Source: a virus
Taxonomy: Duplodnaviria; Caudoviricetes
Virus record (IMG/VR): IMGVR_UViG_3300011008_000002
Direction: 5' to 3' (one strand)
DNA: 64,000 bases
Each line of letters opens with the position of its first letter. The first letter of the stretch is position 1. The position numbers were made by a program, and so were the translations under genes. The notes beneath the pieces are model-generated. The model saw only the letters and a program-made list of their open reading frames with translations. It was not told the DNA's origin and made no database searches. Of this stretch, positions 1-64,000 are shown piece after piece.

Positions 1-771
1 CGCAGCATTTGCTAGAGCATTTTCAACAAATGCTCCAATAGAACCTGATTTATTCTCTCCTTCTTTATTCACATCTACATTCATATATGTAGCGTTTGCT
101 GTATAGTAACGCCAATCATAATTTCCAAAGGTATAACCAGGAGCCCACGGAACTCGTTTATCAGCAATACCAATAAAAACAGCCATAAGCTTACATAATA
201 CATTCACCTTTGCCATAAGCTCACTGTAAATACTTCTTCCGTTATCTGCTATCGTCTTTAGTTGGTAATAACGTAAGACATCATCACCAACTTTATCGGC
301 ATCAAGATTTCCAAAAATTTTGTTTAACGCAGTATCTATACTGGATGAATCAATAACAGCATTGAAGAACCCTTTCCTTTGTTCATCCGTCATACCAGGT
401 AAAAATTCCGGAACACCAGGTTGAAAAGCAACAATCGGTGCTTCGCCGATAATTCTTTCAGCGAAAGATCTACCCAACCTAGTATCTGAACCTAGTCTCG
501 GGTCAGTTATATCTGTAAATTGATGAGGAATACCAAATATCCTCATCGAATTTCTTAGTTTCTTATCAAACTGACCGTTCATGGAAAAACTGTCTTCCAT
601 TCTTCGTTGGTTTTCCTGTTTGCGTTTTTCGGCTTCTCTCATCTTCTGAGCGGCAGCCGCATTTATATAATTTGCTCTTTGTAGTTCGTCAATACTCATT
701 GTATTGGCAACTTCTCGTGTAATTACTTTCTTCTTTTTATTAGTGCTTGTCTTAGTTTTCGTTTCTGGCAT
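1..771 (-). CDS. Probable virion structural (tail/baseplate) protein, 3' end truncated by the window edge
   Basis: ATG at 771 (MPETKTKTSTNKKKK...LRNSMRIFGIPHQFTDITDPR...) with an RBS-like AAGGACGGTG upstream. The frame runs toward position 1. It lies directly downstream of the tape measure, and function is inferred from that position. Confidence 0.6.
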   Translation of the reverse strand, partial: MPETKTKTSTNKKKKVITREVANTMSIDELQRANYINAAAAQKMREAEKRKQENQRRMEDSFSMNGQFDKKLRNSMRIFGIPHQFTDITDPRLGSDTRLGRSFAERIIGEAPIVAFQPGVPEFLPGMTDEQRKGFFNAVIDSSSIDTALNKIFGNLDADKVGDDVLRYYQLKTIADNGRSIYSELMAKVNVLCKLMAVFIGIADKRVPWAPGYTFGNYDWRYYTANATYMNVDVNKEGENKSGSIGAFVENALANAA

Positions 772-801
772 TTATATCACCGTCCTTTTTATAGGTTAAA
801 A

Positions 802-838
802 GACAGAGTGATGAGGCATAATACCTTATCACTCTGTC
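802..838. terminator. Hairpin between tape measure and next gene
   Basis: Inverted repeat GACAGAGTGAT...ATCACTCTGTC with a short U-tract on the minus strand. Confidence 0.6.
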
Positions 839-855
839 CAAAATGGTTTAAAATC

Positions 856-3800
856 TCAATCGTTCAGCATACCACTAGCAAGTCTCTTTGCAACAGCATA
901 TCCAGAACGGTCTGATGTACCTGGGTTACTCGACGACCCATTGATAGTTGGAGTATTGAAAGTGTTAGAGGTATTTGTCTGATTGATAACACCACTTCCA
1001 AAGTCCTTTTTGTTAAGCGCATCAAGTTCTGTATTCGTCGTACCAGTGTTGCTGTCGATATTAGACAGATAACCGACCATCACTTTAAGTAACTGTGTTA
1101 TTTCAGAGGAATTCATCGAATTGATGGTGACGTCTCTAGTCATTATCTCCCTAGTTCTAGGATTCATATCTCTTGCATAATCCTGACGTACAGGAGATAC
1201 ATCAAATGCACCATACCCACCTCTTGCAGTTACATCTTCAAGTACCGGTTTTATCTTTGTAGGAGTAGATTTACGACGAGAACCAATGGATGTTTTAGAG
1301 CCTTTACCACCCTTTCCACCCATAGCGGAAATCATCACGTTGTTCTTCTTATCGACAACTTTCTTACCAACTGTACTGTTAGTTCCATTATCAACAAGTT
1401 GAGCCGTAGGTGCCTGAACATTCTTTAGTTCATCATATATACTCCTTGCATATCCACGCCTAGCGGCGTTGAAATCTGGCTTCTTATTATGATAATCAGC
1501 ACTAGAATTCTCATACCAATCTAATGCAACAGTTGCAGCATCTTCAGGAGTAGAAGCATTATTAAGCCTATCCATAAGTTGGAATTGTTTGTTCCTGTAA
1601 TTGAACTCACTAGGACCTTCAAATGCAAACTGAAGTTGCGTACTAAGTGTACCCCAGTTACTACCACCAAACTTCTTAAGCTGTTCACCACGAGGACCAG
1701 TCCATTGTGCCAATCCAAGACCCGGATATAAGTTTCCATCAGAACCTTTATATGCATCCTGATTTATCGTCAATCCGTTATTAGCATATCTCTGGAACAA
1801 TCGTTGTGTCCAGTTATTCATAGTAGCTCGGTCATTATACATCTTATCATAACCTGGGAAATCACCTAAATAATCACCTTCCATACGGTTCGGTGAATTC
1901 GATGATTCAGCTTGCCAAGCACCCATAAGACCCGCAGCCGCAATCGGTGAGAAATTCTTTGTAAATCTCAGGTAGTTCCAAATCTGTTCCCTGTTAGATT
2001 TACCGCTAAGGGGTATTTCTTTAGCAGTACCAACAGAACCACTATCAGAGCTATAAGAGTCACTTACAACATCAGCAGCAGTTGCTGCCGGAGATTTAAG
2101 TCCAAGTTTTTCATAAATCGGGTTCATGATGGCTCCAGCAAGACCAGACAACAGTCCTGCAATACCCGTTCCTGTACTTGTACTTGTTGAAGATGACGAG
2201 TATGATGAACCGCTATCATATGCAGCACTAGCAGTCGTACTTCCATCTACACCGAACTCACTAAGAGCATCTTCACCTGCTTTACCAAGACGCCATACTG
2301 TTTCATGTGCTCCACCAGCAGAAGTAGGTATAGCACTATTCGTTGATGCATCATCACCGCAGTTGTAAACGTAAGTCTTACCGTCTCTGATGTAAGCAAA
2401 TATCTCAGTATGACCACTTCTACCAAGGATATCACCTTCCCTAAGCTTATCATAACCCGGGAATGCAAATGGTGTAAATCCTGTAGCTTTCATCGTGGCA
2501 TCATTAGGATTCCTTACATTCGCTGAAGAGATATTGGTATTCTCCTTCATCACGCCGTAATACTTAAGACACGATTGTACATATCCAGAGCAGTCTGTAC
2601 GTGCGCTAATTGTCCTACCACCGACTGTAATCTTGATATAACGTGTCTGGCTATATCCAGGCTTCTGAGCTGCGATAGCTTCCTTAACAGCTCTGACGAT
2701 AGATAACCACTTCTCGTAATCTTCAGCTTCTTTCTGAGCTTCAGTCTTAACGCTATTCTTCGCTTCTGTAATTTTGTTGACTTTGGTTTTAGAAACACTT
2801 CCACCGTCATTAACAACAGTAGCTGTGGATACAGGTCCCTTACCACCGAATATTGCTCTAAAACCATGTCTCCTAGGAGAACCATAACCACCGTTACTAC
2901 CAAATGCCCACATACCAGTTGTGTCATTAAGGACATCATCCATACGGTATGCACCAGAGTATTCTCTACCCCTCGGATCATTGATAATAACATTATTATT
3001 TGCATCTATTCCAGTAGCAGTTACATAATGTCCCTCTGATGTATACGGACTATTTGTAGCTCCACCTCTTGCTCCCTGTAGTATTACAGAATTACCATTC
3101 TCCAAAGAACCTACAAGAGACTCTTGAGACGGATTTAATTGAGCATTGGGAATACCAAGAGCATTTCCTGCTGCACTGAAATATCCTGGAGTTGTTCCAG
3201 CAGATGTACTATATCCACCGGCTTCACTCATTTTAGCCATAGTAATGGGGTCATACGGTTTCCCAGTAGCTTGAGATGCAACCATAGCCATAGCAGTAGG
3301 TCCACATCCCGCGTCACCGATTGTAGCACCATCTCCACCAAAACCACCTGTAATTCTATAAGGTTTATTTTTGTATCTCGGGTCATTCTGAGAATAATAA
3401 GGCATACCATTAAGATATCCCTCTTCACCCTTACCACCGTTTACTGGACGTCCACCGTCATTACCACCACGACCAATGTTCATAATCGCAGTGCCTAGGC
3501 TATTAACGCCATTAGCAAACCACTTTCCAATACCAGATAAACCATCTTTGACCGTATCAACAGCATTAGAAGCAAATTCTCCAACATCATCAACAACGCC
3601 AGAAATAGCTTCGCCAATTCCATCAACGGTATCACCTAACCAACTAAACGCTCCTTTAACAGCTCTAACAATTCCAACATAGATACCCATGACTCTCTTA
3701 ATAATAGCAGAAAGTACACCGCCAACTACATCGGACTCATTCTCAGCCATTGATTCATTATCCCAAGTTTTCATATCTTTCTTAGGATCAGTATATTCGT

Positions 3801-6800
3801 TGAGCGTCTTTATGAAATCAAGTGATTTTCCACCATAATCAACAACGGCACCGATTGACTTCGTTACAAAACCACCTATTGCTTTACCAGTTGACACTAT
3901 TGCTCCAATAGGAGCTAACAAGAACTTCTCAGCACCATATATAGCATTGACAAATCCACCAATAGGATTACCTTCTTCATCAACTCCCTCATAATCATGA
4001 AGTTTTTCAACGTCGCCGTTTAATGCAAGAGTACCAAGTATAACTGATGTTTGACCAATCTGACTAACTGTATTGGCAACCGCAGCGACACCTTTCTTGA
4101 TACCATCTGCTACAAAACGTCCACCCTTCATCACCAATGCAGGTAGATAATAGAATATCTTAGCACCTGACAAAATACCAGTGAGGAATCCACCAATGGG
4201 ATTATCTTCGGATGCTTTGAACGTAAAGTCATTCAAAGAGTCTATATCACCATTGAACGCATAACTACTTAGCGTAGCAACATTGGTTCCGATATCAATG
4301 GCTGATTGTTTTACAGTATCAAATACCTTCAAGATACCACTACCAATTGCTCTAGCAACCTTCGATACAAGTGCAACCGGATACAAAGGTATTCTCTCTA
4401 TACCAACTATACCATTGATAAATCCACCAATGGGATTATCCTTAGACGTTGTTATTGTATAATCAGAAAGACCATCGAAGTCACCCCTTAGTGCAGTTCC
4501 GAGAAGATCTTTCTTATTATTGATATAATCACCAACTGCTGTCTTAATACCATCAAAGACTTTTGATATAGCACCACCTACAGCAGTTCCAACTTTCTTC
4601 AGTATTCCACCAACTAAAAGTTTTGGGAACATTATGAATTTGGATACATTGAGTACAGCTCCGACTGCACCGTGGAACATGTTGTCTTCTTTAAGAGGGT
4701 TGACATCAGCTTTGAAGTAATCCATGAAGCTGTTTTCTTTGTTATAGAAATTATCAGAGATTTTCTTGAATCCACTCATGATTCCCGCAGCGGCAACAAC
4801 ACCATCCTTGCCAACATTAGCAAGTGCAGAACCAACGTTTCCAAGTACCTCTTTCCCCTTATTGAATACTGAGGATGCACCGCTAGCAATCCCAGATCCG
4901 ACTCCTTTAACGCCGTTCCATACAGCAGTAGCTCCAGAAGCGATACCACTACCGATACCTTTAACTCCATTGACGATTCCGGAACCAATTCCTTTAACGC
5001 CATTAACAATACCTGAGCCAATACCTTTAGCACCGTTTACAACAGCAGCACCAACTCCCTTTATACCACCACCGACGCCTGTGATAAGGTCATAACCTCT
5101 TCTAATGAGTGATTTATTGGTTTTCGAATTATATTCTGAGCGAGTAGTTGACAAACTAGAAGCCTTAAATTCCTCATAGGACATTGCTTCCCGTCCACCT
5201 CCTTCTTCGCCTTTCTTATAGGCTTCATATTCCTCAGCAACATAATCCTCATAACCTTTGGTGAAATCATCCTGAGCGTTCTTAAGAGCTTCTTTTTCTT
5301 CTTCACTAGACATAAGGTCATATGCCCAAGAAGCAACACTCTTAAGGAAATTTATCCCAAGGATTTCATAAGCCAAACTATTGATAAAATCAATTACCGA
5401 GCCCGCAGTTGTATTAAGCAATCCCTTAAAGACAGCGGCGATAGCACGCATCTTCATATCAACATCACTGGGATTTACCTCAAATAAAGCACCTGCATTT
5501 GACAATCCATCAAGGACTCCATATACAATAAACCCTGCGGTTAATATTCCTGCTGTACCAACTTCGGCAGTAGCTTTCGCTGTAATCTTACCAAAGAATG
5601 TCTTAATCTTAGTTACAAACTTGCCGAGTATATTACCGTTTAATAATTTATCTGTAATTGGCTTTATGAAGCTTTTTAATTTAGCAATTGGTAACTTAGT
5701 ACCAATCTTCTCACCGGCAGCTACAAGCTTTTCCATAAGAAACGTTATAGCTTCACCCGCTTTTGTGATAAACTTCTGAACTATTTCTGTATTACCAACA
5801 GCTCTTACGGCATCATCGGCAACTCCCTTAACAGAAGAAGCTACTTTACCAACATTTCTAGCAGCATCATCAGCAAATGCACCTGCCTTTGAAGCAACCG
5901 CAGAACCAAACTGACCAACCTTAGAGGATGCAATCTTTGTTCCTACGTTCTTTGCAGTATTAGCAACACCCGCAGCAACATTGTCAGCCGCACCAACGAT
6001 ACCACTAGCAATTTTCTGTCTAAATGATGCTTGACTAGCCAGTTCTGTATATCCCGCATTCTTAAGAGCATTTAACTCTCTACCAGAAGCAAAGAACCTA
6101 CCAGTAGCAGCACCAATCTTCTTAGCGGTAGGAGCAACCTTGTCAAATACCTTAAGTGCAGGAATTACAACCTTATGACCAACCAAATTGGCTTTAGACT
6201 CTGACATAGTAGTCCAGTCGTTCCTATAACCCCATTCACCATTTCTAATGTCAACCCTAGTTCTAGTAGGAGTAAAGAACTCTTTAACAGGATTACTATC
6301 CCTCGGAGTTGTTACAAGATTTCCGTCTTCATCATATACAAGATTACCATTCTCATCAACCATCGGAGAAGTTGCGGTACCGTTTATAACATTTTTAGCA
6401 TCCTCAACTTGCTCTCCAGCATTATTAACAAGCCCAAGTAATCCACCAATTTCCCCAAATGCAGTCTTAATATCCTTAAGTATCTTTCCAATGAGATCCT
6501 GTATGTTGAAGTTCTTAATGAAATCAATAACTTTTGGTAGAAGTTTTATGACGAACGGTAACGCTAACATAATACCTGCTGTAATAAGACCCTTCTTACC
6601 AAACATACTGCTGAATATAGACTTATGTTCAACAGTTGCTTCTTTTGTCTTACCGAGCATATCAAGGAGCTTTGTTCTAAACTTACTCTCCTCTTTGGCT
6701 TTGTCAGACGCAGCAAATCTTTCAAACAAAGATGCACGAGCACCCTTATCGACCTGAGCCTGACGATTAGCAATCTTTTCGTTAAACTTCTCTCTTAATG

Positions 6801-9800
6801 CATCAAATTTAGAAGAAGCTGACGACTTAATTGCACTAAATTTATTTTTGATAGATGTAGCTACAGACGTTCTATTGTCGTCATCTGCAAGGCTTGCATC
6901 TGTTCCTGCGGCATCATCTCCTGCTCCTCCACCAGACATAGAGGTATCAACAGAAGTATCACCTACATTCATGTCAAGATGTTTTAAAGCTTCTTTATCT
7001 TCGTCACTAGACTTTCCAAATCCAATGATTTTCTTAAGAAAATTACCAAACGGAGAAGACTTACTCGTATCCGAATTTGCATCTCCACCTATAAAGATGG
7101 ATGCAAGATTACTTATTGCACGATTATTGAAACCAGATACAACTACGTATACAGGGTCAGATTTTTTCTTCTTAGGTCCAATACCAAATCCGCCCAAAAT
7201 AGGTTTCACAGGAAGTGGCTTAGGCTTAACATCATCTCCACCCATACCATCAGAATGAACTTGTTCAATGTTTCTTATACGTTTCACGAGGTCAAGTGTA
7301 CCGCTATCCACGATAACATGAACAGGACCTCTTCCACCAAGAGCATTCTTTCCAAGATTAAATAATCCTTTGGCGGCTTTGAACGGAGCAGTTGCTACAG
7401 CAGCAACACCTCTTCCAATTCCTTTACCTACGAATTTAAGCGCACCCCAAGCACCTCTTAAAATATCACCACCGATAACGCCTGCCGCAGACAAGAGACT
7501 GCCTAATCCAGACAACGCTCCACCGAGTAATTGTCCAAATCCTCTTGCTGCTCCGGCTATTGTATTACCAATAGCTGCTACACTATCGACAACAAGATAC
7601 CCGGCAGCTTTAATTCCACTACCAATTACAGAGACAGTTGCGCTTAATGCCTCTCCAAGAGCAGGAAGCATAGCTCTAACCGCTGAAAGACCGGTATGTA
7701 TAATGTCAAACGGAAGCTTTATAACTTCAAGAACGACATTACCTAATGCTTTACCAATTTCTGCAACTGTACTAACAACTAGACCAACTCCGTTTTTGAG
7801 AGCAGTTCCTGCACCCTTGATGAGATTTCCAATGTTAAGAAATCTATCTTTAATACCACCAAGAACTTCACCAATTTTGACAAATGGTGTAGTTATGATG
7901 TTTTTGATAGCCTCAACAGGACGATTGAACATTGTACGAAGTTTACCAAAGAACCCAACATAAGACTTATTATTATCACCCTTAATGTCATCATCCTTGA
8001 TATTATTGATTTTCAACATCATCCGATAAATCTTATTGACGTTGCTACCAACACCATTCAACTGTCCATATACAGAGTCAGCTATCTGATGTACATCTTT
8101 CTGTATATTAGTATAGAAATTACCCTTCTTAGGTTTCTTTGGTCTATTTGTCGTATCTGTAGTAGAACCAACTGTTTCAGGATTGTATCCTTCTTCAGTT
8201 CCTTCTGTGGAACTTTGTTCTGTTACGCTTCTCGTATCAACAGAACCAGTGTTCCGCTGATTTCTATTGCGATTTCTTCTGTTTCTCCTACGCCTTCTAT
8301 TCCCTGACGTTGAAGTATCGCTTGTCCTTTCTCCTCTGAAAGAACCAGTTAATGTACTTACCCTTTCTAGTATAGTAGAAAGAATATTATTCGTTTCTCT
8401 TGTCTCTGTGGTTTGTTCAGTTACCGCAGTTCTAACAGTCTCTGATGCATCAGTAACTGTTGCAACCGTTGGTGCAGCCTCGCTAGAAGTAGATGGAGTT
8501 ACAGTAGGATTGGTATTAACTTCAGTGGTCTTTTTTCTAGGACTAAGTAACCTAGCAAAGAAACCTCTATCATCCTTCGGTACGTCAGTACCATTTTCAA
8601 TAGCGGCTATCTTAGCTTCAGTCTCAGCACGAACTGCTGCTTTCCTAGCTTCTTCACTTTCAAACCATTTACCATGAGATGTATCATACCACGCACCGTT
8701 TTCTCCAAATTGGGCAGCGGTACGAGCTTTACCGTATTCAGTATCCTTCTTGAAGAAAGCCTTGAACTTCTCCCATCCTGATGCAAGAAATCCATGGTCT
8801 TCACGATACTGGTCTTCAAATGATTTCGCTCCACGTTTCTTTTGATTTTCATATGCACCTCTACCCATTGCACTGAAAATCTTAAATGGAGCTGATATAA
8901 TCCCACCTACAATATTACCCAATCCACTAAATATAGAGTGAAGTAAGTTCTTCATGGGTTTGATAAGATGCTCATCAACAACCTTTCCGATAGGATCAAC
9001 AACTTTGTCGAAGAATTTTTCTTTTATCTTATCAAAGAATTTATTGAAGCCTTCCTTTACTTTTCCAGCAACATACTTAGCTTCTTCCGTAATCGGCTTT
9101 AACGCAGTTTCAAACGGAATTACCATATTCTCTTTAACGAAACCGAGAATTTTTACTTGAGCAATTTTAACACTCTTTCCCAAAGGATCAAATATCTTAT
9201 CCTTCATATAAGTACTAAACTTGCTAAATACTCCGCCACTACGTTTTCCATTCTCGTCTTTTTCTCCAAAGAACCAAGTCTGGAATTTATCTGATGCTAA
9301 ACCAATTGATGCAGCTGACCCAAGTAATGCTCCGAGAATTGGACCACCCGGTAAGAAGAATGAACCTATAATTCCTACTCCGGCTCCAATACCACCATCA
9401 ACTGTTAATCCTTTGAGGTTTTTATCCTTACCAAAAACTTCTTTTAATTTCTTTGATAGACCACCAGTTGGATCATCTTTAGTACCACCCTCACCATACA
9501 AAAGGGTATTAAATGCTTCTGATTTAGTAGCTAGACTAATAGCTCCACCTATTAATGCACCACCAATAGGACCACCAGGTACAAAGAATGAAGGAAGTAA
9601 ACCAAACGAAGCGGCTAAACCAGTGCCAAGTCCGATACCTATACCAGTTTTATTATCCTTAAAGAAGTCTTGGAATTCTTTTGTTATAAGACCACCCTGA
9701 CGTTCACCAGTAGTTTCATCTTCAGGACCAAATAAGAAGTTCTGTAATCCTCTTGATTTGGAAACAATTCCAATACCTGCTCCAAGAAGAGCACCACCAA

Positions 9801-12800
9801 TAGGACCACCAGGAAGAAACATCGAACCAAGAAGACCCATATGTCCATTAAGTACCATAGTTCCAACAGAACCAAGTACCGCAGAAGCTCCTATGAATCC
9901 TTTCTGTCCCTGCATATCTTCTTTGAACTGATCAAAGAATTCAGAACTACCGGGCATATCCCCGAATACGTTATTTGAGAAATTATCAGCGCGTTCTTTA
10001 ATACGGTTCCAAACCGTATCCATACCTCGTGCTATCTTGGTGCCAATAGTTTCATCTGGATTGGAGTCATCAAGTCCAATAGCTTTACCAATACTACTGG
10101 TAACATTACCAAACATCCTCTTCATATTGCCTAATACGCTATTATCAGGCTCTATGATTTGTCCGTCAGAACCTCTTTCACCAAGTATTGCATTCTTAAC
10201 CTGCTTACCCATATCCTTGAGGGAATTAGCAGTTTCACTAAATAGCCCACCAGTATAATCACCATTCTTATCTTTGGTACCCATAAAGAATTCAGATGTC
10301 TTGGTAACTACAGTGTCGAATTTGGCTTTGAAATCATTGAAAAGATCAGTTTGTTTGAATTTTGTCCAAATACCGTCGTCGCCGAACATGGCTTCATCCA
10401 ACGGTTTCAATATTTTATCGTCAATGAAAAAAGCGAATTTAGAAAATCCGGCTTTTAATGTATCAATACCTTTATCAAACAAGGCATGAAATCCTTTGTG
10501 TCCGTTCGGATTACCAAATACAATCTGAAAAAGAATATCATCCGCTTTCTTGGCAACATCTGCCATCTTTGATGTACCACTGGTAATCTTATTATTTGCA
10601 CGAGTAAGTATCTTCTCAAGTCCTGTACCACTAGGAACGAACTTAAGTATTTTACCTATCACAGTTTCCTTATTAGCCTGAGCTTGGGCTTCCATTGTAC
10701 TATGATAAGCTTCACTTGCAGCATCAATTACATCACCACTAAGATTACTATCAGTAGGGTCAAGTCTACCCTGTGCTATATCTCTTGCACGTCTCTCATC
10801 AGTATAACTGCTACGTGGTGCACTTGGTTCTGCTCCTCTACTCTTATCAACATCTTCCTTAAAAGATTTGGTTACTCCAGAAACACGATCCCTAATCTTA
10901 CTCAGTTGGTCATTACGATTACCACCTCTACGCCTACCAGTTTCTCCAACAGGAACGACATAGATACCTGTATTGAGAGTTGTTAATATCTCTCTGAGGT
11001 AATAAGTCTGGTTATGACCATATTTATCAACTACTCCAGCAAGTAAACCTGATACAGAAGCAATCTTTGTTTTATCATCCTTGAAATAGTTAAGGTGGGA
11101 ATCTGTCCCGCCGATAGCAGATGCTTTAGCTTTACCAGAATCACCATGAGTTTTAGCAGATGTATCTAATCCAGTACTTTCATAAAGAGTATTGTATCGA
11201 GTTGGGTCTTGCTGTCTTTCCCTATTCTGTCTGTCAATAAGGGCTCTCTGTTCCTGAACCTTACTTCCAAACATCCTAGTTATTCCAGCATTATCATGAC
11301 CTTCCTTACCATTGAAGTAAGAACGGATAAGTTGAACAGCAAAACTATTAGAATTGTAATTTCCTCCAGTTTTTCTATTCAGAAGTTCAACTATGTCATC
11401 CTGATTACCCTGACCGTTACGTCCACCTTTACGATAAGTACGTCCACCGTATTCATCAGTAACAAGCCCGCTTATAAAGCTACGGAAAAGATCTTTATTC
11501 TTATCAATCTCTTCCCTGCTCATTGCAAAGGTCTTCTGTAGATACTCACCAAAATCAGAAATATCATCACTGTATAGAGAGGTTTCTCTTTGAAGCTTAT
11601 CTTTGGCAGCCCTCTCTTCCATAGTTCTGATTTTTTCAAACTGTCCAGTTTCGTAATTGAAACCTAATTCCTCTGTACCTGATACGGTAGCATAAATTTT
11701 ACGAAGTAATGTGGGAATAACATTTACAAGAGCCTGATGGTCTGTACCAGTCCAAGCGGTTACTCCCTTATTGTAAGCTCCCTTATCAAGATCTTTTATT
11801 GTAATCTTATTCTGTAGACCAAATATCTGACCTATTGCTCGTAGTATAGCATTGTCTGAACGCTGTAAACCAGATACTTGATTTAGTACAGCAACTCCCG
11901 TCTCTTTTAACTGCTCATCGAATGCAGTTAATGCATCTTTCACAATGCCAGGAATAAGTGTTTTTACAACAGTCTTAGGGATAAATGATAATGGATTTTG
12001 AGCCATCATTTGCAATGTCTCTTTATTATCCATCATAAATTTGAATTGAGAAAGAAGCATATTACTATCAGTAAAATTACCAAATTGCTTCTTGACTTGT
12101 CCTAAATATCCCTGAAAATCAAGTCCACCACCTGCTGTAAACATATCCATGACGTTATTGTAATCTCTAAACGTCCTTGTATTTACAGTTGCCGATGGTG
12201 TAGAAAGTTTTATAGCTTCAAGAATTTGAGTTTGAAGAGATATGCTATCCTCGTAATACTTGGCAGCTAATGCTGAATGTTTAGATAGACTCTCTAACCC
12301 ACTAGATGATATTATCGCAACGTTTTCATTGATTGCAGTAAGAGATGCATTGAATTCGTTACGCATTCCGCCGAGCATATTTAACATTGCTCTAGCGTTT
12401 GTATTATTGTAATCAACGACTGCCTTACCGACATTTGTCATCACTTCGGTCTGATAGTTGGTAGACCTTACTAATGAGCTATCGGGTCCAAGGTCAGTAT
12501 TCACAATAATGCTAGTTACATCAACTTCACCGTTTTTCTTTCGATTGAACGATGCGACTGATGAACCATCTGATGACTCTACAGAACTAGAAAAATCATC
12601 CGAGCCTTCTCCGACATCGAAATCTTCCATTCCGAAATCACCCATGTCCATCATGTCATTATATTGGTCTTCAAAGAATTTATCAGCTCGTTCTTTATTA
12701 TAGAACTTACCAGATTTTAAGTCATCTAATGAATTCTTGAAGACTTCTCTACCGAGATTGATATAATAGTTTTTGTCTATCGCATTTCTCAAAGTTCGAT

Positions 12801-13029
12801 CACTCGATCGGGCTTTCTTCATAGTCTCTGCGATATCTTTTCCTGTTGCAGCCGTAGTTTTGGCTACATCAATCGTAGATGGTAAGAGTTCCGATAATAA
12901 GTCTATAGAAGAATAACCAACGGATTTTATTGCATTACTTAACCAAGAACCGGCTTTCTTAACCGAATTGGTCGATTTAACCGATGGTTTCTTCACGTAT
13001 TTACTAAGACTATCCTTAGGCATCGACAT
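856..13029 (-). CDS. Tape-measure / tail-associated lysin with C-terminal C39-like peptidase, NlpC/P60-like and phage tail lysozyme domains
   Basis: 4057 aa rich in Gly/Ala/Lys helical repeats. C39-like motifs YYSQND..GCGPTAMAM..GHYV..INDP (~2900-3410). NlpC/P60-like DCSGYV..GDIL..GHTEIF (~2290-2720). Tail lysozyme IWNYL..AAAGLMGAWQAES..GLAQWT (~1420-1995). Confidence 0.85.
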   Translation of the reverse strand: MSMPKDSLSKYVKKPSVKSTNSVKKAGSWLSNAIKSVGYSSIDLLSELLPSTIDVAKTTAATGKDIAETMKKARSSDRTLRNAIDKNYYINLGREVFKNSLDDLKSGKFYNKERADKFFEDQYNDMMDMGDFGMEDFDVGEGSDDFSSSVESSDGSSVASFNRKKNGEVDVTSIIVNTDLGPDSSLVRSTNYQTEVMTNVGKAVVDYNNTNARAMLNMLGGMRNEFNASLTAINENVAIISSSGLESLSKHSALAAKYYEDSISLQTQILEAIKLSTPSATVNTRTFRDYNNVMDMFTAGGGLDFQGYLGQVKKQFGNFTDSNMLLSQFKFMMDNKETLQMMAQNPLSFIPKTVVKTLIPGIVKDALTAFDEQLKETGVAVLNQVSGLQRSDNAILRAIGQIFGLQNKITIKDLDKGAYNKGVTAWTGTDHQALVNVIPTLLRKIYATVSGTEELGFNYETGQFEKIRTMEERAAKDKLQRETSLYSDDISDFGEYLQKTFAMSREEIDKNKDLFRSFISGLVTDEYGGRTYRKGGRNGQGNQDDIVELLNRKTGGNYNSNSFAVQLIRSYFNGKEGHDNAGITRMFGSKVQEQRALIDRQNRERQQDPTRYNTLYESTGLDTSAKTHGDSGKAKASAIGGTDSHLNYFKDDKTKIASVSGLLAGVVDKYGHNQTYYLREILTTLNTGIYVVPVGETGRRRGGNRNDQLSKIRDRVSGVTKSFKEDVDKSRGAEPSAPRSSYTDERRARDIAQGRLDPTDSNLSGDVIDAASEAYHSTMEAQAQANKETVIGKILKFVPSGTGLEKILTRANNKITSGTSKMADVAKKADDILFQIVFGNPNGHKGFHALFDKGIDTLKAGFSKFAFFIDDKILKPLDEAMFGDDGIWTKFKQTDLFNDFKAKFDTVVTKTSEFFMGTKDKNGDYTGGLFSETANSLKDMGKQVKNAILGERGSDGQIIEPDNSVLGNMKRMFGNVTSSIGKAIGLDDSNPDETIGTKIARGMDTVWNRIKERADNFSNNVFGDMPGSSEFFDQFKEDMQGQKGFIGASAVLGSVGTMVLNGHMGLLGSMFLPGGPIGGALLGAGIGIVSKSRGLQNFLFGPEDETTGERQGGLITKEFQDFFKDNKTGIGIGLGTGLAASFGLLPSFFVPGGPIGGALIGGAISLATKSEAFNTLLYGEGGTKDDPTGGLSKKLKEVFGKDKNLKGLTVDGGIGAGVGIIGSFFLPGGPILGALLGSAASIGLASDKFQTWFFGEKDENGKRSGGVFSKFSTYMKDKIFDPLGKSVKIAQVKILGFVKENMVIPFETALKPITEEAKYVAGKVKEGFNKFFDKIKEKFFDKVVDPIGKVVDEHLIKPMKNLLHSIFSGLGNIVGGIISAPFKIFSAMGRGAYENQKKRGAKSFEDQYREDHGFLASGWEKFKAFFKKDTEYGKARTAAQFGENGAWYDTSHGKWFESEEARKAAVRAETEAKIAAIENGTDVPKDDRGFFARLLSPRKKTTEVNTNPTVTPSTSSEAAPTVATVTDASETVRTAVTEQTTETRETNNILSTILERVSTLTGSFRGERTSDTSTSGNRRRRRNRRNRNRNQRNTGSVDTRSVTEQSSTEGTEEGYNPETVGSTTDTTNRPKKPKKGNFYTNIQKDVHQIADSVYGQLNGVGSNVNKIYRMMLKINNIKDDDIKGDNNKSYVGFFGKLRTMFNRPVEAIKNIITTPFVKIGEVLGGIKDRFLNIGNLIKGAGTALKNGVGLVVSTVAEIGKALGNVVLEVIKLPFDIIHTGLSAVRAMLPALGEALSATVSVIGSGIKAAGYLVVDSVAAIGNTIAGAARGFGQLLGGALSGLGSLLSAAGVIGGDILRGAWGALKFVGKGIGRGVAAVATAPFKAAKGLFNLGKNALGGRGPVHVIVDSGTLDLVKRIRNIEQVHSDGMGGDDVKPKPLPVKPILGGFGIGPKKKKSDPVYVVVSGFNNRAISNLASIFIGGDANSDTSKSSPFGNFLKKIIGFGKSSDEDKEALKHLDMNVGDTSVDTSMSGGGAGDDAAGTDASLADDDNRTSVATSIKNKFSAIKSSASSKFDALREKFNEKIANRQAQVDKGARASLFERFAASDKAKEESKFRTKLLDMLGKTKEATVEHKSIFSSMFGKKGLITAGIMLALPFVIKLLPKVIDFIKNFNIQDLIGKILKDIKTAFGEIGGLLGLVNNAGEQVEDAKNVINGTATSPMVDENGNLVYDEDGNLVTTPRDSNPVKEFFTPTRTRVDIRNGEWGYRNDWTTMSESKANLVGHKVVIPALKVFDKVAPTAKKIGAATGRFFASGRELNALKNAGYTELASQASFRQKIASGIVGAADNVAAGVANTAKNVGTKIASSKVGQFGSAVASKAGAFADDAARNVGKVASSVKGVADDAVRAVGNTEIVQKFITKAGEAITFLMEKLVAAGEKIGTKLPIAKLKSFIKPITDKLLNGNILGKFVTKIKTFFGKITAKATAEVGTAGILTAGFIVYGVLDGLSNAGALFEVNPSDVDMKMRAIAAVFKGLLNTTAGSVIDFINSLAYEILGINFLKSVASWAYDLMSSEEEKEALKNAQDDFTKGYEDYVAEEYEAYKKGEEGGGREAMSYEEFKASSLSTTRSEYNSKTNKSLIRRGYDLITGVGGGIKGVGAAVVNGAKGIGSGIVNGVKGIGSGIVNGVKGIGSGIASGATAVWNGVKGVGSGIASGASSVFNKGKEVLGNVGSALANVGKDGVVAAAGIMSGFKKISDNFYNKENSFMDYFKADVNPLKEDNMFHGAVGAVLNVSKFIMFPKLLVGGILKKVGTAVGGAISKVFDGIKTAVGDYINNKKDLLGTALRGDFDGLSDYTITTSKDNPIGGFINGIVGIERIPLYPVALVSKVARAIGSGILKVFDTVKQSAIDIGTNVATLSSYAFNGDIDSLNDFTFKASEDNPIGGFLTGILSGAKIFYYLPALVMKGGRFVADGIKKGVAAVANTVSQIGQTSVILGTLALNGDVEKLHDYEGVDEEGNPIGGFVNAIYGAEKFLLAPIGAIVSTGKAIGGFVTKSIGAVVDYGGKSLDFIKTLNEYTDPKKDMKTWDNESMAENESDVVGGVLSAIIKRVMGIYVGIVRAVKGAFSWLGDTVDGIGEAISGVVDDVGEFASNAVDTVKDGLSGIGKWFANGVNSLGTAIMNIGRGGNDGGRPVNGGKGEEGYLNGMPYYSQNDPRYKNKPYRITGGFGGDGATIGDAGCGPTAMAMVASQATGKPYDPITMAKMSEAGGYSTSAGTTPGYFSAAGNALGIPNAQLNPSQESLVGSLENGNSVILQGARGGATNSPYTSEGHYVTATGIDANNNVIINDPRGREYSGAYRMDDVLNDTTGMWAFGSNGGYGSPRRHGFRAIFGGKGPVSTATVVNDGGSVSKTKVNKITEAKNSVKTEAQKEAEDYEKWLSIVRAVKEAIAAQKPGYSQTRYIKITVGGRTISARTDCSGYVQSCLKYYGVMKENTNISSANVRNPNDATMKATGFTPFAFPGYDKLREGDILGRSGHTEIFAYIRDGKTYVYNCGDDASTNSAIPTSAGGAHETVWRLGKAGEDALSEFGVDGSTTASAAYDSGSSYSSSSTSTSTGTGIAGLLSGLAGAIMNPIYEKLGLKSPAATAADVVSDSYSSDSGSVGTAKEIPLSGKSNREQIWNYLRFTKNFSPIAAAGLMGAWQAESSNSPNRMEGDYLGDFPGYDKMYNDRATMNNWTQRLFQRYANNGLTINQDAYKGSDGNLYPGLGLAQWTGPRGEQLKKFGGSNWGTLSTQLQFAFEGPSEFNYRNKQFQLMDRLNNASTPEDAATVALDWYENSSADYHNKKPDFNAARRGYARSIYDELKNVQAPTAQLVDNGTNSTVGKKVVDKKNNVMISAMGGKGGKGSKTSIGSRRKSTPTKIKPVLEDVTARGGYGAFDVSPVRQDYARDMNPRTREIMTRDVTINSMNSSEITQLLKVMVGYLSNIDSNTGTTNTELDALNKKDFGSGVINQTNTSNTFNTPTINGSSSNPGTSDRSGYAVAKRLASGMLND
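4895..5065 (-). repeat. Tandem 33-bp/11-aa repeats (GIGSGIVNGVK-like) within the tape measure
   Basis: AKGIGSGIVNGVKGIGSGIVNGVKGIGSGIASGATAVWNGVKGVGSGIASG in the translation. Confidence 0.85.
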
Positions 13030-13052
13030 CCACTCTCCTTTCTTCGTTAATT

Positions 13053-13064
13053 TAATTTATTGTG
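13053..13064 (-). promoter_or_regulatory. Putative late promoter (CACA-N6-TA) for the tape measure
   Basis: CACAataaatTA just upstream of the RBS. Resembles the AR9 late consensus AACA-N6-TA. Confidence 0.5.
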
Positions 13065-13251
13065 AAAATCTACGAACCGTATAACATCAAGCAAATCCAT
13101 ATTTATTACTATTTAAGAATCGACTGGGTCAGCTCCAAATTAAATAATGAAATCCGTTTCGCGGGAAGTTTGGAACTATATTAACCCCTTGTAACGATGA
13201 AACGCGGCATCGCGGATGATGCCGCACGAAAACCTGAAAGGGGGTTTTGAC

Positions 13252-14004
13252 ATGAACGCTGTTGAAACGATGTTTTACACTACCCAAAGGAGAAGCAAAA
13301 TGGAATACTGGGATTTTATCAGTCAAATAAAACCGCTGACGGATGAAACATTTAACAGGGATGAACTTGTTGATTTACTAAGCGAGGTGTCTCGACATGA
13401 TATAGGAACATTTACTACCATCTTAAACGGCGCAATACTTGAAACGTTGGATTCCGAAAAACATTACGGATGCATCGTTCAGAAGGTAAACCCAACCAAT
13501 GGTGTATGCGAGACTTACTTCATGGAAAAGTCATACAAGCAATTTGGTAGTACAAAGTATGAAGTGATGGCTAAACCAATATATCATAAATTAATACTAC
13601 TGAACCGCCACAAAATCTCAATCACGGGAGAACAAGGAACAGTGGAAGAGTTTACTCAGCATATTGTCAAAATAGGTAAACCATTTGAGGGAGAACATAG
13701 ATACATTCGTACAATCTATGATGCAGAAGTGATTGTAATGTTCAATCAACCAATCAGTGTTACCCGCAAAATCAGAAACGATAAAATATCGTCATTTGAT
13801 GATTTGATAAAAGGCAATGTACCAGCAGGTGATAAAAAATGGGATGACCTTTTATTTGAAGACGTTGATGTTATGCAGGGCGTATTTAACAAGTTAATTG
13901 ATAAAGGGCATAAAATTCATCTGACTGGAGAAAGGGACACCTTTGGGTATGTGACCTGTGGTATTATCATGGACGGCAAACTAATGACTTCTCAGTACTT
14001 CTAA
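13252..14004 (+). CDS. Hypothetical protein
   Basis: Long ORF with an RBS before ATG 13252 (alternative start 13300), followed by a terminator hairpin. Confidence 0.7.
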   Translation: MNAVETMFYTTQRRSKMEYWDFISQIKPLTDETFNRDELVDLLSEVSRHDIGTFTTILNGAILETLDSEKHYGCIVQKVNPTNGVCETYFMEKSYKQFGSTKYEVMAKPIYHKLILLNRHKISITGEQGTVEEFTQHIVKIGKPFEGEHRYIRTIYDAEVIVMFNQPISVTRKIRNDKISSFDDLIKGNVPAGDKKWDDLLFEDVDVMQGVFNKLIDKGHKIHLTGERDTFGYVTCGIIMDGKLMTSQYF

Positions 14005-14012
14005 AAATGGTG

Positions 14013-14049
14013 AAGATAGGTATGAACATTCATACCTATCTTATTTTTT
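14013..14049 (+). terminator. Intrinsic terminator
   Basis: AAGATAGGTATGAA-ca-TTCATACCTATCTT followed by a T-run. Confidence 0.75.
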
Positions 14050-14168
14050 ACCCTATATAATAAAATTCAGGTTCATAGTAATTTTATTACTATATTAAAT
14101 GTTTAGATAGATAGAAAGTGTACTTTACTTTCTATCTATACTTTACCCAAGAAGGGAGGTGAAATAAT

Positions 14169-14336
14169 ATGGATTTTCGTTCAAGAGTATATTGGTTCGG
14201 AAAATTCCTTAAAGGAAGCTATCCGTCCAAAGATGCCACGGAGCCGTGTAGTTTTTATGATGAATTCAATCACGACTTCGTGGCTAAGGCTGTTGATAAA
14301 ATCCTTGCAACTGCTGCTACTAAACTAACAGCATAG
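14169..14336 (+). CDS. Small hypothetical protein (55 aa; below the ORF-track cutoff)
   Basis: Strong RBS AAGGGAGGTG. MDFRSRVYWFGKFLKGSYPSKDATEPCSFYDEFNHDFVAKAVDKILATAATKLTA*. Upstream TATATTAAA motif. Confidence 0.7.
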   Translation: MDFRSRVYWFGKFLKGSYPSKDATEPCSFYDEFNHDFVAKAVDKILATAATKLTA

Positions 14337-14519
14337 CGGAACCATTAATGGTCTTGGGATGGGATACTGACTACCATCAGTTGAACCTCCCATTACTTTT
14401 TTGTATATCCTTACTCTATTTTTTATCAGTGGAACATACAAAAAATGAAACCAAGAGCATAATCACTCTTGGTTTCATAGCCGAGTTATTTAATCATATG
14501 GAACTTGGTGCTGCCGGTA

Positions 14520-15041
14520 TCAGATATTGCTCTTCAGGTTCGACGGGCAAGTGCTCTTTGCCTTAAGCTTGATATGAGCACCCTGCCTCTGCTTACTCTT
14601 TTCGCCGCTTCCGGGCTTCCTTACATCCTTAACCGTAGCTTCGACATTCTGCATTTCGATAGACGCCTGGAAATTCTCCTGACGCTTGAACGGGAACTTC
14701 TTCCCAATGCCGAGATACTCGCTGAGAACACCCTCAACGAAATCATATACAGGCAATAGAGGGAACTGATGCTCCTGAACGAGCTTCTCCTGCTCCGCCG
14801 TATCGCATCCTGCTGCCTTTGCAACAGACCCGATAATACCCTTACGGAACTCCACCATCGGGGTGGTCTTTTCCTCAACCAGCTTGTCGCCCTTTACCTT
14901 CTGCTCAACGCGCTCATACGTAGGATCATTAGCCATCGCTGTGCCCAACGTATCAAAATAGGAGCGGTTGAAAGTCTTCTTGTTGTTAGAAGCCTTGACT
15001 TCCTCTTCGATCTTTTTCTTTGCTTCCGCAAACTTACCCAT
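14520..15041 (-). CDS. Putative HU/IHF-like DNA-binding protein
   Basis: Basic protein starting MGKFAEAKK after RBS AAGGAGG. The C-terminal GKKFPF...VRKPGSGE...HIKLKAK resembles the HU beta-arm (GRNPxTGE). Codon usage is more GC-rich than neighbours. Confidence 0.5.
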   Translation of the reverse strand: MGKFAEAKKKIEEEVKASNNKKTFNRSYFDTLGTAMANDPTYERVEQKVKGDKLVEEKTTPMVEFRKGIIGSVAKAAGCDTAEQEKLVQEHQFPLLPVYDFVEGVLSEYLGIGKKFPFKRQENFQASIEMQNVEATVKDVRKPGSGEKSKQRQGAHIKLKAKSTCPSNLKSNI

Positions 15042-15217
15042 TTTTAGATCCTCCTTTTGAAAATGATTTTTATTCACGGCTTATGCCGCAAATTTACTAC
15101 TTCGGGGTTATTACGATGTGATATACTAGAAATTTATACACCGTATTTTCGCCTCAATTTATTAAATAGTTACTGTAATCCTCAAAATATAGTCGAAAAT
15201 TACAGCAACTGATTTAA

Positions 15218-15808
15218 TCAAAACTTCATAACACTGAAACCACCACTTGGATAGTGTATCATTGAATCATTCTGTTCCAGTTCATCAAGTAATCTCTGTC
15301 TCTCATTGATACTATCTGTATCTACGTCTGAGTCATCTAATGAACCATATGGTTGCCCATTATATAACACAGAATAACCACAACCATCACATTCTCCGTG
15401 TATATAGTCATTACATGCTTCACACTCCTCACACATGTCGCATTCTTCTGGACGATACTTACCATCAAATCCGATATTCGTACAGAATTCACAGATATAT
15501 CTGGAGTCATCATCGTCATCAATTAGGTCATCCTCTCCATAGACGAACACCCCCCTTTCTATATTAGATTTCTTTGAATCACACTTATTGCATTTAGAAC
15601 AATCTGAACCTTTATATCGAGACAAATCAACACCTTTCTCTTCCAACCTCTTACGTTGAAATTTATTGATTCTCTGTCCGGAATTAGGGTCAAATAAGAC
15701 TTTGGTCATATTACTATGAATTCCGTTCTCTTCTTGCGTTTTTACAAGAGTATCAATCACAAGGTCAATATTTCTTTGTCTCAAATCTAACTGCTTGACA
15801 AAAGACAT
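15218..15808 (-). CDS. Cys-rich hypothetical protein (metal-binding)
   Basis: CSKCNKC, CEFC, CDMCEECEAC and CDGC motifs. RBS AAGGAGG. Confidence 0.7.
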   Translation of the reverse strand: MSFVKQLDLRQRNIDLVIDTLVKTQEENGIHSNMTKVLFDPNSGQRINKFQRKRLEEKGVDLSRYKGSDCSKCNKCDSKKSNIERGVFVYGEDDLIDDDDDSRYICEFCTNIGFDGKYRPEECDMCEECEACNDYIHGECDGCGYSVLYNGQPYGSLDDSDVDTDSINERQRLLDELEQNDSMIHYPSGGFSVMKF

Positions 15809-15907
15809 TGTATACTACCTCCTTTCCAATCTATGTCGTATGTTTACTTGCTTTTAATATATAGATAAAAAGAGGAACGATTATGGATATCTCGTTCCTC
15901 TTTGTTA

Positions 15908-16804
15908 TCACAACGGCATTATCGGTGCATCTGGTTCATCATCTTCTTCATCTGAAAGGTTGGCTTCCTGTCCATAAGAATTAACAGTCTGCATTTCTTC
16001 CAAAAGATTTTTCATATCTGTCAGTACAAGATGATGAATGTCTTTAATACCTGCAACGCATTCCTTATTCTTATCGGAAGCGTTCTCATCTGTCATTTCT
16101 TCAGTTATAGAGAGCTTATTCTGAGCAGCACATAACTGATTGTAAAGTTCTTTGAATTTGAAAGTTGTAGTGAGAAGGTTCTGACGTAATCCATTGATAG
16201 TATCATCATATGAAGTAATAATTCTATCCAGAACTATCGGGAATGATGCTATAAGATGGATTATATCAACCTGACCCTTTGAAAACGCCTCTTTATAATC
16301 ACCATCTAAGAGGTTCTCGTACATCTCAGATATCGCCGGTGTTGATGACGCATACTTAGCTAAAGCTACTACATTCTTCTTTAGATTATCCTCTGCCTCA
16401 ACCTGCTTAGGATCTGTTGACGCATCTATAGCTGCCAACTGAGCAATTGTGTTGTTAATAACAAAACCAAAGTTGGCAATAATATCTCTGTCGGTAATAT
16501 CTTCTTCTAACGTTCCCTTCAATATTTTATTGAAGTATTCGTATGAAAGTTTGTTGCTTGTTATATTATTAGCTTCCCGCATTGCATCATCTCTGATAGA
16601 TGCTGATGGGGTATGAATAACTGACTCATTGCGACTTTTCTCATCTCTTTCTACGAGATACACTGTACTCTTTGAAGCATCCCCATCAGATAAAACAATA
16701 TCACAATTAGAATTAAGTAATAAGTCCATCATCTCGCTTATGGAATGAACATCCTGTCCCATACTAAGTTCTGCAAAGAACTCACCTATAGTATTCTTTA
16801 TCAT
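15908..16804 (-). CDS. Hypothetical protein
   Basis: 298-aa ORF with RBS GGAGGG and a TACA-N6-TA motif at 16834-16845. Confidence 0.75.
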   Translation of the reverse strand: MIKNTIGEFFAELSMGQDVHSISEMMDLLLNSNCDIVLSDGDASKSTVYLVERDEKSRNESVIHTPSASIRDDAMREANNITSNKLSYEYFNKILKGTLEEDITDRDIIANFGFVINNTIAQLAAIDASTDPKQVEAEDNLKKNVVALAKYASSTPAISEMYENLLDGDYKEAFSKGQVDIIHLIASFPIVLDRIITSYDDTINGLRQNLLTTTFKFKELYNQLCAAQNKLSITEEMTDENASDKNKECVAGIKDIHHLVLTDMKNLLEEMQTVNSYGQEANLSDEEDDEPDAPIMPL

Positions 16805-16938
16805 ATAAATCCCTCCGTTTTAATAAAGATTTTTAGTTACCTGTAAATAATATCTCAATAAATAATTTTATATCATTTGGGACTAACAATTAAATAAATG
16901 CTAAATAGTTACTTGAACCTGTTCGCTGCGGGTCCATA

Positions 16939-16972
16939 AATGAGTCAGTAGGAAGCTTCCTACTGACTCATT
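16939..16972. terminator. Perfect 34-bp palindrome / bidirectional terminator
   Basis: AATGAGTCAGTAGGAAG|CTTCCTACTGACTCATT, immediately after the RNAP beta stop. Confidence 0.75.
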
Positions 16973-16981
16973 GTTTTGTAC

Positions 16982-19900
16982 TTAATGAACAATCAGACGT
17001 TCACCATAATAGATGATATCTTTTGCAACGTAAGCATTGACTATTTCGTCATATTCAATATTGGGTTGATACCCTTCTATTGAAGTAGACAATTTCGACT
17101 CGAATACCAAACGATTAATTTCATCTCTGAAGTCCAATCCTGCAAATACAATATCCCCTTTAGAATATTCTTGAGATGCTTCATATTTATCATCTGAACT
17201 TACAATGATATCAAACGTTTCACGAAGAATTTCAAGCTTACCAGTTGCTAATTCAATTTTCTCTTTATTGTTGTCCCACACTTCCATCATAGTAGATTCA
17301 TTGGTGGGAACATCTGGTTTCTTTGTATGAACGTCCATATATGGATTATCCTTACGCTGTTTTTCATTCCAATCAATACCAGTGAGAATTTCAAAACAAG
17401 CTCTTTTTAACTCAATAAGAACTTTGTATCCAATTTCAACGGTAATTACAGAAGGAGTACCACGTTGTAGAATAGCTGATGGGGCAAGAGGAATGTCAAT
17501 TTCCTCATATGGACGAAATGCTGTATACGGTTCCAAACCACGAGGTACCATATATCCGTTAGTTGCTTTATTTGCAGACATATGAGCAAATTTATCACCA
17601 TCTGATACTTCATCGTGATAAGTAACGTATATTTCTACAAGAACTCCATCATGGACATCAACACCTGCAATCTTACCATATTGGTCTGGTTTTACCATAC
17701 CAACTGAGTCTGTAAAGAATATTCCTTTCCTATATACGGAGTTTTTATTTTTATCGTACTTGTCCATATAGGAACGTCTTTGCCTATCGTGTTTCTGGAC
17801 ATTATCGACCATCTTCTTAAGCGATGGTGACAGTTGATCAAGTTCAACCGCAGGATAAACCCTAATGTCTGCAACTACGCCATCGTGCTTTGATGTATAC
17901 TTAGAACGCCCAAGATTTACAATATCCTCTTGCAAATCCTGCCTTATAGATTTCATAAGTTCATTCATCTCAGCATCAGAATATGCAGTATCGAACCTAA
18001 TAAGGTCGTCACCATTCTTTATATGGTCTCCAATCTTTGCGATATAATCAACATTGGAATTCTTTCCAATAACTATGGAAACTTCTTTCATTGTTATATC
18101 TGCTGACATTGCACGACTTAGCCTGTATGTAGACCACATAGAGTCTTCATAGGTTGCCATATTTGATAAGCAGGCAGTCTTTACTCTAGTACCATATGTG
18201 AGTTTGTTACCAAGGACACCAGTATCCTTGTAATAGTGCTTATCAAAAGCCAATATTGTATCTTTCTTAAACTTGTCTCCTTTCTTAAAAGAAGAATCAA
18301 GCTTATTATCGAGATAGAAACCACCACCGCCATTTTGAACAATCTTCTTATCCAAATCAATAGCATGAATAGAACCATCTTTATACTTAATCACCATGAT
18401 ATTGACATTATCATCTCTATCAATAACTTCACCATCCTGCTTCGCTACATATGAAAAATCATTAGATGTACGATACTGGATAGTTGAGTCAAAACCATTT
18501 GTGATAAGAAGTGGACTTTGTTCCATTACAGGAATAGCATGACAAGATTGTTTACTCGTCATAGCTGTACGGTTCGGGTCATCATGAGCAACACCCATTG
18601 GATATGTCATTTCCTCTGTAGTCATGAGTTTCGTAACATCAAGGTTCTCTGCATTCTCACGACCAACAATATCAAGCATACCATAGGCGTTAATAACATT
18701 GGGTTCTACAACCAAATGCCTCTCTTTACCGCAGTTTCCTGATATATCCGTAGAAACTCCAATGAGACCAACCATATTGTCATGATAATTACGTTTTTCC
18801 TCGCTGTAACTCCTATCCTTATTCATACCAACGTAACCCTTCATAGAAGTTACTCCGAACTGTTTTACTTCAACGATAGGTGAAAGGGTACTATAAGAAT
18901 CAACAGTAGGAAGAGCATTCAATTCCTTAATAACACAATCCGGATCCAACGTAAGTTTCTTCGGATTAGCATTATTCGCTGTCTTACGATAGCTCTGGTA
19001 AGCTTTGGTCATATTCTTATAAAGAATTGCAGGTATGATTTCTACACTTCTTAACCTATACAAACGAGGATCAGTATCAATTGAGAATGAACTATCTGCA
19101 AGCATATTACTCGCAAATATCATAAGAGATACTACATCTTCAGGATAACCAAGAAGTTTTAGAATATCCAGAGTTTTGAAGTCAATCATAAACTCATAGA
19201 AATTAATAAAACCGCCTGCATAATACCCACTCCCAAGTAGCTGTTCAAATATGGTAATGTAGGTTTCTCTCTCATCAAGTTCCGCTATAGTAAAATCTTT
19301 CATAACAAGTTCTGTATATCCATTGAATAAAAGACAAGATTCCAAATCATTCATAGCATATTTCAGATAGCCATCCTTAAATTCGATATACATATAATTG
19401 TCTGAGCTATCTTTCTTGTCAACAAATTCAACCCTGTCCTCGCCAGTCAAGTTATTGAACTTTTGAACCACCGTAGTGAGACCCTCAAAAAACGTAACCG
19501 CAAATATGAGAGGAAAATCCTTCTCCATCATAGTAACGTTGTTATGGACATACTTTCGTCCAGACGATAGCCTCTTGAATGTATCATAATACACTGGCAT
19601 TGACTCATTAACAATAAGAGATACCATATCTTGATGATCAGCGTTCTTTGTATTGTATACGATTGGAGTTTTATTTTTCCCTTTATATCCAATCATAATC
19701 TCCTCTAACGTGGAATCCTTATATTTATCACCAAGTTCTTCTTTCAGCATATCTACTGAAAATACGAATGTACAATCATTAATGATGATTTTATTGTACC
19801 TTGAAGCTAAATCATCATATTCAAGACAAGTCAGATATGGTTGATTGATAACTGAGTTATCGCCTTTATATACTCGAATATTGACATTATCAGGTCTTTT

Positions 19901-21688
19901 GCTAGGGTCGACTAAGATTTTCTTAAATCTCTCCATATTCGGGTTAAACCTTGTGCCATGACGAGTCATCCAAACTTTATTATAGTTGGTAACTATCTGA
20001 AGTTCATCAGGACCAGTCTTTATAATAGGAAGACCAAAAAGTTGTTTCTCAATAACACGTTTCTTCCCATTTATGATGAGGAATTTATCATCAACGAGTT
20101 TAGGAATATTAACCTTCATAGTATGACGTTTCCTATTCTCATCCTCAAATTCCACCGTATAAGTGTCCTGATACACAAGCTCTGTTGAAGTATCTTCAAC
20201 TGTCACGTTAATGATATTGACGTTAATACTTTTATCATTGAATGATGTGAGGGCTCTTGCGATATCCCTATCCATCATCTCATTGATGTATACTGACTCA
20301 AAGTTATAAAATCTAACATTCTTTAATTCATCATTATCCGTAACAGCATTATCAATCTTGTACTCAGGAATTACAGGGGGTTCAGGTATTTCTGCAACAA
20401 GTTCACCAATGGTCTTATCCTTGATTTTTAGTTGCATCTGTCTTTCACGTAACATTTGATCGCGTTTTAGTGAAGCCGCCGTTTTTGTACCTGCCCTCTT
20501 ACCGGTAACTGAATTGAGATAAGAAGATTTAAGAGTATCATCGTTTTCAATTTCCTCAATAGTATCATCAATGGCTTCTTCTGCATCTCTATCCATATTG
20601 GAAACATCTTCATCTTCGATACCAAGAGTTTGAGCCTCTGCCTTAAGACGTTTCTTTTCTTCCTTTAACTCTTCCTCTTTATCAGCTTCTGTATCCTTTG
20701 TCTTTTCAATTTTCTTCTCTAACTTTTGAGCCGCTATATCAGCTGCAATTGTATGAGCATCCTCACCGGTCTCAAATGAAACAGGTACAGGACCAGTAGC
20801 ATTCTTCTTCAATCTTTCAGCGATAGTTTCATCCAAATCAGTCTTGATGATATTGTCAACCTTCTCATCAATCTTATTGAATTTAGGACTAATACGTTTA
20901 GTGAAGTTTACTAACTTCGTATAATTCTCTCTCTTGAAATCTTCCAGTGAGTTGACAAGAATGTATCCCTTTGTAGTATAAAAAAGAATGCTTATCTCAG
21001 GGACATCCATCATGATCTTATAGATTACATTATTGGATTTCTTAAGCATAATCATCATGTAATCGTAAAATGAATAATCTGTAAGCTCACAATTCGGATT
21101 ATATTCATCCAAATCAATGAATATTGGGGACTTCTCATATCCCTGAAATTGTAACCCATTATAGAAATTACCTATTGTCTTAAAATATGTCTTCAATCTT
21201 TCAATCAAAGGCATTTTCTTTAATCTAACTTGATAAGAAAGTAATCTCGTAACGGGTTCCATGTCGTAAACGACATTCTTTTGAGCTAACGTGTTAAGAT
21301 TTAATGGAGTAATAACATTCGGACAAAGTTCCTGTATTACCCCATAATCTTTAAGTCTCTCCTTCTTGAGAACCAGTTTGGTTTTCCCTGGGTTTTTGAC
21401 ACGAGGAGATTTGATACTTCCTCTAACCCTAAGAAAATCATAATAATATCCTCTATAAGAGGAACCTATGTTCATAATTCTCGGATGCTTATTGTTAAGA
21501 ATTGTAGCAATACTCTGGGGAGATGTATTGAGAAATGGTACCATCATTCCCTTATTACTACCTTCCTTTTTAGGCATTTGCATCTTATCCTTCGTAACTG
21601 AAAAATCATTGACATTCTCCAGTTTCTTCATTTCCATTATAGCTGAAGGTATCATAGCATCTAACCCTTCAAAAACTACTAATTCCAT
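16982..21688 (-). CDS. Phage multisubunit RNA polymerase beta-like subunit (probably virion RNAP, phiKZ gp178-like)
   Basis: HDDPNRTAMTSKQSCHAIP (cf. HDDANRALMGANMQRQAVP), TYEDS, and GDKFAHMSANKA (cf. GDKxAGRHGNKG). Long N-terminal extension. Preceded by AACA-N6-TA. Confidence 0.9.
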   Translation of the reverse strand: MELVVFEGLDAMIPSAIMEMKKLENVNDFSVTKDKMQMPKKEGSNKGMMVPFLNTSPQSIATILNNKHPRIMNIGSSYRGYYYDFLRVRGSIKSPRVKNPGKTKLVLKKERLKDYGVIQELCPNVITPLNLNTLAQKNVVYDMEPVTRLLSYQVRLKKMPLIERLKTYFKTIGNFYNGLQFQGYEKSPIFIDLDEYNPNCELTDYSFYDYMMIMLKKSNNVIYKIMMDVPEISILFYTTKGYILVNSLEDFKRENYTKLVNFTKRISPKFNKIDEKVDNIIKTDLDETIAERLKKNATGPVPVSFETGEDAHTIAADIAAQKLEKKIEKTKDTEADKEEELKEEKKRLKAEAQTLGIEDEDVSNMDRDAEEAIDDTIEEIENDDTLKSSYLNSVTGKRAGTKTAASLKRDQMLRERQMQLKIKDKTIGELVAEIPEPPVIPEYKIDNAVTDNDELKNVRFYNFESVYINEMMDRDIARALTSFNDKSINVNIINVTVEDTSTELVYQDTYTVEFEDENRKRHTMKVNIPKLVDDKFLIINGKKRVIEKQLFGLPIIKTGPDELQIVTNYNKVWMTRHGTRFNPNMERFKKILVDPSKRPDNVNIRVYKGDNSVINQPYLTCLEYDDLASRYNKIIINDCTFVFSVDMLKEELGDKYKDSTLEEIMIGYKGKNKTPIVYNTKNADHQDMVSLIVNESMPVYYDTFKRLSSGRKYVHNNVTMMEKDFPLIFAVTFFEGLTTVVQKFNNLTGEDRVEFVDKKDSSDNYMYIEFKDGYLKYAMNDLESCLLFNGYTELVMKDFTIAELDERETYITIFEQLLGSGYYAGGFINFYEFMIDFKTLDILKLLGYPEDVVSLMIFASNMLADSSFSIDTDPRLYRLRSVEIIPAILYKNMTKAYQSYRKTANNANPKKLTLDPDCVIKELNALPTVDSYSTLSPIVEVKQFGVTSMKGYVGMNKDRSYSEEKRNYHDNMVGLIGVSTDISGNCGKERHLVVEPNVINAYGMLDIVGRENAENLDVTKLMTTEEMTYPMGVAHDDPNRTAMTSKQSCHAIPVMEQSPLLITNGFDSTIQYRTSNDFSYVAKQDGEVIDRDDNVNIMVIKYKDGSIHAIDLDKKIVQNGGGGFYLDNKLDSSFKKGDKFKKDTILAFDKHYYKDTGVLGNKLTYGTRVKTACLSNMATYEDSMWSTYRLSRAMSADITMKEVSIVIGKNSNVDYIAKIGDHIKNGDDLIRFDTAYSDAEMNELMKSIRQDLQEDIVNLGRSKYTSKHDGVVADIRVYPAVELDQLSPSLKKMVDNVQKHDRQRRSYMDKYDKNKNSVYRKGIFFTDSVGMVKPDQYGKIAGVDVHDGVLVEIYVTYHDEVSDGDKFAHMSANKATNGYMVPRGLEPYTAFRPYEEIDIPLAPSAILQRGTPSVITVEIGYKVLIELKRACFEILTGIDWNEKQRKDNPYMDVHTKKPDVPTNESTMMEVWDNNKEKIELATGKLEILRETFDIIVSSDDKYEASQEYSKGDIVFAGLDFRDEINRLVFESKLSTSIEGYQPNIEYDEIVNAYVAKDIIYYGERLIVH

Positions 21689-21724
21689 AAGGGAGTTCCC
21701 TCCTTTCTTTTCACTTGAAATACT

Positions 21725-21736
21725 TACAGAATTGTT
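21725..21736 (-). promoter_or_regulatory. Putative late promoter AACA-N6-TA
   Basis: AACAattctgTA upstream of the RNAP beta RBS. Confidence 0.55.
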
Positions 21737-21852
21737 AAAACGAGCAGTTTGAATATAAAAAATAATAAGCCGAGAGCCTGCACCAACGCGAAGCCCTCAG
21801 CCTATACATTTAATCTGGTATGGTAGAAGTTTACCATTAAATGGATTGTTTG

Positions 21853-22557
21853 TTATCTAACATCAAAATCTGTACGTTCTGGGTAATAATCAAGGAATGG
21901 ATTACTAGCATAGGTGAACTTAATGACCATAGTCGCAATAAATTTTTCAATAAGGTCTAATTCATCTAGTACATTCCATATACGACAATTACCATTATCG
22001 TCAATTCTCCATAGTTCATTAAAGTCAAACTTCGCCTCCGTACCAAATACATTATTTGCATTCCATATATCGTATATTCTAGCTATAATTTGAATAACTA
22101 ATCTGATATTTGGATTATCAAGTCTCAAATATTTATAGAGATGAGACACTGACCATTTACCAGATATACGATATAATTCTGAAAATGAACGAGCTATTTC
22201 ATTAACATCATAGCTCATCTCACCAAATCGTTCATATATAGCGTCATTAATAACCAAATATCTATCATCACACACCCCATCGCTATACTTACTAAACAAC
22301 TGAAGTTGACTTGCCATAATAATACTTGGTTCTTCATATTGTATCATATGTCCCAATTTGTACTCTATAGCAAGCAAACATTCTTCAACATTTTCAAATT
22401 TTGAAGAGTTAAAATCATTTTTAACGCCAAAGCGGTTCATCATTTCTTCATACTTTTTGAACAAAAACGCATTGGTAGTATATCCAGAAAACAAATCCCG
22501 TAGATTTGCATTATCTGGTACAAAACCATAGCATTTAATGTTGTCCTTGGTTTTCAT
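21853..22557 (-). CDS. Hypothetical protein
   Basis: 234-aa ORF with RBS GGAGG. Confidence 0.75.
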   Translation of the reverse strand: MKTKDNIKCYGFVPDNANLRDLFSGYTTNAFLFKKYEEMMNRFGVKNDFNSSKFENVEECLLAIEYKLGHMIQYEEPSIIMASQLQLFSKYSDGVCDDRYLVINDAIYERFGEMSYDVNEIARSFSELYRISGKWSVSHLYKYLRLDNPNIRLVIQIIARIYDIWNANNVFGTEAKFDFNELWRIDDNGNCRIWNVLDELDLIEKFIATMVIKFTYASNPFLDYYPERTDFDVR

Positions 22558-22570
22558 CTGTAATAACCTC

Positions 22571-23230
22571 CTAGAAAATTTTGTTCAACCCGCAGAAACG
22601 TAAACGGTAAAGATAATTTATTTCTAACTCAATTGCATCAACGTAATACTTATGATTTATACTATCATAGAAATCATTCATAACGGTTGGTGCGTATTTT
22701 ATTATAGAAGTTAATATATCTACAATGAACTTATTATTTTTATTACTTGGATTGAGATAACGAGCCAATGTAAGTAAACCCGCTATAGATTGAAAAATAT
22801 CATATTCATTGTAACCATTGGTAGCATCTTCAGAGAATGTACTTTCTAGTATTTCGGTTGTGATATATGATCTGTCCATCAACTCAGTAGAATAAGAGAT
22901 AAGAGTCGTCAAAGTTGATATCTCATATAAACGATTTTGTCTCCTCGACATGTTATAGAGGGTCTTACTTACAGCTGATATAAACTCTGGGTCGACTTCT
23001 CCAAGAGGTTGATCATCATATGAGGTTTCTCTTTGAAATTCATATACCTCTATCTCTACATATTTTCCAATCAAATTCTCAATTTGGTCATGGTACATTC
23101 TCATGGTACAAATATTATTTGTACATCCACGAAATAAATCTTTATTTAGGAATACAAGTTCTGCTATAACGTTATCCTCAGGTAATTCCGTTTCCTTTTT
23201 CTCTACTATATCCAATACATAGAATGTCAT
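22571..23230 (-). CDS. Hypothetical protein
   Basis: 219-aa ORF with RBS GGAGGTG. Confidence 0.75.
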   Translation of the reverse strand: MTFYVLDIVEKKETELPEDNVIAELVFLNKDLFRGCTNNICTMRMYHDQIENLIGKYVEIEVYEFQRETSYDDQPLGEVDPEFISAVSKTLYNMSRRQNRLYEISTLTTLISYSTELMDRSYITTEILESTFSEDATNGYNEYDIFQSIAGLLTLARYLNPSNKNNKFIVDILTSIIKYAPTVMNDFYDSINHKYYVDAIELEINYLYRLRFCGLNKIF

Positions 23231-23248
23231 TCAAACTCACCTCCAATA

Positions 23249-23884
23249 TTACGCTTCTTTTATTTCAGCTAATATAAATTGTAATGTCTGATAGTAAATA
23301 GTATAATTCGGTTCAATAAACTTATTACCATAGATAGTACTATAGAAACTACAGATTTCTTCAATAATATCATCGTACTTCATTAGCATTTTACAAAATG
23401 GACTAAGTATATCTCTATATTCTGAATTCAAATACGCTACTGGTATTAGAATAAGTTGAGATACTGGTAATCCATCAAAAACGCCAATTTCTGATTCAGC
23501 TAGTTGCTCTAAAATCATATGATTGCACATTGACTCAAATTGACCATAGAACCAATTTGGTCCACAATCAATTTCCACCATATAATCGTATGATAAAAAG
23601 AAATCATCATCTAAATTATATCTATTATTTATATACTCTATCATAGCATACGAACCATATTCTATATCATCTGGATATTCATAATCTATGATTTCATAAC
23701 CTAACTTATTAAATGCATTATAAAACCATTTGTTGATATAAGCCATATAAATTTCCACTATGGTTTTATTCCTGTGAATTATATTAAAGAAAAAGAAGTA
23801 TTTAGAAATGTAGAAAGCCACATCTGTCTTGTCAGGTAATGAAGCAGCTCTTATAAATGGAGAAATTGTATATATTTTTTGCAT
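23249..23884 (-). CDS. Hypothetical protein (Tyr/Ile-rich)
   Basis: Start reassigned to MQKIYT (23884) after RBS AAGGGAGGTG. Confidence 0.7.
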   Translation of the reverse strand: MQKIYTISPFIRAASLPDKTDVAFYISKYFFFFNIIHRNKTIVEIYMAYINKWFYNAFNKLGYEIIDYEYPDDIEYGSYAMIEYINNRYNLDDDFFLSYDYMVEIDCGPNWFYGQFESMCNHMILEQLAESEIGVFDGLPVSQLILIPVAYLNSEYRDILSPFCKMLMKYDDIIEEICSFYSTIYGNKFIEPNYTIYYQTLQFILAEIKEA

Positions 23885-24123
23885 TTTATCACCTCCCTTT
23901 ATCTTACCATTTAATATATTTATATAAAAGTTAAGAAGACCATCAGGTTTCATCCATACCCAATGGTCTTCTTAACTTTATCTGTACTCATACATGAAAA
24001 AGAATTAGGAAACTGGCAACATTTTCCTACTGGAAGGTTTATTTTCCAATTTATTTCTATGTATATATGACAATAAAAAATTATAATAAAAATAATATTT
24101 AATAGAAGGGCATACATAAACTT

Positions 24124-25155
24124 AATGTAGAACGCGGGCATGTCACGTTGTTTAGTTTAAAGTAACAACCAATAATCGAACGTTTATCTCCTAGAGACAA
24201 GCGTATTGGTCACAAGAGATGCGAAACGAATTAGATGACAATATGTGTACGAGTCTGTTAATATGCAGGACGTGGAGTCGCCAGTAGCAATACTGGTAAC
24301 GAATGCTGTAAGAACTGCCACTTATTCATTAAAAATGCTCTCGCGACTATTGGTATGTATGCTGTAGTAATCTACATACTAGGTCATGATCGAAGAAAAC
24401 ATCCTACGAGAGCGGGGATTTAGTAGAGGTAGCACCCCTTATTTTGTAAGGCAGAACCACTATAAACATTATGAAATAGAGAATGAAAGAGACGTTTATA
24501 GGGGAGGCCGTGAGCTCGAATCACCTTATGGGATAAGAAGACCTATCGTATTAAATTGCTGGATGTAGGCCCTTTAGGAGCAGGTGCATTAAAAGACTGA
24601 GTGAGAAGGTCGAGTGGGTGGTCACTAGCTCGGTATGCAACCCCACAACTATGGACGCGAGGGTTGGGACCCGTACCAAACTTAATCGTGGGTTTCACAG
24701 GATGGAGCAGACGGTCGCCTAGGTAGCGACGAATTAAGTACAACCTCATACACCTAGATTCGGTTGGTTACAATAGAATCTCATCGTATTTATAGAATAA
24801 AAGAGCTATCGCAAGATAGATACTACAAGTCGGGGGCACTCGACGTCTCAATGTAAAACGGTTGCAAACGGTTTGCCATGTTTGCGATACGATGGAAAAT
24901 AAGAATTGTGGTAGGAGCATCATAGTCCATCCCTAATCATGATTATCTTATTATATCGCGAGATATGTGATATCACAGGTAACGTACAGTTCTTCTTGTG
25001 GTGCTGTACGTTATTCCTATATAAGACGATAATTCGATGTCGTCGAATGCTTTCGAGGTAAGTAGCATGATATCTTTTCGATGGATATTAAAAACTTTAG
25101 TATCTGATAATTTTGCCTCCAGATACGCCTTCGCGTGGGGGTATTTTGTAGTTCA
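24124..25155 (+). ncRNA. Candidate large (~1 kb) structured non-coding RNA
   Basis: No credible ORF, and more GC-rich than its flanks. Many stems, some with GNRA loops (CCAGTA-GCAA-TACTGG 24281-24296; CTATC-GCAA-GATAG 24806-24819; ATATC-GCGA-GATAT 24953-24966), plus long-range helices. TACA-N6-TA promoter motif at 24113-24124. Ends are approximate. Confidence 0.65.
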
Positions 25156-25189
25156 AAAATAACTTTTTAGGATTGCTGACACAAATTTT

Positions 25190-25900
25190 AACAAGCAGAA
25201 AGAGGTGAAAAATGACAGAAACATTGTAAATACGGGTAACCAGGCTTATTTTAGCTGGTTACCCGTATCGTTTCAGTCCTAAAAATCCCAAAATTTTCAC
25301 TTTTCTCGTAGCCGTAATTTACAGTAAAAGAAAGAAAGAACCAAAGAAAGAAAATCAACACAAAATAACCCCGTGGGTCCCCCCACCCCACGGGGTTATT
25401 TTGGTGTTGTTGATTTTTCATTTTATAAAAAACCAAAATTTTTTTCTTATCCGAAAAAGAAAATTTTTCGAAAAAAGAGAAAAAGAAAGAACCAAAGAAA
25501 AAGAGAAAAATCTAAACGAGAATTTTATATATTTCGTAGCCTTATTTAAGAAAAAATCCGCCTGTACAGGCGGATTTTTAAAACAAAGAAGTCGCTTACG
25601 CTCCTATTGTTTTCTACACGAGATATTCATAATATTGATTTTATCCAATTTTCGTAGATTAAAATCCGAAATTTGAATTTATAAGAGAAAATTTAATAAA
25701 ATATTAAAAATTGGATTTTAGGAAATTGGATTTATGAAAACCAAAATTTAAAATGCGAAATTTCCGAAAATCTTGTACGTACAAACAAAATCAAATTTTG
25801 AGCGAAAATAACGGATTACAATACGGAAAAATTCAATTTCCGAGAAAAATATTTGCGTACCTGTTATATATTATAATATATAACAATTTTACATGAAAGA
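25190..25900. other. Palindrome-rich, A-skewed non-coding region; candidate replication origin
   Basis: Inverted repeats at 25230-25268 and 25361-25403, perfect palindrome 25552-25579, direct repeats AAGAACCAAAGAAA x2 and AAATTGGATTT x2, long A-tracts. Lies between divergent gene blocks. Confidence 0.4.
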
Positions 25901-25918
25901 ATAATTGGGGGGTGAAAT

Positions 25919-26377
25919 ATGAAAACACGAGAAGAAATTGTATACATTGCATACAGAAATAAACAAGTATTTGTATACTCATATGATATAAATGCGTTCT
26001 TTACTTACTTGAAATCTTTATATGAGAGAAATTCCAATATTTACTTGGAACTAGAAAAGAAAACTATTGAAAAATGCGAGTTTTCATATCAGTCCTTGTA
26101 TCCAGAGGAGGAGTTGGTAGAATTTGTTGAAAATGAATATATGCCCATCTGGGAATACCGTATTTGGCGGCGTTACTGGGACAGTATCAGACTAAAAACT
26201 TTAGACTTAACCTCTGAAGAAAACAAAAATAATCCTGCTTTGAAAAATGTCGATAATTTTCTCTATTACGTTGGATATGATAAAGTAAAAGAGAAAATCA
26301 AATTGGATAATATTGTTTTCGAACCAGAAAGTTATTTAATGGATTTGGAATTCAGCCAAATAATCGAGGACAAATAA
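25919..26377 (+). CDS. Hypothetical protein
   Basis: 152-aa ORF with RBS GGGGGTG and TATATTATA upstream. Confidence 0.7.
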   Translation: MKTREEIVYIAYRNKQVFVYSYDINAFFTYLKSLYERNSNIYLELEKKTIEKCEFSYQSLYPEEELVEFVENEYMPIWEYRIWRRYWDSIRLKTLDLTSEENKNNPALKNVDNFLYYVGYDKVKEKIKLDNIVFEPESYLMDLEFSQIIEDK

Positions 26378-26407
26378 TTAAAATCCAATGAGAAAGGAGT
26401 GAAAATA

Positions 26408-28135
26408 ATGGTAGGATTTGATTTATCAGAAGTTCTTGTTAAATCAGGATTATCTTCTTTAAGTCATAAAATACAAGAACTTCAATACGAATTATCAATT
26501 CAAACTGTAGGTTACTTAGGAAACATTCAAAATATGAAAAGCGGAACTAGACCTGAGAAAGGACAATACATTACAAGTTTACCTGGTGTAAATGATGTAT
26601 GCACTTTCATGAATGAAGCAATCATGAGAGAGAATAATGATGCTTCGATGTATTTGTCAAAAATCTATTCCGACCATGCTTTTCAAATTTTAGTCGCATC
26701 GGGATATATCCCGATTGCTTGGCTTGAAAAGACCTATCCAGAAGACGCTCCAGTAAGGTTTAATACAATCAAAAACCTCTGGGATGCTATGCTTACTGAT
26801 TATGCAGGTATCAGTATAAGGAGAGACTTCATTTACACCCGATTTAGAACAATCGGTATGCTTACTTGTCGTACAGAAGGCTATGAAAAAGAAAAGCTTC
26901 TCTATTTCCTGATACCTAATAATCAGCCTGACTTGGAATTCTTGAAAAGTTGGATTTCTCAGAATTCCATCCATGAAGTTTTGGTTTTAACCGAAGCTGA
27001 ATATGCTGCTAAGGTAGTTGACCAAAACTATGATTTTTTGTTCAAATTTGATAAGATTGTAGACCCTTACAAGGGTATTACATTCCGAATTTCTACTGAG
27101 ATTAAAGCGACTATTCCAACATATCTTGCTGAAATTGGATGTGATACGATGTGCTGTTTCCCTGAAAAGGAATCTTCGGATAAATACATGGTTGATAGTA
27201 ATCGTCTCATTATCAAGGAATTCCAGAAAGGTGATTCCATTCAATTTGCGGTTAGTGCACCTGCTAACTATACTATTGACTACATATGCTTGAATGGAAT
27301 TCCTCATTTCTTTGGTACTGCTGATCTTGATGCAGCAGGTATTATGATTACGAAATCCGATAACGGCATTATCACAAACTACAATAAATTCATCGTCACG
27401 GTTTCTGGTATTAGAGAGTCTACGAAGATATATGTAGATGCTTGTGAAGATTTGACTGGAAAGACTTCTGTAAGGAATATGATTTCTAAAGATAAGTCCA
27501 GCGTTGAATTTGATGGTGATATTACGAAGGTAAGAATTCAATTCAATCATCCGTTCATATTCTTCAATAAAGAGAAAGTGAAGATATATGCAAGAAAGGA
27601 TGAAACTGCATTTGAAGAATTGGTTGGTGCAGTTGAAGTTCTTGTTGATGGATATCATATGGTTGAGAAGAGGGCGGTATTTGGGAATGTATATTTCAAT
27701 ATGTCTTCTGATGCTACATATAACAACCGCGTAACTCCGGAACGTCCTATGGATGGTCCTGATAATCCTGATCCGATGAAGAGGAGAGATAACCCGTATG
27801 TAGTTCATTATCTCCCGAGATATATGTCTCCATTTGCTCAGAATGTTGCTACTGAGGTTGGTCCTGAATCTAGGGCTATTCTGTTCAATGTATCTGAATC
27901 TGGAGCCATTGTTTTGGTATTTGAAGGATACACTGATTACAAGTATTTCAGAGTTACGTTTGAAGATAGGGCAATGGTAGCCGTGTACAGAATTACTGGT
28001 AGTAGTTCAAATGACCTTGATGTTATTCCTGTTATTGAGGATTATGTATTCGAGAGACCGATTACTGAGGAAGATAACGGTATAGATACAACCGATGACC
28101 TTGATGATGGTGAAAATATTACAGATGATTTCTAA
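26408..28135 (+). CDS. Hypothetical protein (possibly virion-associated, beta-rich C-half)
   Basis: ~575-aa ORF. RBS AAGGAGTG precedes ATG 26408. A hairpin follows at ~28146-28183. Confidence 0.75.
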   Translation: MVGFDLSEVLVKSGLSSLSHKIQELQYELSIQTVGYLGNIQNMKSGTRPEKGQYITSLPGVNDVCTFMNEAIMRENNDASMYLSKIYSDHAFQILVASGYIPIAWLEKTYPEDAPVRFNTIKNLWDAMLTDYAGISIRRDFIYTRFRTIGMLTCRTEGYEKEKLLYFLIPNNQPDLEFLKSWISQNSIHEVLVLTEAEYAAKVVDQNYDFLFKFDKIVDPYKGITFRISTEIKATIPTYLAEIGCDTMCCFPEKESSDKYMVDSNRLIIKEFQKGDSIQFAVSAPANYTIDYICLNGIPHFFGTADLDAAGIMITKSDNGIITNYNKFIVTVSGIRESTKIYVDACEDLTGKTSVRNMISKDKSSVEFDGDITKVRIQFNHPFIFFNKEKVKIYARKDETAFEELVGAVEVLVDGYHMVEKRAVFGNVYFNMSSDATYNNRVTPERPMDGPDNPDPMKRRDNPYVVHYLPRYMSPFAQNVATEVGPESRAILFNVSESGAIVLVFEGYTDYKYFRVTFEDRAMVAVYRITGSSSNDLDVIPVIEDYVFERPITEEDNGIDTTDDLDDGENITDDF

Positions 28136-28214
28136 TATAACAAAAGAGGATTGGAGAGTAGATTTTTCTACTCTCCAATCCTCTGTCATAGAAAGGTTTT
28201 GGTATGGCAAACCA

Positions 28215-28802
28215 TTAGGCTTCCTCTACGGGAACTTCCAATCCTTCAGATGTTTCCTTCTTTTCCTCAGGAGTAGGCTCAGTAGATACTTCGAGAACTG
28301 GTGCCTTCAGCTCTTCAACTTTCTCCGCAACTTCCTCAACCTTTTCAGGCTCCTTGGATACAGCCTCAACTGGCTTGGAATCATCAACCTTCACAAAAGT
28401 TCCCTGATTATTCTTATTGTTCTGCTCGTTGTATTTATTCTTCTTTTCCTTCTTCTTTTCCCACTTCGAAGGATGGTTGTTGATCTGATTGTTTCCCTGC
28501 TGCGTATTAGGTATATTAGCCGCAGGTGCAGGCGTAGTAGGAGTTTTAACCTTCTCCTCAGCCTTCTTAACCACAGGATTTGTATTATCCTTGTCGTAGT
28601 TCTGAACATCGAGCTTTACTTCAGTCTTGTTAGAAAGAACTTCCCAGACATCAGCCCTGTTTTGAGTGATCATCCTCCAGATAGTATCAACAGACTCACG
28701 ATACGGAGTACGAATAGGAGTCATAATCTGACCCCTACTGGTCATCACCAAACCGCGACTCTTTACTACTATCATCTTGGAATTATTACGATTAAGTCCC
28801 AT
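28215..28802 (-). CDS. Hypothetical protein with low-complexity charged C-terminus
   Basis: 195-aa ORF with RBS GGAGG. Confidence 0.75.
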   Translation of the reverse strand: MGLNRNNSKMIVVKSRGLVMTSRGQIMTPIRTPYRESVDTIWRMITQNRADVWEVLSNKTEVKLDVQNYDKDNTNPVVKKAEEKVKTPTTPAPAANIPNTQQGNNQINNHPSKWEKKKEKKNKYNEQNNKNNQGTFVKVDDSKPVEAVSKEPEKVEEVAEKVEELKAPVLEVSTEPTPEEKKETSEGLEVPVEEA

Positions 28803-28817
28803 TTCTTAGTTTCCTCC

Positions 28818-29126
28818 TTAATTCATTCCCGGAAGGAATGCTTCGCAAGCCTCTTCCAAGTCTTCGAGTATCTCTTCATCCATCTCATCAGAAGGCGGAA
28901 TCTTCGCAAGCAGACGCTCCATTTCCTCGTCTTCCTCTCCAATGCCGTCTCCATCCATGTCATCTTCTACTTCGTCATCATCGTCTCCGGTGACATATTT
29001 GATGATATCATCATCAATTGCTTCTTCAAACGTAGCAGCTAACTGATCACTAGAGTCTTCAGCCCGCTGACTATGATTGATTGCTTCCATAAGGGTTGAT
29101 AACCCATAAGACATCAAACTTGCCAT
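28818..29126 (-). CDS. Small highly acidic protein (possible head/scaffold-associated)
   Basis: 102 aa, D/E-rich. AACA-N6-TA at 29165-29176. Confidence 0.7.
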   Translation of the reverse strand: MASLMSYGLSTLMEAINHSQRAEDSSDQLAATFEEAIDDDIIKYVTGDDDDEVEDDMDGDGIGEEDEEMERLLAKIPPSDEMDEEILEDLEEACEAFLPGMN

Positions 29127-29176
29127 TTTATTTCTCCTTTCGCTAAGATTGTATTCTATTGAATTACTTGCGTGTT

Positions 29177-30424
29177 TTAGGAATAGCTATTGATAAGATG
29201 GTTCATATACTGTGTTAGAATATATAATACGATAGGAACCAAATAGAAAAATGTCTCTGAGTATTCTGGCTCTTGTATCACTTTCCTAAGTTCTTCTATA
29301 TCAGTCTCTGATAAGAATTTCTCGAAGTCATTTTTCTTGAAATATCTGATGATTGTATTTTCTATCATAGATACCACAGGAGATTCTTCTACAGTTCTCA
29401 TATTATAGAGCCAGTTAAAATCCATATAATTATTTTTTGGATAACGGACATCTTTGTCTTCATATGTCTTTATCTGATATACAACCTCTTCACCCCAATA
29501 GTAGAATGGATTAGTTCTTTTTTGATCGAATGTTGCGACCTCATAAAGCAACGGTTTAATTCTATTCAAATCCCTCATTTCAAGAGCTCTGAAAACTGTT
29601 TTGTTATAATCTGCCCTGAAAGTCTCTCTTTGTTCAATTACGATCGGTTGGAGTATCTCCGAGTAATAATTTAACAAATCATGATTGATTATAAACTTTG
29701 TTAAATATGGGTCATAGATAATAAACTTCCCATCATTAAATCCCCTGAATATAAATGAATTATATTTTCTATCAAAGAATGTATCTACATAATCCGACAT
29801 AGTTTGAATTATGATTTTTTCAAGAGATTTAATTTCACCAAATGTAGATGTTTTGATAATACATCTCTCATTGGTGCCGACCCTATCAAGATCAACGATC
29901 AATTCATCAACGACTTGTTTTTCTATCTTAGTTTCATACTCAGATGAATCTATATCAACCAGATGCATTGGTACTTTATAGAACCCATTTGACCGTGCTG
30001 TAGAAATTTGTACGTTATTTACCCGAAATACGACACTTCTCCCAGAGTCGAATTTGTAAATCATATAGTCATATGTATTGGGAATTACCGTATTCGGAGG
30101 AATAACAGGTTCAATTTCCCAATTCATATCTGCTATATCAAAATCATCCAACTGCATCTCAAGACTTTGAATTTCTTTTGTAACTCCATAAACAGGGAGA
30201 TTTTCCACCCGATTATATCTAAATGGTGAATTCTCTCCAAGAAGTTCATCAACTGACTCAAGTCCAGATGTTGCAGTACTTTTTCTGTCATTGACATTAA
30301 TCCAAGTTACTAAAACGGGTTCCCCAAGACCAGTAATACTAATAGAAGAACCACTCTGAAGAATTTTGTCTAACTCATTCATTGAGTTTTTGACAAGGGT
30401 GTTAGAATTTTGAAGATATCCCAT
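29177..30424 (-). CDS. Hypothetical protein (possible virion structural protein)
   Basis: 415-aa ORF, translationally coupled to the upstream gene. Confidence 0.7.
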   Translation of the reverse strand: MGYLQNSNTLVKNSMNELDKILQSGSSISITGLGEPVLVTWINVNDRKSTATSGLESVDELLGENSPFRYNRVENLPVYGVTKEIQSLEMQLDDFDIADMNWEIEPVIPPNTVIPNTYDYMIYKFDSGRSVVFRVNNVQISTARSNGFYKVPMHLVDIDSSEYETKIEKQVVDELIVDLDRVGTNERCIIKTSTFGEIKSLEKIIIQTMSDYVDTFFDRKYNSFIFRGFNDGKFIIYDPYLTKFIINHDLLNYYSEILQPIVIEQRETFRADYNKTVFRALEMRDLNRIKPLLYEVATFDQKRTNPFYYWGEEVVYQIKTYEDKDVRYPKNNYMDFNWLYNMRTVEESPVVSMIENTIIRYFKKNDFEKFLSETDIEELRKVIQEPEYSETFFYLVPIVLYILTQYMNHLINSYS

Positions 30425-30975
30425 CAGTATCCTCCTTCCCTTGCATCAATGGAGTCAGGGTTTTGACTTAAAAACCAATCAATGAAACCCCAAAGGACTT
30501 CATATGATTGTCTCAACCCTGCTCTATCATCCAAGAATACATTATAAAAAATTTTAGTTGCGTGTTCAAATGTCTTATTCTTCTTAACACTATCACAATC
30601 TTCATTGATGTAATCACACCTGATATGTAGTTCTTCACAAGTCTGCTTTACCATCTCGATATCTTTCTCAAGAGTTCTTGCTGTAAAACAAATCATAGTG
30701 AAACCAAGCTTACTACATACTTGAAGAAGTTCGATTACTAAATCACAGGGTTTTCCTTTATCTGACGGCTTTATAGTATCATCAAAATCAAAAGCCACGA
30801 TTAAAGTACCCCATTCCTTATAATCATTGATAAGAACATCAATAAACCTCTGATTGGAAAAAACCTCATCGTATTCAGCCTGTGATACGGCTTTACGACG
30901 AGCAATAATTTCTTTAATGTCAGAGAGATTGTCCTTTTTTGATAGATAATTCATTACTGTATGTAAATTGTTCAT
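30424..30975 (-). CDS. HAD-superfamily phosphatase-like protein
   Basis: Motif I IVAFDFDDT, motif II CFTAR, motif III/IV KIFYNVFLDDR. Start MNNLH after RBS AAGGAGG. Confidence 0.7.
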   Translation of the reverse strand: MNNLHTVMNYLSKKDNLSDIKEIIARRKAVSQAEYDEVFSNQRFIDVLINDYKEWGTLIVAFDFDDTIKPSDKGKPCDLVIELLQVCSKLGFTMICFTARTLEKDIEMVKQTCEELHIRCDYINEDCDSVKKNKTFEHATKIFYNVFLDDRAGLRQSYEVLWGFIDWFLSQNPDSIDAREGGY

Positions 30976-31014
30976 ACACAAATCCCTCCTTTTAAATTTT
31001 TGTGGAAAACAGAC

Positions 31015-31154
31015 AAAAAAGAAGATGTCGGTATGGACGGACCGACATCTTCTTCCCAAACTAGCTTCTAATCAGAACCGAGCAAGTAACTCATAACCAC
31101 ATGAGGATTTTATAAGGAGGCGATTAGAAGCCACACTCGTAATCTATTTTAATT
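31015..31154 (-). ncRNA. Candidate small RNA with exposed anti-SD sequence
   Basis: TACA-N6-TA motif at 31154-31165. A 10-bp closing stem (31064-31073/31122-31131) encloses CCUCCUU. A strong terminator lies at 31015-31054. Confidence 0.4.
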
Positions 31155-31180
31155 ACCTAATTGTAGAATAGGTCTTTACT

Positions 31181-32017
31181 TCAAATATAATAGTCGGTTA
31201 CTTCATAAGCCGAATCAGCTGGTACCCAACCAAATTCATAGCTATATAAAGTATACAGTATGACTGGATTATCACCAGTGCCAAGTTTCTGTTCGTGCAT
31301 TAATGCAACATATCCAGAACTATCGCATATATATGCAGATGAGAATAACAAATCATCCCCAGTCAAATCGAGGATATAATGTCTCATGTCATCGAAATTT
31401 GTTATATTACCATCTCTAGCTCCCATGATGAGTTTGGTATTAACTTCAAACGGAAGTTTGCATTCTACCTCTAATGATATCTCCACTGCTTTTATGACAT
31501 GCTGTATCAAAGACTGGTAGAATAAATTTAGGGCTTCTTCTTTTGTACCACATATCTCCGCATTATGTAAATCCTCATCCAAAACCACTGTAGATGGGAT
31601 ATTTGTTGATACGTTTTCCCTAACATACCAAACAGTTTCCTCGTCTTCTTCCTCATCATCTAGTTGATCGTTATTGCTAACCTTGTATTTATCAAGTATA
31701 GCTTCAACTTCATCCCTACTAACTCCGTGATTATAATGGTATGATTCTTTATCTATTGAATCATCTTTGTCTTCAGTTTCATCTTTGCCGAAGTCCTCTT
31801 CAAACATTTTCAGCAGTTGTTCTACTCCCTCTAACAATTCTTCAGGAATTGTCTTTGTTTTAACCGATGATGTTTCGAGTTCTTGCTCAGCGTGTTCATC
31901 GTCATATTTATGCATAACTACCCCCATTCTGTCAAGTTCTCCCTTTGAATATCTAGCACTCTTTATATAGTAATCTGTCTCTTTCTTCAACGGGTTCAGT
32001 TCATCGTTGTTTCCCAT
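31181..32017 (-). CDS. Hypothetical acidic protein
   Basis: 278-aa ORF with RBS AAGGAG. Confidence 0.75.
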   Translation of the reverse strand: MGNNDELNPLKKETDYYIKSARYSKGELDRMGVVMHKYDDEHAEQELETSSVKTKTIPEELLEGVEQLLKMFEEDFGKDETEDKDDSIDKESYHYNHGVSRDEVEAILDKYKVSNNDQLDDEEEDEETVWYVRENVSTNIPSTVVLDEDLHNAEICGTKEEALNLFYQSLIQHVIKAVEISLEVECKLPFEVNTKLIMGARDGNITNFDDMRHYILDLTGDDLLFSSAYICDSSGYVALMHEQKLGTGDNPVILYTLYSYEFGWVPADSAYEVTDYYI

Positions 32018-32178
32018 GACAGTATTCTCCTTTTCTTTTTCATAGGTTGTATTTTCTTGCTAGTACATTCGATACAATCACATTGTACTGAATGTATATA
32101 GTCGTTAATCAGTGCTGACAGATATGGATATTGTGATATATCAATATTTGGTCTAGCTGTTGTAGTATTTCCGTCCAT
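31996..32178 (-). CDS. Small hypothetical protein
   Basis: MDGNTT start after RBS AAGGAGGTG. Contains CDCIEC. Confidence 0.55.
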   Translation of the reverse strand: MDGNTTTARPNIDISQYPYLSALINDYIHSVQCDCIECTSKKIQPMKKKRRILSWETTMN

Positions 32179-32254
32179 ATATTCACCTCCTTTGAATATA
32201 AAATAAACGGATATGAGTTTCCGTCTGTCATATCCGTTTAATATAGTATTAAAA

Positions 32255-32815
32255 TTACGTTTCACTATCCATGTGTACTCTGGAACCAGTTACTCCCTTT
32301 TGACCTTGATACTTTCCTTTGTATGGAGTATCTGCACTTGTATCTAATTTCGCAAATACTAATTGTCCAATTCTTTTACCAGCAATAAGTTTGATTGATA
32401 CATCACTAGCGTTAAATAGTTCCAAAGTGATTGTACCCTTAAAACCAGGGTCAACCCATCCTGCGTTCTGTATGAATAACCCGAGCCTCCCATATGAACT
32501 TCTTCCTTCGACGAACGCAGTTAAATTTGAAGGAAGCTCGATGTATTCTATTGTACTTCCAAGAATGAAAGAATGTGGTGGAAGTATAATTCCCTCTGCA
32601 TATTCATAAATCAAAGGTGCTGATTTTTCTACACTCATTACCTGTTCACCGTTAGACTCTATAGGTAATTTTGATTTATCAATCCTGCAAAAGTCGTTCG
32701 ATAGTCTTATATCAACACTACCTGGTTGTATTTGAATATCTTCTAGTGGCTTAATTACAAAACCACTATCTCTATTGTTTAACATATCCTTTATGGTTCG
32801 ATCTGATAATATCAT
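32255..32815 (-). CDS. dcd: dCTP deaminase
   Basis: MILSDR, IQPGSVDIRL, EGRSSYGRLGL, AGWVDPGFKGTITLEL, RIGQLVF, PYKGKYQGQ. Confidence 0.92.
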   Translation of the reverse strand: MILSDRTIKDMLNNRDSGFVIKPLEDIQIQPGSVDIRLSNDFCRIDKSKLPIESNGEQVMSVEKSAPLIYEYAEGIILPPHSFILGSTIEYIELPSNLTAFVEGRSSYGRLGLFIQNAGWVDPGFKGTITLELFNASDVSIKLIAGKRIGQLVFAKLDTSADTPYKGKYQGQKGVTGSRVHMDSET

Positions 32816-33045
32816 TTTTTAGCTTTCTCCTCTCTTAATATTTTTGATACTTCTCTTCCAAGTTCAACCTCAACATCACGAGATACTATTTCACCTAGTC
32901 TTTGGATGAATACCCACTTGATATAACTTATACTTGGATTATCTTGTAATTTACCAGTATGATATATACCTCCTTTATATAGGCTATCAATGATATCTCT
33001 GAGTAACTTTATTTCCTCTGTATGAGGAAATGTTGAAGTTCCCAT
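32812..33045 (-). CDS. Hypothetical protein
   Basis: 77-aa ORF with RBS GGAGG, overlapping the dcd start. Confidence 0.65.
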   Translation of the reverse strand: MGTSTFPHTEEIKLLRDIIDSLYKGGIYHTGKLQDNPSISYIKWVFIQRLGEIVSRDVEVELGREVSKILREEKAKK

Positions 33046-33060
33046 ATTACTTACCTCCGA

Positions 33061-34098
33061 TTAGTAAGTTTCACGTTCTATTTGATATTGGTCTTTTGGG
33101 ACACCAAAATCTTTCCCTATGACATTTCTGTATACTGTAAAGTTTCTAGTGTATATCTTTAGGTCATTCTTTAATTCCGTATAATTGACAACACTATCTG
33201 AGTCTCTATAAATGTCTATATAGATATTCGAACCAACAATTCCTTTGTTAAGATAATACAAAATCGGTGTTAAGAATAACCCATGATTTACACTTAAAAA
33301 TATACAGTCGGGAACTATTTTCCCGTACATATTGTATACAACCGATAGAATATCAAATGGTCCTTCCGTTGCTATAATGTGAATAGGGTTTTGTGAAATT
33401 ACATTTACTTGGTTAGAGATACCATAAAACGAATGGATATTACTATCAACCAACTTATCAATTTTATATTTGACATATCGTTCTTTATGGTTTCCAGTTA
33501 TATCTCGGAAAATGATATATTCGTTATCCACCGATAACCAACCTAGATAGTCATTCTCTAGTTTATTCGCAATGTATTCATACTTCGGATTAAGACCAAG
33601 TTGGTTAGTTACTAAGAATTCTTGTAAGCTAAAAATCAGTTTCAATTTCTGATAATCCTCTAATGGTATAGTAACCCCTATACGTTTATTCATATACTGA
33701 ATTTTTCTTACTGTATTCATTTGTTTTCTAGGTGGGGGAATAATAACTTGTCTTACTTTACTCCCCTTATATTTATTCACCCTTAATCCCTTATCAGACC
33801 TTCTAGCGGTTTTATTAATTCTTCTTAGTAGCTCCATTTCTAATTCGTTTTCACCGCCAAGTATTGCTGCTAACATATCCGTTGTTAGTATACCACTTTC
33901 ACCGCAGTTAAAACAAATGAACATCACTGGTTCAGTTGGGTTATGTGGGTCACACTTTATGTTAAGTCTCATTTTATGAGGATCTTTTTTGGAGTCCCCG
34001 CATAGTATGCATCTAGTTCTAATTCTACCATCACCAACATCATGGCATCCTCTATGATTTCTTAGTATACTAAACAATTCTTCTTTATCAGAATCCAT
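33061..34098 (-). CDS. DNA primase (DnaG/T4 gp61-like, Zn finger + TOPRIM)
   Basis: RCILCGDS...CFNCG zinc finger. TOPRIM motifs IATEGPFD, YRDSD and KDFG. Confidence 0.85.
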   Translation of the reverse strand: MDSDKEELFSILRNHRGCHDVGDGRIRTRCILCGDSKKDPHKMRLNIKCDPHNPTEPVMFICFNCGESGILTTDMLAAILGGENELEMELLRRINKTARRSDKGLRVNKYKGSKVRQVIIPPPRKQMNTVRKIQYMNKRIGVTIPLEDYQKLKLIFSLQEFLVTNQLGLNPKYEYIANKLENDYLGWLSVDNEYIIFRDITGNHKERYVKYKIDKLVDSNIHSFYGISNQVNVISQNPIHIIATEGPFDILSVVYNMYGKIVPDCIFLSVNHGLFLTPILYYLNKGIVGSNIYIDIYRDSDSVVNYTELKNDLKIYTRNFTVYRNVIGKDFGVPKDQYQIERETY

Positions 34099-34189
34099 TG
34101 ACTATACCTCCTTTTTTATTGTAAAGTTACAAGGCTTATGAAAAAACATAGACCTTGGGAGTTTTGTGAATTCTCCCAAGGTCGATTTA

Positions 34190-35887
34190 TTAAATCTCGT
34201 CGATGAAGTTTAATAACTCATCTGAAATAATGTCCTCGTTAAAAACAATCACTTCTCCAGTCAACTCAGGTTGATTATATTCGACAAATGTATAGTTATT
34301 ATTCAACACCCGTGAGATTATTTTAAGTATCGGATCATCCTTAAACCCTTCGATCATGATCATATACTTATCTTCAACAAGGTGCGTATAGGTCGAAGCT
34401 GTCTTGAGTTTATTTATGAATTTGCTATTCTGAAGAAGCCTATTGCTAAGCTTTCCTTTGAGGATGGATGAAATGAACCACTGTAATTCCTTATATCCCT
34501 TCGAACTGAGTTCTCTCTTTGCAATGATTACGAACTTAATGACCTGCCTAATAGTGGCTGACTTCAGTTCAGTAAAACCACCAAACTCTTTCGCGAAATT
34601 GTAGTTCAAGAGATCATTATGGAATTTATCCATGTTAAATAAATACTTCGTATAAAATGCAATCTCATCCTCAGAAATTGAACCATATTTTTTCTCTAAT
34701 CGTGCAATGACATCCTTCAATGCCTTATAAGATCTTACTGTAGCTGTCTCATCGACTTTCATCTGTGTCTGGTTCAACTTATCAATTCCTGATAATCCGT
34801 CTGGTCCTTTTTCAGATGTTACCCTGACAGGATTATAGTTATATGATACTTCTTGAACCGTAAATGTCAACTGTGTCTCAATAATTGCCTTCAAGAATGC
34901 AGATAATGAATTGTTGAACTGGAACTTGAAGAAGTTATCACTCAATAAGAACTTTATTAAAAGCCTATCAAGCTGAGATGCTTCTGTAGTTCCTCTCAAT
35001 GCCCCCTGCTGTTCCCAAATTACACCATGAGCTTTACAGTGTTTCTTCACTTTCTTCTCTGTGAAGATATATAGTTTCTCTTGAATTTCATCTGCTTCAT
35101 ACTCATCGTTTTGATCACCGACCAAATAAAACATATCAACGAAGAATTCCAAAGTGATCTTATTGATGAGAGGATCTTTGTCTGCATAAATCGTATTTGT
35201 TGCAATATAATGCTCAATCGGAGGAATGATAATCTTAAGCATCATACTTATAGCAGATAATCGCTTAATATCATCATTCGTAAAGTCATCAGGACTGTTG
35301 AACATCCTGCCAGTCTTTCTGTCAATCGTTGCATCAATATAGTGGTTATCTTCCACCATACGATAGATATTCTGTTTGATATTGTAGTCCTTGAAGATTT
35401 TTCCCATCAGATGCTTCTTAAACTCGATGATGGTAAGACTATTCGTTCCGTTGTCGATAATCTTCTTCATATACATATAAAGACTCATCAGCTCTTTCTC
35501 AGGATCATAGAACTCTGAGAAATAACTTAGATACTGACACAAAATCGGCAACTTATTTTGGAACGCTTTTCTCCCTATCTCGAATGTCTCTGAATCTCTC
35601 CTCTCCTCTTCAGAACTAAACAAACCCTTCTTTGTAGAGTTTGGTAATGCCTTATTGAAGTTAATCCTGATATTCGGAAGTTCACCTAATACCCAAATAT
35701 CATCCTTAGATTTCGCTAACGTCGATAAATCCATAGACTTAAAGTATACGATATCCTTGTCTTTATCTTCGTCTTTATTCTTGTCCTTGCTGTTCTTCAT
35801 AATAGCTTCAGCTAATAGAGCATCGTACATCTCTTGAGTGAAGCAACCTGCCCACTCATCAATCCGAACAAAGTCTTTTGTTGCCAT
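34190..35887 (-). CDS. Probable promoter-specificity (sigma-like) subunit of non-virion RNAP, AR9 gp226/phiKZ gp68-like
   Basis: ~565-aa helical protein two genes downstream of the chaperonin, matching the recalled AR9 order gp228 (chaperonin)-gp227-gp226. No diagnostic motif verified. Confidence 0.5.
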   Translation of the reverse strand: MATKDFVRIDEWAGCFTQEMYDALLAEAIMKNSKDKNKDEDKDKDIVYFKSMDLSTLAKSKDDIWVLGELPNIRINFNKALPNSTKKGLFSSEEERRDSETFEIGRKAFQNKLPILCQYLSYFSEFYDPEKELMSLYMYMKKIIDNGTNSLTIIEFKKHLMGKIFKDYNIKQNIYRMVEDNHYIDATIDRKTGRMFNSPDDFTNDDIKRLSAISMMLKIIIPPIEHYIATNTIYADKDPLINKITLEFFVDMFYLVGDQNDEYEADEIQEKLYIFTEKKVKKHCKAHGVIWEQQGALRGTTEASQLDRLLIKFLLSDNFFKFQFNNSLSAFLKAIIETQLTFTVQEVSYNYNPVRVTSEKGPDGLSGIDKLNQTQMKVDETATVRSYKALKDVIARLEKKYGSISEDEIAFYTKYLFNMDKFHNDLLNYNFAKEFGGFTELKSATIRQVIKFVIIAKRELSSKGYKELQWFISSILKGKLSNRLLQNSKFINKLKTASTYTHLVEDKYMIMIEGFKDDPILKIISRVLNNNYTFVEYNQPELTGEVIVFNEDIISDELLNFIDEI

Positions 35888-35944
35888 TTCCAAGTTCCCT
35901 CCTTCTGTGACTTTCATGTATTAAATATATAATTCAAAGTATAT

Positions 35945-36745
35945 CTACTTCTTCTTTACAGTTCCCCTCCTCTTTTGAATTGGAGTCTTTTTATGAGCAG
36001 CAGCGTCAACCGTATTCAATATCTTAGACCTTGAAGAAACAACCCTGATGGATGATTTATTTCCAGTAGCGGATGTACTCTGGAATTTTGGTTTACGTTC
36101 TTTATCAGTGGATTTCTTTTCTTTTTTCTTCAATTTGTCTTCTGCTATCCTATACTCATCCATGATTTTATCTAAAGTTCGTATATGAGAAAAAATATAC
36201 TTCTCGTCATACGGTTTCGCAATCATTTCAAGAGTAACACGGTTCATTTTTTTAGATTCCAAAATGTATCTTGCTGCAAAGTAGATGTACTTATCATACA
36301 TAATATTTTGATTTCTATTCCTTACATCTGGGGAGTCAGATAAAATCCTTCTCCCCAGCTTGTTCTCTAGGAAAGGAATCATAAGTCCTGCATTCTTGTA
36401 GACATATGCATATGTATACGCGAATGATGGTGTATTGGCGAATACCTGAAAGTCATATTTATTGATGGATAAATCCATCTTATGAGTTTTATCCTTATCG
36501 TAAAACTTGAAGACGACATCGTAAGTATTATCTCGTTTTGTTTCTGTTGGCATTACCAACCAGAAATAGTACTCGTCACTAGCCGCATTTCTATATACCT
36601 TCATTTCCACGGCTTTCTTTTTTCCAAGGGACCCATTGGTATATGTATCGTATTTACCTCGCAAAGCCCCAAGTATCAAAGTTTTATTAGGGATGGATGC
36701 ATCCCCTTTACCGATTGGATTTTCCAGGAATTGCGCCAGATACAT
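35945..36745 (-). CDS. Hypothetical protein with basic C-terminus
   Basis: 266-aa ORF between the chaperonin and the putative specificity subunit. Confidence 0.75.
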   Translation of the reverse strand: MYLAQFLENPIGKGDASIPNKTLILGALRGKYDTYTNGSLGKKKAVEMKVYRNAASDEYYFWLVMPTETKRDNTYDVVFKFYDKDKTHKMDLSINKYDFQVFANTPSFAYTYAYVYKNAGLMIPFLENKLGRRILSDSPDVRNRNQNIMYDKYIYFAARYILESKKMNRVTLEMIAKPYDEKYIFSHIRTLDKIMDEYRIAEDKLKKKEKKSTDKERKPKFQSTSATGNKSSIRVVSSRSKILNTVDAAAHKKTPIQKRRGTVKKK

Positions 36746-36746
36746 T

Positions 36747-38747
36747 TTACTTCACCTCTCTTAATCCCTCTAGCTCCTTTTCTGCTCCTTCATAACTTGA
36801 GAAAAGCAACTGGTTCACTGTCGTTGTAGTAAGTACCAAATTCAGTACCCCCTTAATAATTTCTGTTTCAACTGTTACAGGATGGATGATCGAATCATCG
36901 AATTTCTCCGTAATCAAATTCCAAGGACACTGCCTCTCAAGAATTTCATCCACCAGACTTTCGATTGAAACCTCAGAATCGAGATTATCAACCATTGCCT
37001 TTTTGATACTCTCATAATGTTGGTATGTTTCAATACGTTGCGCTTCTTGTTCTATAAGAGTATTCTTGATGTCATCTGTCATATTAGTAATATCAACAAA
37101 ATCGCTTGGATACCTGTTCCTAACCATGATAGCAATAGTATTATAAAATCCTACATAGAAGATACGTAAGATATCCATAACCAACTGATTATCCATACCT
37201 TTTTCTTCTTCAGGATTCCAATTCCCGTTATCCATCATAGTTTTCAGATTTTCACATGCAAGAGGAATTGCGATTCCTCCACCGTAAGTGACACCACCAA
37301 TGTAAGCTTTTTCGCAGGCTTTAATGGCATCATCAAGGGCATCCTTTTTCGCTCTTAATTGACCTTCACCAAATCCACCAACATTGATAATGCCCATTTT
37401 AAGCTTAAGCTTACCAAGACGGATAGTCTTAAGACCAACTTCTTCATTCACCATACTCTTGGCATTCATATCCTTGGCAAGCTTGTCAATCTCAGCCTGA
37501 ATTGTATTGATCCTGTTCTGTAAAGCATCGGACTGCTCAATGTCACCAAACCCAGACACCACGATGTTCTTATCGGTAACACTAATGGTATCGCATACGC
37601 CGAGGTATCCATCAGCCATTTTCTTTGTAAATAGCTCCATGTTCTCCCTGACATTATCACGATATGTCTTCATATCATCCTGATAAGCTTCGTCATTATC
37701 ATAGGTTTTAACATTCGGCACGGGCTGTTTCATAGCCTCAACAAACTCCCGTAGAATTTCTTCTACCTCGTTGTTTTCTCGTGCATTGATGATTGCTCCA
37801 GTAAGGAAACTGAAATCAATCAACATTTCTCTTTCGATGTTGAACTCTGCATTGTACCGAACCATAACCAGATTAGGGAGTGGTACATTCATCTTACTTG
37901 ATTTGATACAAGTCTGATTATATGCATCACGGAAATCCTTCTCAAAGTTCGGAGCCAATACGAATAACTCTCTGTTGAGAACAGTTCCTATGGCAGATGC
38001 AGCCATCATCAACGGCTCGAACATTCCAGCATTCATTGTATACGAGAAAATCATAATCGCCGGTCTGTCTGAAGTATATTTCTTCTCCCCAAGGTTATTC
38101 ACCTTGAACTCGCTGATCAACTTCGCACTCATATCATAACCGTCGCGGATTTCAATGAAACTGGACTCTGTACCAGAATCTTGTACCTTGATAATTGGAT
38201 TTCTTGTTTCTTTGTATATATCCCTGATAAAACCGGCAGCTTCCTTATCCCAGTCCAAAGATACAAGGGCAATCTGATAAATAGTTTCCTCCAGATTTTC
38301 ATCCGTAATCTTCCAAGACGAGTTGCGAAGTTCTTCACAAATCTTCTCTACGCAGTACTCGATTGTATTGGACAAAAACTTCGAGTGAATATGATGGGTC
38401 TTCTTGTAATCCATCAATAACTGATGTATTTCGTTTGCTGCAATAAGACCAGTTGATGTACCATCGCCTGCCTTCATATTGATAGCGGTGGAAACATCAA
38501 TAATCATCTTCCTGACAACCGCAGCAAGTACGCTCTTTTGATAAATGATTGACTGTTCAACCGACCAGCCATCCTTCGTTGTAAGGAGTCGTCCACCCTC
38601 CTGATAAGCTGTATTCTCACCAAACGGACCATATGTCCTTGAGACATATTTAGCCATCTGAGAAAATACTGTATCAAACAAAGTTCTCAGTTCTTCTCCA
38701 TCTACCACATTAGGTTGCAGTGAAGATGGGTAATCCTTTTCAAACAT
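36747..38747 (-). CDS. groEL: GroEL-like phage chaperonin
   Basis: TYGPFG, TTKDGWSV, AGDGTST, IINVGG, DDAIKAC and GGG motifs. AACA-N6-TA at 38773-38784. Confidence 0.9.
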   Translation of the reverse strand: MFEKDYPSSLQPNVVDGEELRTLFDTVFSQMAKYVSRTYGPFGENTAYQEGGRLLTTKDGWSVEQSIIYQKSVLAAVVRKMIIDVSTAINMKAGDGTSTGLIAANEIHQLLMDYKKTHHIHSKFLSNTIEYCVEKICEELRNSSWKITDENLEETIYQIALVSLDWDKEAAGFIRDIYKETRNPIIKVQDSGTESSFIEIRDGYDMSAKLISEFKVNNLGEKKYTSDRPAIMIFSYTMNAGMFEPLMMAASAIGTVLNRELFVLAPNFEKDFRDAYNQTCIKSSKMNVPLPNLVMVRYNAEFNIEREMLIDFSFLTGAIINARENNEVEEILREFVEAMKQPVPNVKTYDNDEAYQDDMKTYRDNVRENMELFTKKMADGYLGVCDTISVTDKNIVVSGFGDIEQSDALQNRINTIQAEIDKLAKDMNAKSMVNEEVGLKTIRLGKLKLKMGIINVGGFGEGQLRAKKDALDDAIKACEKAYIGGVTYGGGIAIPLACENLKTMMDNGNWNPEEEKGMDNQLVMDILRIFYVGFYNTIAIMVRNRYPSDFVDITNMTDDIKNTLIEQEAQRIETYQHYESIKKAMVDNLDSEVSIESLVDEILERQCPWNLITEKFDDSIIHPVTVETEIIKGVLNLVLTTTTVNQLLFSSYEGAEKELEGLREVK

Positions 38748-38805
38748 GGTTAATTTCCTCCTTCATTTTAGTTATTCTCTTGTTAGATAGGTATTGTAAA
38801 ATTAG

Positions 38806-39576
38806 CTAAACCGGAACACTTAATGAGTTAATAGAAAGATTATATTTCTCTCTATAATTGCTATTTGGTTCCTCTAATCTTAGTCGTCTGTAAGTTACCT
38901 GCTCATAAAACTTTTCTAGCTTGGTTCTATCCACCATCATATTGAACTCATAAGCCGGAACGATAACCTCAATCAATGATTGATGAGGATTTCTTAGATA
39001 TTTATCAACATCGCTTATGTTTTCAAACGTATAAGCATCTGCTCTGAATTCTTTAGCGTCAGCTTTCTTTTCTCCTATATAAATATTAATCTTGTTTAAT
39101 CCATACCCTCTAAACGACTCATTCAAACTTTTCATTATGAAATCAGTTTGAAATGGTAACCATAAGGTAATAGATAATACGTTTCTATCGTTTGATAGTA
39201 TCTTTATCGTATTAGCAAATCCTGTAGACTGAATGAATTGGTCACAAGTAGGATTTTCTAATATATCTCTATATAAAAATCCTAAGTACTGGTCCATGGC
39301 ATCCTTAGAATTTGATTCCAAGAATTTTTCTTCATCAATCCAATCATATAAGATATTTTGATGAGTTTTAGAAGCAAATAATATTGTCAAATAAGTATCA
39401 TTGGATGGAGTATCTTCTACATCAGGAAGATTTTCCTCAAAATAATACTTAATGCAGTCATCAGTGTTTATTCTCGTCTTTATTTCATGATAAAAAAATA
39501 AATCAATACAGAGCATAACGTTGAATACGTCTATAAAGAAATTAGAGCGTTTATATAACACAGTTTGTTTCATCAT
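38806..39576 (-). CDS. Hypothetical protein
   Basis: Start MMKQT after RBS AAGGAGG. Confidence 0.7.
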   Translation of the reverse strand: MMKQTVLYKRSNFFIDVFNVMLCIDLFFYHEIKTRINTDDCIKYYFEENLPDVEDTPSNDTYLTILFASKTHQNILYDWIDEEKFLESNSKDAMDQYLGFLYRDILENPTCDQFIQSTGFANTIKILSNDRNVLSITLWLPFQTDFIMKSLNESFRGYGLNKINIYIGEKKADAKEFRADAYTFENISDVDKYLRNPHQSLIEVIVPAYEFNMMVDRTKLEKFYEQVTYRRLRLEEPNSNYREKYNLSINSLSVPV

Positions 39577-39633
39577 AATGAAACCTCCTTTGGGAAGAAG
39601 GTGGTGGTTAATATTAACCACCACCGCTCATAT

Positions 39634-40053
39634 TTAGTTGTATACGAAGATTTTCCTGTTTTTTGTTGTTTTATCGCTGATTAGTCTGTTTTGAATTAGA
39701 CCAAAATGATATCCTGTAGCGATATCAGATACATTACCGTATGCATCAAACGATGAAAAGCGATATATAATGATTGTCCCTATATCACTTGAAAGAATAC
39801 CTGGTAGTTTGTCTCTGATGCCGAACATATCAAGCTTACTTACGAACTCTAGCATATCTTCCTCGTATATGACATCAATGTCACTTACGATATATCCATT
39901 CCAACTATTTTCAAGATGGATTCTTCCGGCAATGATACCATCCGTAACTCCATTCTGAAAGGTTTTGATGTCGGATATGAATAATTTCTTTAATTCAGGA
40001 AATGTTGTTGATACGTCTTCGATGAAATCTCTAACTTCCCTAGTTACTTTCAT
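39634..40053 (-). CDS. Hypothetical protein
   Basis: 139-aa ORF coupled to the upstream gene. Confidence 0.7.
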   Translation of the reverse strand: MKVTREVRDFIEDVSTTFPELKKLFISDIKTFQNGVTDGIIAGRIHLENSWNGYIVSDIDVIYEEDMLEFVSKLDMFGIRDKLPGILSSDIGTIIIYRFSSFDAYGNVSDIATGYHFGLIQNRLISDKTTKNRKIFVYN

Positions 40054-40445
40054 TCATTATCACCTCCGCGTAGTTGTCTTCTTGTTACAATAGTTCCATC
40101 TGCATTTAACGCAGGGACTATTGATGTTGAACCATTATTGTTTCTGATACGGATATATACAACTCCTGTATCTTCGTATATGATATAGCTCCCATTTATA
40201 CTTCCGTCATAAGTGGTTCCATAATCAGTAACAAATGTCAAATTAGGTCTATACGAGTCCCAATTTGTTACAGAAGTTGTAGTTAGTTCATCACTTAGTT
40301 TAGTCTGGTCTTCTAGTGATGCTTTTGCGCAGATAACAATAACCCCAATTATTGATACTGCAAATATTAGTATTGTAAATAGAACATCTTTTCCTCTATT
40401 GTTAAGTTTATTGAATTTTCTTTCTAAGTTCTTTATGAATTTCAT
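40050..40445 (-). CDS. Hypothetical membrane protein
   Basis: Single N-terminal hydrophobic segment VLFTILIFAVSIIGVIVIC. Confidence 0.7.
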   Translation of the reverse strand: MKFIKNLERKFNKLNNRGKDVLFTILIFAVSIIGVIVICAKASLEDQTKLSDELTTTSVTNWDSYRPNLTFVTDYGTTYDGSINGSYIIYEDTGVVYIRIRNNNGSTSIVPALNADGTIVTRRQLRGGDNE

Positions 40446-40526
40446 CGTTTCTCCTTTTGGTATAAAAGAAGATTAGGGAAAGTTGTTTCTCCCTAATCTT
40501 CCTTTCCCAATCATGCTGGTTTTATC

Positions 40527-40808
40527 TTATATTGTAGATGAGACATTGTGAACTGTCATGTTCTCAAATTTCTTGTAAGCATCAATGTACAACTCGTCTG
40601 TATCGCCATTCAAGGTGAATTCATAGTACATACCATCAGGTAAGGTTGTACTTGCAAGTGCTTTCCAGTTCTGGAGAGTTTTGCACTGCCAAACGATGTA
40701 CACTTCGTCCTCTGTTATAAATATTTTATCAGAAGGATCCAAATGCTTGTTTACATAGCTCACAAGTTCTCTTTTAACGATTTTAACAAATTTTACATCA
40801 GTCATCAT
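40527..40808 (-). CDS. Conserved small phage protein (DUF6275-like)
   Basis: VYIVWQCKTLQNWKALAST..DGMYYEFTLNGD..ELYIDAYKKFEN resembles a widespread Firmicutes phage family. Confidence 0.65.
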   Translation of the reverse strand: MMTDVKFVKIVKRELVSYVNKHLDPSDKIFITEDEVYIVWQCKTLQNWKALASTTLPDGMYYEFTLNGDTDELYIDAYKKFENMTVHNVSSTI

Positions 40809-40876
40809 TATTTCTCCTTATTTTAGATTATTGAGATACTCATTAAAAAGTATCAAGTTGTTTTGGTCTACTTAGT

Positions 40877-41659
40877 TTATTCTCCTTCAAAGGGGATATT
40901 CAAATCATCCAGATTGGTAATTTGATCAACAGGAGCATTCATTGCGTTTGTGTCAAACAATGATGGCTGACCATACCTTGCTCCGCCTCTCTGTGATGAA
41001 TATGCACTGGACATTTCTGCCCCTACTTTGTTACCAATAGAGCGGATGTCTGTCGCAATCATGTCCTTAAACGACTTATCAACAACACGGTTAGCGTGGT
41101 TCCAAGCCTTTGAAGAACCTGCAACGAAGTTCTTGGTATCTTCATAGAACAGCAAGAATTCATTGTCCGTTATATCTCTGCCGCCGAATTTTCCGGTCTC
41201 AGGGTCGTAGTCTTTGATAACTTCACCATTACGGAATTCATATTCGATGACTTCCTTACTGGTGAGATTGGACGTATCAATGTTCTTAATAAGCCTCACA
41301 TAGGCAACCATGACACCTTTCTCACCAGTTCTCACACCAACACCGAACTGGTTAATTTCCGCCACAGGAACTGATATGAACTTATCCACCTTTTCTTTCA
41401 GTGCAGGAATAAGTTCATTTTCAATTCCTTTGAACAAGTCGACACACTTTACCCTGCTGATACAGGTAATCCAGCTATGTGCATAGTCGTATCTCCGCTT
41501 TTCTGTCCTCTCATTCTCTGGAAGTTCCGGAGTGATAACGATTTTTAACATATCACCCTGATAATCCCACTCCAAAGCCGTGGGTTTCTTCTGGGTCGAA
41601 TTGAAGGTTTGATAACCTCTCGTGCGAACATCTTTCTGTTCACTATTGTTTTCAGCCAT
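40877..41659 (-). CDS. Putative single-stranded DNA-binding protein
   Basis: Directly downstream of the DNA polymerase gene. SSB-like acidic tail (LDDLNIPFEGE) after a flexible linker. Confidence 0.45.
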   Translation of the reverse strand: MAENNSEQKDVRTRGYQTFNSTQKKPTALEWDYQGDMLKIVITPELPENERTEKRRYDYAHSWITCISRVKCVDLFKGIENELIPALKEKVDKFISVPVAEINQFGVGVRTGEKGVMVAYVRLIKNIDTSNLTSKEVIEYEFRNGEVIKDYDPETGKFGGRDITDNEFLLFYEDTKNFVAGSSKAWNHANRVVDKSFKDMIATDIRSIGNKVGAEMSSAYSSQRGGARYGQPSLFDTNAMNAPVDQITNLDDLNIPFEGE

Positions 41660-41724
41660 TTTTAAATCCTCCTTCATGTTGGTTTAAGTATTCAATATAT
41701 ACTTGTATCTTTGTTAATCCCATC

Positions 41725-43689
41725 CTATACATTCAGAATGTTTGACGCATATTCATTATCACCTGCTGTAATAGTAATAAACGATAGTGCTTTCAGTACA
41801 GGATAGAATGTTCCAGAATTTCTAGTGATGATTCTTTCCGTATCAATTACCTCATAAACCCATTCAGGTATTAAAGAATCATCATTTGGAAGGGCTAGAT
41901 ATTTAACACCCTTTGTCTCAAGTTCTTTGATACCACCGTGAAATATATTTCTCCTGATAATATCTGCTTCCCTGGGGAATTTCGGTGCAAGTTTCTTCAT
42001 CAATACTTCTTCATTTGGAATATTGATAAATACAACGTCACACTTGTCTGGTATCATAATAACATTATCTGGATTTAATATATTCCACAACAACGGTCCA
42101 GTAACTGCCCCTTGTGAATAAGGTTCTGCATAAGACCGTTCCACTTTACAGTTCATCCTAACAAGATAGGTTCTTTCTCTATTAGCAATAGACTCTCTAA
42201 TCTTCTTCTCAAGGTTAGCGACATCCCTCATAAGACCAACGACGTTTACTTTTGGGTCATTGATAATGTCTTTCCTAATAATACCCATTAATTCTTCTTC
42301 TATATGGGCATTTACTCCTGCTTTCTTGAAGTCATGACCCTTCAACTCTATCTTGTTGACCTGCTTTCCTTCCCTAAGTCTAATATTCGCAATATATCGC
42401 TTTTTAGCATTTGCTAATAGAACCTTAGAGAAATAGAACTCGTTCTTTGTATTAAGTCTTTTATGAAACCTTGGTAATACGTTACAATCATCTGCGTATC
42501 TATCAAGAAGCTCTCTTGCCATTCTTGTAACAAGATAAGCCAGTGTATTCACACTACAGAACCGTTTGTCCTCATCGTTCATAACTGTAGTAGAATGAGA
42601 CCAGATTGCTTCCTGAGTATAATTCACCCAAGGCTCAATATTGATAACGTTAGAGTCTGTATCTATTAAGATAACTCGTTCTCTTGGGTCATGTTTCAAT
42701 CTATCTATCTGCTCTGTATAAGCATGATTATAGAAGACGAATTCTCTACAGTATTCCCAAACGAATTGTAAATCGCTATCAATATTTTCCGGTACAGAGT
42801 TAGGGCTACGGAAAGACTCGGTCTTATCAAAAATACCGATTAGTCTTGATTTAATTAAGTCGTTTTCGATAAACTCAAATAGGTTATTATTGTAATATAA
42901 CCTAGTAAGTTCTTCTACTGAACAATTTCTGAGAATGTTTCTCATCACCGGTTCATAGTCATTTTTCCATTCCCAGAAATGACTTTTCCATAACTTGAAT
43001 ACATCTTCAGTGTCTCTAATAAGTCTAAGACCATCGACTGGTAATTTATGAGGGTCTTTTCTTATAATGTTTCCTGCCATAGTAACCAATTCCCCAAGTG
43101 ACTTGAATTTCACTGCATTATTGAGGAAGGCTTCAAATGCCATAGCTGTAGTTGATATTAGTGATTGAGCAGTACCTGTTGTACTTGCTGCTGTGTAGAT
43201 GTTATACAACTGGAAGGTTCTAGCACCAAATGCTCCATATATAGCATTAATCTTAACCTTAGCTTCCATTTGCATCATCTCAAAATATTGATACTCGTAT
43301 GAATCAGTCTCACCGTTTGGACCAAGATAAGTATCTCTTATCTTTTGATATTCTTTACGGGCTACAATACGTCCATCAATAACATTTTGTATTGGTGATG
43401 AACGAATGTCTTGATTATAAAAGAAAGTTCCATTACCTGCCGCAATAGGTTTATTTTTATAAAACCAATCATATAGTTTAAGTAAATCTGCTTGTACCTT
43501 CATATCATCCTGGTAGTCATTATGAAGATACGCTTGCGGATTTACAATATACTTCTGGGCAACATCCATTAGCACTTTACGTAAAACATTGTCACTTGCA
43601 TTCGGATATTGCATTTTGAAATAAACCATGTTATCATTCACCCAGTCTTGAACAAACTTTGACTGGAGAAGTACATTTTGATCAATCAT
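41725..43689 (-). CDS. Family B DNA polymerase, C-terminal (motif B/C) subunit of a split enzyme
   Basis: Motif B KVKINAIYGAFG, motif C IDTDS, KKRY, ELKG. Lacks the exonuclease domain and motif A. Confidence 0.88.
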   Translation of the reverse strand: MIDQNVLLQSKFVQDWVNDNMVYFKMQYPNASDNVLRKVLMDVAQKYIVNPQAYLHNDYQDDMKVQADLLKLYDWFYKNKPIAAGNGTFFYNQDIRSSPIQNVIDGRIVARKEYQKIRDTYLGPNGETDSYEYQYFEMMQMEAKVKINAIYGAFGARTFQLYNIYTAASTTGTAQSLISTTAMAFEAFLNNAVKFKSLGELVTMAGNIIRKDPHKLPVDGLRLIRDTEDVFKLWKSHFWEWKNDYEPVMRNILRNCSVEELTRLYYNNNLFEFIENDLIKSRLIGIFDKTESFRSPNSVPENIDSDLQFVWEYCREFVFYNHAYTEQIDRLKHDPRERVILIDTDSNVINIEPWVNYTQEAIWSHSTTVMNDEDKRFCSVNTLAYLVTRMARELLDRYADDCNVLPRFHKRLNTKNEFYFSKVLLANAKKRYIANIRLREGKQVNKIELKGHDFKKAGVNAHIEEELMGIIRKDIINDPKVNVVGLMRDVANLEKKIRESIANRERTYLVRMNCKVERSYAEPYSQGAVTGPLLWNILNPDNVIMIPDKCDVVFINIPNEEVLMKKLAPKFPREADIIRRNIFHGGIKELETKGVKYLALPNDDSLIPEWVYEVIDTERIITRNSGTFYPVLKALSFITITAGDNEYASNILNV

Positions 43690-43772
43690 CTCATATACCT
43701 CCTTGTTAATAAAATGTAAATTGAGGTGTGATTTGCTATGATTGTAATATATTTATTATAATGGGTAAAAAT

Positions 43773-43800
43773 AGAGAGTTGGAACATGTTCCAACTCTCT
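43773..43800. terminator. Perfect 28-bp palindrome / terminator
   Basis: AGAGAGTTGGAACA|TGTTCCAACTCTCT. Confidence 0.7.
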
Positions 43801-44062
43801 TGACCATCTTTTAGATTACATCAGCTAGCATCTGAGTAAGAAATTCTTGAAAGTTTTCTGATTCGAACTCAGTTCATTTCATTGACAACCCCTTTGATGG
43901 TATTCATAATTTACCTCCTTGGTAAAGTATATTGTCATAGATACGTGATTTTAATATAGTAATGATTATGGGTTCTCAATTATTTACTGGTGGGTTATCT
44001 ACGTATTCAACACTATTAGGATAAATTATTCGATAGTCTCGTCATTATGGTTTCTACGGCTC

Positions 44063-44074
44063 AACAAATCAATA
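44063..44074 (+). promoter_or_regulatory. Putative late promoter AACA-N6-TA
   Basis: AACAaatcaaTA about 12 nt before RBS AAGGAGG. Confidence 0.55.
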
Positions 44075-44099
44075 ATGACTAAAATAAGGAGGTATCAGC

Positions 44100-44669
44100 A
44101 TGGCGAAGTATAGAACCTTGAGTTCAGACCCTCAAACAACAACGCCCACTATGGAGAATATATCTATACCTGTTGCTGAGTATGGTGCTTATCATTTTCC
44201 GGCTGCATTAGCCAACCTAATCCAAGGAACTATTCCTGTAAGGAGTGGTGGCACTGGTATTGATAGCCTCACTGGTGGAAAGTTGATGGCTTCAAATGAG
44301 GACGGACTCATGATGGAAGAAATTGATGTCCCTGTTCAAAGTCTCGCTCACCTCAGGGGTAATATACAGGATCAGCTCGATAAGGCTCGTACTTATATCG
44401 TGGCTGTACCTACTACTGGTTGGGTAGAGAACCCTGATGGAGACGGATATAAGCAGGTGATTGAGGTTGTTGGTATGTTATCTGAAGACAACCCTGTCGT
44501 CGCTCTTGTCACATCTTCTGCAACCACGACGGATACTCTGAATGATCTCAGAGCAGCGTATGATTGCATTGACAAGATTTATACAGGGGTTGATAACATC
44601 ACGGTTTATTGTTTCGATGAAACGCCGACTACAGCCTTCTCGATTAGTCTTCACTGTATCGGTGCTTAG
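44100..44669 (+). CDS. Putative tail fibre/baseplate-associated protein
   Basis: GTIPVRSGGTG fibre-type motif and a VPTTGW..YKQVIEVVGM..DNPVV domain resembling clostridial phage tail proteins. Confidence 0.5.
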   Translation: MAKYRTLSSDPQTTTPTMENISIPVAEYGAYHFPAALANLIQGTIPVRSGGTGIDSLTGGKLMASNEDGLMMEEIDVPVQSLAHLRGNIQDQLDKARTYIVAVPTTGWVENPDGDGYKQVIEVVGMLSEDNPVVALVTSSATTTDTLNDLRAAYDCIDKIYTGVDNITVYCFDETPTTAFSISLHCIGA

Positions 44670-44715
44670 AAAATAAGCACAAACCAAACAAAATAAAGAA
44701 AGGAGAACTAAGAAC

Positions 44716-45285
44716 ATGTCTAATCTTAGTGCATTGATGACACAGAACGGTTCTGTCGAACTCGGCGAAAACACATTCGAGAGTATGACCGATACCGATA
44801 TGGCAAACATTTTGGCTGTAGCTATGGAAGAAGCTATTGTTGAGAGTGTTACCGAGGAAATGCTTGCACCTGAGAATAATGGTGCGCTAATGGAGGGAAC
44901 TTTGCCGGAAGATAAGTCCGTTCTGGAAGTTTCTATTGTCCGTTTGGATAAGAAGGCAAAGAAGCAGAAGGCGTACAAGCTTGCGATTTTGCAGTGTGCA
45001 AAGGATGCTGAAAATAAGGACTACAAGAAGCTTGAAACTCTCTGGCGTATGGAGAAGTTCTTGTTCAGGAAGCTTGAGAAGAAGTATGCCGCTCGTGCAA
45101 GGAGCCGTATGAATCAGACTGCGAACAAGGCATCTGGTAATCATCCGGTTGTGAAGAAGGCTAAGGGTGGTCTTACCAGGTCTCAAAAGGAAACTCAGAA
45201 GGCACTGGCTGGACAGACTAAGCCCCCTACGCAGATTAAGAACCAGTTCAAGACGATTACTGCCAAGTTGAAGAGCAAGGTTTGA
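44716..45285 (+). CDS. Probable internal head protein (acidic N-terminal propeptide, basic C-terminal domain)
   Basis: Acidic N-half with repeated hydrophobic-x-E motifs and a Lys/Arg-rich C-half. Confidence 0.5.
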   Translation: MSNLSALMTQNGSVELGENTFESMTDTDMANILAVAMEEAIVESVTEEMLAPENNGALMEGTLPEDKSVLEVSIVRLDKKAKKQKAYKLAILQCAKDAENKDYKKLETLWRMEKFLFRKLEKKYAARARSRMNQTANKASGNHPVVKKAKGGLTRSQKETQKALAGQTKPPTQIKNQFKTITAKLKSKV

Positions 45286-45432
45286 TGATCCAATCTTAAT
45301 ACAATGGTACACTGAATTCAAAAGAATGAATGGAGATTATAATATCTACCATTCATTCTTTTATTCATATATTAAGAAATGGTGAAGTAGGTCACAATCA
45401 TATATAATACATGAAAAAGGAGGATACGAAGT

Positions 45433-47745
45433 ATGGTTTTAGCAGACGGACTGGACATCCAGGACGATTTCGACATTACTAAGATTGATACTGGCTTAAC
45501 TCCGAAGGCGAAAGAAATCATGAAGATGCTTGACGAAAAAGTATTTGTCATTGATGATGTCGTTGAGGAGGGCAAACGAATTGGGGATGAAAAAGGCGAC
45601 CCCGACTATTTTCAGGAGTATTATCAAGATTTCTATAAGAAATTACTTCTGATGGAACTACATGGATTTGAGCATAAGGAGTTCAGGGAGCATCCGGTAT
45701 ACTTCAAGTTTCATAATGATAAAAATGAAGTATTGAAGCACATGGAGTTTCGATATTTCGTGTTTAATCTTGTTTTCTGGTATCCGATTATAACAGTGGA
45801 TTCATCCTTATTAAATGATGAACATATTGTCACTCGTTCTATGGGTAAGAGGATGAATTCTAAATTCATTGCGGCTTATATGAATAAGTATTATGCAAAG
45901 CCGTATGCCAAGACTATCGGATACAGAACAAGGTCGGAGACATTTGCGGATGTGAACTTCTTACTCAATATGATTCCGCTTAAGTTCAATTCATTCATAG
46001 GCTTGTCTATCAGCATCGAGGAAATTCGTGACATGTCGAGAAGAATGCCCGGTTTCAAAGAGGGGCTTTACGTGAAACTCGATGAAACAAAACAGCCTAT
46101 GGAACAGGAAATACAAAAACATGAATTTGACAAACTTCAACATGAAAGGATTGCGAATGATGAAGAATTCACAACCCTTAAAACGTTAGTTCAGTCAAAT
46201 TCTGTAAAGATGGCTCAGCTTGCAGAGCTTGATTCAAACATTGGTCCTAAACCTGATGAACAGGGGAATACGATTCCAATTCCGATTAACAATAATTACG
46301 TTACGGGTAATTTGTCTTCTATCCCCAAGTATTATATAAACTGTATATCAGGAAGAAAAGCTGCCATTACTAACCACGAATATATGGGTCCTGGTGGTTA
46401 TGTCTTGATACTTGTTGCATTGTTAAGTTCTCAGGTGAAATTAAGTAAGACAGTTACTGATTGTAAGACAGCTAATCCGATACCAATTCTAGTTCGGTCG
46501 GATGAACATCTGAAACATTTGAATGGAAGACGGTATCGAATGAATCAAAGGCAACTTTATAAAATAATCGACTATGAGACCGATAAGGATTTAATCGGTC
46601 AATATATTTGGGTACGTTCACCCATTACTTGTGCAGCACACGACGGTGTTTGTATGGAATGTTATGGTGAATTGTACCACACAAACAAAGACTTATATTC
46701 AGCCGGATGCTATGCGGCTTTTACTCAGCTTAATCCTGTCGTTCAGGGGTTGTTATCTGCAAAACATTTCCAGGGTACATCTTCAAAACTGATTGATTTT
46801 GGAAATGGTTATGAGAAGTACTTTGTTATTGCTTCAACAGATGTCATATTAAATCCTGATTTGGGAGATGTTGAGTTATATTCCCTCATTATACTGACAG
46901 AGGATATCAGCTCGTCTGATTATATGAATGATGACGATGATATCGAGAAGGACAATAAGTTTAACGATGGTGGGAATAAGAGAAGAACAAAAAAGAAAAA
47001 GAAATCTGAGTCGGATAATGTCGAAGAATTTGATGGTGAACTTGGAGACATTACTGATGATGAGGCTGAGATTAGACTGAACTTTTATGTTCCGAAATTT
47101 TATGTGGCAAAGAACCTTCACAGCAAGAAAAAGGAACTGATCGAAGTCACTCAGTTTATGGATCCAAATATTTCAGAACTTTATATGCATGATGATTTAA
47201 TTATGCGTATGAATGAAGGAGCGGTTGATTTGTTTGGTGGTAAAGAATATCTCTATCTTGACCTTGACGATATTTCTTATGATGAGTTTATCTTTATGGT
47301 CGATGTTAAGAATAATGAATTAACCGTACCTATGAAGAAAATTCAAGCACTAATTCACAATCAGAATCACGCAGGAGCTACGACTTATGAAGAAATGGCT
47401 CAGATGATGATTGATCTTACAATTGAATCAAAGATTGATGCGACGGCTGTTCATGGTGAGATGATTATCAGACAGCTTATTAGGAAACCGCTCAATCAGA
47501 GAGAAAGACCTGAGTTTTCCAGGATTATTATGCCTGAAGACTATACGATACTATCTGTTCTCACAGCATTGAAGCAGAACGAATCATTCTCTATGTCTAT
47601 GAGTGCATCTTATCTGAAGTATCAGTTACTTCAACTTACAGATACTTTTAATAAGTACAAGCCTTCAGATTTTGATTGGTTCTATAAGCGCAACATTGTT
47701 ATAGATGAGAACAAAGAGTTCTACGGTGAACCAACTGATGACTAA
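45433..47745 (+). CDS. Phage RNA polymerase beta' C-terminal subunit (probably non-virion RNAP, phiKZ gp74/AR9 gp154-like)
   Basis: Bridge helix SGRKA..GPGGY, Zn site RSPITC..GVCMECYG, trigger loop QGLLSAKH, VHGEMIIRQL. No NADFDGD seen. An SF2 helicase follows, as recalled for phiKZ gp74-75. Confidence 0.88.
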   Translation: MVLADGLDIQDDFDITKIDTGLTPKAKEIMKMLDEKVFVIDDVVEEGKRIGDEKGDPDYFQEYYQDFYKKLLLMELHGFEHKEFREHPVYFKFHNDKNEVLKHMEFRYFVFNLVFWYPIITVDSSLLNDEHIVTRSMGKRMNSKFIAAYMNKYYAKPYAKTIGYRTRSETFADVNFLLNMIPLKFNSFIGLSISIEEIRDMSRRMPGFKEGLYVKLDETKQPMEQEIQKHEFDKLQHERIANDEEFTTLKTLVQSNSVKMAQLAELDSNIGPKPDEQGNTIPIPINNNYVTGNLSSIPKYYINCISGRKAAITNHEYMGPGGYVLILVALLSSQVKLSKTVTDCKTANPIPILVRSDEHLKHLNGRRYRMNQRQLYKIIDYETDKDLIGQYIWVRSPITCAAHDGVCMECYGELYHTNKDLYSAGCYAAFTQLNPVVQGLLSAKHFQGTSSKLIDFGNGYEKYFVIASTDVILNPDLGDVELYSLIILTEDISSSDYMNDDDDIEKDNKFNDGGNKRRTKKKKKSESDNVEEFDGELGDITDDEAEIRLNFYVPKFYVAKNLHSKKKELIEVTQFMDPNISELYMHDDLIMRMNEGAVDLFGGKEYLYLDLDDISYDEFIFMVDVKNNELTVPMKKIQALIHNQNHAGATTYEEMAQMMIDLTIESKIDATAVHGEMIIRQLIRKPLNQRERPEFSRIIMPEDYTILSVLTALKQNESFSMSMSASYLKYQLLQLTDTFNKYKPSDFDWFYKRNIVIDENKEFYGEPTDD

Positions 47746-47760
47746 GGAGGATAAGAAAAA

Positions 47761-48153
47761 ATGGCTAACAAAGTAGATAAGCCTGTAAAGGCATTGAGTA
47801 TTAATACTGACAGGCATGGTGATGTTGTTCTTCGGATTAACGAGGGCGAGTTCGTGTTAGATGATAACGAGCAGTCGAGGCTTCTATTATGCCTCAATCG
47901 GGCTTTAGACCCCGGTGCCGGGTTGTTCCCGTTTATGGGATATTCGACCTTTATTGTATACGAAAACGGAGTTCTTGCAGCTTCTCTAAACGTATCAAAG
48001 TTGGATAAAGAAGGTAACAACTATCTGTTCGTGGTTACTTACAATCTGCCTGGTCAAACAGGGTATGACACGGATTTGTTCTTTGTGAACAACAAGACCA
48101 TTGAAGCGTTCGTTAAGAACCTCGGCAATGATATCGTCAACCGGGGGATTTGA
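47761..48153 (+). CDS. Hypothetical protein
   Basis: 130-aa ORF with RBS AAGGAGG, followed by a terminator. Confidence 0.75.
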   Translation: MANKVDKPVKALSINTDRHGDVVLRINEGEFVLDDNEQSRLLLCLNRALDPGAGLFPFMGYSTFIVYENGVLAASLNVSKLDKEGNNYLFVVTYNLPGQTGYDTDLFFVNNKTIEAFVKNLGNDIVNRGI

Positions 48154-48279
48154 TAACAACCCAAGAGATGAGAGAAGAATGGAGTAGTTCCATTCTTCTC
48201 TTTTTATGTCAATGTATTTCTTTTTATACGTACTTTTACAGGGTTATAAGAAACTTGTAAAGAGAGGAGTAATAATATC

Positions 48280-49752
48280 ATGCGGATGAATAGGATTTAT
48301 GCGTTTAATACGCATTACGCTATTTATGATTATCGTATGGGCGAAAATAAAGACCTTGAACGCCAAATGACATATCATGATTATGTAGCTTTTAAAGACT
48401 ATCCTAAATACGCATATGATAAAGATGAACAAGTTCTTTATATTCCCCGAGGTTTCGATTCGCACTACTTAGAAGAATGGAATAAAAAACCTATAACTAT
48501 CGTAGATAATAACACGAATGTCGTTGAAGTGGGATTTGGGATGACACAGACCCCTATCAATATAAATGAAGAAAAAGCAATAAGGTTTTTAGTTGGTGAG
48601 GGGGAATTTAAAGACTTACGATACAAGTCGCAGAAAGTGCTGATTATGCCACCCGGTATGGGTAAGACATATTCAGCAGTTGCTGCAATTCAAAAACTTC
48701 ATATGCGTTCACTAATTATTATGAGAACTCAAAATCTCAAAGACCAATGGTTGGCGAGAATTAAAGAATATACTACAATGGGTGGTCCAAATATAGTTCA
48801 GATAGAATCATCTTACCAGTTATTAGGTTATATGAAGAAGCCACCATCAAAAAACAAGAAGGTTTTTATAGTAACAAGAAGTTTACTAATGTCTTATATA
48901 AACCGATACGGAGCAAAATCTTTATCTGATGTAATTGAAAGAATGGGAATTGGTGTGAAAGTATTCGATGAAGCTCATCAAGAATATGCCAGAACTCTTA
49001 TCATTGACTATGCAACTAATGTAAGATATACCTTTTATCTTACTGCAACATTTAAACTATCAAATACTGGTGATGATAGAGTATTTCAGAGAGCTTTTTA
49101 CGGAGTTCCTAAGTTACAACTAAAGAGAGATGATAGCGAACGGCATATTATTTATCTTGCCGTATTATTTAACTCTCATCCAAATGCGGTTGATATTGCA
49201 AGAATTACAGGTGGAAAAAGAAAATTCAATCGGTTTGCTTATATAGAATACGAATTGAACAAGGGATTATTACAGGAACATTTCAAGTCTCTTATAAATT
49301 TCTTTTTAGTTGATAAAAAGTTACACGGTAAGACGTTAGTATTATCATCAAAGAAGAGCACTTGCGATTATTTTGGTGAACTTGCTGATAAAGAGACGGA
49401 TGGAAAATTCAAGACTTGTGCATTTTACACAGGTAATAAGGTAGAGAATTACAAGGGTTTTGATATTATATCAGCAACTTCTCAAATGCTTGGTACTGGA
49501 GAAGATATCCCAGGATTAAGGTTTATGCATAATACGGAACCATTTGCGTCCTTACCAAATACAGACCAGTTCTCAGGGAGACTTAGACCATATGACCACG
49601 GTACAAAACCGACATACTACATTGAGTATATTGATGTAGGGTTTGATAAACTATATCAGTGGTATTTGAAAAGAAAGAAACTTCTTGAGACAAAAGCGAA
49701 GGAATGTAAGGAACTCAATTATATAATAAAAGACTACAACGAATACTATTGA
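48280..49752 (+). CDS. SF2 DEAH-box helicase (UvsW/phiKZ gp75-like)
   Basis: PPGMGKT, FDEAH, LTAT, GTGEDIPGL, QFSGRLR. Confidence 0.9.
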   Translation: MRMNRIYAFNTHYAIYDYRMGENKDLERQMTYHDYVAFKDYPKYAYDKDEQVLYIPRGFDSHYLEEWNKKPITIVDNNTNVVEVGFGMTQTPININEEKAIRFLVGEGEFKDLRYKSQKVLIMPPGMGKTYSAVAAIQKLHMRSLIIMRTQNLKDQWLARIKEYTTMGGPNIVQIESSYQLLGYMKKPPSKNKKVFIVTRSLLMSYINRYGAKSLSDVIERMGIGVKVFDEAHQEYARTLIIDYATNVRYTFYLTATFKLSNTGDDRVFQRAFYGVPKLQLKRDDSERHIIYLAVLFNSHPNAVDIARITGGKRKFNRFAYIEYELNKGLLQEHFKSLINFFLVDKKLHGKTLVLSSKKSTCDYFGELADKETDGKFKTCAFYTGNKVENYKGFDIISATSQMLGTGEDIPGLRFMHNTEPFASLPNTDQFSGRLRPYDHGTKPTYYIEYIDVGFDKLYQWYLKRKKLLETKAKECKELNYIIKDYNEYY

Positions 49753-49769
49753 AAGGAGTGAAATGATGT

Positions 49770-50075
49770 ATGGTAGATTCCATAAAGAATAGCTCTTTTA
49801 CGACAGAAGACGCGACTATGAAAGAACTTATCCTTAATACTGCTTGTAGAGTAGAAGCTATTGAACGATTACTTGAGTCAACAACTCATTTAGGAGAACA
49901 TACTCCTCATATACCTCTTATATTGAAATCAGAGGTAGAGGGTTTAGCAAACTCTATCAAAAAGGAAAGTCCATATGCAAGTGCTTACAAGTCAGTTAAA
50001 CGTGAAGGTTCAGCATCTCACTCTGATAATACCTATCTCAGAGCATTTAGTCGTAATCTTATTGACCCATCGTGA
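49770..50075 (+). CDS. Hypothetical protein
   Basis: 101-aa ORF with RBS AAGGAGTG. Confidence 0.65.
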   Translation: MVDSIKNSSFTTEDATMKELILNTACRVEAIERLLESTTHLGEHTPHIPLILKSEVEGLANSIKKESPYASAYKSVKREGSASHSDNTYLRAFSRNLIDPS

Positions 50076-50159
50076 AGTAAACCGGACAATGTAATATGTA
50101 ATCATTGTCCGGTTTACTTCATATATTATAACCGTACATAAAACATAAAGGAGGTTACT

Positions 50160-50750
50160 ATGGATACAAACTGCTATACAGATTTAGATATGTTTGCTAA
50201 CTTAGACAGATTAGTAAGCTGCTATCTTGAATTAGATTTTCTCGCAGAACATTCACCATCTCCTGATGATTGTACTGGTGAAGAAAATGAATTGTATTTC
50301 AAGATAATTGATTTGAGGGATACTATGTCAGAAATGTTTGATTTTTATAGAACAGAAAGTGAGGCAACTAAAGATATGAGAACTTTGAAAGAAACGAAGG
50401 AACGCATCTTTGGAAAGACACCTGAAATACCTGTAAACGTAACCGATAATACTGATACGGAAGATGTCGACACGGATGATTTGGAATTTACTCCTGAACA
50501 AACACAGAGACTAGATGACATACACAATGCGGCATATGAATTCTGTAAGGTTATAACTCAGAATGATGACTTACCGTGGAGTATGTATTCTCTTGGAGAA
50601 ATCGTCGATGTGGCTGTTAGATTAGTATTATCTGACCCTAATCTCGATATAGATAAGGTATATTTTCCTGCCATAGTTACTGATGATGGTACTGGAGAAG
50701 GATATGTCAGTGACTATGAATATGGAGAAGCAGATCAATTATTTGAATAG
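50160..50750 (+). CDS. Hypothetical acidic protein
   Basis: 196-aa ORF with RBS AAGGAGG and TATATTATA upstream. Confidence 0.75.
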   Translation: MDTNCYTDLDMFANLDRLVSCYLELDFLAEHSPSPDDCTGEENELYFKIIDLRDTMSEMFDFYRTESEATKDMRTLKETKERIFGKTPEIPVNVTDNTDTEDVDTDDLEFTPEQTQRLDDIHNAAYEFCKVITQNDDLPWSMYSLGEIVDVAVRLVLSDPNLDIDKVYFPAIVTDDGTGEGYVSDYEYGEADQLFE

Positions 50751-50802
50751 TCGTTAATGATAACTCAGGTTGGGATTAGTAGTTTCCCAACCTGAGTTAT
50801 AT

Positions 50803-51294
50803 TCATTTATATAGTACAACCCCTCCAGATTTCAAAGACTTCTTTACATTGATAGTCCTTTGATTAGATGACCCTTTGAACACAAGGCTGATATCTTTTT
50901 TGTCCATCTGAAACGGACCATCAACTAATACATCAATGTATTTTAGAATTTCTTTGGAACCCGGAATGTTTTCCCAAGTATATCCTGTGAATAACCATAT
51001 ATCTTTATTGATAAACTTTTCATCAAAGCGTTTTACTAAAGATAATAATCCATCTTGATTTCTCGGATTTAATGGTTCTCCACCAAGGATAGATAAACCT
51101 TGATAACAAGATTGCTCAAGAGTTTTGAGTATCTTATCTTCTATGTCTTTTGTGAATTCCTCACCATAGTCAAAAGACCAAGCCACCTTATTAAAACATT
51201 CAGGACAATGAATGGTGCATCCTGATACAAATAAGGATAAACGAACACCTGGTCCATTAGCCACATCGTATTCTTTTATTGTAGCATAATTCAT
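50803..51294 (-). CDS. nrdG: Anaerobic ribonucleotide reductase activating protein (radical SAM)
   Basis: NGPGVRLSLFVSGCTIHCPECFN (CxxxCxxC), LGGEP, DVLVDGPF, GSSNQR. Confidence 0.95.
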   Translation of the reverse strand: MNYATIKEYDVANGPGVRLSLFVSGCTIHCPECFNKVAWSFDYGEEFTKDIEDKILKTLEQSCYQGLSILGGEPLNPRNQDGLLSLVKRFDEKFINKDIWLFTGYTWENIPGSKEILKYIDVLVDGPFQMDKKDISLVFKGSSNQRTINVKKSLKSGGVVLYK

Positions 51295-53489
51295 AGATGG
51301 AGCACCCTCTCATTTATTTCTTGAGTACGACCTTGATTCCAGTATTGCGTTCCTATGTAGCCACAGGTCCTTCTCGCAATAGACATCTTGCTCTGGTCAC
51401 GATTGCCGCACTTCGGGCATTCCCAGACAAGCTTATCATGGTCGTCCTTTACAATCTTTATTTCTCCATCATATCCGCAGCACATACAGTAATCTGACTT
51501 AGTGTTAAGTTCAGCATAGATAATATTATCATAAATGAACTTGATTACTGCTAATACAGCAGGTATATTATTCTGGAGATTTGGTACTTCTACATAACTG
51601 ATAGCACCACCCGGAGACAATGCCTGGAACTCAGATTCAAACTTGAGCTTTGTAAATGCATCAATCTCCTCTGTCACGTGAACGTGATAACTATTAGTGA
51701 TGTAGTTCTTATCAGTAACTCCTGGTATAATACCGAAGCGTTTCTGTAAACACTTAGCGAACTTATAAGTGGTTGACTCAATGGGAGTTCCATAGAGAGA
51801 ATAACTTATGTTCTCAGCTGCTTTCCATTCAGCACACTTATCGTTCATTTTTTGCATAACCTTGATACTGAAATCTTTACCTTCATCTGAAGTATGAGAT
51901 TTTCCAGTCATCCTCTTACACATCTCATACAGTCCGGCATACCCAAGGGATATCGTACTGTAGTTATTGTACAAGAGTTTATCTATAGTTTCTCCCTTTT
52001 CCAACCTAGCAAGCGCACCATGTTGCCAGAGAATAGGAGCAACATCAGAAATTGTTCCTAATAGTCTTTCATGACGAAGCCTAAGAGCCTTGTGGCAGAG
52101 TTCCAGTCTCTCGTCAAATATCTCCCAGAACTTATCGAAATCACCATTAGAAGAACAAGCAACATCAACCAAGTTAATAGTAACAACCCCTTGGTTGAAC
52201 CTACCGTAATACTTATGCTTTCCATTCTCACCCATACCAACGGTATCGGGAGTAAGGAATGAACGGCAACCCATACAAGTATAAACATCACCGTTCTTGT
52301 ATTGTCTCATAACCTTATTGGATATATAATCCGGAACCATTCTCTTAGCTGTGCATTTTGCAGCGAGTTCCGTAAGATACCAATATTCCGAATCCTCGGT
52401 TATGTTATTTTCATCCAATGCATATATAAGCTTCGGGAACGCAGGAGTTATCCATACACCCTGTTCATTCTTAACCCCTTCAATCCTTTGCAGTAGAACT
52501 TCTTCGATACAGATAGCTAGGTCTTTCCTAGTTTGTTCATCTTCGGGTTCGTTGATATTCATATACATCGTAACGAATGGTGTCTGACCATTGGTTGTCA
52601 TAAGAGTAAGTATTTGATACTGTATAGTCTGTACACCACTCTTGATTTCCCTACGAAGACGAGTTTCAATCATATGGTTCTGTTGTTCTTCAGTCATAGA
52701 ATTGAATGCATCCTCGCCAAGCTCATCAATAGCATTCTTGCGAATTTTCTGTCTTGAAACATTCACAAAAGGAGCCAAATGAGCCAATGAGAATGACTGA
52801 CCGCCATACTGATTAGAAGCGACCTGAGCTATAATCTGAGTAGCTACATTACAAGCCGTTCCAAAACTGTGAGGCTTTTCAATCAATGTCTGAGTTATAA
52901 CTGTTCCATTCTGAAGCATATCTTCCAGATTAATCAGGCAACAGTTATGTTCAGGTTGAACGAAGTAATCAGTATCATGGAAATGTATAATACCTGCATC
53001 GTGAGCTTCCATAATATCAGGAGGAAGTAATAATCTCCTTGTAATATCCCTTGATACTTCTCCAGCCATGTAATCACGCTGAGTAGAATTGATTACCGGG
53101 TTTTTATTGGAATTTTCCTGCTTAGCCTCTTCGTTTGTGCGGTTTACAAGAGACAAAATCTTATTGTCAATGGAAGTTGTATTACGTACAATCTCCCTCT
53201 TATACCTATATCTTACATAAAGTTGGGCAACCTCATATCCACGCATTTCCATGATGCCCACTTCAACCATATCCTGTATGTCTTCTACCTGAACTGCATG
53301 AGATGATTCAGCCACCTGCTTAGCGATATTTTCCGCTATAGCGACAATCTGAGAACTAGATAATCTCCTAGTATGATCAGGTTCTTCTTTGTTAGCTTTT
53401 GTAATCGCGTTGATGATTTTGGTGATGTCAAATTCGACTTCTTCACCACTCCTTTTGATGACGTTGGTCTTCACTACCATTGCATCCAT
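51291..53489 (-). CDS. nrdD: Anaerobic (class III) ribonucleoside-triphosphate reductase
   Basis: ATP-cone VIKRSG, HNCCL, QYGGQ, MGCRS, C-terminal CxxC pairs and glycyl-radical motif RRTCGYIG. Confidence 0.96.
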   Translation of the reverse strand: MDAMVVKTNVIKRSGEEVEFDITKIINAITKANKEEPDHTRRLSSSQIVAIAENIAKQVAESSHAVQVEDIQDMVEVGIMEMRGYEVAQLYVRYRYKREIVRNTTSIDNKILSLVNRTNEEAKQENSNKNPVINSTQRDYMAGEVSRDITRRLLLPPDIMEAHDAGIIHFHDTDYFVQPEHNCCLINLEDMLQNGTVITQTLIEKPHSFGTACNVATQIIAQVASNQYGGQSFSLAHLAPFVNVSRQKIRKNAIDELGEDAFNSMTEEQQNHMIETRLRREIKSGVQTIQYQILTLMTTNGQTPFVTMYMNINEPEDEQTRKDLAICIEEVLLQRIEGVKNEQGVWITPAFPKLIYALDENNITEDSEYWYLTELAAKCTAKRMVPDYISNKVMRQYKNGDVYTCMGCRSFLTPDTVGMGENGKHKYYGRFNQGVVTINLVDVACSSNGDFDKFWEIFDERLELCHKALRLRHERLLGTISDVAPILWQHGALARLEKGETIDKLLYNNYSTISLGYAGLYEMCKRMTGKSHTSDEGKDFSIKVMQKMNDKCAEWKAAENISYSLYGTPIESTTYKFAKCLQKRFGIIPGVTDKNYITNSYHVHVTEEIDAFTKLKFESEFQALSPGGAISYVEVPNLQNNIPAVLAVIKFIYDNIIYAELNTKSDYCMCCGYDGEIKIVKDDHDKLVWECPKCGNRDQSKMSIARRTCGYIGTQYWNQGRTQEINERVLHL

Positions 53490-53717
53490 AATAGCAATAA
53501 ACCTCCTTTATTGTAAATTATTGGTAAATGATAACCAAGATGACTTTTATTTTACTACAAAGTCATCTTGGTTAGTTGCAAGTATCTGTTTGAGTATCCA
53601 TCAAAACAGTAAGTATGGTTTTATTGACTTTTACTCCGTAAATACAGCGTTGCAGCTAATTAGCTGAGCTGGTTTTACCCATTAATCTTTTGTTAAGTCT
53701 ATGGTCAAAACCTATAT

Positions 53718-56381
53718 TTACTCACTATCAGACGATTCCTGATTTTCAGCCATCTTAGTCTGTATCTGATTGTACAATTTAGTCTGTCTTGCTTTCATGA
53801 GAGATTGTTTGTACATGTCAGGAAGTAATTCCCAAGGAGCAGCCGGAGTTTGTTCAATAACAAGCTGTCTTGTCATATCCTCTATAATAAACGCTGTGAT
53901 CTCTGGTGGGTTAGTTGTATCACCACCGACATATGTTTTTACCATGCTCTCGCATAACCCAATGTTATCATTCAACTGTTGGTTCGTTATATTGTTATTG
54001 ATAACTTTGGATTCTCTCAAAGATATCTTCATCTTATCAAGAATATTATCAGGTATTGCGTGAGGATAGCAATTCTTTACTAGCGTCTTTGCCGTTTCAG
54101 TAAGAGGACCGTTGAAGTCCTTCTTGATACTATTACATCTTGTAAGGTGCTTGATATTCGCCATACCAAGCATTGTTGCATACTCGATTTCGTCAACATA
54201 ATCGACCATAACAGCAGGAACACCAGTTGCACCGATTGCCATTTTCTTTAGGTCAGTAAGGAATTCATTATGCATATCAATCTGCTGACCTGAAACAACA
54301 TCCATCTCGAATGGTTTAACTTCATTGACACCCATGTCGAGGAAAAACCTCTTATTGATAGCACGATTTCCGTGAAGGATATTACCATTTGCAATCTGTA
54401 TAGGGTCTACATTACTATCCTCTAACTGATCCATCATATCTGAAATCTGATTGTTGATTTGACCATCTAAAGCACTTTCTTTCAGATAGTAAAATTCGCT
54501 ATCAGTTGATTTTGTAATGATGGCAGTTGTATAAAAAAGTATGAGAGATGTATACAATCTTGCATATAGCAGAGACCTCAGTATAACCGGTTGTCCATTA
54601 TCGTGTTCATCTGTATTCGTTTTCCAAGGAATTATAAACTCAGGACGAACGAACTTTATCCTTATAGGGTTATCCCTCCTTTCTGCATAGAGAATACAGT
54701 TAAGTATCATACTCTTTAACTGATTATCACCCTTTAACACATCTCCATACTTCAAATTCTTAAGAACTGAATCAACTATTCCGTCGATTACCACATTCCT
54801 CTGATTGAAGTTCATTTGATTGGACATGATATCAGTTACAGAAGTCCCCATTCTTGCATAATCGTAATTCTCGAAATAATAGTATCCTACAACGTAATCG
54901 AAAATCTTAATAGGAACTAATTGCCTTGGGTCTACGAGCTTTGTATGACAACCCAATACATCGTCAGATTGTTTCAGCATATTGGCAGTGATTTCATTAT
55001 CGTTATTTGTTGTAAATCCATCATCCGTACTCTGAGTTGATTTCTTTGAAAACTTCTCAGATATTTCATTGAGCTTGTCATTATCAGTAATTCTACCGAT
55101 CTCTGGTGTTTCCTTTGGTTGTTTTTTATCAGTTGGATATTGTATTGCTACAAGTTCTCCATCTTTAACAAATTTCTTTGTTAAATCTGATACGATATCT
55201 TTTCCGGCTTCGATATACGACGCAAACTTATCCTTATTAGAACCAGTCCGTACACCAATCTTACTGTCAAATTGAACATTACCTGATTTGATATCGTCAA
55301 TATCTTGTATCAACTTGTTCTGAGTAGCTTTCATAGAAGCTGATATAGCATTTTGTATATGGTCATCGAGTTTTTTGTATGAACCAAGACCTTCAATATC
55401 AGGAATAGAAGTATCTTCGCATACTAGAATTTGTTTTGCATTCTCTTTGATGATATTGATTGTCTCTTGGATGACTTTCTGGTCATTAGAAAGTTTATCA
55501 CTTTTTATACTCTCTTCCAAAGTAGGGTCAATCGACTCAAAGATGGAAGTAACACTTTCCATACATGAGTCATAATCCTTATTATCACCAAACAAAGCGT
55601 GAGTATCTGTAGACTCGTAGAATGGAATTCCACCGTAACCCATTCCATGTGAGTTGTTAATGGCAATAAGTTTCATCCCTATTTCACTATAGGGAATAAT
55701 CATTATGTAATACGTCCCATATTTTATAGCTTTCGGAGCAACATGGTCACGTATTTTTATTGTCATTTTTTGATACTCTAAAGCTTTCTTTACGATTGAT
55801 ACGTAAGCACTTGTATCATCTGTAACTCCAGGAAAGTCGATATCCATACTGATATCTTCATTCACCTGTTCAGCTCTAAGGACATTATCTCTTATAATGA
55901 GATTTGCTTCTTCAAGCTGATAGAAATAGCTACAAACTGAATCTATCTCATCATAAATATGAATAATATCAGATGATGTAGATAAAAAATAAGAAGCTAT
56001 TTGAGTATCACCCATTGTAAACAACTTATCGAGCTGAACATTTTTCAAAAGCTTATCTTGAGCAGCATTACCAGTTGTAAAACCATTTTTTCTGAATGCT
56101 TGTTGAGCTTTACCATAATCCTTATGACCAATTAGAGCATTAGCTATATAGTCATATGTACTATCGGTAGAGTCCTTTGAAGATTTTACTCCTTGATAAT
56201 CTTGCTGTATGATATTATTATAACGATGGTGAATGTTAAGAAGTTCATCAGAACGACCACCATCGTCACCTGTAAACGCGATTGATTCTGACCGCAATAA
56301 ATTCACAAGTTCTTTGTTCATGTCTTCCATTCTTTTTAAGTCAGGAGTTAGACTAGAACTGTTGGATTTACTTTCCGCCAT
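53718..56381 (-). CDS. Probable portal protein
   Basis: 887 aa, similar in size to jumbo-phage portals. KAIKYG and LKKMAIGATGVP..D..EYA segments resemble T4 gp20-type portal motifs. Confidence 0.6.
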   Translation of the reverse strand: MAESKSNSSSLTPDLKRMEDMNKELVNLLRSESIAFTGDDGGRSDELLNIHHRYNNIIQQDYQGVKSSKDSTDSTYDYIANALIGHKDYGKAQQAFRKNGFTTGNAAQDKLLKNVQLDKLFTMGDTQIASYFLSTSSDIIHIYDEIDSVCSYFYQLEEANLIIRDNVLRAEQVNEDISMDIDFPGVTDDTSAYVSIVKKALEYQKMTIKIRDHVAPKAIKYGTYYIMIIPYSEIGMKLIAINNSHGMGYGGIPFYESTDTHALFGDNKDYDSCMESVTSIFESIDPTLEESIKSDKLSNDQKVIQETINIIKENAKQILVCEDTSIPDIEGLGSYKKLDDHIQNAISASMKATQNKLIQDIDDIKSGNVQFDSKIGVRTGSNKDKFASYIEAGKDIVSDLTKKFVKDGELVAIQYPTDKKQPKETPEIGRITDNDKLNEISEKFSKKSTQSTDDGFTTNNDNEITANMLKQSDDVLGCHTKLVDPRQLVPIKIFDYVVGYYYFENYDYARMGTSVTDIMSNQMNFNQRNVVIDGIVDSVLKNLKYGDVLKGDNQLKSMILNCILYAERRDNPIRIKFVRPEFIIPWKTNTDEHDNGQPVILRSLLYARLYTSLILFYTTAIITKSTDSEFYYLKESALDGQINNQISDMMDQLEDSNVDPIQIANGNILHGNRAINKRFFLDMGVNEVKPFEMDVVSGQQIDMHNEFLTDLKKMAIGATGVPAVMVDYVDEIEYATMLGMANIKHLTRCNSIKKDFNGPLTETAKTLVKNCYPHAIPDNILDKMKISLRESKVINNNITNQQLNDNIGLCESMVKTYVGGDTTNPPEITAFIIEDMTRQLVIEQTPAAPWELLPDMYKQSLMKARQTKLYNQIQTKMAENQESSDSE

Positions 56382-56504
56382 AATTCATATCTCCTTTCTT
56401 AGTTATTATGCCAAAAAATGAAGGCACTCTTATTATCTTTGTGGAAAGAGGAGATATCTACGAAAAAGAAGACTAGGTGGTAAACAAGTTACCACCTAGT
56501 TTCT

Positions 56505-56975
56505 CTACCAAGCATAAATCTCTATATAGACATAGTTATCATGTCCAATCATCAATGTATCTAATATTGATTGATATAGACTCTGATTGTCTATGTCGAA
56601 TTTTTTGTAAGCTACATTATATTTCCCTGATAACTCTAAATTCTTCCCATATCCTACATTATCAAGACACCATGCTGTTTTGATTGCATCATTATCAAAG
56701 AGATCGTTGCTCTCTATCACCCTCACCATTCTGAAACTGATAATAGAACAACCATTAATTATTTCAGTTTTTATGAAGTTGATGAGGTTCAATGATTTAG
56801 ATTTTTCAACGATAATTTTAGATGGATGAGCATCAAGTAAAGTTTCTGTTACATCGTACTCGTTAATATATATCGGTGGATAATACGATTCATAATCTAG
56901 GTCATTATTAGTTTCAAGATTGATTTTCCCCCGAATTGAACAGAATATCTTTGGCTCTCTATCTGGTACCTTCAT
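56505..56975 (-). CDS. Hypothetical protein
   Basis: 156-aa ORF with RBS AAGGAGG. Confidence 0.7.
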   Translation of the reverse strand: MKVPDREPKIFCSIRGKINLETNNDLDYESYYPPIYINEYDVTETLLDAHPSKIIVEKSKSLNLINFIKTEIINGCSIISFRMVRVIESNDLFDNDAIKTAWCLDNVGYGKNLELSGKYNVAYKKFDIDNQSLYQSILDTLMIGHDNYVYIEIYAW

Positions 56976-56986
56976 ATCATACCTCC

Positions 56987-57505
56987 TTAAAATAAGTTAC
57001 GTAGATTATCTTCTTTGCAGAATACAACCTTGACTGGGTGTCCAAGGGCAAAACTTATATCATTCATAATTTGATAAGTATCATATATTGCCCCATCAAT
57101 GTATGCAAAACAGTGGTTATCACACCCGACAATGTATCTTCCAAATCTATGGGTTGCTAAAAATGTCCCGGTCGATACAACCATATTAGGTTCCACTGCT
57201 ACATAATGATATTTCTTCAGGTAGTTATGGATTGTTCCAATGTGATTCATAACCTTGTAATGGTTTAATCCTGATTTCGTTAATCCTAAATAATGATGTT
57301 TATAATCATCTTCATTAGGTTTGGATGGGTCATCAGCCAATATCGCGCATACTGACCTTACTACGCAATCATCTGCATCAGAATCGTTGTTTGGATTCCA
57401 ATTTGTATTCGAATAACGTATATTCAGTAATTGCAATAGACCGTGTTTCCCATCCGTACCATATGTCACAGGTGGATTAACAAAGATAGAACCACTATCA
57501 AACAT
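56987..57505 (-). CDS. Hypothetical protein with papain-like Cys/His/Asp motif set
   Basis: NP..DCVVRSV...NHCFAYIDGAIYDT. Confidence 0.55.
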   Translation of the reverse strand: MFDSGSIFVNPPVTYGTDGKHGLLQLLNIRYSNTNWNPNNDSDADDCVVRSVCAILADDPSKPNEDDYKHHYLGLTKSGLNHYKVMNHIGTIHNYLKKYHYVAVEPNMVVSTGTFLATHRFGRYIVGCDNHCFAYIDGAIYDTYQIMNDISFALGHPVKVVFCKEDNLRNLF

Positions 57506-58297
57506 TTATCCAGTACCTCCTTCTTCATAGATTAGTACTAAGTAATCGTGTATTGTTTCAATATACATGGTACCACTACCACAAGGATAGGATGCATAGA
57601 TTCTAAGAAGTGATACATCATTTTCTTGTGAAGGGAAAAATGTATAGAACACATTGTTTGCTATAGGAGCACCCTTTCTCTTTACCCCACTAAACATGAA
57701 CAATGATTTTGCTAATCTTGTTGAAACATGACGCTTATCGACTTCTTGTACAATCGGTACAATCCCACCCTCTTTAATAACATCTAAATCTGAATCGGAC
57801 ATTCTAGCCCAATACTCAGTCGGGATCAGTGATCTCTCATTATATAGATTGTCGAACCAATCAATGAGCTTAGCTGTATTCAATATATCGTCTCTGATTT
57901 CATCGCGTAGTAATCTAGCTATAGATACTTCAATTCTTTTTGCTGCGATAGGGTCTTCAAATATTAGGAATAGCTCCTCCTCTTCGCATACATAGTATAC
58001 ATTTTTTCTGAATGATGGGGAGTCTAATTTGATACCCTTAATTTTGTTAATGACATCCATTAAACTTTCTATATAATAAATGCCATTTTCTACCATAGAT
58101 TTGTTAAATCCAGTGAATGGGAACCGTACTACATGCATACCGGGTATTTTTCCAGTATCCCAGTTGTTCTTCTTTGTGCATATCATACAGTCGTTTTTGA
58201 TGATGTATTCATCTCCAACTTTAGTAAGACGTGCCAGGAATGAAGCGAATGTATCAATTTCCTTACACGTTATTTTTGTTAAGTTTGACATAATCAT
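57506..58297 (-). CDS. Hypothetical protein
   Basis: 263-aa ORF with RBS AAGGAGG. Confidence 0.7.
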   Translation of the reverse strand: MIMSNLTKITCKEIDTFASFLARLTKVGDEYIIKNDCMICTKKNNWDTGKIPGMHVVRFPFTGFNKSMVENGIYYIESLMDVINKIKGIKLDSPSFRKNVYYVCEEEELFLIFEDPIAAKRIEVSIARLLRDEIRDDILNTAKLIDWFDNLYNERSLIPTEYWARMSDSDLDVIKEGGIVPIVQEVDKRHVSTRLAKSLFMFSGVKRKGAPIANNVFYTFFPSQENDVSLLRIYASYPCGSGTMYIETIHDYLVLIYEEGGTG

Positions 58298-58381
58298 ATC
58301 CTCCTTTATTGAGTGGTGTCAAACAGTGCGATTTCTTAAAAAATACCACCTTACTCCAAAAATAGAGTAAGGTGGCAGTTA

Positions 58382-58801
58382 TTATCCTTCCCATTCAGTA
58401 CACGGGAAACCTGCTTCTGTCAGCCATTTTGCTACGAGAGTTCTGTGACAAAAGTCACCAACCTTTTCATAACAACACAATGCAGCATGTATATCGGGAT
58501 TGCTCCATATCTCAGCCCCGGAATCCTTCAGCTTATCCGCAATCTCTGCCTTATTAGTATATACTATCTCATGAATGATGTCAGACGGATTAAGCTTATC
58601 CAGTACTTTCTCTGTATAAATCTTAGTATATTCATCTTCATTGATAAGTCCATTCTTATAATCCCTAAGCAAATTTCCCGGCGGCATTAATTCTACAATA
58701 CGTCCATTTGTAAACCATGTCGGAGACGAAAATGCAATAGAGATTGGATAGACATTTTTGGGAAGCTTCTTAATCTTCCCGAAGTATGATGTGTAAAGCA
58801 T
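58382..58801 (-). CDS. DUF488-like protein
   Basis: YTSYF..ISI..L.P..Y..Y..LCCYEK.DFCHR.LVA.WL pattern. Confidence 0.7.
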   Translation of the reverse strand: MLYTSYFGKIKKLPKNVYPISIAFSSPTWFTNGRIVELMPPGNLLRDYKNGLINEDEYTKIYTEKVLDKLNPSDIIHEIVYTNKAEIADKLKDSGAEIWSNPDIHAALCCYEKVGDFCHRTLVAKWLTEAGFPCTEWEG

Positions 58802-58802
58802 C

Positions 58803-59624
58803 TTAAAAATACCTCCCTATATAAGATGTGAAAGCTAATGCTTTGAGTTCTGCACCAACAACTTCTGATTTATTATTTCTGTAAGCGTTGATTGTATATT
58901 GTACTCCTATAAAGTTCTTACGTAAAATTTCTAGCAGTATGAATTTCCAGACTGAGTTATCCATAGCATCGCTCCCAGTCTTTATGTTGTAGTCGTTTGT
59001 TTTCATAGCGAGTGAGTATTCTCCTGAACTACTCGTTGTGAATAATATCACCGATTTGATGAATGCGTTTCTTATCTCATCTGGGATTGAACTATAGTTC
59101 AAACTGAATACTTGATAAAGTTCTTGTAAATCCTTATTCTCAGCATAATTATCATCTGTTACTTCAGGAAATACACTATAGAATAAATCCCTAAAATCCT
59201 TTTTATGTCTGACTTTCCCATCGTTCATAACTTCATCAAGTATATAGGTATTCATCCATGCGCGTACGCAATCTATTTCTTCATCCCAGTTGTCATTTGA
59301 TAGTACTTCATTATCTTGCGGTACGACTCCATCTACGAAGTTTGCAACGGCTATAAACTGGTATGGATCAGCCTTTGCATATTCGATTAGTATATCTTTA
59401 ATCCTATATAAAATATCATCTTCTGAATCTCTCCGTTTGACGAATAGATTTATTGTATCCGGAAATACTCTATCCCCTTCTTTAACGTATTTGACGATTA
59501 CATCATCCATCAAAAAGTTTTCTTTCAAGTAATAGACTACACCATCACAAGCTTGGTATATCCTTTTATCACCATTCGATGGTTTGTGTCCATTAAGATA
59601 TTGGAGTGAATATATTAGTTCCAT
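58803..59624 (-). CDS. Hypothetical protein
   Basis: 273-aa ORF with RBS AGGAGG. Confidence 0.75.
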   Translation of the reverse strand: MELIYSLQYLNGHKPSNGDKRIYQACDGVVYYLKENFLMDDVIVKYVKEGDRVFPDTINLFVKRRDSEDDILYRIKDILIEYAKADPYQFIAVANFVDGVVPQDNEVLSNDNWDEEIDCVRAWMNTYILDEVMNDGKVRHKKDFRDLFYSVFPEVTDDNYAENKDLQELYQVFSLNYSSIPDEIRNAFIKSVILFTTSSSGEYSLAMKTNDYNIKTGSDAMDNSVWKFILLEILRKNFIGVQYTINAYRNNKSEVVGAELKALAFTSYIGRYF

Positions 59625-59700
59625 TTTATCTCCTCCTATGCAATTAAGAATATGAGGCGGGTATGATAATAATTTATCAACCCACCTCCTGTTAGTGTTG

Positions 59701-60663
59701 TTATTCTGTAACCGATGGCGTCTTTAATTCACTGACAAATATCTCTTTTAGAGATTTACCTGATTGACAGTTCTCTTCATAGAACTTCACTTTATTCAAG
59801 AACTGCTTTAGTAACATAGGTTCTGCCATCGTATAGTTGCTTTGTATCATGAGTTTGGTAAACTCTTTCTGAGGGTCAAAATCCCCCAACGCTTTATTAC
59901 AAGCTTCATTAGCAGCTGTAAACCTTGCTGTAGCTTCCTTATTGGTTATACCCATTATGAATACGAACTCATCAATGAAATTGCCTATCGTATAAGTAAC
60001 AAGATGAGTCCTATTCTTCTTAGAGTATACAACATATGGTTGCCATAATGTATCAACGAGTTCGTTTAGTACAAGTCCGCACTGGTTTACTGGCTTGTGT
60101 TCACAGAGTTCCTTAGCAAACGTATCAGCGAGTGTTGTACCCTTAAGGTTGTATCGGTTTATAGCTTTTACCATATCCCTATTTAGATCGTATACTACCT
60201 TCTCGATTTCTTCATCTGTAGAATCTTTCTTTATCGGTTCTGTTGGTGGCGTAAGGTGAATAATGTCTAGCATTTTTATTGATGTTCTCTTAAGCCATTC
60301 TGTTGCCTGAAGCGGAGTAAATCCGTTTATAATTGTGAGATTGAAGAGGATACCATCAACCATAGCTTTCATATCCAAATCTCCGAGTAGAGATAACTCT
60401 GCAACGTTAATTCCCGCTTCCTCAATATGTCTACGGTAGAAGTGTGGATCCCAATTCTCGTTCACAAATACCCTGATATTTTCAACAACGATATCCCGAA
60501 CTGTAGGTAAAGTTGATTCGAAATATTCAACGGTTGTTGACGTCTCGTTGATTATATCTGATATCTCATCTTCGGAATATCCTTCCATAATTTCTCCATT
60601 GAGATAAATATTCAGTTTTGGATCATTATAAACCTCGTGGAGATTTTCAGTAGTTACTGTCAT
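59701..60663 (-). CDS. Hypothetical protein
   Basis: Start MTVTT after RBS AAAGGAG. Confidence 0.7.
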   Translation of the reverse strand: MTVTTENLHEVYNDPKLNIYLNGEIMEGYSEDEISDIINETSTTVEYFESTLPTVRDIVVENIRVFVNENWDPHFYRRHIEEAGINVAELSLLGDLDMKAMVDGILFNLTIINGFTPLQATEWLKRTSIKMLDIIHLTPPTEPIKKDSTDEEIEKVVYDLNRDMVKAINRYNLKGTTLADTFAKELCEHKPVNQCGLVLNELVDTLWQPYVVYSKKNRTHLVTYTIGNFIDEFVFIMGITNKEATARFTAANEACNKALGDFDPQKEFTKLMIQSNYTMAEPMLLKQFLNKVKFYEENCQSGKSLKEIFVSELKTPSVTE

Positions 60664-60841
60664 TACAAACTCCTTTCTGTATGAAACGTTTATTGCATCC
60701 CATGTCAATATTTAATTATTTTGTCGGTGTAACTTTCGGATTTTATTACATAATTGATCTCCCCTTTCTTTTATATAAATTAATATGATAGTAGACTTAG
60801 ATTACTAAAATCCTAGTCTACTATCATAATATATTTCTGTT

Positions 60842-62614
60842 TTACGCGATATCTTTCATCCGTTCGAATACTTCCAATGCCAAAGTTTCATAGGAAGGTA
60901 ATCCGAACCATTTTTCACCAAGAAACAAAGAATTTTTGGCAATTAAATCCTCCACAAACTCCTTCCCCGCGTCTTCATCATATCTTTTAAGTTTGTCACC
61001 GTCTATAATAAAAAGTTTCCCTATCATTGTAGCGGCGAATATATTGAATGAACAGATGGAGTTTGGATACATTGCGGAGAAATCGAAATCAATCGAGTCA
61101 CCAAAAAGGTACTTACTATGCTTGCCAAACAAAATGATACCATGATACCCATTGAGTTCAGGGTCTCCGTTGATAGCACCTTCAAATGAATCAAGAGATT
61201 CTTGTAAGTCTTTTTCAGAAATAGAATCATCATCTTCAAATTCATTTGTATGACGATGCCCTGTATTATCAAAGTTGACATTGTGACCTAATATCAGACC
61301 ATCATTTATTAAGAACTCTTTATAGAAGAATGCTCTTAACGATACGGTCTGTTTCATTCCATCCTTATAGTTACAATAACTATGCAGACAAGAGTTATAT
61401 AGATTATAGCTGTCGTTACATTTCTCATTGATACCAGCTTGTAGCAAAGTATCGTTTACATTGTATATATCATAAAGCATAAAATCATTACGTGAAAACA
61501 TAATGAAGTTGCCTTTTGTTGAGTCGTATTTAATTTTTCCTTCACCAACTTGCTCCTTTGTTGCAATTGCATTCAATGAAACACTACGAAGAGTCGTCTG
61601 GGACCTTCTAAGTCCAGCATATACAGCAGGTTGGTCAAGGTATTTCGTATAACTAGAACAATCAAAATAGTTACGTTTCGTATCCCAATCAAAGTTATTA
61701 TTATCTTCATGATAATATAACGTAGTTGTAGGGAAATCGGAATGACAGAAAAGATTTGCCACATTCATTCCAAGCTTTTGAGTACGTCCGATGATGTATG
61801 GAATATCGAAATCCATATTCCATATAAAACAAATATCTCGTTTGAGTACATGGATTAAACGAAAAGTTTGAGTAAGTAATTCTTTCTCATCATCAAACGC
61901 ATACTGAATATATTCGTATCCAGGAAATGACTCATCAAACCTTTCGTGTAGTTTTTGCTGTAATTCCTCTTGTCTGTCGTTAATGAATGAAATAATTTGA
62001 GGATTGTCAGGTGTTTTAAGATAGAACGTACTTACTATCTTTTTTACCGGGTCAGTAATAGATAACATATCAATCGGACATTCACCATGTCTTGGAATAG
62101 GACCATCCCAGTTCTTCTGGTCAACCTCAATATCGAGGAATATACAATCTACGTATTTTCTTTCATCATTGTCTAATTCTTGTTCCCATATAACTCGATA
62201 ATAAGTTTCAATAGGAATATCGCCGCCTAAACAATAAGACCACTTGTACAATTGTTGTCTAGCCTTTCTAGTCTTATTCTCATGATAGTATTTTACATAT
62301 TCGGGTCCTGCCATATTTGCAATTTCTTTTAACACATCCCGATATTTTACTTCATGAGGAATAAGTTTTTCAATTTCCATATAGTGTCTAGGTTTCTTGA
62401 AGGTACTTCTTAATTCTTCTGGTACCTCATATATTGTGATAGTTGGATCTTTAATTGTGTAAATTGCCTTCTTTTTTGTTACTAAGTCTCTATATACAAA
62501 ATTCAAATAATCAGACCAACCGGTGTTTTGATTACCGTTTTGATAAATGACATCACAAAGCATCAGTTTTCTTCCGGCTAATTCTTTGAATACCAAAGGT
62601 TTCTTAGGACTCAT
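60842..62614 (-). CDS. Family B DNA polymerase, N-terminal subunit (3'-5' exonuclease + motif A)
   Basis: ExoI FLDIEVD, ExoII WNMDFDIPY, ExoIII YNVND, motif A DFDFSAMYP near the C-terminus. Confidence 0.88.
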   Translation of the reverse strand: MSPKKPLVFKELAGRKLMLCDVIYQNGNQNTGWSDYLNFVYRDLVTKKKAIYTIKDPTITIYEVPEELRSTFKKPRHYMEIEKLIPHEVKYRDVLKEIANMAGPEYVKYYHENKTRKARQQLYKWSYCLGGDIPIETYYRVIWEQELDNDERKYVDCIFLDIEVDQKNWDGPIPRHGECPIDMLSITDPVKKIVSTFYLKTPDNPQIISFINDRQEELQQKLHERFDESFPGYEYIQYAFDDEKELLTQTFRLIHVLKRDICFIWNMDFDIPYIIGRTQKLGMNVANLFCHSDFPTTTLYYHEDNNNFDWDTKRNYFDCSSYTKYLDQPAVYAGLRRSQTTLRSVSLNAIATKEQVGEGKIKYDSTKGNFIMFSRNDFMLYDIYNVNDTLLQAGINEKCNDSYNLYNSCLHSYCNYKDGMKQTVSLRAFFYKEFLINDGLILGHNVNFDNTGHRHTNEFEDDDSISEKDLQESLDSFEGAINGDPELNGYHGIILFGKHSKYLFGDSIDFDFSAMYPNSICSFNIFAATMIGKLFIIDGDKLKRYDEDAGKEFVEDLIAKNSLFLGEKWFGLPSYETLALEVFERMKDIA

Positions 62615-63149
62615 AATTTAACCCCCTTATTCCATCCATAGATTTGACAAAATCCCGTAGTAGTTCCTTAAAATTGCCGTCAGATGTACCATAGTCGAAT
62701 TTTTCTTTGTCAATCCCTGCCTCTTCAAAGATATCGTCTTCCTTTATTTCAGCTCCATTAGCGAACCATGTTTCTCCGTCTGGTAAATCAATTTCATTTG
62801 ATGTCTTTAGAGCAACTAATAATATTTTCATCATCTGTATGATTTCTCTAGGTTCAAATACTATAAACCTATAGTCATCACCACAATAATCACCGTCCGC
62901 ATTATCCCATGATGACCAATTTGACGCAAGCCTTTTCTCATCAATCTTGACTGTACTTGGGAATAAGTCTATAACTCCATTCCACCTAGGCTTATCATCT
63001 CCGTCGGTATATGCTCCAGTTTTAATATATGGACCCTCTGCAAATTCTAAATTAACGTCTATCCATTCATCCAAATCCTTTTTCTTCATAACAGAAAATA
63101 AAGTATAATTTGGTAATCTTTTGAATTCTTCCAATGTCATTAATAACAT
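62604..63149 (-). CDS. Hypothetical protein
   Basis: Start reassigned to MLLMTL (63149) after RBS AAGGAGG. GACA-N6-TA at 63173-63184. Confidence 0.7.
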   Translation of the reverse strand: MLLMTLEEFKRLPNYTLFSVMKKKDLDEWIDVNLEFAEGPYIKTGAYTDGDDKPRWNGVIDLFPSTVKIDEKRLASNWSSWDNADGDYCGDDYRFIVFEPREIIQMMKILLVALKTSNEIDLPDGETWFANGAEIKEDDIFEEAGIDKEKFDYGTSDGNFKELLRDFVKSMDGIRGLNYES

Positions 63150-63267
63150 TTTATAGTCCTCCTTTGAATTTTTAAGAGTTTGTCTCAGACATCTTAATGA
63201 ACTAATATCTATACAAAACAAAGAAAGACACTTGGGAAACTTCCCAAGTGTCTTTGATATTGGTGTG

Positions 63268-64000
63268 TTACGGCGTTGTTTCTGTGGTGGATGTACCCCA
63301 ACCCTTGATGTTGTCACTAGCACCCGCACTAGGACTTTCATACTTCTTAGTCGATGCCGCACCATAAGTGTTATGATATGCATGATCGTCGAAGTCTTTC
63401 CAGTTAGTGATGCTAGGAACATCAATAGCCTTTTCAAGACTTGCCTTGTTATATCCAGAGTACATGTTCAGATAGTTCTTCAGAATATTGAACCTAGACA
63501 GAGCCAGAGTACCAATGTAATTAATCTGAGAACTCATATACTTGGATGCAGTGAACTCAAGACTAAGCTGAACAAGGTCGTGTGAACCCGGTTCGTATGC
63601 GAAATGACTATGATCGCTCGACTTCGGGAACATATTGGTCAGCAAGCATACATATTCAGCCTGTTCGCCAGTAGGATCTGTTGCAACATACAGCATCTCC
63701 ATAGTATGATTAGCCTGAGACAGATAGAGATCATCACGATACTCTATACCTTCAAGAATCTCCCTTGCACCGTGATAGTGAGATAGTCCGGTAAACGGAT
63801 CAATCGTTCCAGTAATCCAGAAGTCAATATAAGTACGTATCAATGATCCCTGAGTCTCATAAATCTTTACAGTGATTGATGATGTATCATCCTTTACGTT
63901 AATCGGTAATTCAACCGTGTTACCAACGTAACCAACCGTGGCACTTGTAAAGTCCACAGTATATCCCTGAATGCCATCTACTCCAGTATTTGCAAACTGA
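63268..64000 (-). CDS. Probable tail tube protein (5' end outside the window)
   Basis: W ITG.IDP.TG.SHY, NHT.EMLYV.TDPTG and NMFP segments resemble jumbo-phage tube proteins. The frame stays open to the window end. Confidence 0.6.
   Translation of the reverse strand, partial: QFANTGVDGIQGYTVDFTSATVGYVGNTVELPINVKDDTSSITVKIYETQGSLIRTYIDFWITGTIDPFTGLSHYHGAREILEGIEYRDDLYLSQANHTMEMLYVATDPTGEQAEYVCLLTNMFPKSSDHSHFAYEPGSHDLVQLSLEFTASKYMSSQINYIGTLALSRFNILKNYLNMYSGYNKASLEKAIDVPSITNWKDFDDHAYHNTYGAASTKKYESPSAGASDNIKGWGTSTTETTP

Follow-up and report, generated by a model that had tools for sequence, protein, structure and literature searches.

What is encoded at positions 24113-25155 of the 64,000-nucleotide stretch of phage DNA analyzed here (the window)? 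The carrier is a 229-kb gut jumbo phage, uncultured like its relatives, and this roughly 1-kb interval had been read from its letters as a highly structured non-coding RNA with its own late-type promoter. Our analysis supports a giant structured ncRNA of an undescribed class, equipped with a phage-type promoter of its own, and allows us to ask how such an RNA might act.

An ORF-free locus beside a phage RNA polymerase gene

As had been claimed, 24113-25155 holds no protein gene, the longest ORF on either strand being 68 aa. Across the homologs no open frame occupies a shared position (the longest stop-free run is 93 codons), three-nucleotide periodicity is absent from the homolog alignment (0.64/0.58/0.61), and of 264 gap runs only 39 have a length divisible by three. 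The element carries no coding signal. The GC enrichment relative to the flanks is likewise there, with 0.44-0.48 at 24350-24950 against 0.26-0.30 in the flanking DNA, and the + strand of the element is rich in purines.

The homologs come from nine distinct uncultured jumbo phages and share 48-87% nucleotide identity. In all of them the element sits in the same divergent gap adjoining an RNA-polymerase beta-like gene, and its synteny with this gene and with virion genes is kept at every locus; the intergenic DNA flanking it is unalignable among homologs. By nhmmer and alignment, conservation spans 24113-25021. Of the extent originally proposed, the 5' edge was borne out, since conservation starts exactly at 24113, and the 3' edge was not: conservation ends at about 25017, and 25018-25155 is unconserved in the homolog alignment. 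The RNA gene thus delimited occupies about 894 nt of the + strand, ORF-free and GC-enriched:

24113-24124, + strand: promoter-like motif TACA-N6-TA at the conserved 5' edge, with a predicted start at A24124
24124-25017, + strand: ncRNA gene, its 5' end placed by the promoter motif and its 3' end by the limit of conservation
25230-25579, no strand: unconserved spacer outside the RNA, with three strong palindromes at 25230-25268, 25361-25403 and 25552-25579

The next gene downstream starts at 25919 in the same orientation as the RNA. Between the two lies an unconserved spacer, 0.46-1.5 kb long among the loci and containing terminator-like palindromes; in the window, palindromes and purine-tract repeats abound at 25190-25900. 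Because the palindromes at 25361-25403 and 25552-25579 have T/A runs on both sides, they look like bidirectional terminators. The contigs of relatives break within the spacer adjoining the element, a hint that a genome end may lie close by. At locus L160 the downstream gene differs from that of the other loci, and at L161 extra genes are inserted upstream of the element. These varying neighbors, together with the terminator-like spacer, suggest that the element is an autonomous unit.

None of the five nearest ORFs belongs to a Pfam or PHROG family, and a protein atlas gave nothing usable for them; a family match was obtained for a virion structural protein further out and for the RNAP beta-like protein. 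No paralogy could be detected among the upstream genes. The multisubunit RNA polymerase of the phage and its relatives has distant kin in Listeria LPJP1, in Staphylococcus jumbo phages and in Bacillus PBS1, an AR9 relative.

The TACA-N6-TA motif is present at 24113-24124 as predicted, and eight of the nine homologs have [T/A]ACA-N6-TAATG at this conserved edge (TACA in seven, AACA in one). The window contains the exact 15-mer pattern WACA-N6-TAATG 4 times against an expected 2.5, which is no over-representation, and we therefore tested a shorter motif genome-wide. Within the 120 nt preceding genes, [AT]ACA-N6-TAA proved 8.4 times as dense as across the genome, and [AT]ACA-N6-TA occurs in these 120-nt windows 39 times in the sense and 16 times in the antisense direction. 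In AR9, the experimentally defined late consensus is AACA-N6-TA/G, the last base being the start site (PMC5312081). The edge motif and its enrichment before genes fit this type of promoter, which is used by the non-virion RNAP, and so support the view that the RNA has its own AR9-type promoter, of a class that the motif suggests to be late. Upstream of the promoter motif, a TGTATATAT box is conserved in several homologs; across the genome it does not recur as a general motif before genes.

Covariation and architecture of the RNA

The comparative structure from the nine homologs contains 216 pairs, 90.3% of them canonical. Compensatory changes, by which the proposed structure could be tested, are abundant: 108 pairs carry double compensatory changes, compared with 52.7±4.7 in shuffles and 28-39 in slid controls, although some of these counts share ancestry because the nine sequences represent a single phage clade. 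The covariation score is 0.447 (shuffles, 0.243±0.009; slid controls, 0.10-0.14). G-U cells outnumber A-C cells by 300:54 on the + strand and by 143:103 on the - strand. This asymmetry places the RNA on the + strand, in line with the earlier reading, and the alifold energy agrees (-270.6 on + against -219.5 on -).

Folding energy of the single sequence behaved differently. The original prediction had named an energy no better than that of shuffled controls as grounds for its rejection, and the result comes formally close to that: the MFE on the + strand is not significantly low (z = -1.44, with 2 of 20 shuffles equally good), and the opposite strand gives z = -2.33. The case for above-chance structure therefore rests on covariation, which outweighs the non-significant folding energy.

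Most of the helices that had been picked out from the letters show compensatory changes in homologs, namely CCAGUA/UACUGG (24280-24297), CUAUAAAC/GUUUAUAG (24457-24504), the hairpin at the position of CUAUC-GCAA-GAUAG, CAUCGUAU/AUACGAUG (24782-24894; 8 of 9 pairs covary) and UAACGUACAG/CUGUACGUUA (24979-25014; 8 of 15). Two others fared worse. The long-range helix ACUUAAUCGU/ACGAAUUAAGU finds little support among homologs in the register counted, which is perhaps off by one owing to an extra base in the 3' strand, and the ATATC-GCGA-GATAT hairpin is not kept.

As shown by covariation, the RNA is predicted to fold into about 25 helices tied together by two pseudoknots (PK1 and PK2), with the following elements:

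24125-24270, + strand: 5' domain, variable, forming a long irregular arm (alignment A5)
24211-24217, + strand: PK2 5' strand CACAAGA, pairing with the loop of the 3'-terminal hairpin
24272-24321, + strand: most conserved core block, with invariant columns; helix GUGGAGUC/GAACUGCCAC around hairpin 24280-24297
24336-24414, + strand: hairpin 24345-24385, an A-rich strand and the PK1 5' strand, all within helix UGCUCUCG/CGAGAGCG; 5 of 8 pairs covary
24400-24404, + strand: PK1 5' strand CAUCC, pairing with GGAUG at 24561-24565
24415-24560, + strand: long arm of two segments with a three-way junction at its end; double changes in 10 of 17, 8 of 14 and 5 of 9 pairs
24561-24565, + strand: PK1 3' strand GGAUG, with compensatory changes
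24568-24677, + strand: domain with arm 24578-24631 and hairpin 24638-24666; 8 of 12 and 5 of 7 pairs covary
24687-24781, + strand: hairpins 24692-24708, 24714-24730 and 24756-24781, with conserved single strands between them
24782-24894, + strand: multi-helix domain closed by CAUCGUAUU/GAUACGAUG, with three hairpins inside; 8 of 9 closing pairs covary
24853-24876, + strand: hairpin whose loop at 24861-24868, G-UUGCAA-A, is palindromic and a candidate for symmetric kissing between molecules
24898-24952, + strand: long hairpin with a conserved 16-nt loop (24916-24931); 8 of 17 stem pairs covary
24979-25014, + strand: 3'-terminal hairpin; 8 of 15 stem pairs covary, and conservation stops just past it
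24994-25000, + strand: PK2 3' strand UCUUGUG in a conserved loop, pairing with 24211-24217

The 5' domain, for which the helices GUUGUU/AACAAC and CCAAUA/UAUUGG had been proposed, aligns poorly in part: much of it is gapped in L160, and its start aligns poorly in L162. Its closing helices (24134-24148 / 24243-24258) contain 8 pairs with double changes. PK2 joins this domain to the 3'-terminal loop. Its CACAAG is identical in 7 of 9 homologs, and in L002 a CACGAGA is paired with UCUCGUG, a compensatory change. In the core block, the junction GGUAACG...CUGUAAGA is near-invariant, and the two helices have 3 and 2 pairs with double changes. PK1 shows three independent compensatory changes (CACCC/GGGUG in L015, UAUCC/GGAUA in L164 and AAUCC/GGAUU in L162), and all of its cells are canonical.

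The arm at 24415-24560 presents a conserved A-rich loop of 28 nt (24467-24494). Farther along, 5 of 6 pairs of stem 24692-24708 covary; hairpins 24714-24730, with its YUAGGNW loop, and 24756-24781 are uninformative on pairing because they are near-invariant. Inner hairpins of the multi-helix domain covary in 5 of 6 and 6 of 8 pairs. The loop of hairpin 24638-24666 contains an invariant ACUAUG (24648-24653), to which CAUAGU (24921-24926) in the 16-nt loop is complementary, with 98% canonical cells across homologs. Being invariant, this complementarity yields no covariation either way, and we regard it as a candidate that may form a further tertiary contact.

The palindromic hairpin stands out among these elements. 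Its stem, 24853-24876, covaries in every homolog, and its loop is the only one that is palindromic in 9 of 9 homologs: UUGCAA in eight and CUAUAG in L162, the most divergent, both of them self-complementary (a random hexamer is self-complementary with a chance of about 1/64). No second, positionally conserved copy of the palindrome occurs elsewhere in the RNA. In work on OLE and GOLLD, a change from one palindrome to another was taken as a sign of symmetric kissing loops between molecules (PMC12286853), and the loop at 24861-24868 displays such a change through one switching sequence, the divergent L162.

Relation to known RNA families

No family in Rfam 15, which includes GOLLD, ROOL, OLE, raiA, HEARO, RNase P, tmRNA, 6S, pRNA and group I/II, matches the 64-kb window at gathering level. 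At E<=10, RAGATH-6 alone falls inside 24113-25017, with 24.5 bits against a gathering score of 170 bits; inside the element of four further homologs and in the sister-clade locus L163 there is no match, and nothing recurs at equivalent positions. Terminator hairpins and miRNA-like stems make up the chance matches at this level. The novelty that had been proposed thus withstood comparison with Rfam in the five homologs scanned. RNase P RNA and tmRNA are further disfavored by ARAGORN, which detects no tRNA or tmRNA in the window or in the 229-kb genome.

Searches for further copies defined a narrow distribution. Blastn with the element matched no GenBank phage. IMG/VR scans with single conserved blocks of 15-21 bases and with a three-block gapped pattern retrieved two distinct relatives, each present as two contigs, the remaining matches being due to chance, and a metagenome scan with a 19-base loop motif gave two chance matches only. 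The gapped three-block pattern had zero matches among GTDB species genomes, so a bacterial or prophage copy was not found at that stringency. An nhmmer search with the nine-sequence profile matched neither the L163 locus nor Listeria phage LPJP1. A search with an alignment of the head-tail-joining protein returned only an already known relative, and one with the upstream 234-aa protein found only itself. Two contigs with RNAP homologs, one of them with too little flank, were left out of the homolog set. So far, the element is confined to a single clade of gut jumbo phages, all uncultured and 220-245 kb in size. Public sequencing runs containing the sequence belong to one gut-metagenome DNA study, with no RNA runs listed. 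We found no description of the RNA in the literature; a catalogue of structured RNAs in IMG/VR reports motifs of 29-151 nt only, so that at most fragments of the RNA could appear there.

In its general character the RNA most recalls the giant phage RNAs. Like GOLLD, it is phage-encoded (GOLLD also in prophages), about 0.8 kb or more in length and non-coding, less conserved in its 5' region than in its 3' region, and built of many covarying helices and pseudoknots. GOLLD also has symmetric self-interacting kissing loops with covarying palindromes (PMC12286853), whereas oligomerization of the present RNA is suggested by one loop. The GOLLD model of Rfam, however, matches none of the homologs scanned, in sequence or structure. 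GOLLD often lies beside tRNA islands; the present phage has no tRNA gene, and its RNA adjoins a phage RNA-polymerase gene and bears an AR9-type promoter motif. ROOL (rumen-originating, ornate, large) is similarly a large ornate RNA of gut and rumen phages and prophages; it contains several pseudoknots, is not known to have a protein partner and assembles via kissing loops (PMC12286853). We set it apart by the lack of an Rfam match and by its other genomic context.

Two further systems share single features with the RNA. The phi29 pRNA is a phage-encoded structured RNA that forms a homo-oligomer held by loop-loop pairing, but it is about 170 nt long, and its Rfam model does not match here. It has been cited as a building block of nanocages (PMC12286853). 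With group I introns the RNA shares topology alone: its PK1 strands follow one another as in the P3-P7 pseudoknot, with a hairpin and then the PK 5' strand between the two strands of the helix, and the arm and then the PK 3' strand after them. A single hairpin, however, stands in place of the P4-P6 domain, and unpaired J3/8 and J8/7 nucleotides are absent, the arm directly adjoining the helix 3' strand on one side and the PK1 3' strand on the other. The element lies in a gap between divergent genes and has no ORF to join on either flank, and the flanks are unconserved. As for group II, the RNA starts with AAUGUAGAA rather than GUGYG and shows no domain V-like hairpin.

Mode of action and what the RNA may mean

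How might the RNA act? Because the palindromic loop stays self-complementary when its sequence changes, we consider self-association the likeliest mode. We put the probability at roughly 0.6 that the element is a free-standing ncRNA gene of about 0.9 kb, representing a new family, whose product acts late through self-association as an RNA scaffold or container. Transcription would start from the AR9-type (late) promoter of the non-virion polymerase and end at or just past the conserved terminal hairpin. The transcript would adopt the fold of about 25 helices with its two pseudoknots, one of which would tie the 5' domain to the 3'-terminal loop, and the invariant six-base loop-loop pairing is a candidate for an additional contact. 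The folded RNA would then self-associate into a symmetric dimer or a higher-order RNA assembly and serve late in infection as a scaffold or container resembling GOLLD and ROOL, not as a message or cis-regulator. More tentatively, the product could be a self-assembling RNA-only particle made late, in the form of a symmetric dimer or of a bigger, cage-like multimer, or alternatively the RNA could found a new class of large ribozymes.

The same RNA could instead be the subunit or scaffold of an RNP with phage proteins, such as a pRNA-like packaging motor or a decoy or regulator of the phage RNAP, its conserved loops serving as contacts to proteins or partner RNAs and not to itself. The preserved synteny with the RNAP beta-like and virion genes and the many invariant single-stranded loops would suit such a role, a late-type promoter fits morphogenesis, and the contig breaks in the adjoining spacer hint at a nearby genome end. 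We nevertheless judge it unlikely: the neighboring proteins have no recognizable RNA-binding or other domain, the immediate neighbors vary (the downstream gene in L160, the upstream insertions in L161), 894 nt is five times the size of pRNA, and the palindromic loop is more simply explained as a self-contact.

Size, pseudoknots and invariant unpaired blocks within covarying helices are typical of large ribozymes, and 191 of 750 core columns are invariant. An RNA enzyme of a new class, self-processing or acting in trans from an active site formed by the pseudoknotted core, nonetheless seems rather improbable, as no substrate is marked, the genome lacks tRNA genes on whose products an RNase P-like enzyme could act, no Rfam ribozyme family matches, and the element interrupts no gene and therefore leaves nothing to splice.

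We give very little weight to a long cis-acting leader for the genes from 25919 onward or to a function at the DNA level, for instance as a replication origin. The RNA is co-oriented with the downstream genes, and the palindromes and purine-tract repeats at 25190-25900 might recall an origin. A leader, however, would have to reach across the unconserved spacer with its terminator-like hairpins to a downstream gene that is not the same in L160, and the G-U over A-C asymmetry and the strand-specific alifold energy favor RNA pairing over DNA cruciforms. Least credible is a degenerate or free-standing self-splicing intron, group I-like or ORF-less group II: beyond the PK1 strand order, PBS1-type relatives of the phage have introns annotated in their RNAP genes and AUAGUCC in loop 24916-24931 recalls the group I S element, but group I/II covariance models match neither the window element nor four further homologs at E<=10, and a promoter motif rather than an exon borders the conserved 5' edge.

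The RNA would join a small group. To our knowledge, few structured RNAs of bacteria and phages exceed about 500 nt and have an intricate tertiary fold: the rRNAs, RNase P, group I/II introns, OLE, GOLLD, ROOL, HEARO and raiA. Every new class of large structured RNA has so far brought new biology or new structural principles. For only nine sequences, the comparative support is unusually dense; this support, the two covariation-backed pseudoknots and a cheaply testable prediction of self-association make the RNA a good candidate for cryo-EM.

For the biology of AR9-related jumbo phages, the locus suggests that a dedicated, probably late, transcription unit is given to a non-coding RNA. We found no such unit described for these phages in the literature, and the words noncoding and non-coding are absent from the AR9 transcription-profiling paper (PMC5312081). 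An RNA-only particle, if true, would mean that what is seen in GOLLD and ROOL also occurs with an unrelated fold and in a phage lineage lacking tRNA islands. With no tRNA context of the kind found around GOLLD and ROOL, the RNA could help to separate those features of giant phage RNAs that are related to their function.

Genomic setting and extent of the element

The element, an ~894-nt structured non-coding RNA gene (24124-25017, plus strand), is single-copy in a 229-kb IMG/VR record estimated to be 97% complete, whose positions 36958-100957, read on the minus strand, make up the window. This phage has a gene for an RNA-polymerase beta-like protein of 1568 aa (Pfam Rpb2_6). Its closest cultured relatives share ~30% identity and are Listeria, Staphylococcus and Bacillus jumbo phages, PBS1 among them; a gut metagenome is the sole public DNA run that contains the sequence. 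The gap around the RNA, between a minus-strand gene ending at 23953 and a plus-strand gene beginning at 25919, holds no ORF above 91 aa and is the longest ORF-free stretch in the whole genome. None of the five flanking ORFs has a Pfam or PHROG match:

21853-23953, minus strand: ORFs of 234, 219 and 234 aa
25919-28135, plus strand: ORFs of 152 and 578 aa

Low-confidence atlas models exist for two of the five, and paralogy between the upstream 234-aa and 219-aa ORFs was undetectable.

The original prediction placed an ORF-poor, GC-rich, late-type RNA of ~1 kb at 24113-25155. Indeed, all ORFs inside that interval are 68 aa or shorter, and GC is 0.44-0.48 at 24350-24950 vs 0.26-0.30 in the flanks; the plus strand of the element is enriched in G and A. 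The 5' edge of the interval held, the 3' edge did not: in the window and the homologous loci L002 and L015, whose flanks were aligned, the conserved span begins at a [T/A]ACA motif and ends right after the terminal hairpin, at ~25017, and the intergenic DNA around it is unalignable. The profile match spans the same extent in the remaining homologs.

Searches with the 578-aa protein encoded downstream and with short conserved motifs reached two IMG/VR relatives (244 kb and 220 kb), which carry the element at the equivalent position with 73-77% identity. RNA-polymerase homologs in ENA and Logan assemblies led to six more loci, and pairwise identity among the nine sequences is 48-87%. Searches for the element came up empty in GenBank phages, in a family-wide gapped-pattern scan of 185,579 species genomes (GTDB), and in motif and gapped-pattern scans of the rest of IMG/VR.

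The corresponding divergent gap of a sister clade (L163), whose RNAP is 46% identical, contains a GC-rich stretch of ~420 ORF-free nt (L163:3262-3690, minus strand; GC 0.41-0.44), with AACA-N6-TA ahead of it and a strong terminator behind. This single sequence has no similarity to the 0.9-kb RNA, no Rfam match and an MFE z of -1.15, and may represent another RNA, or a reduced one, at the equivalent position. Listeria phage LPJP1, the closest cultured relative by RNAP, has a ~1-kb unannotated divergent gap just ahead of the RNAP beta-like gene (MZ422438.1 75617-76671). Most of this gap is very AT-rich (GC 0.10-0.33), apart from a modest GC bump at locus positions 7000-7200, and the RNA profile matches nothing in it. 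On the 231-kb scaffold L160 (L160:252-1586, L160:3074-3951), an RRXRR-family (HNH-like) gene replaces the usual downstream pair of 150-aa and 600-aa genes and the RNA's 5' arm is unalignable with other homologs (gapped in the nine-sequence alignment), a pattern suggestive of recombination or of an active mobile element here.

Conserved structure and architecture

Comparative analysis identifies the element as a plus-strand structured RNA. The RNAalifold consensus of the nine-sequence alignment has 216 pairs with 90.3% canonical cells, and 108 pairs change on both sides while keeping their pairing, vs 52.7±4.7 when the 3' letters are redealt and 28-39 when the 3' partners are slid by 1-3 columns, a control that preserves phylogeny. 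At 0.447, the covariation score exceeds those of shuffles (0.243±0.009) and slid controls (0.10-0.14), and ~20 helices have 2-10 covarying pairs apiece. G-U and A-C cells stand at 300:54 on the plus strand vs 143:103 for the folded reverse complement, with consensus energies of -270.6 vs -219.5 kcal/mol. These results bear out the predicted helix-packed plus-strand RNA and its proposed covariation in related phages. The folding-energy check suggested alongside gave a marginal outcome that by itself would establish nothing: the MFE of 24124-25017 is only slightly better than that of dinucleotide shuffles (z = -1.44 on the plus strand, -2.33 on the opposite one). Coding is excluded: no reading frame stays open at the same place across the alignment (the longest stop-free run is 93 codons), variable columns fall evenly in all three phases, and of 264 gap runs, 225 have lengths not divisible by three.

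Domains of the RNA (all plus strand)
24125-24270: 5' arm, variable, aligning poorly in L160 and L162
24272-24321: core block, the most invariant region
24336-24343/24407-24414: helix enclosing a hairpin
24415-24560: arm with a three-way junction at its end and a conserved A-rich loop
24568-24677, 24687-24781, 24782-24894: further domains
24898-24952: long hairpin with a conserved 16-nt loop
24979-25014: terminal hairpin

Non-nested covarying stacks revealed two pseudoknots. PK1 pairs CAUCC (24400-24404) with GGAUG (24561-24565) and has undergone compensatory change three times independently (CACCC/GGGUG, UAUCC/GGAUA and AAUCC/GGAUU). In PK2, CACAAGA of the 5' arm (24211-24217) pairs with the terminal-hairpin loop sequence UCUUGUG (24994-25000), and L002 has CACGAGA/UCUCGUG. 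PK2 joins both RNA ends, and it speaks for the terminal hairpin being part of the functional RNA, beyond any terminator role. The loops ACUAUG (24648-24653) and CAUAGU (24921-24926) are also complementary (98% canonical), a candidate contact on which covariation is uninformative either way since both are near-invariant.

Palindromic loop, promoter motif and spacer

The stem of hairpin 24853-24876 differs in sequence in each homolog, and its conserved loop flanks identify it as homologous throughout. Eight homologs have the loop sequence G-UUGCAA-A, and the most divergent one, L162, has G-CUAUAG-A; each hexamer is self-complementary. No other hairpin loop of the consensus structure is palindromic in 9/9 sequences, and we found no positionally conserved second hexamer copy elsewhere in the RNA to act as intramolecular partner. 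Because adjacent nucleotides within the loop cannot pair, a symmetric contact of two RNA copies would be the simplest reading; Kretsch et al. took the same signature as support for intermolecular bridges in OLE and GOLLD (PMC12286853). Since a random hexamer is self-complementary with a chance of ~1 in 64 and a single sequence switches palindromes, we treat the loop as suggestive of such a contact.

GOLLD and ROOL typically occur in a tRNA context, whereas ARAGORN detects zero tRNA or tmRNA genes in the whole genome (229,126 bp), which also removes an obvious RNase P-like role. That the RNA is a ribozyme of a new kind appears unlikely; an RNP scaffold, or a polymerase or packaging cofactor, is a slightly better but still improbable candidate.

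The TACA-N6-TA of the original prediction is present at 24113-24124 and kept at the 5' edge in homologs, as TACA in seven and AACA in one, with TAATG six bases on. AR9 late promoters (non-virion polymerase) read AACA-N6-TA/G with the last base as start site (PMC5312081), a rule that would put the start at A24124. In the 120-nt stretches preceding 179 inferred genes, [AT]ACA-N6-TAA reaches 8.4 times its genome-wide density, and [AT]ACA-N6-TA occurs 39 times in sense vs 16 in antisense. From these motifs we infer that the RNA is transcribed, and late. A conserved TGTATATAT-like box lies ~40 nt upstream of the TACA motif (window 24060-24075, with equivalents in L002, L015, L159 and L160). The box does not recur generally ahead of genes in this genome (of 27 TGTATATA sites, most are intragenic), and it could be a second promoter or operator particular to the RNA gene.

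The 0.9-kb spacer between the RNA and the next gene (0.46-1.5 kb in relatives) is unconserved and contains three strong palindromes, two of them with T/A runs on both sides:

25230-25268: perfect palindrome
25361-25403: perfect palindrome
25552-25579: perfect palindrome

Purine-tract direct repeats (AAAGAAAGAACCAAAGAAAGAAAA-like) also occur in the spacer (window 25190-25900), at 25323-25354 and 25470-25509. Three relatives' contigs end in or beside the equivalent spacer (L146, L162 and L145, the last a 227-kb scaffold); repeats that break assembly, or a physical end of the genome, may be the cause.

Because this spacer separates the RNA from the next gene and neighbors change in relatives (L160 has another gene downstream, and L161 has upstream gene insertions), we read the RNA as an autonomous unit; a leader or DNA element is very improbable.

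Relation to known RNAs and proposed assembly

Rfam 15 (4227 families), the search proposed with the original prediction, returned zero matches at gathering thresholds and, at E<=10, nothing recurrent among the five homologs scanned. We found no account of such an RNA in jumbo phages in the literature; the large IMG/VR motif catalogue has an upper limit of 151 nt. PK1 has the strand order of the P3-P7 pseudoknot of group I introns, but the element lacks exons, a P4-P6-like domain, J3/8 and J8/7 nucleotides and any model match, so we reject membership of the group I introns; an intron relic is most improbable, and remote descent from such an intron has a small probability.

Giant ornate phage RNAs, a loose category, are already known, and the fold here appears unrelated to the members of that category. 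The element matches no described family, and very probably it founds a real and new one among the large structured non-coding RNAs. By analogy with GOLLD and ROOL, its most likely mechanism would be self-association into a symmetric RNA assembly active late in infection, a reading drawn from the palindromic loop, the type of promoter and the unit's autonomy; to the new family and this assembly together we assign a probability of roughly 0.6.
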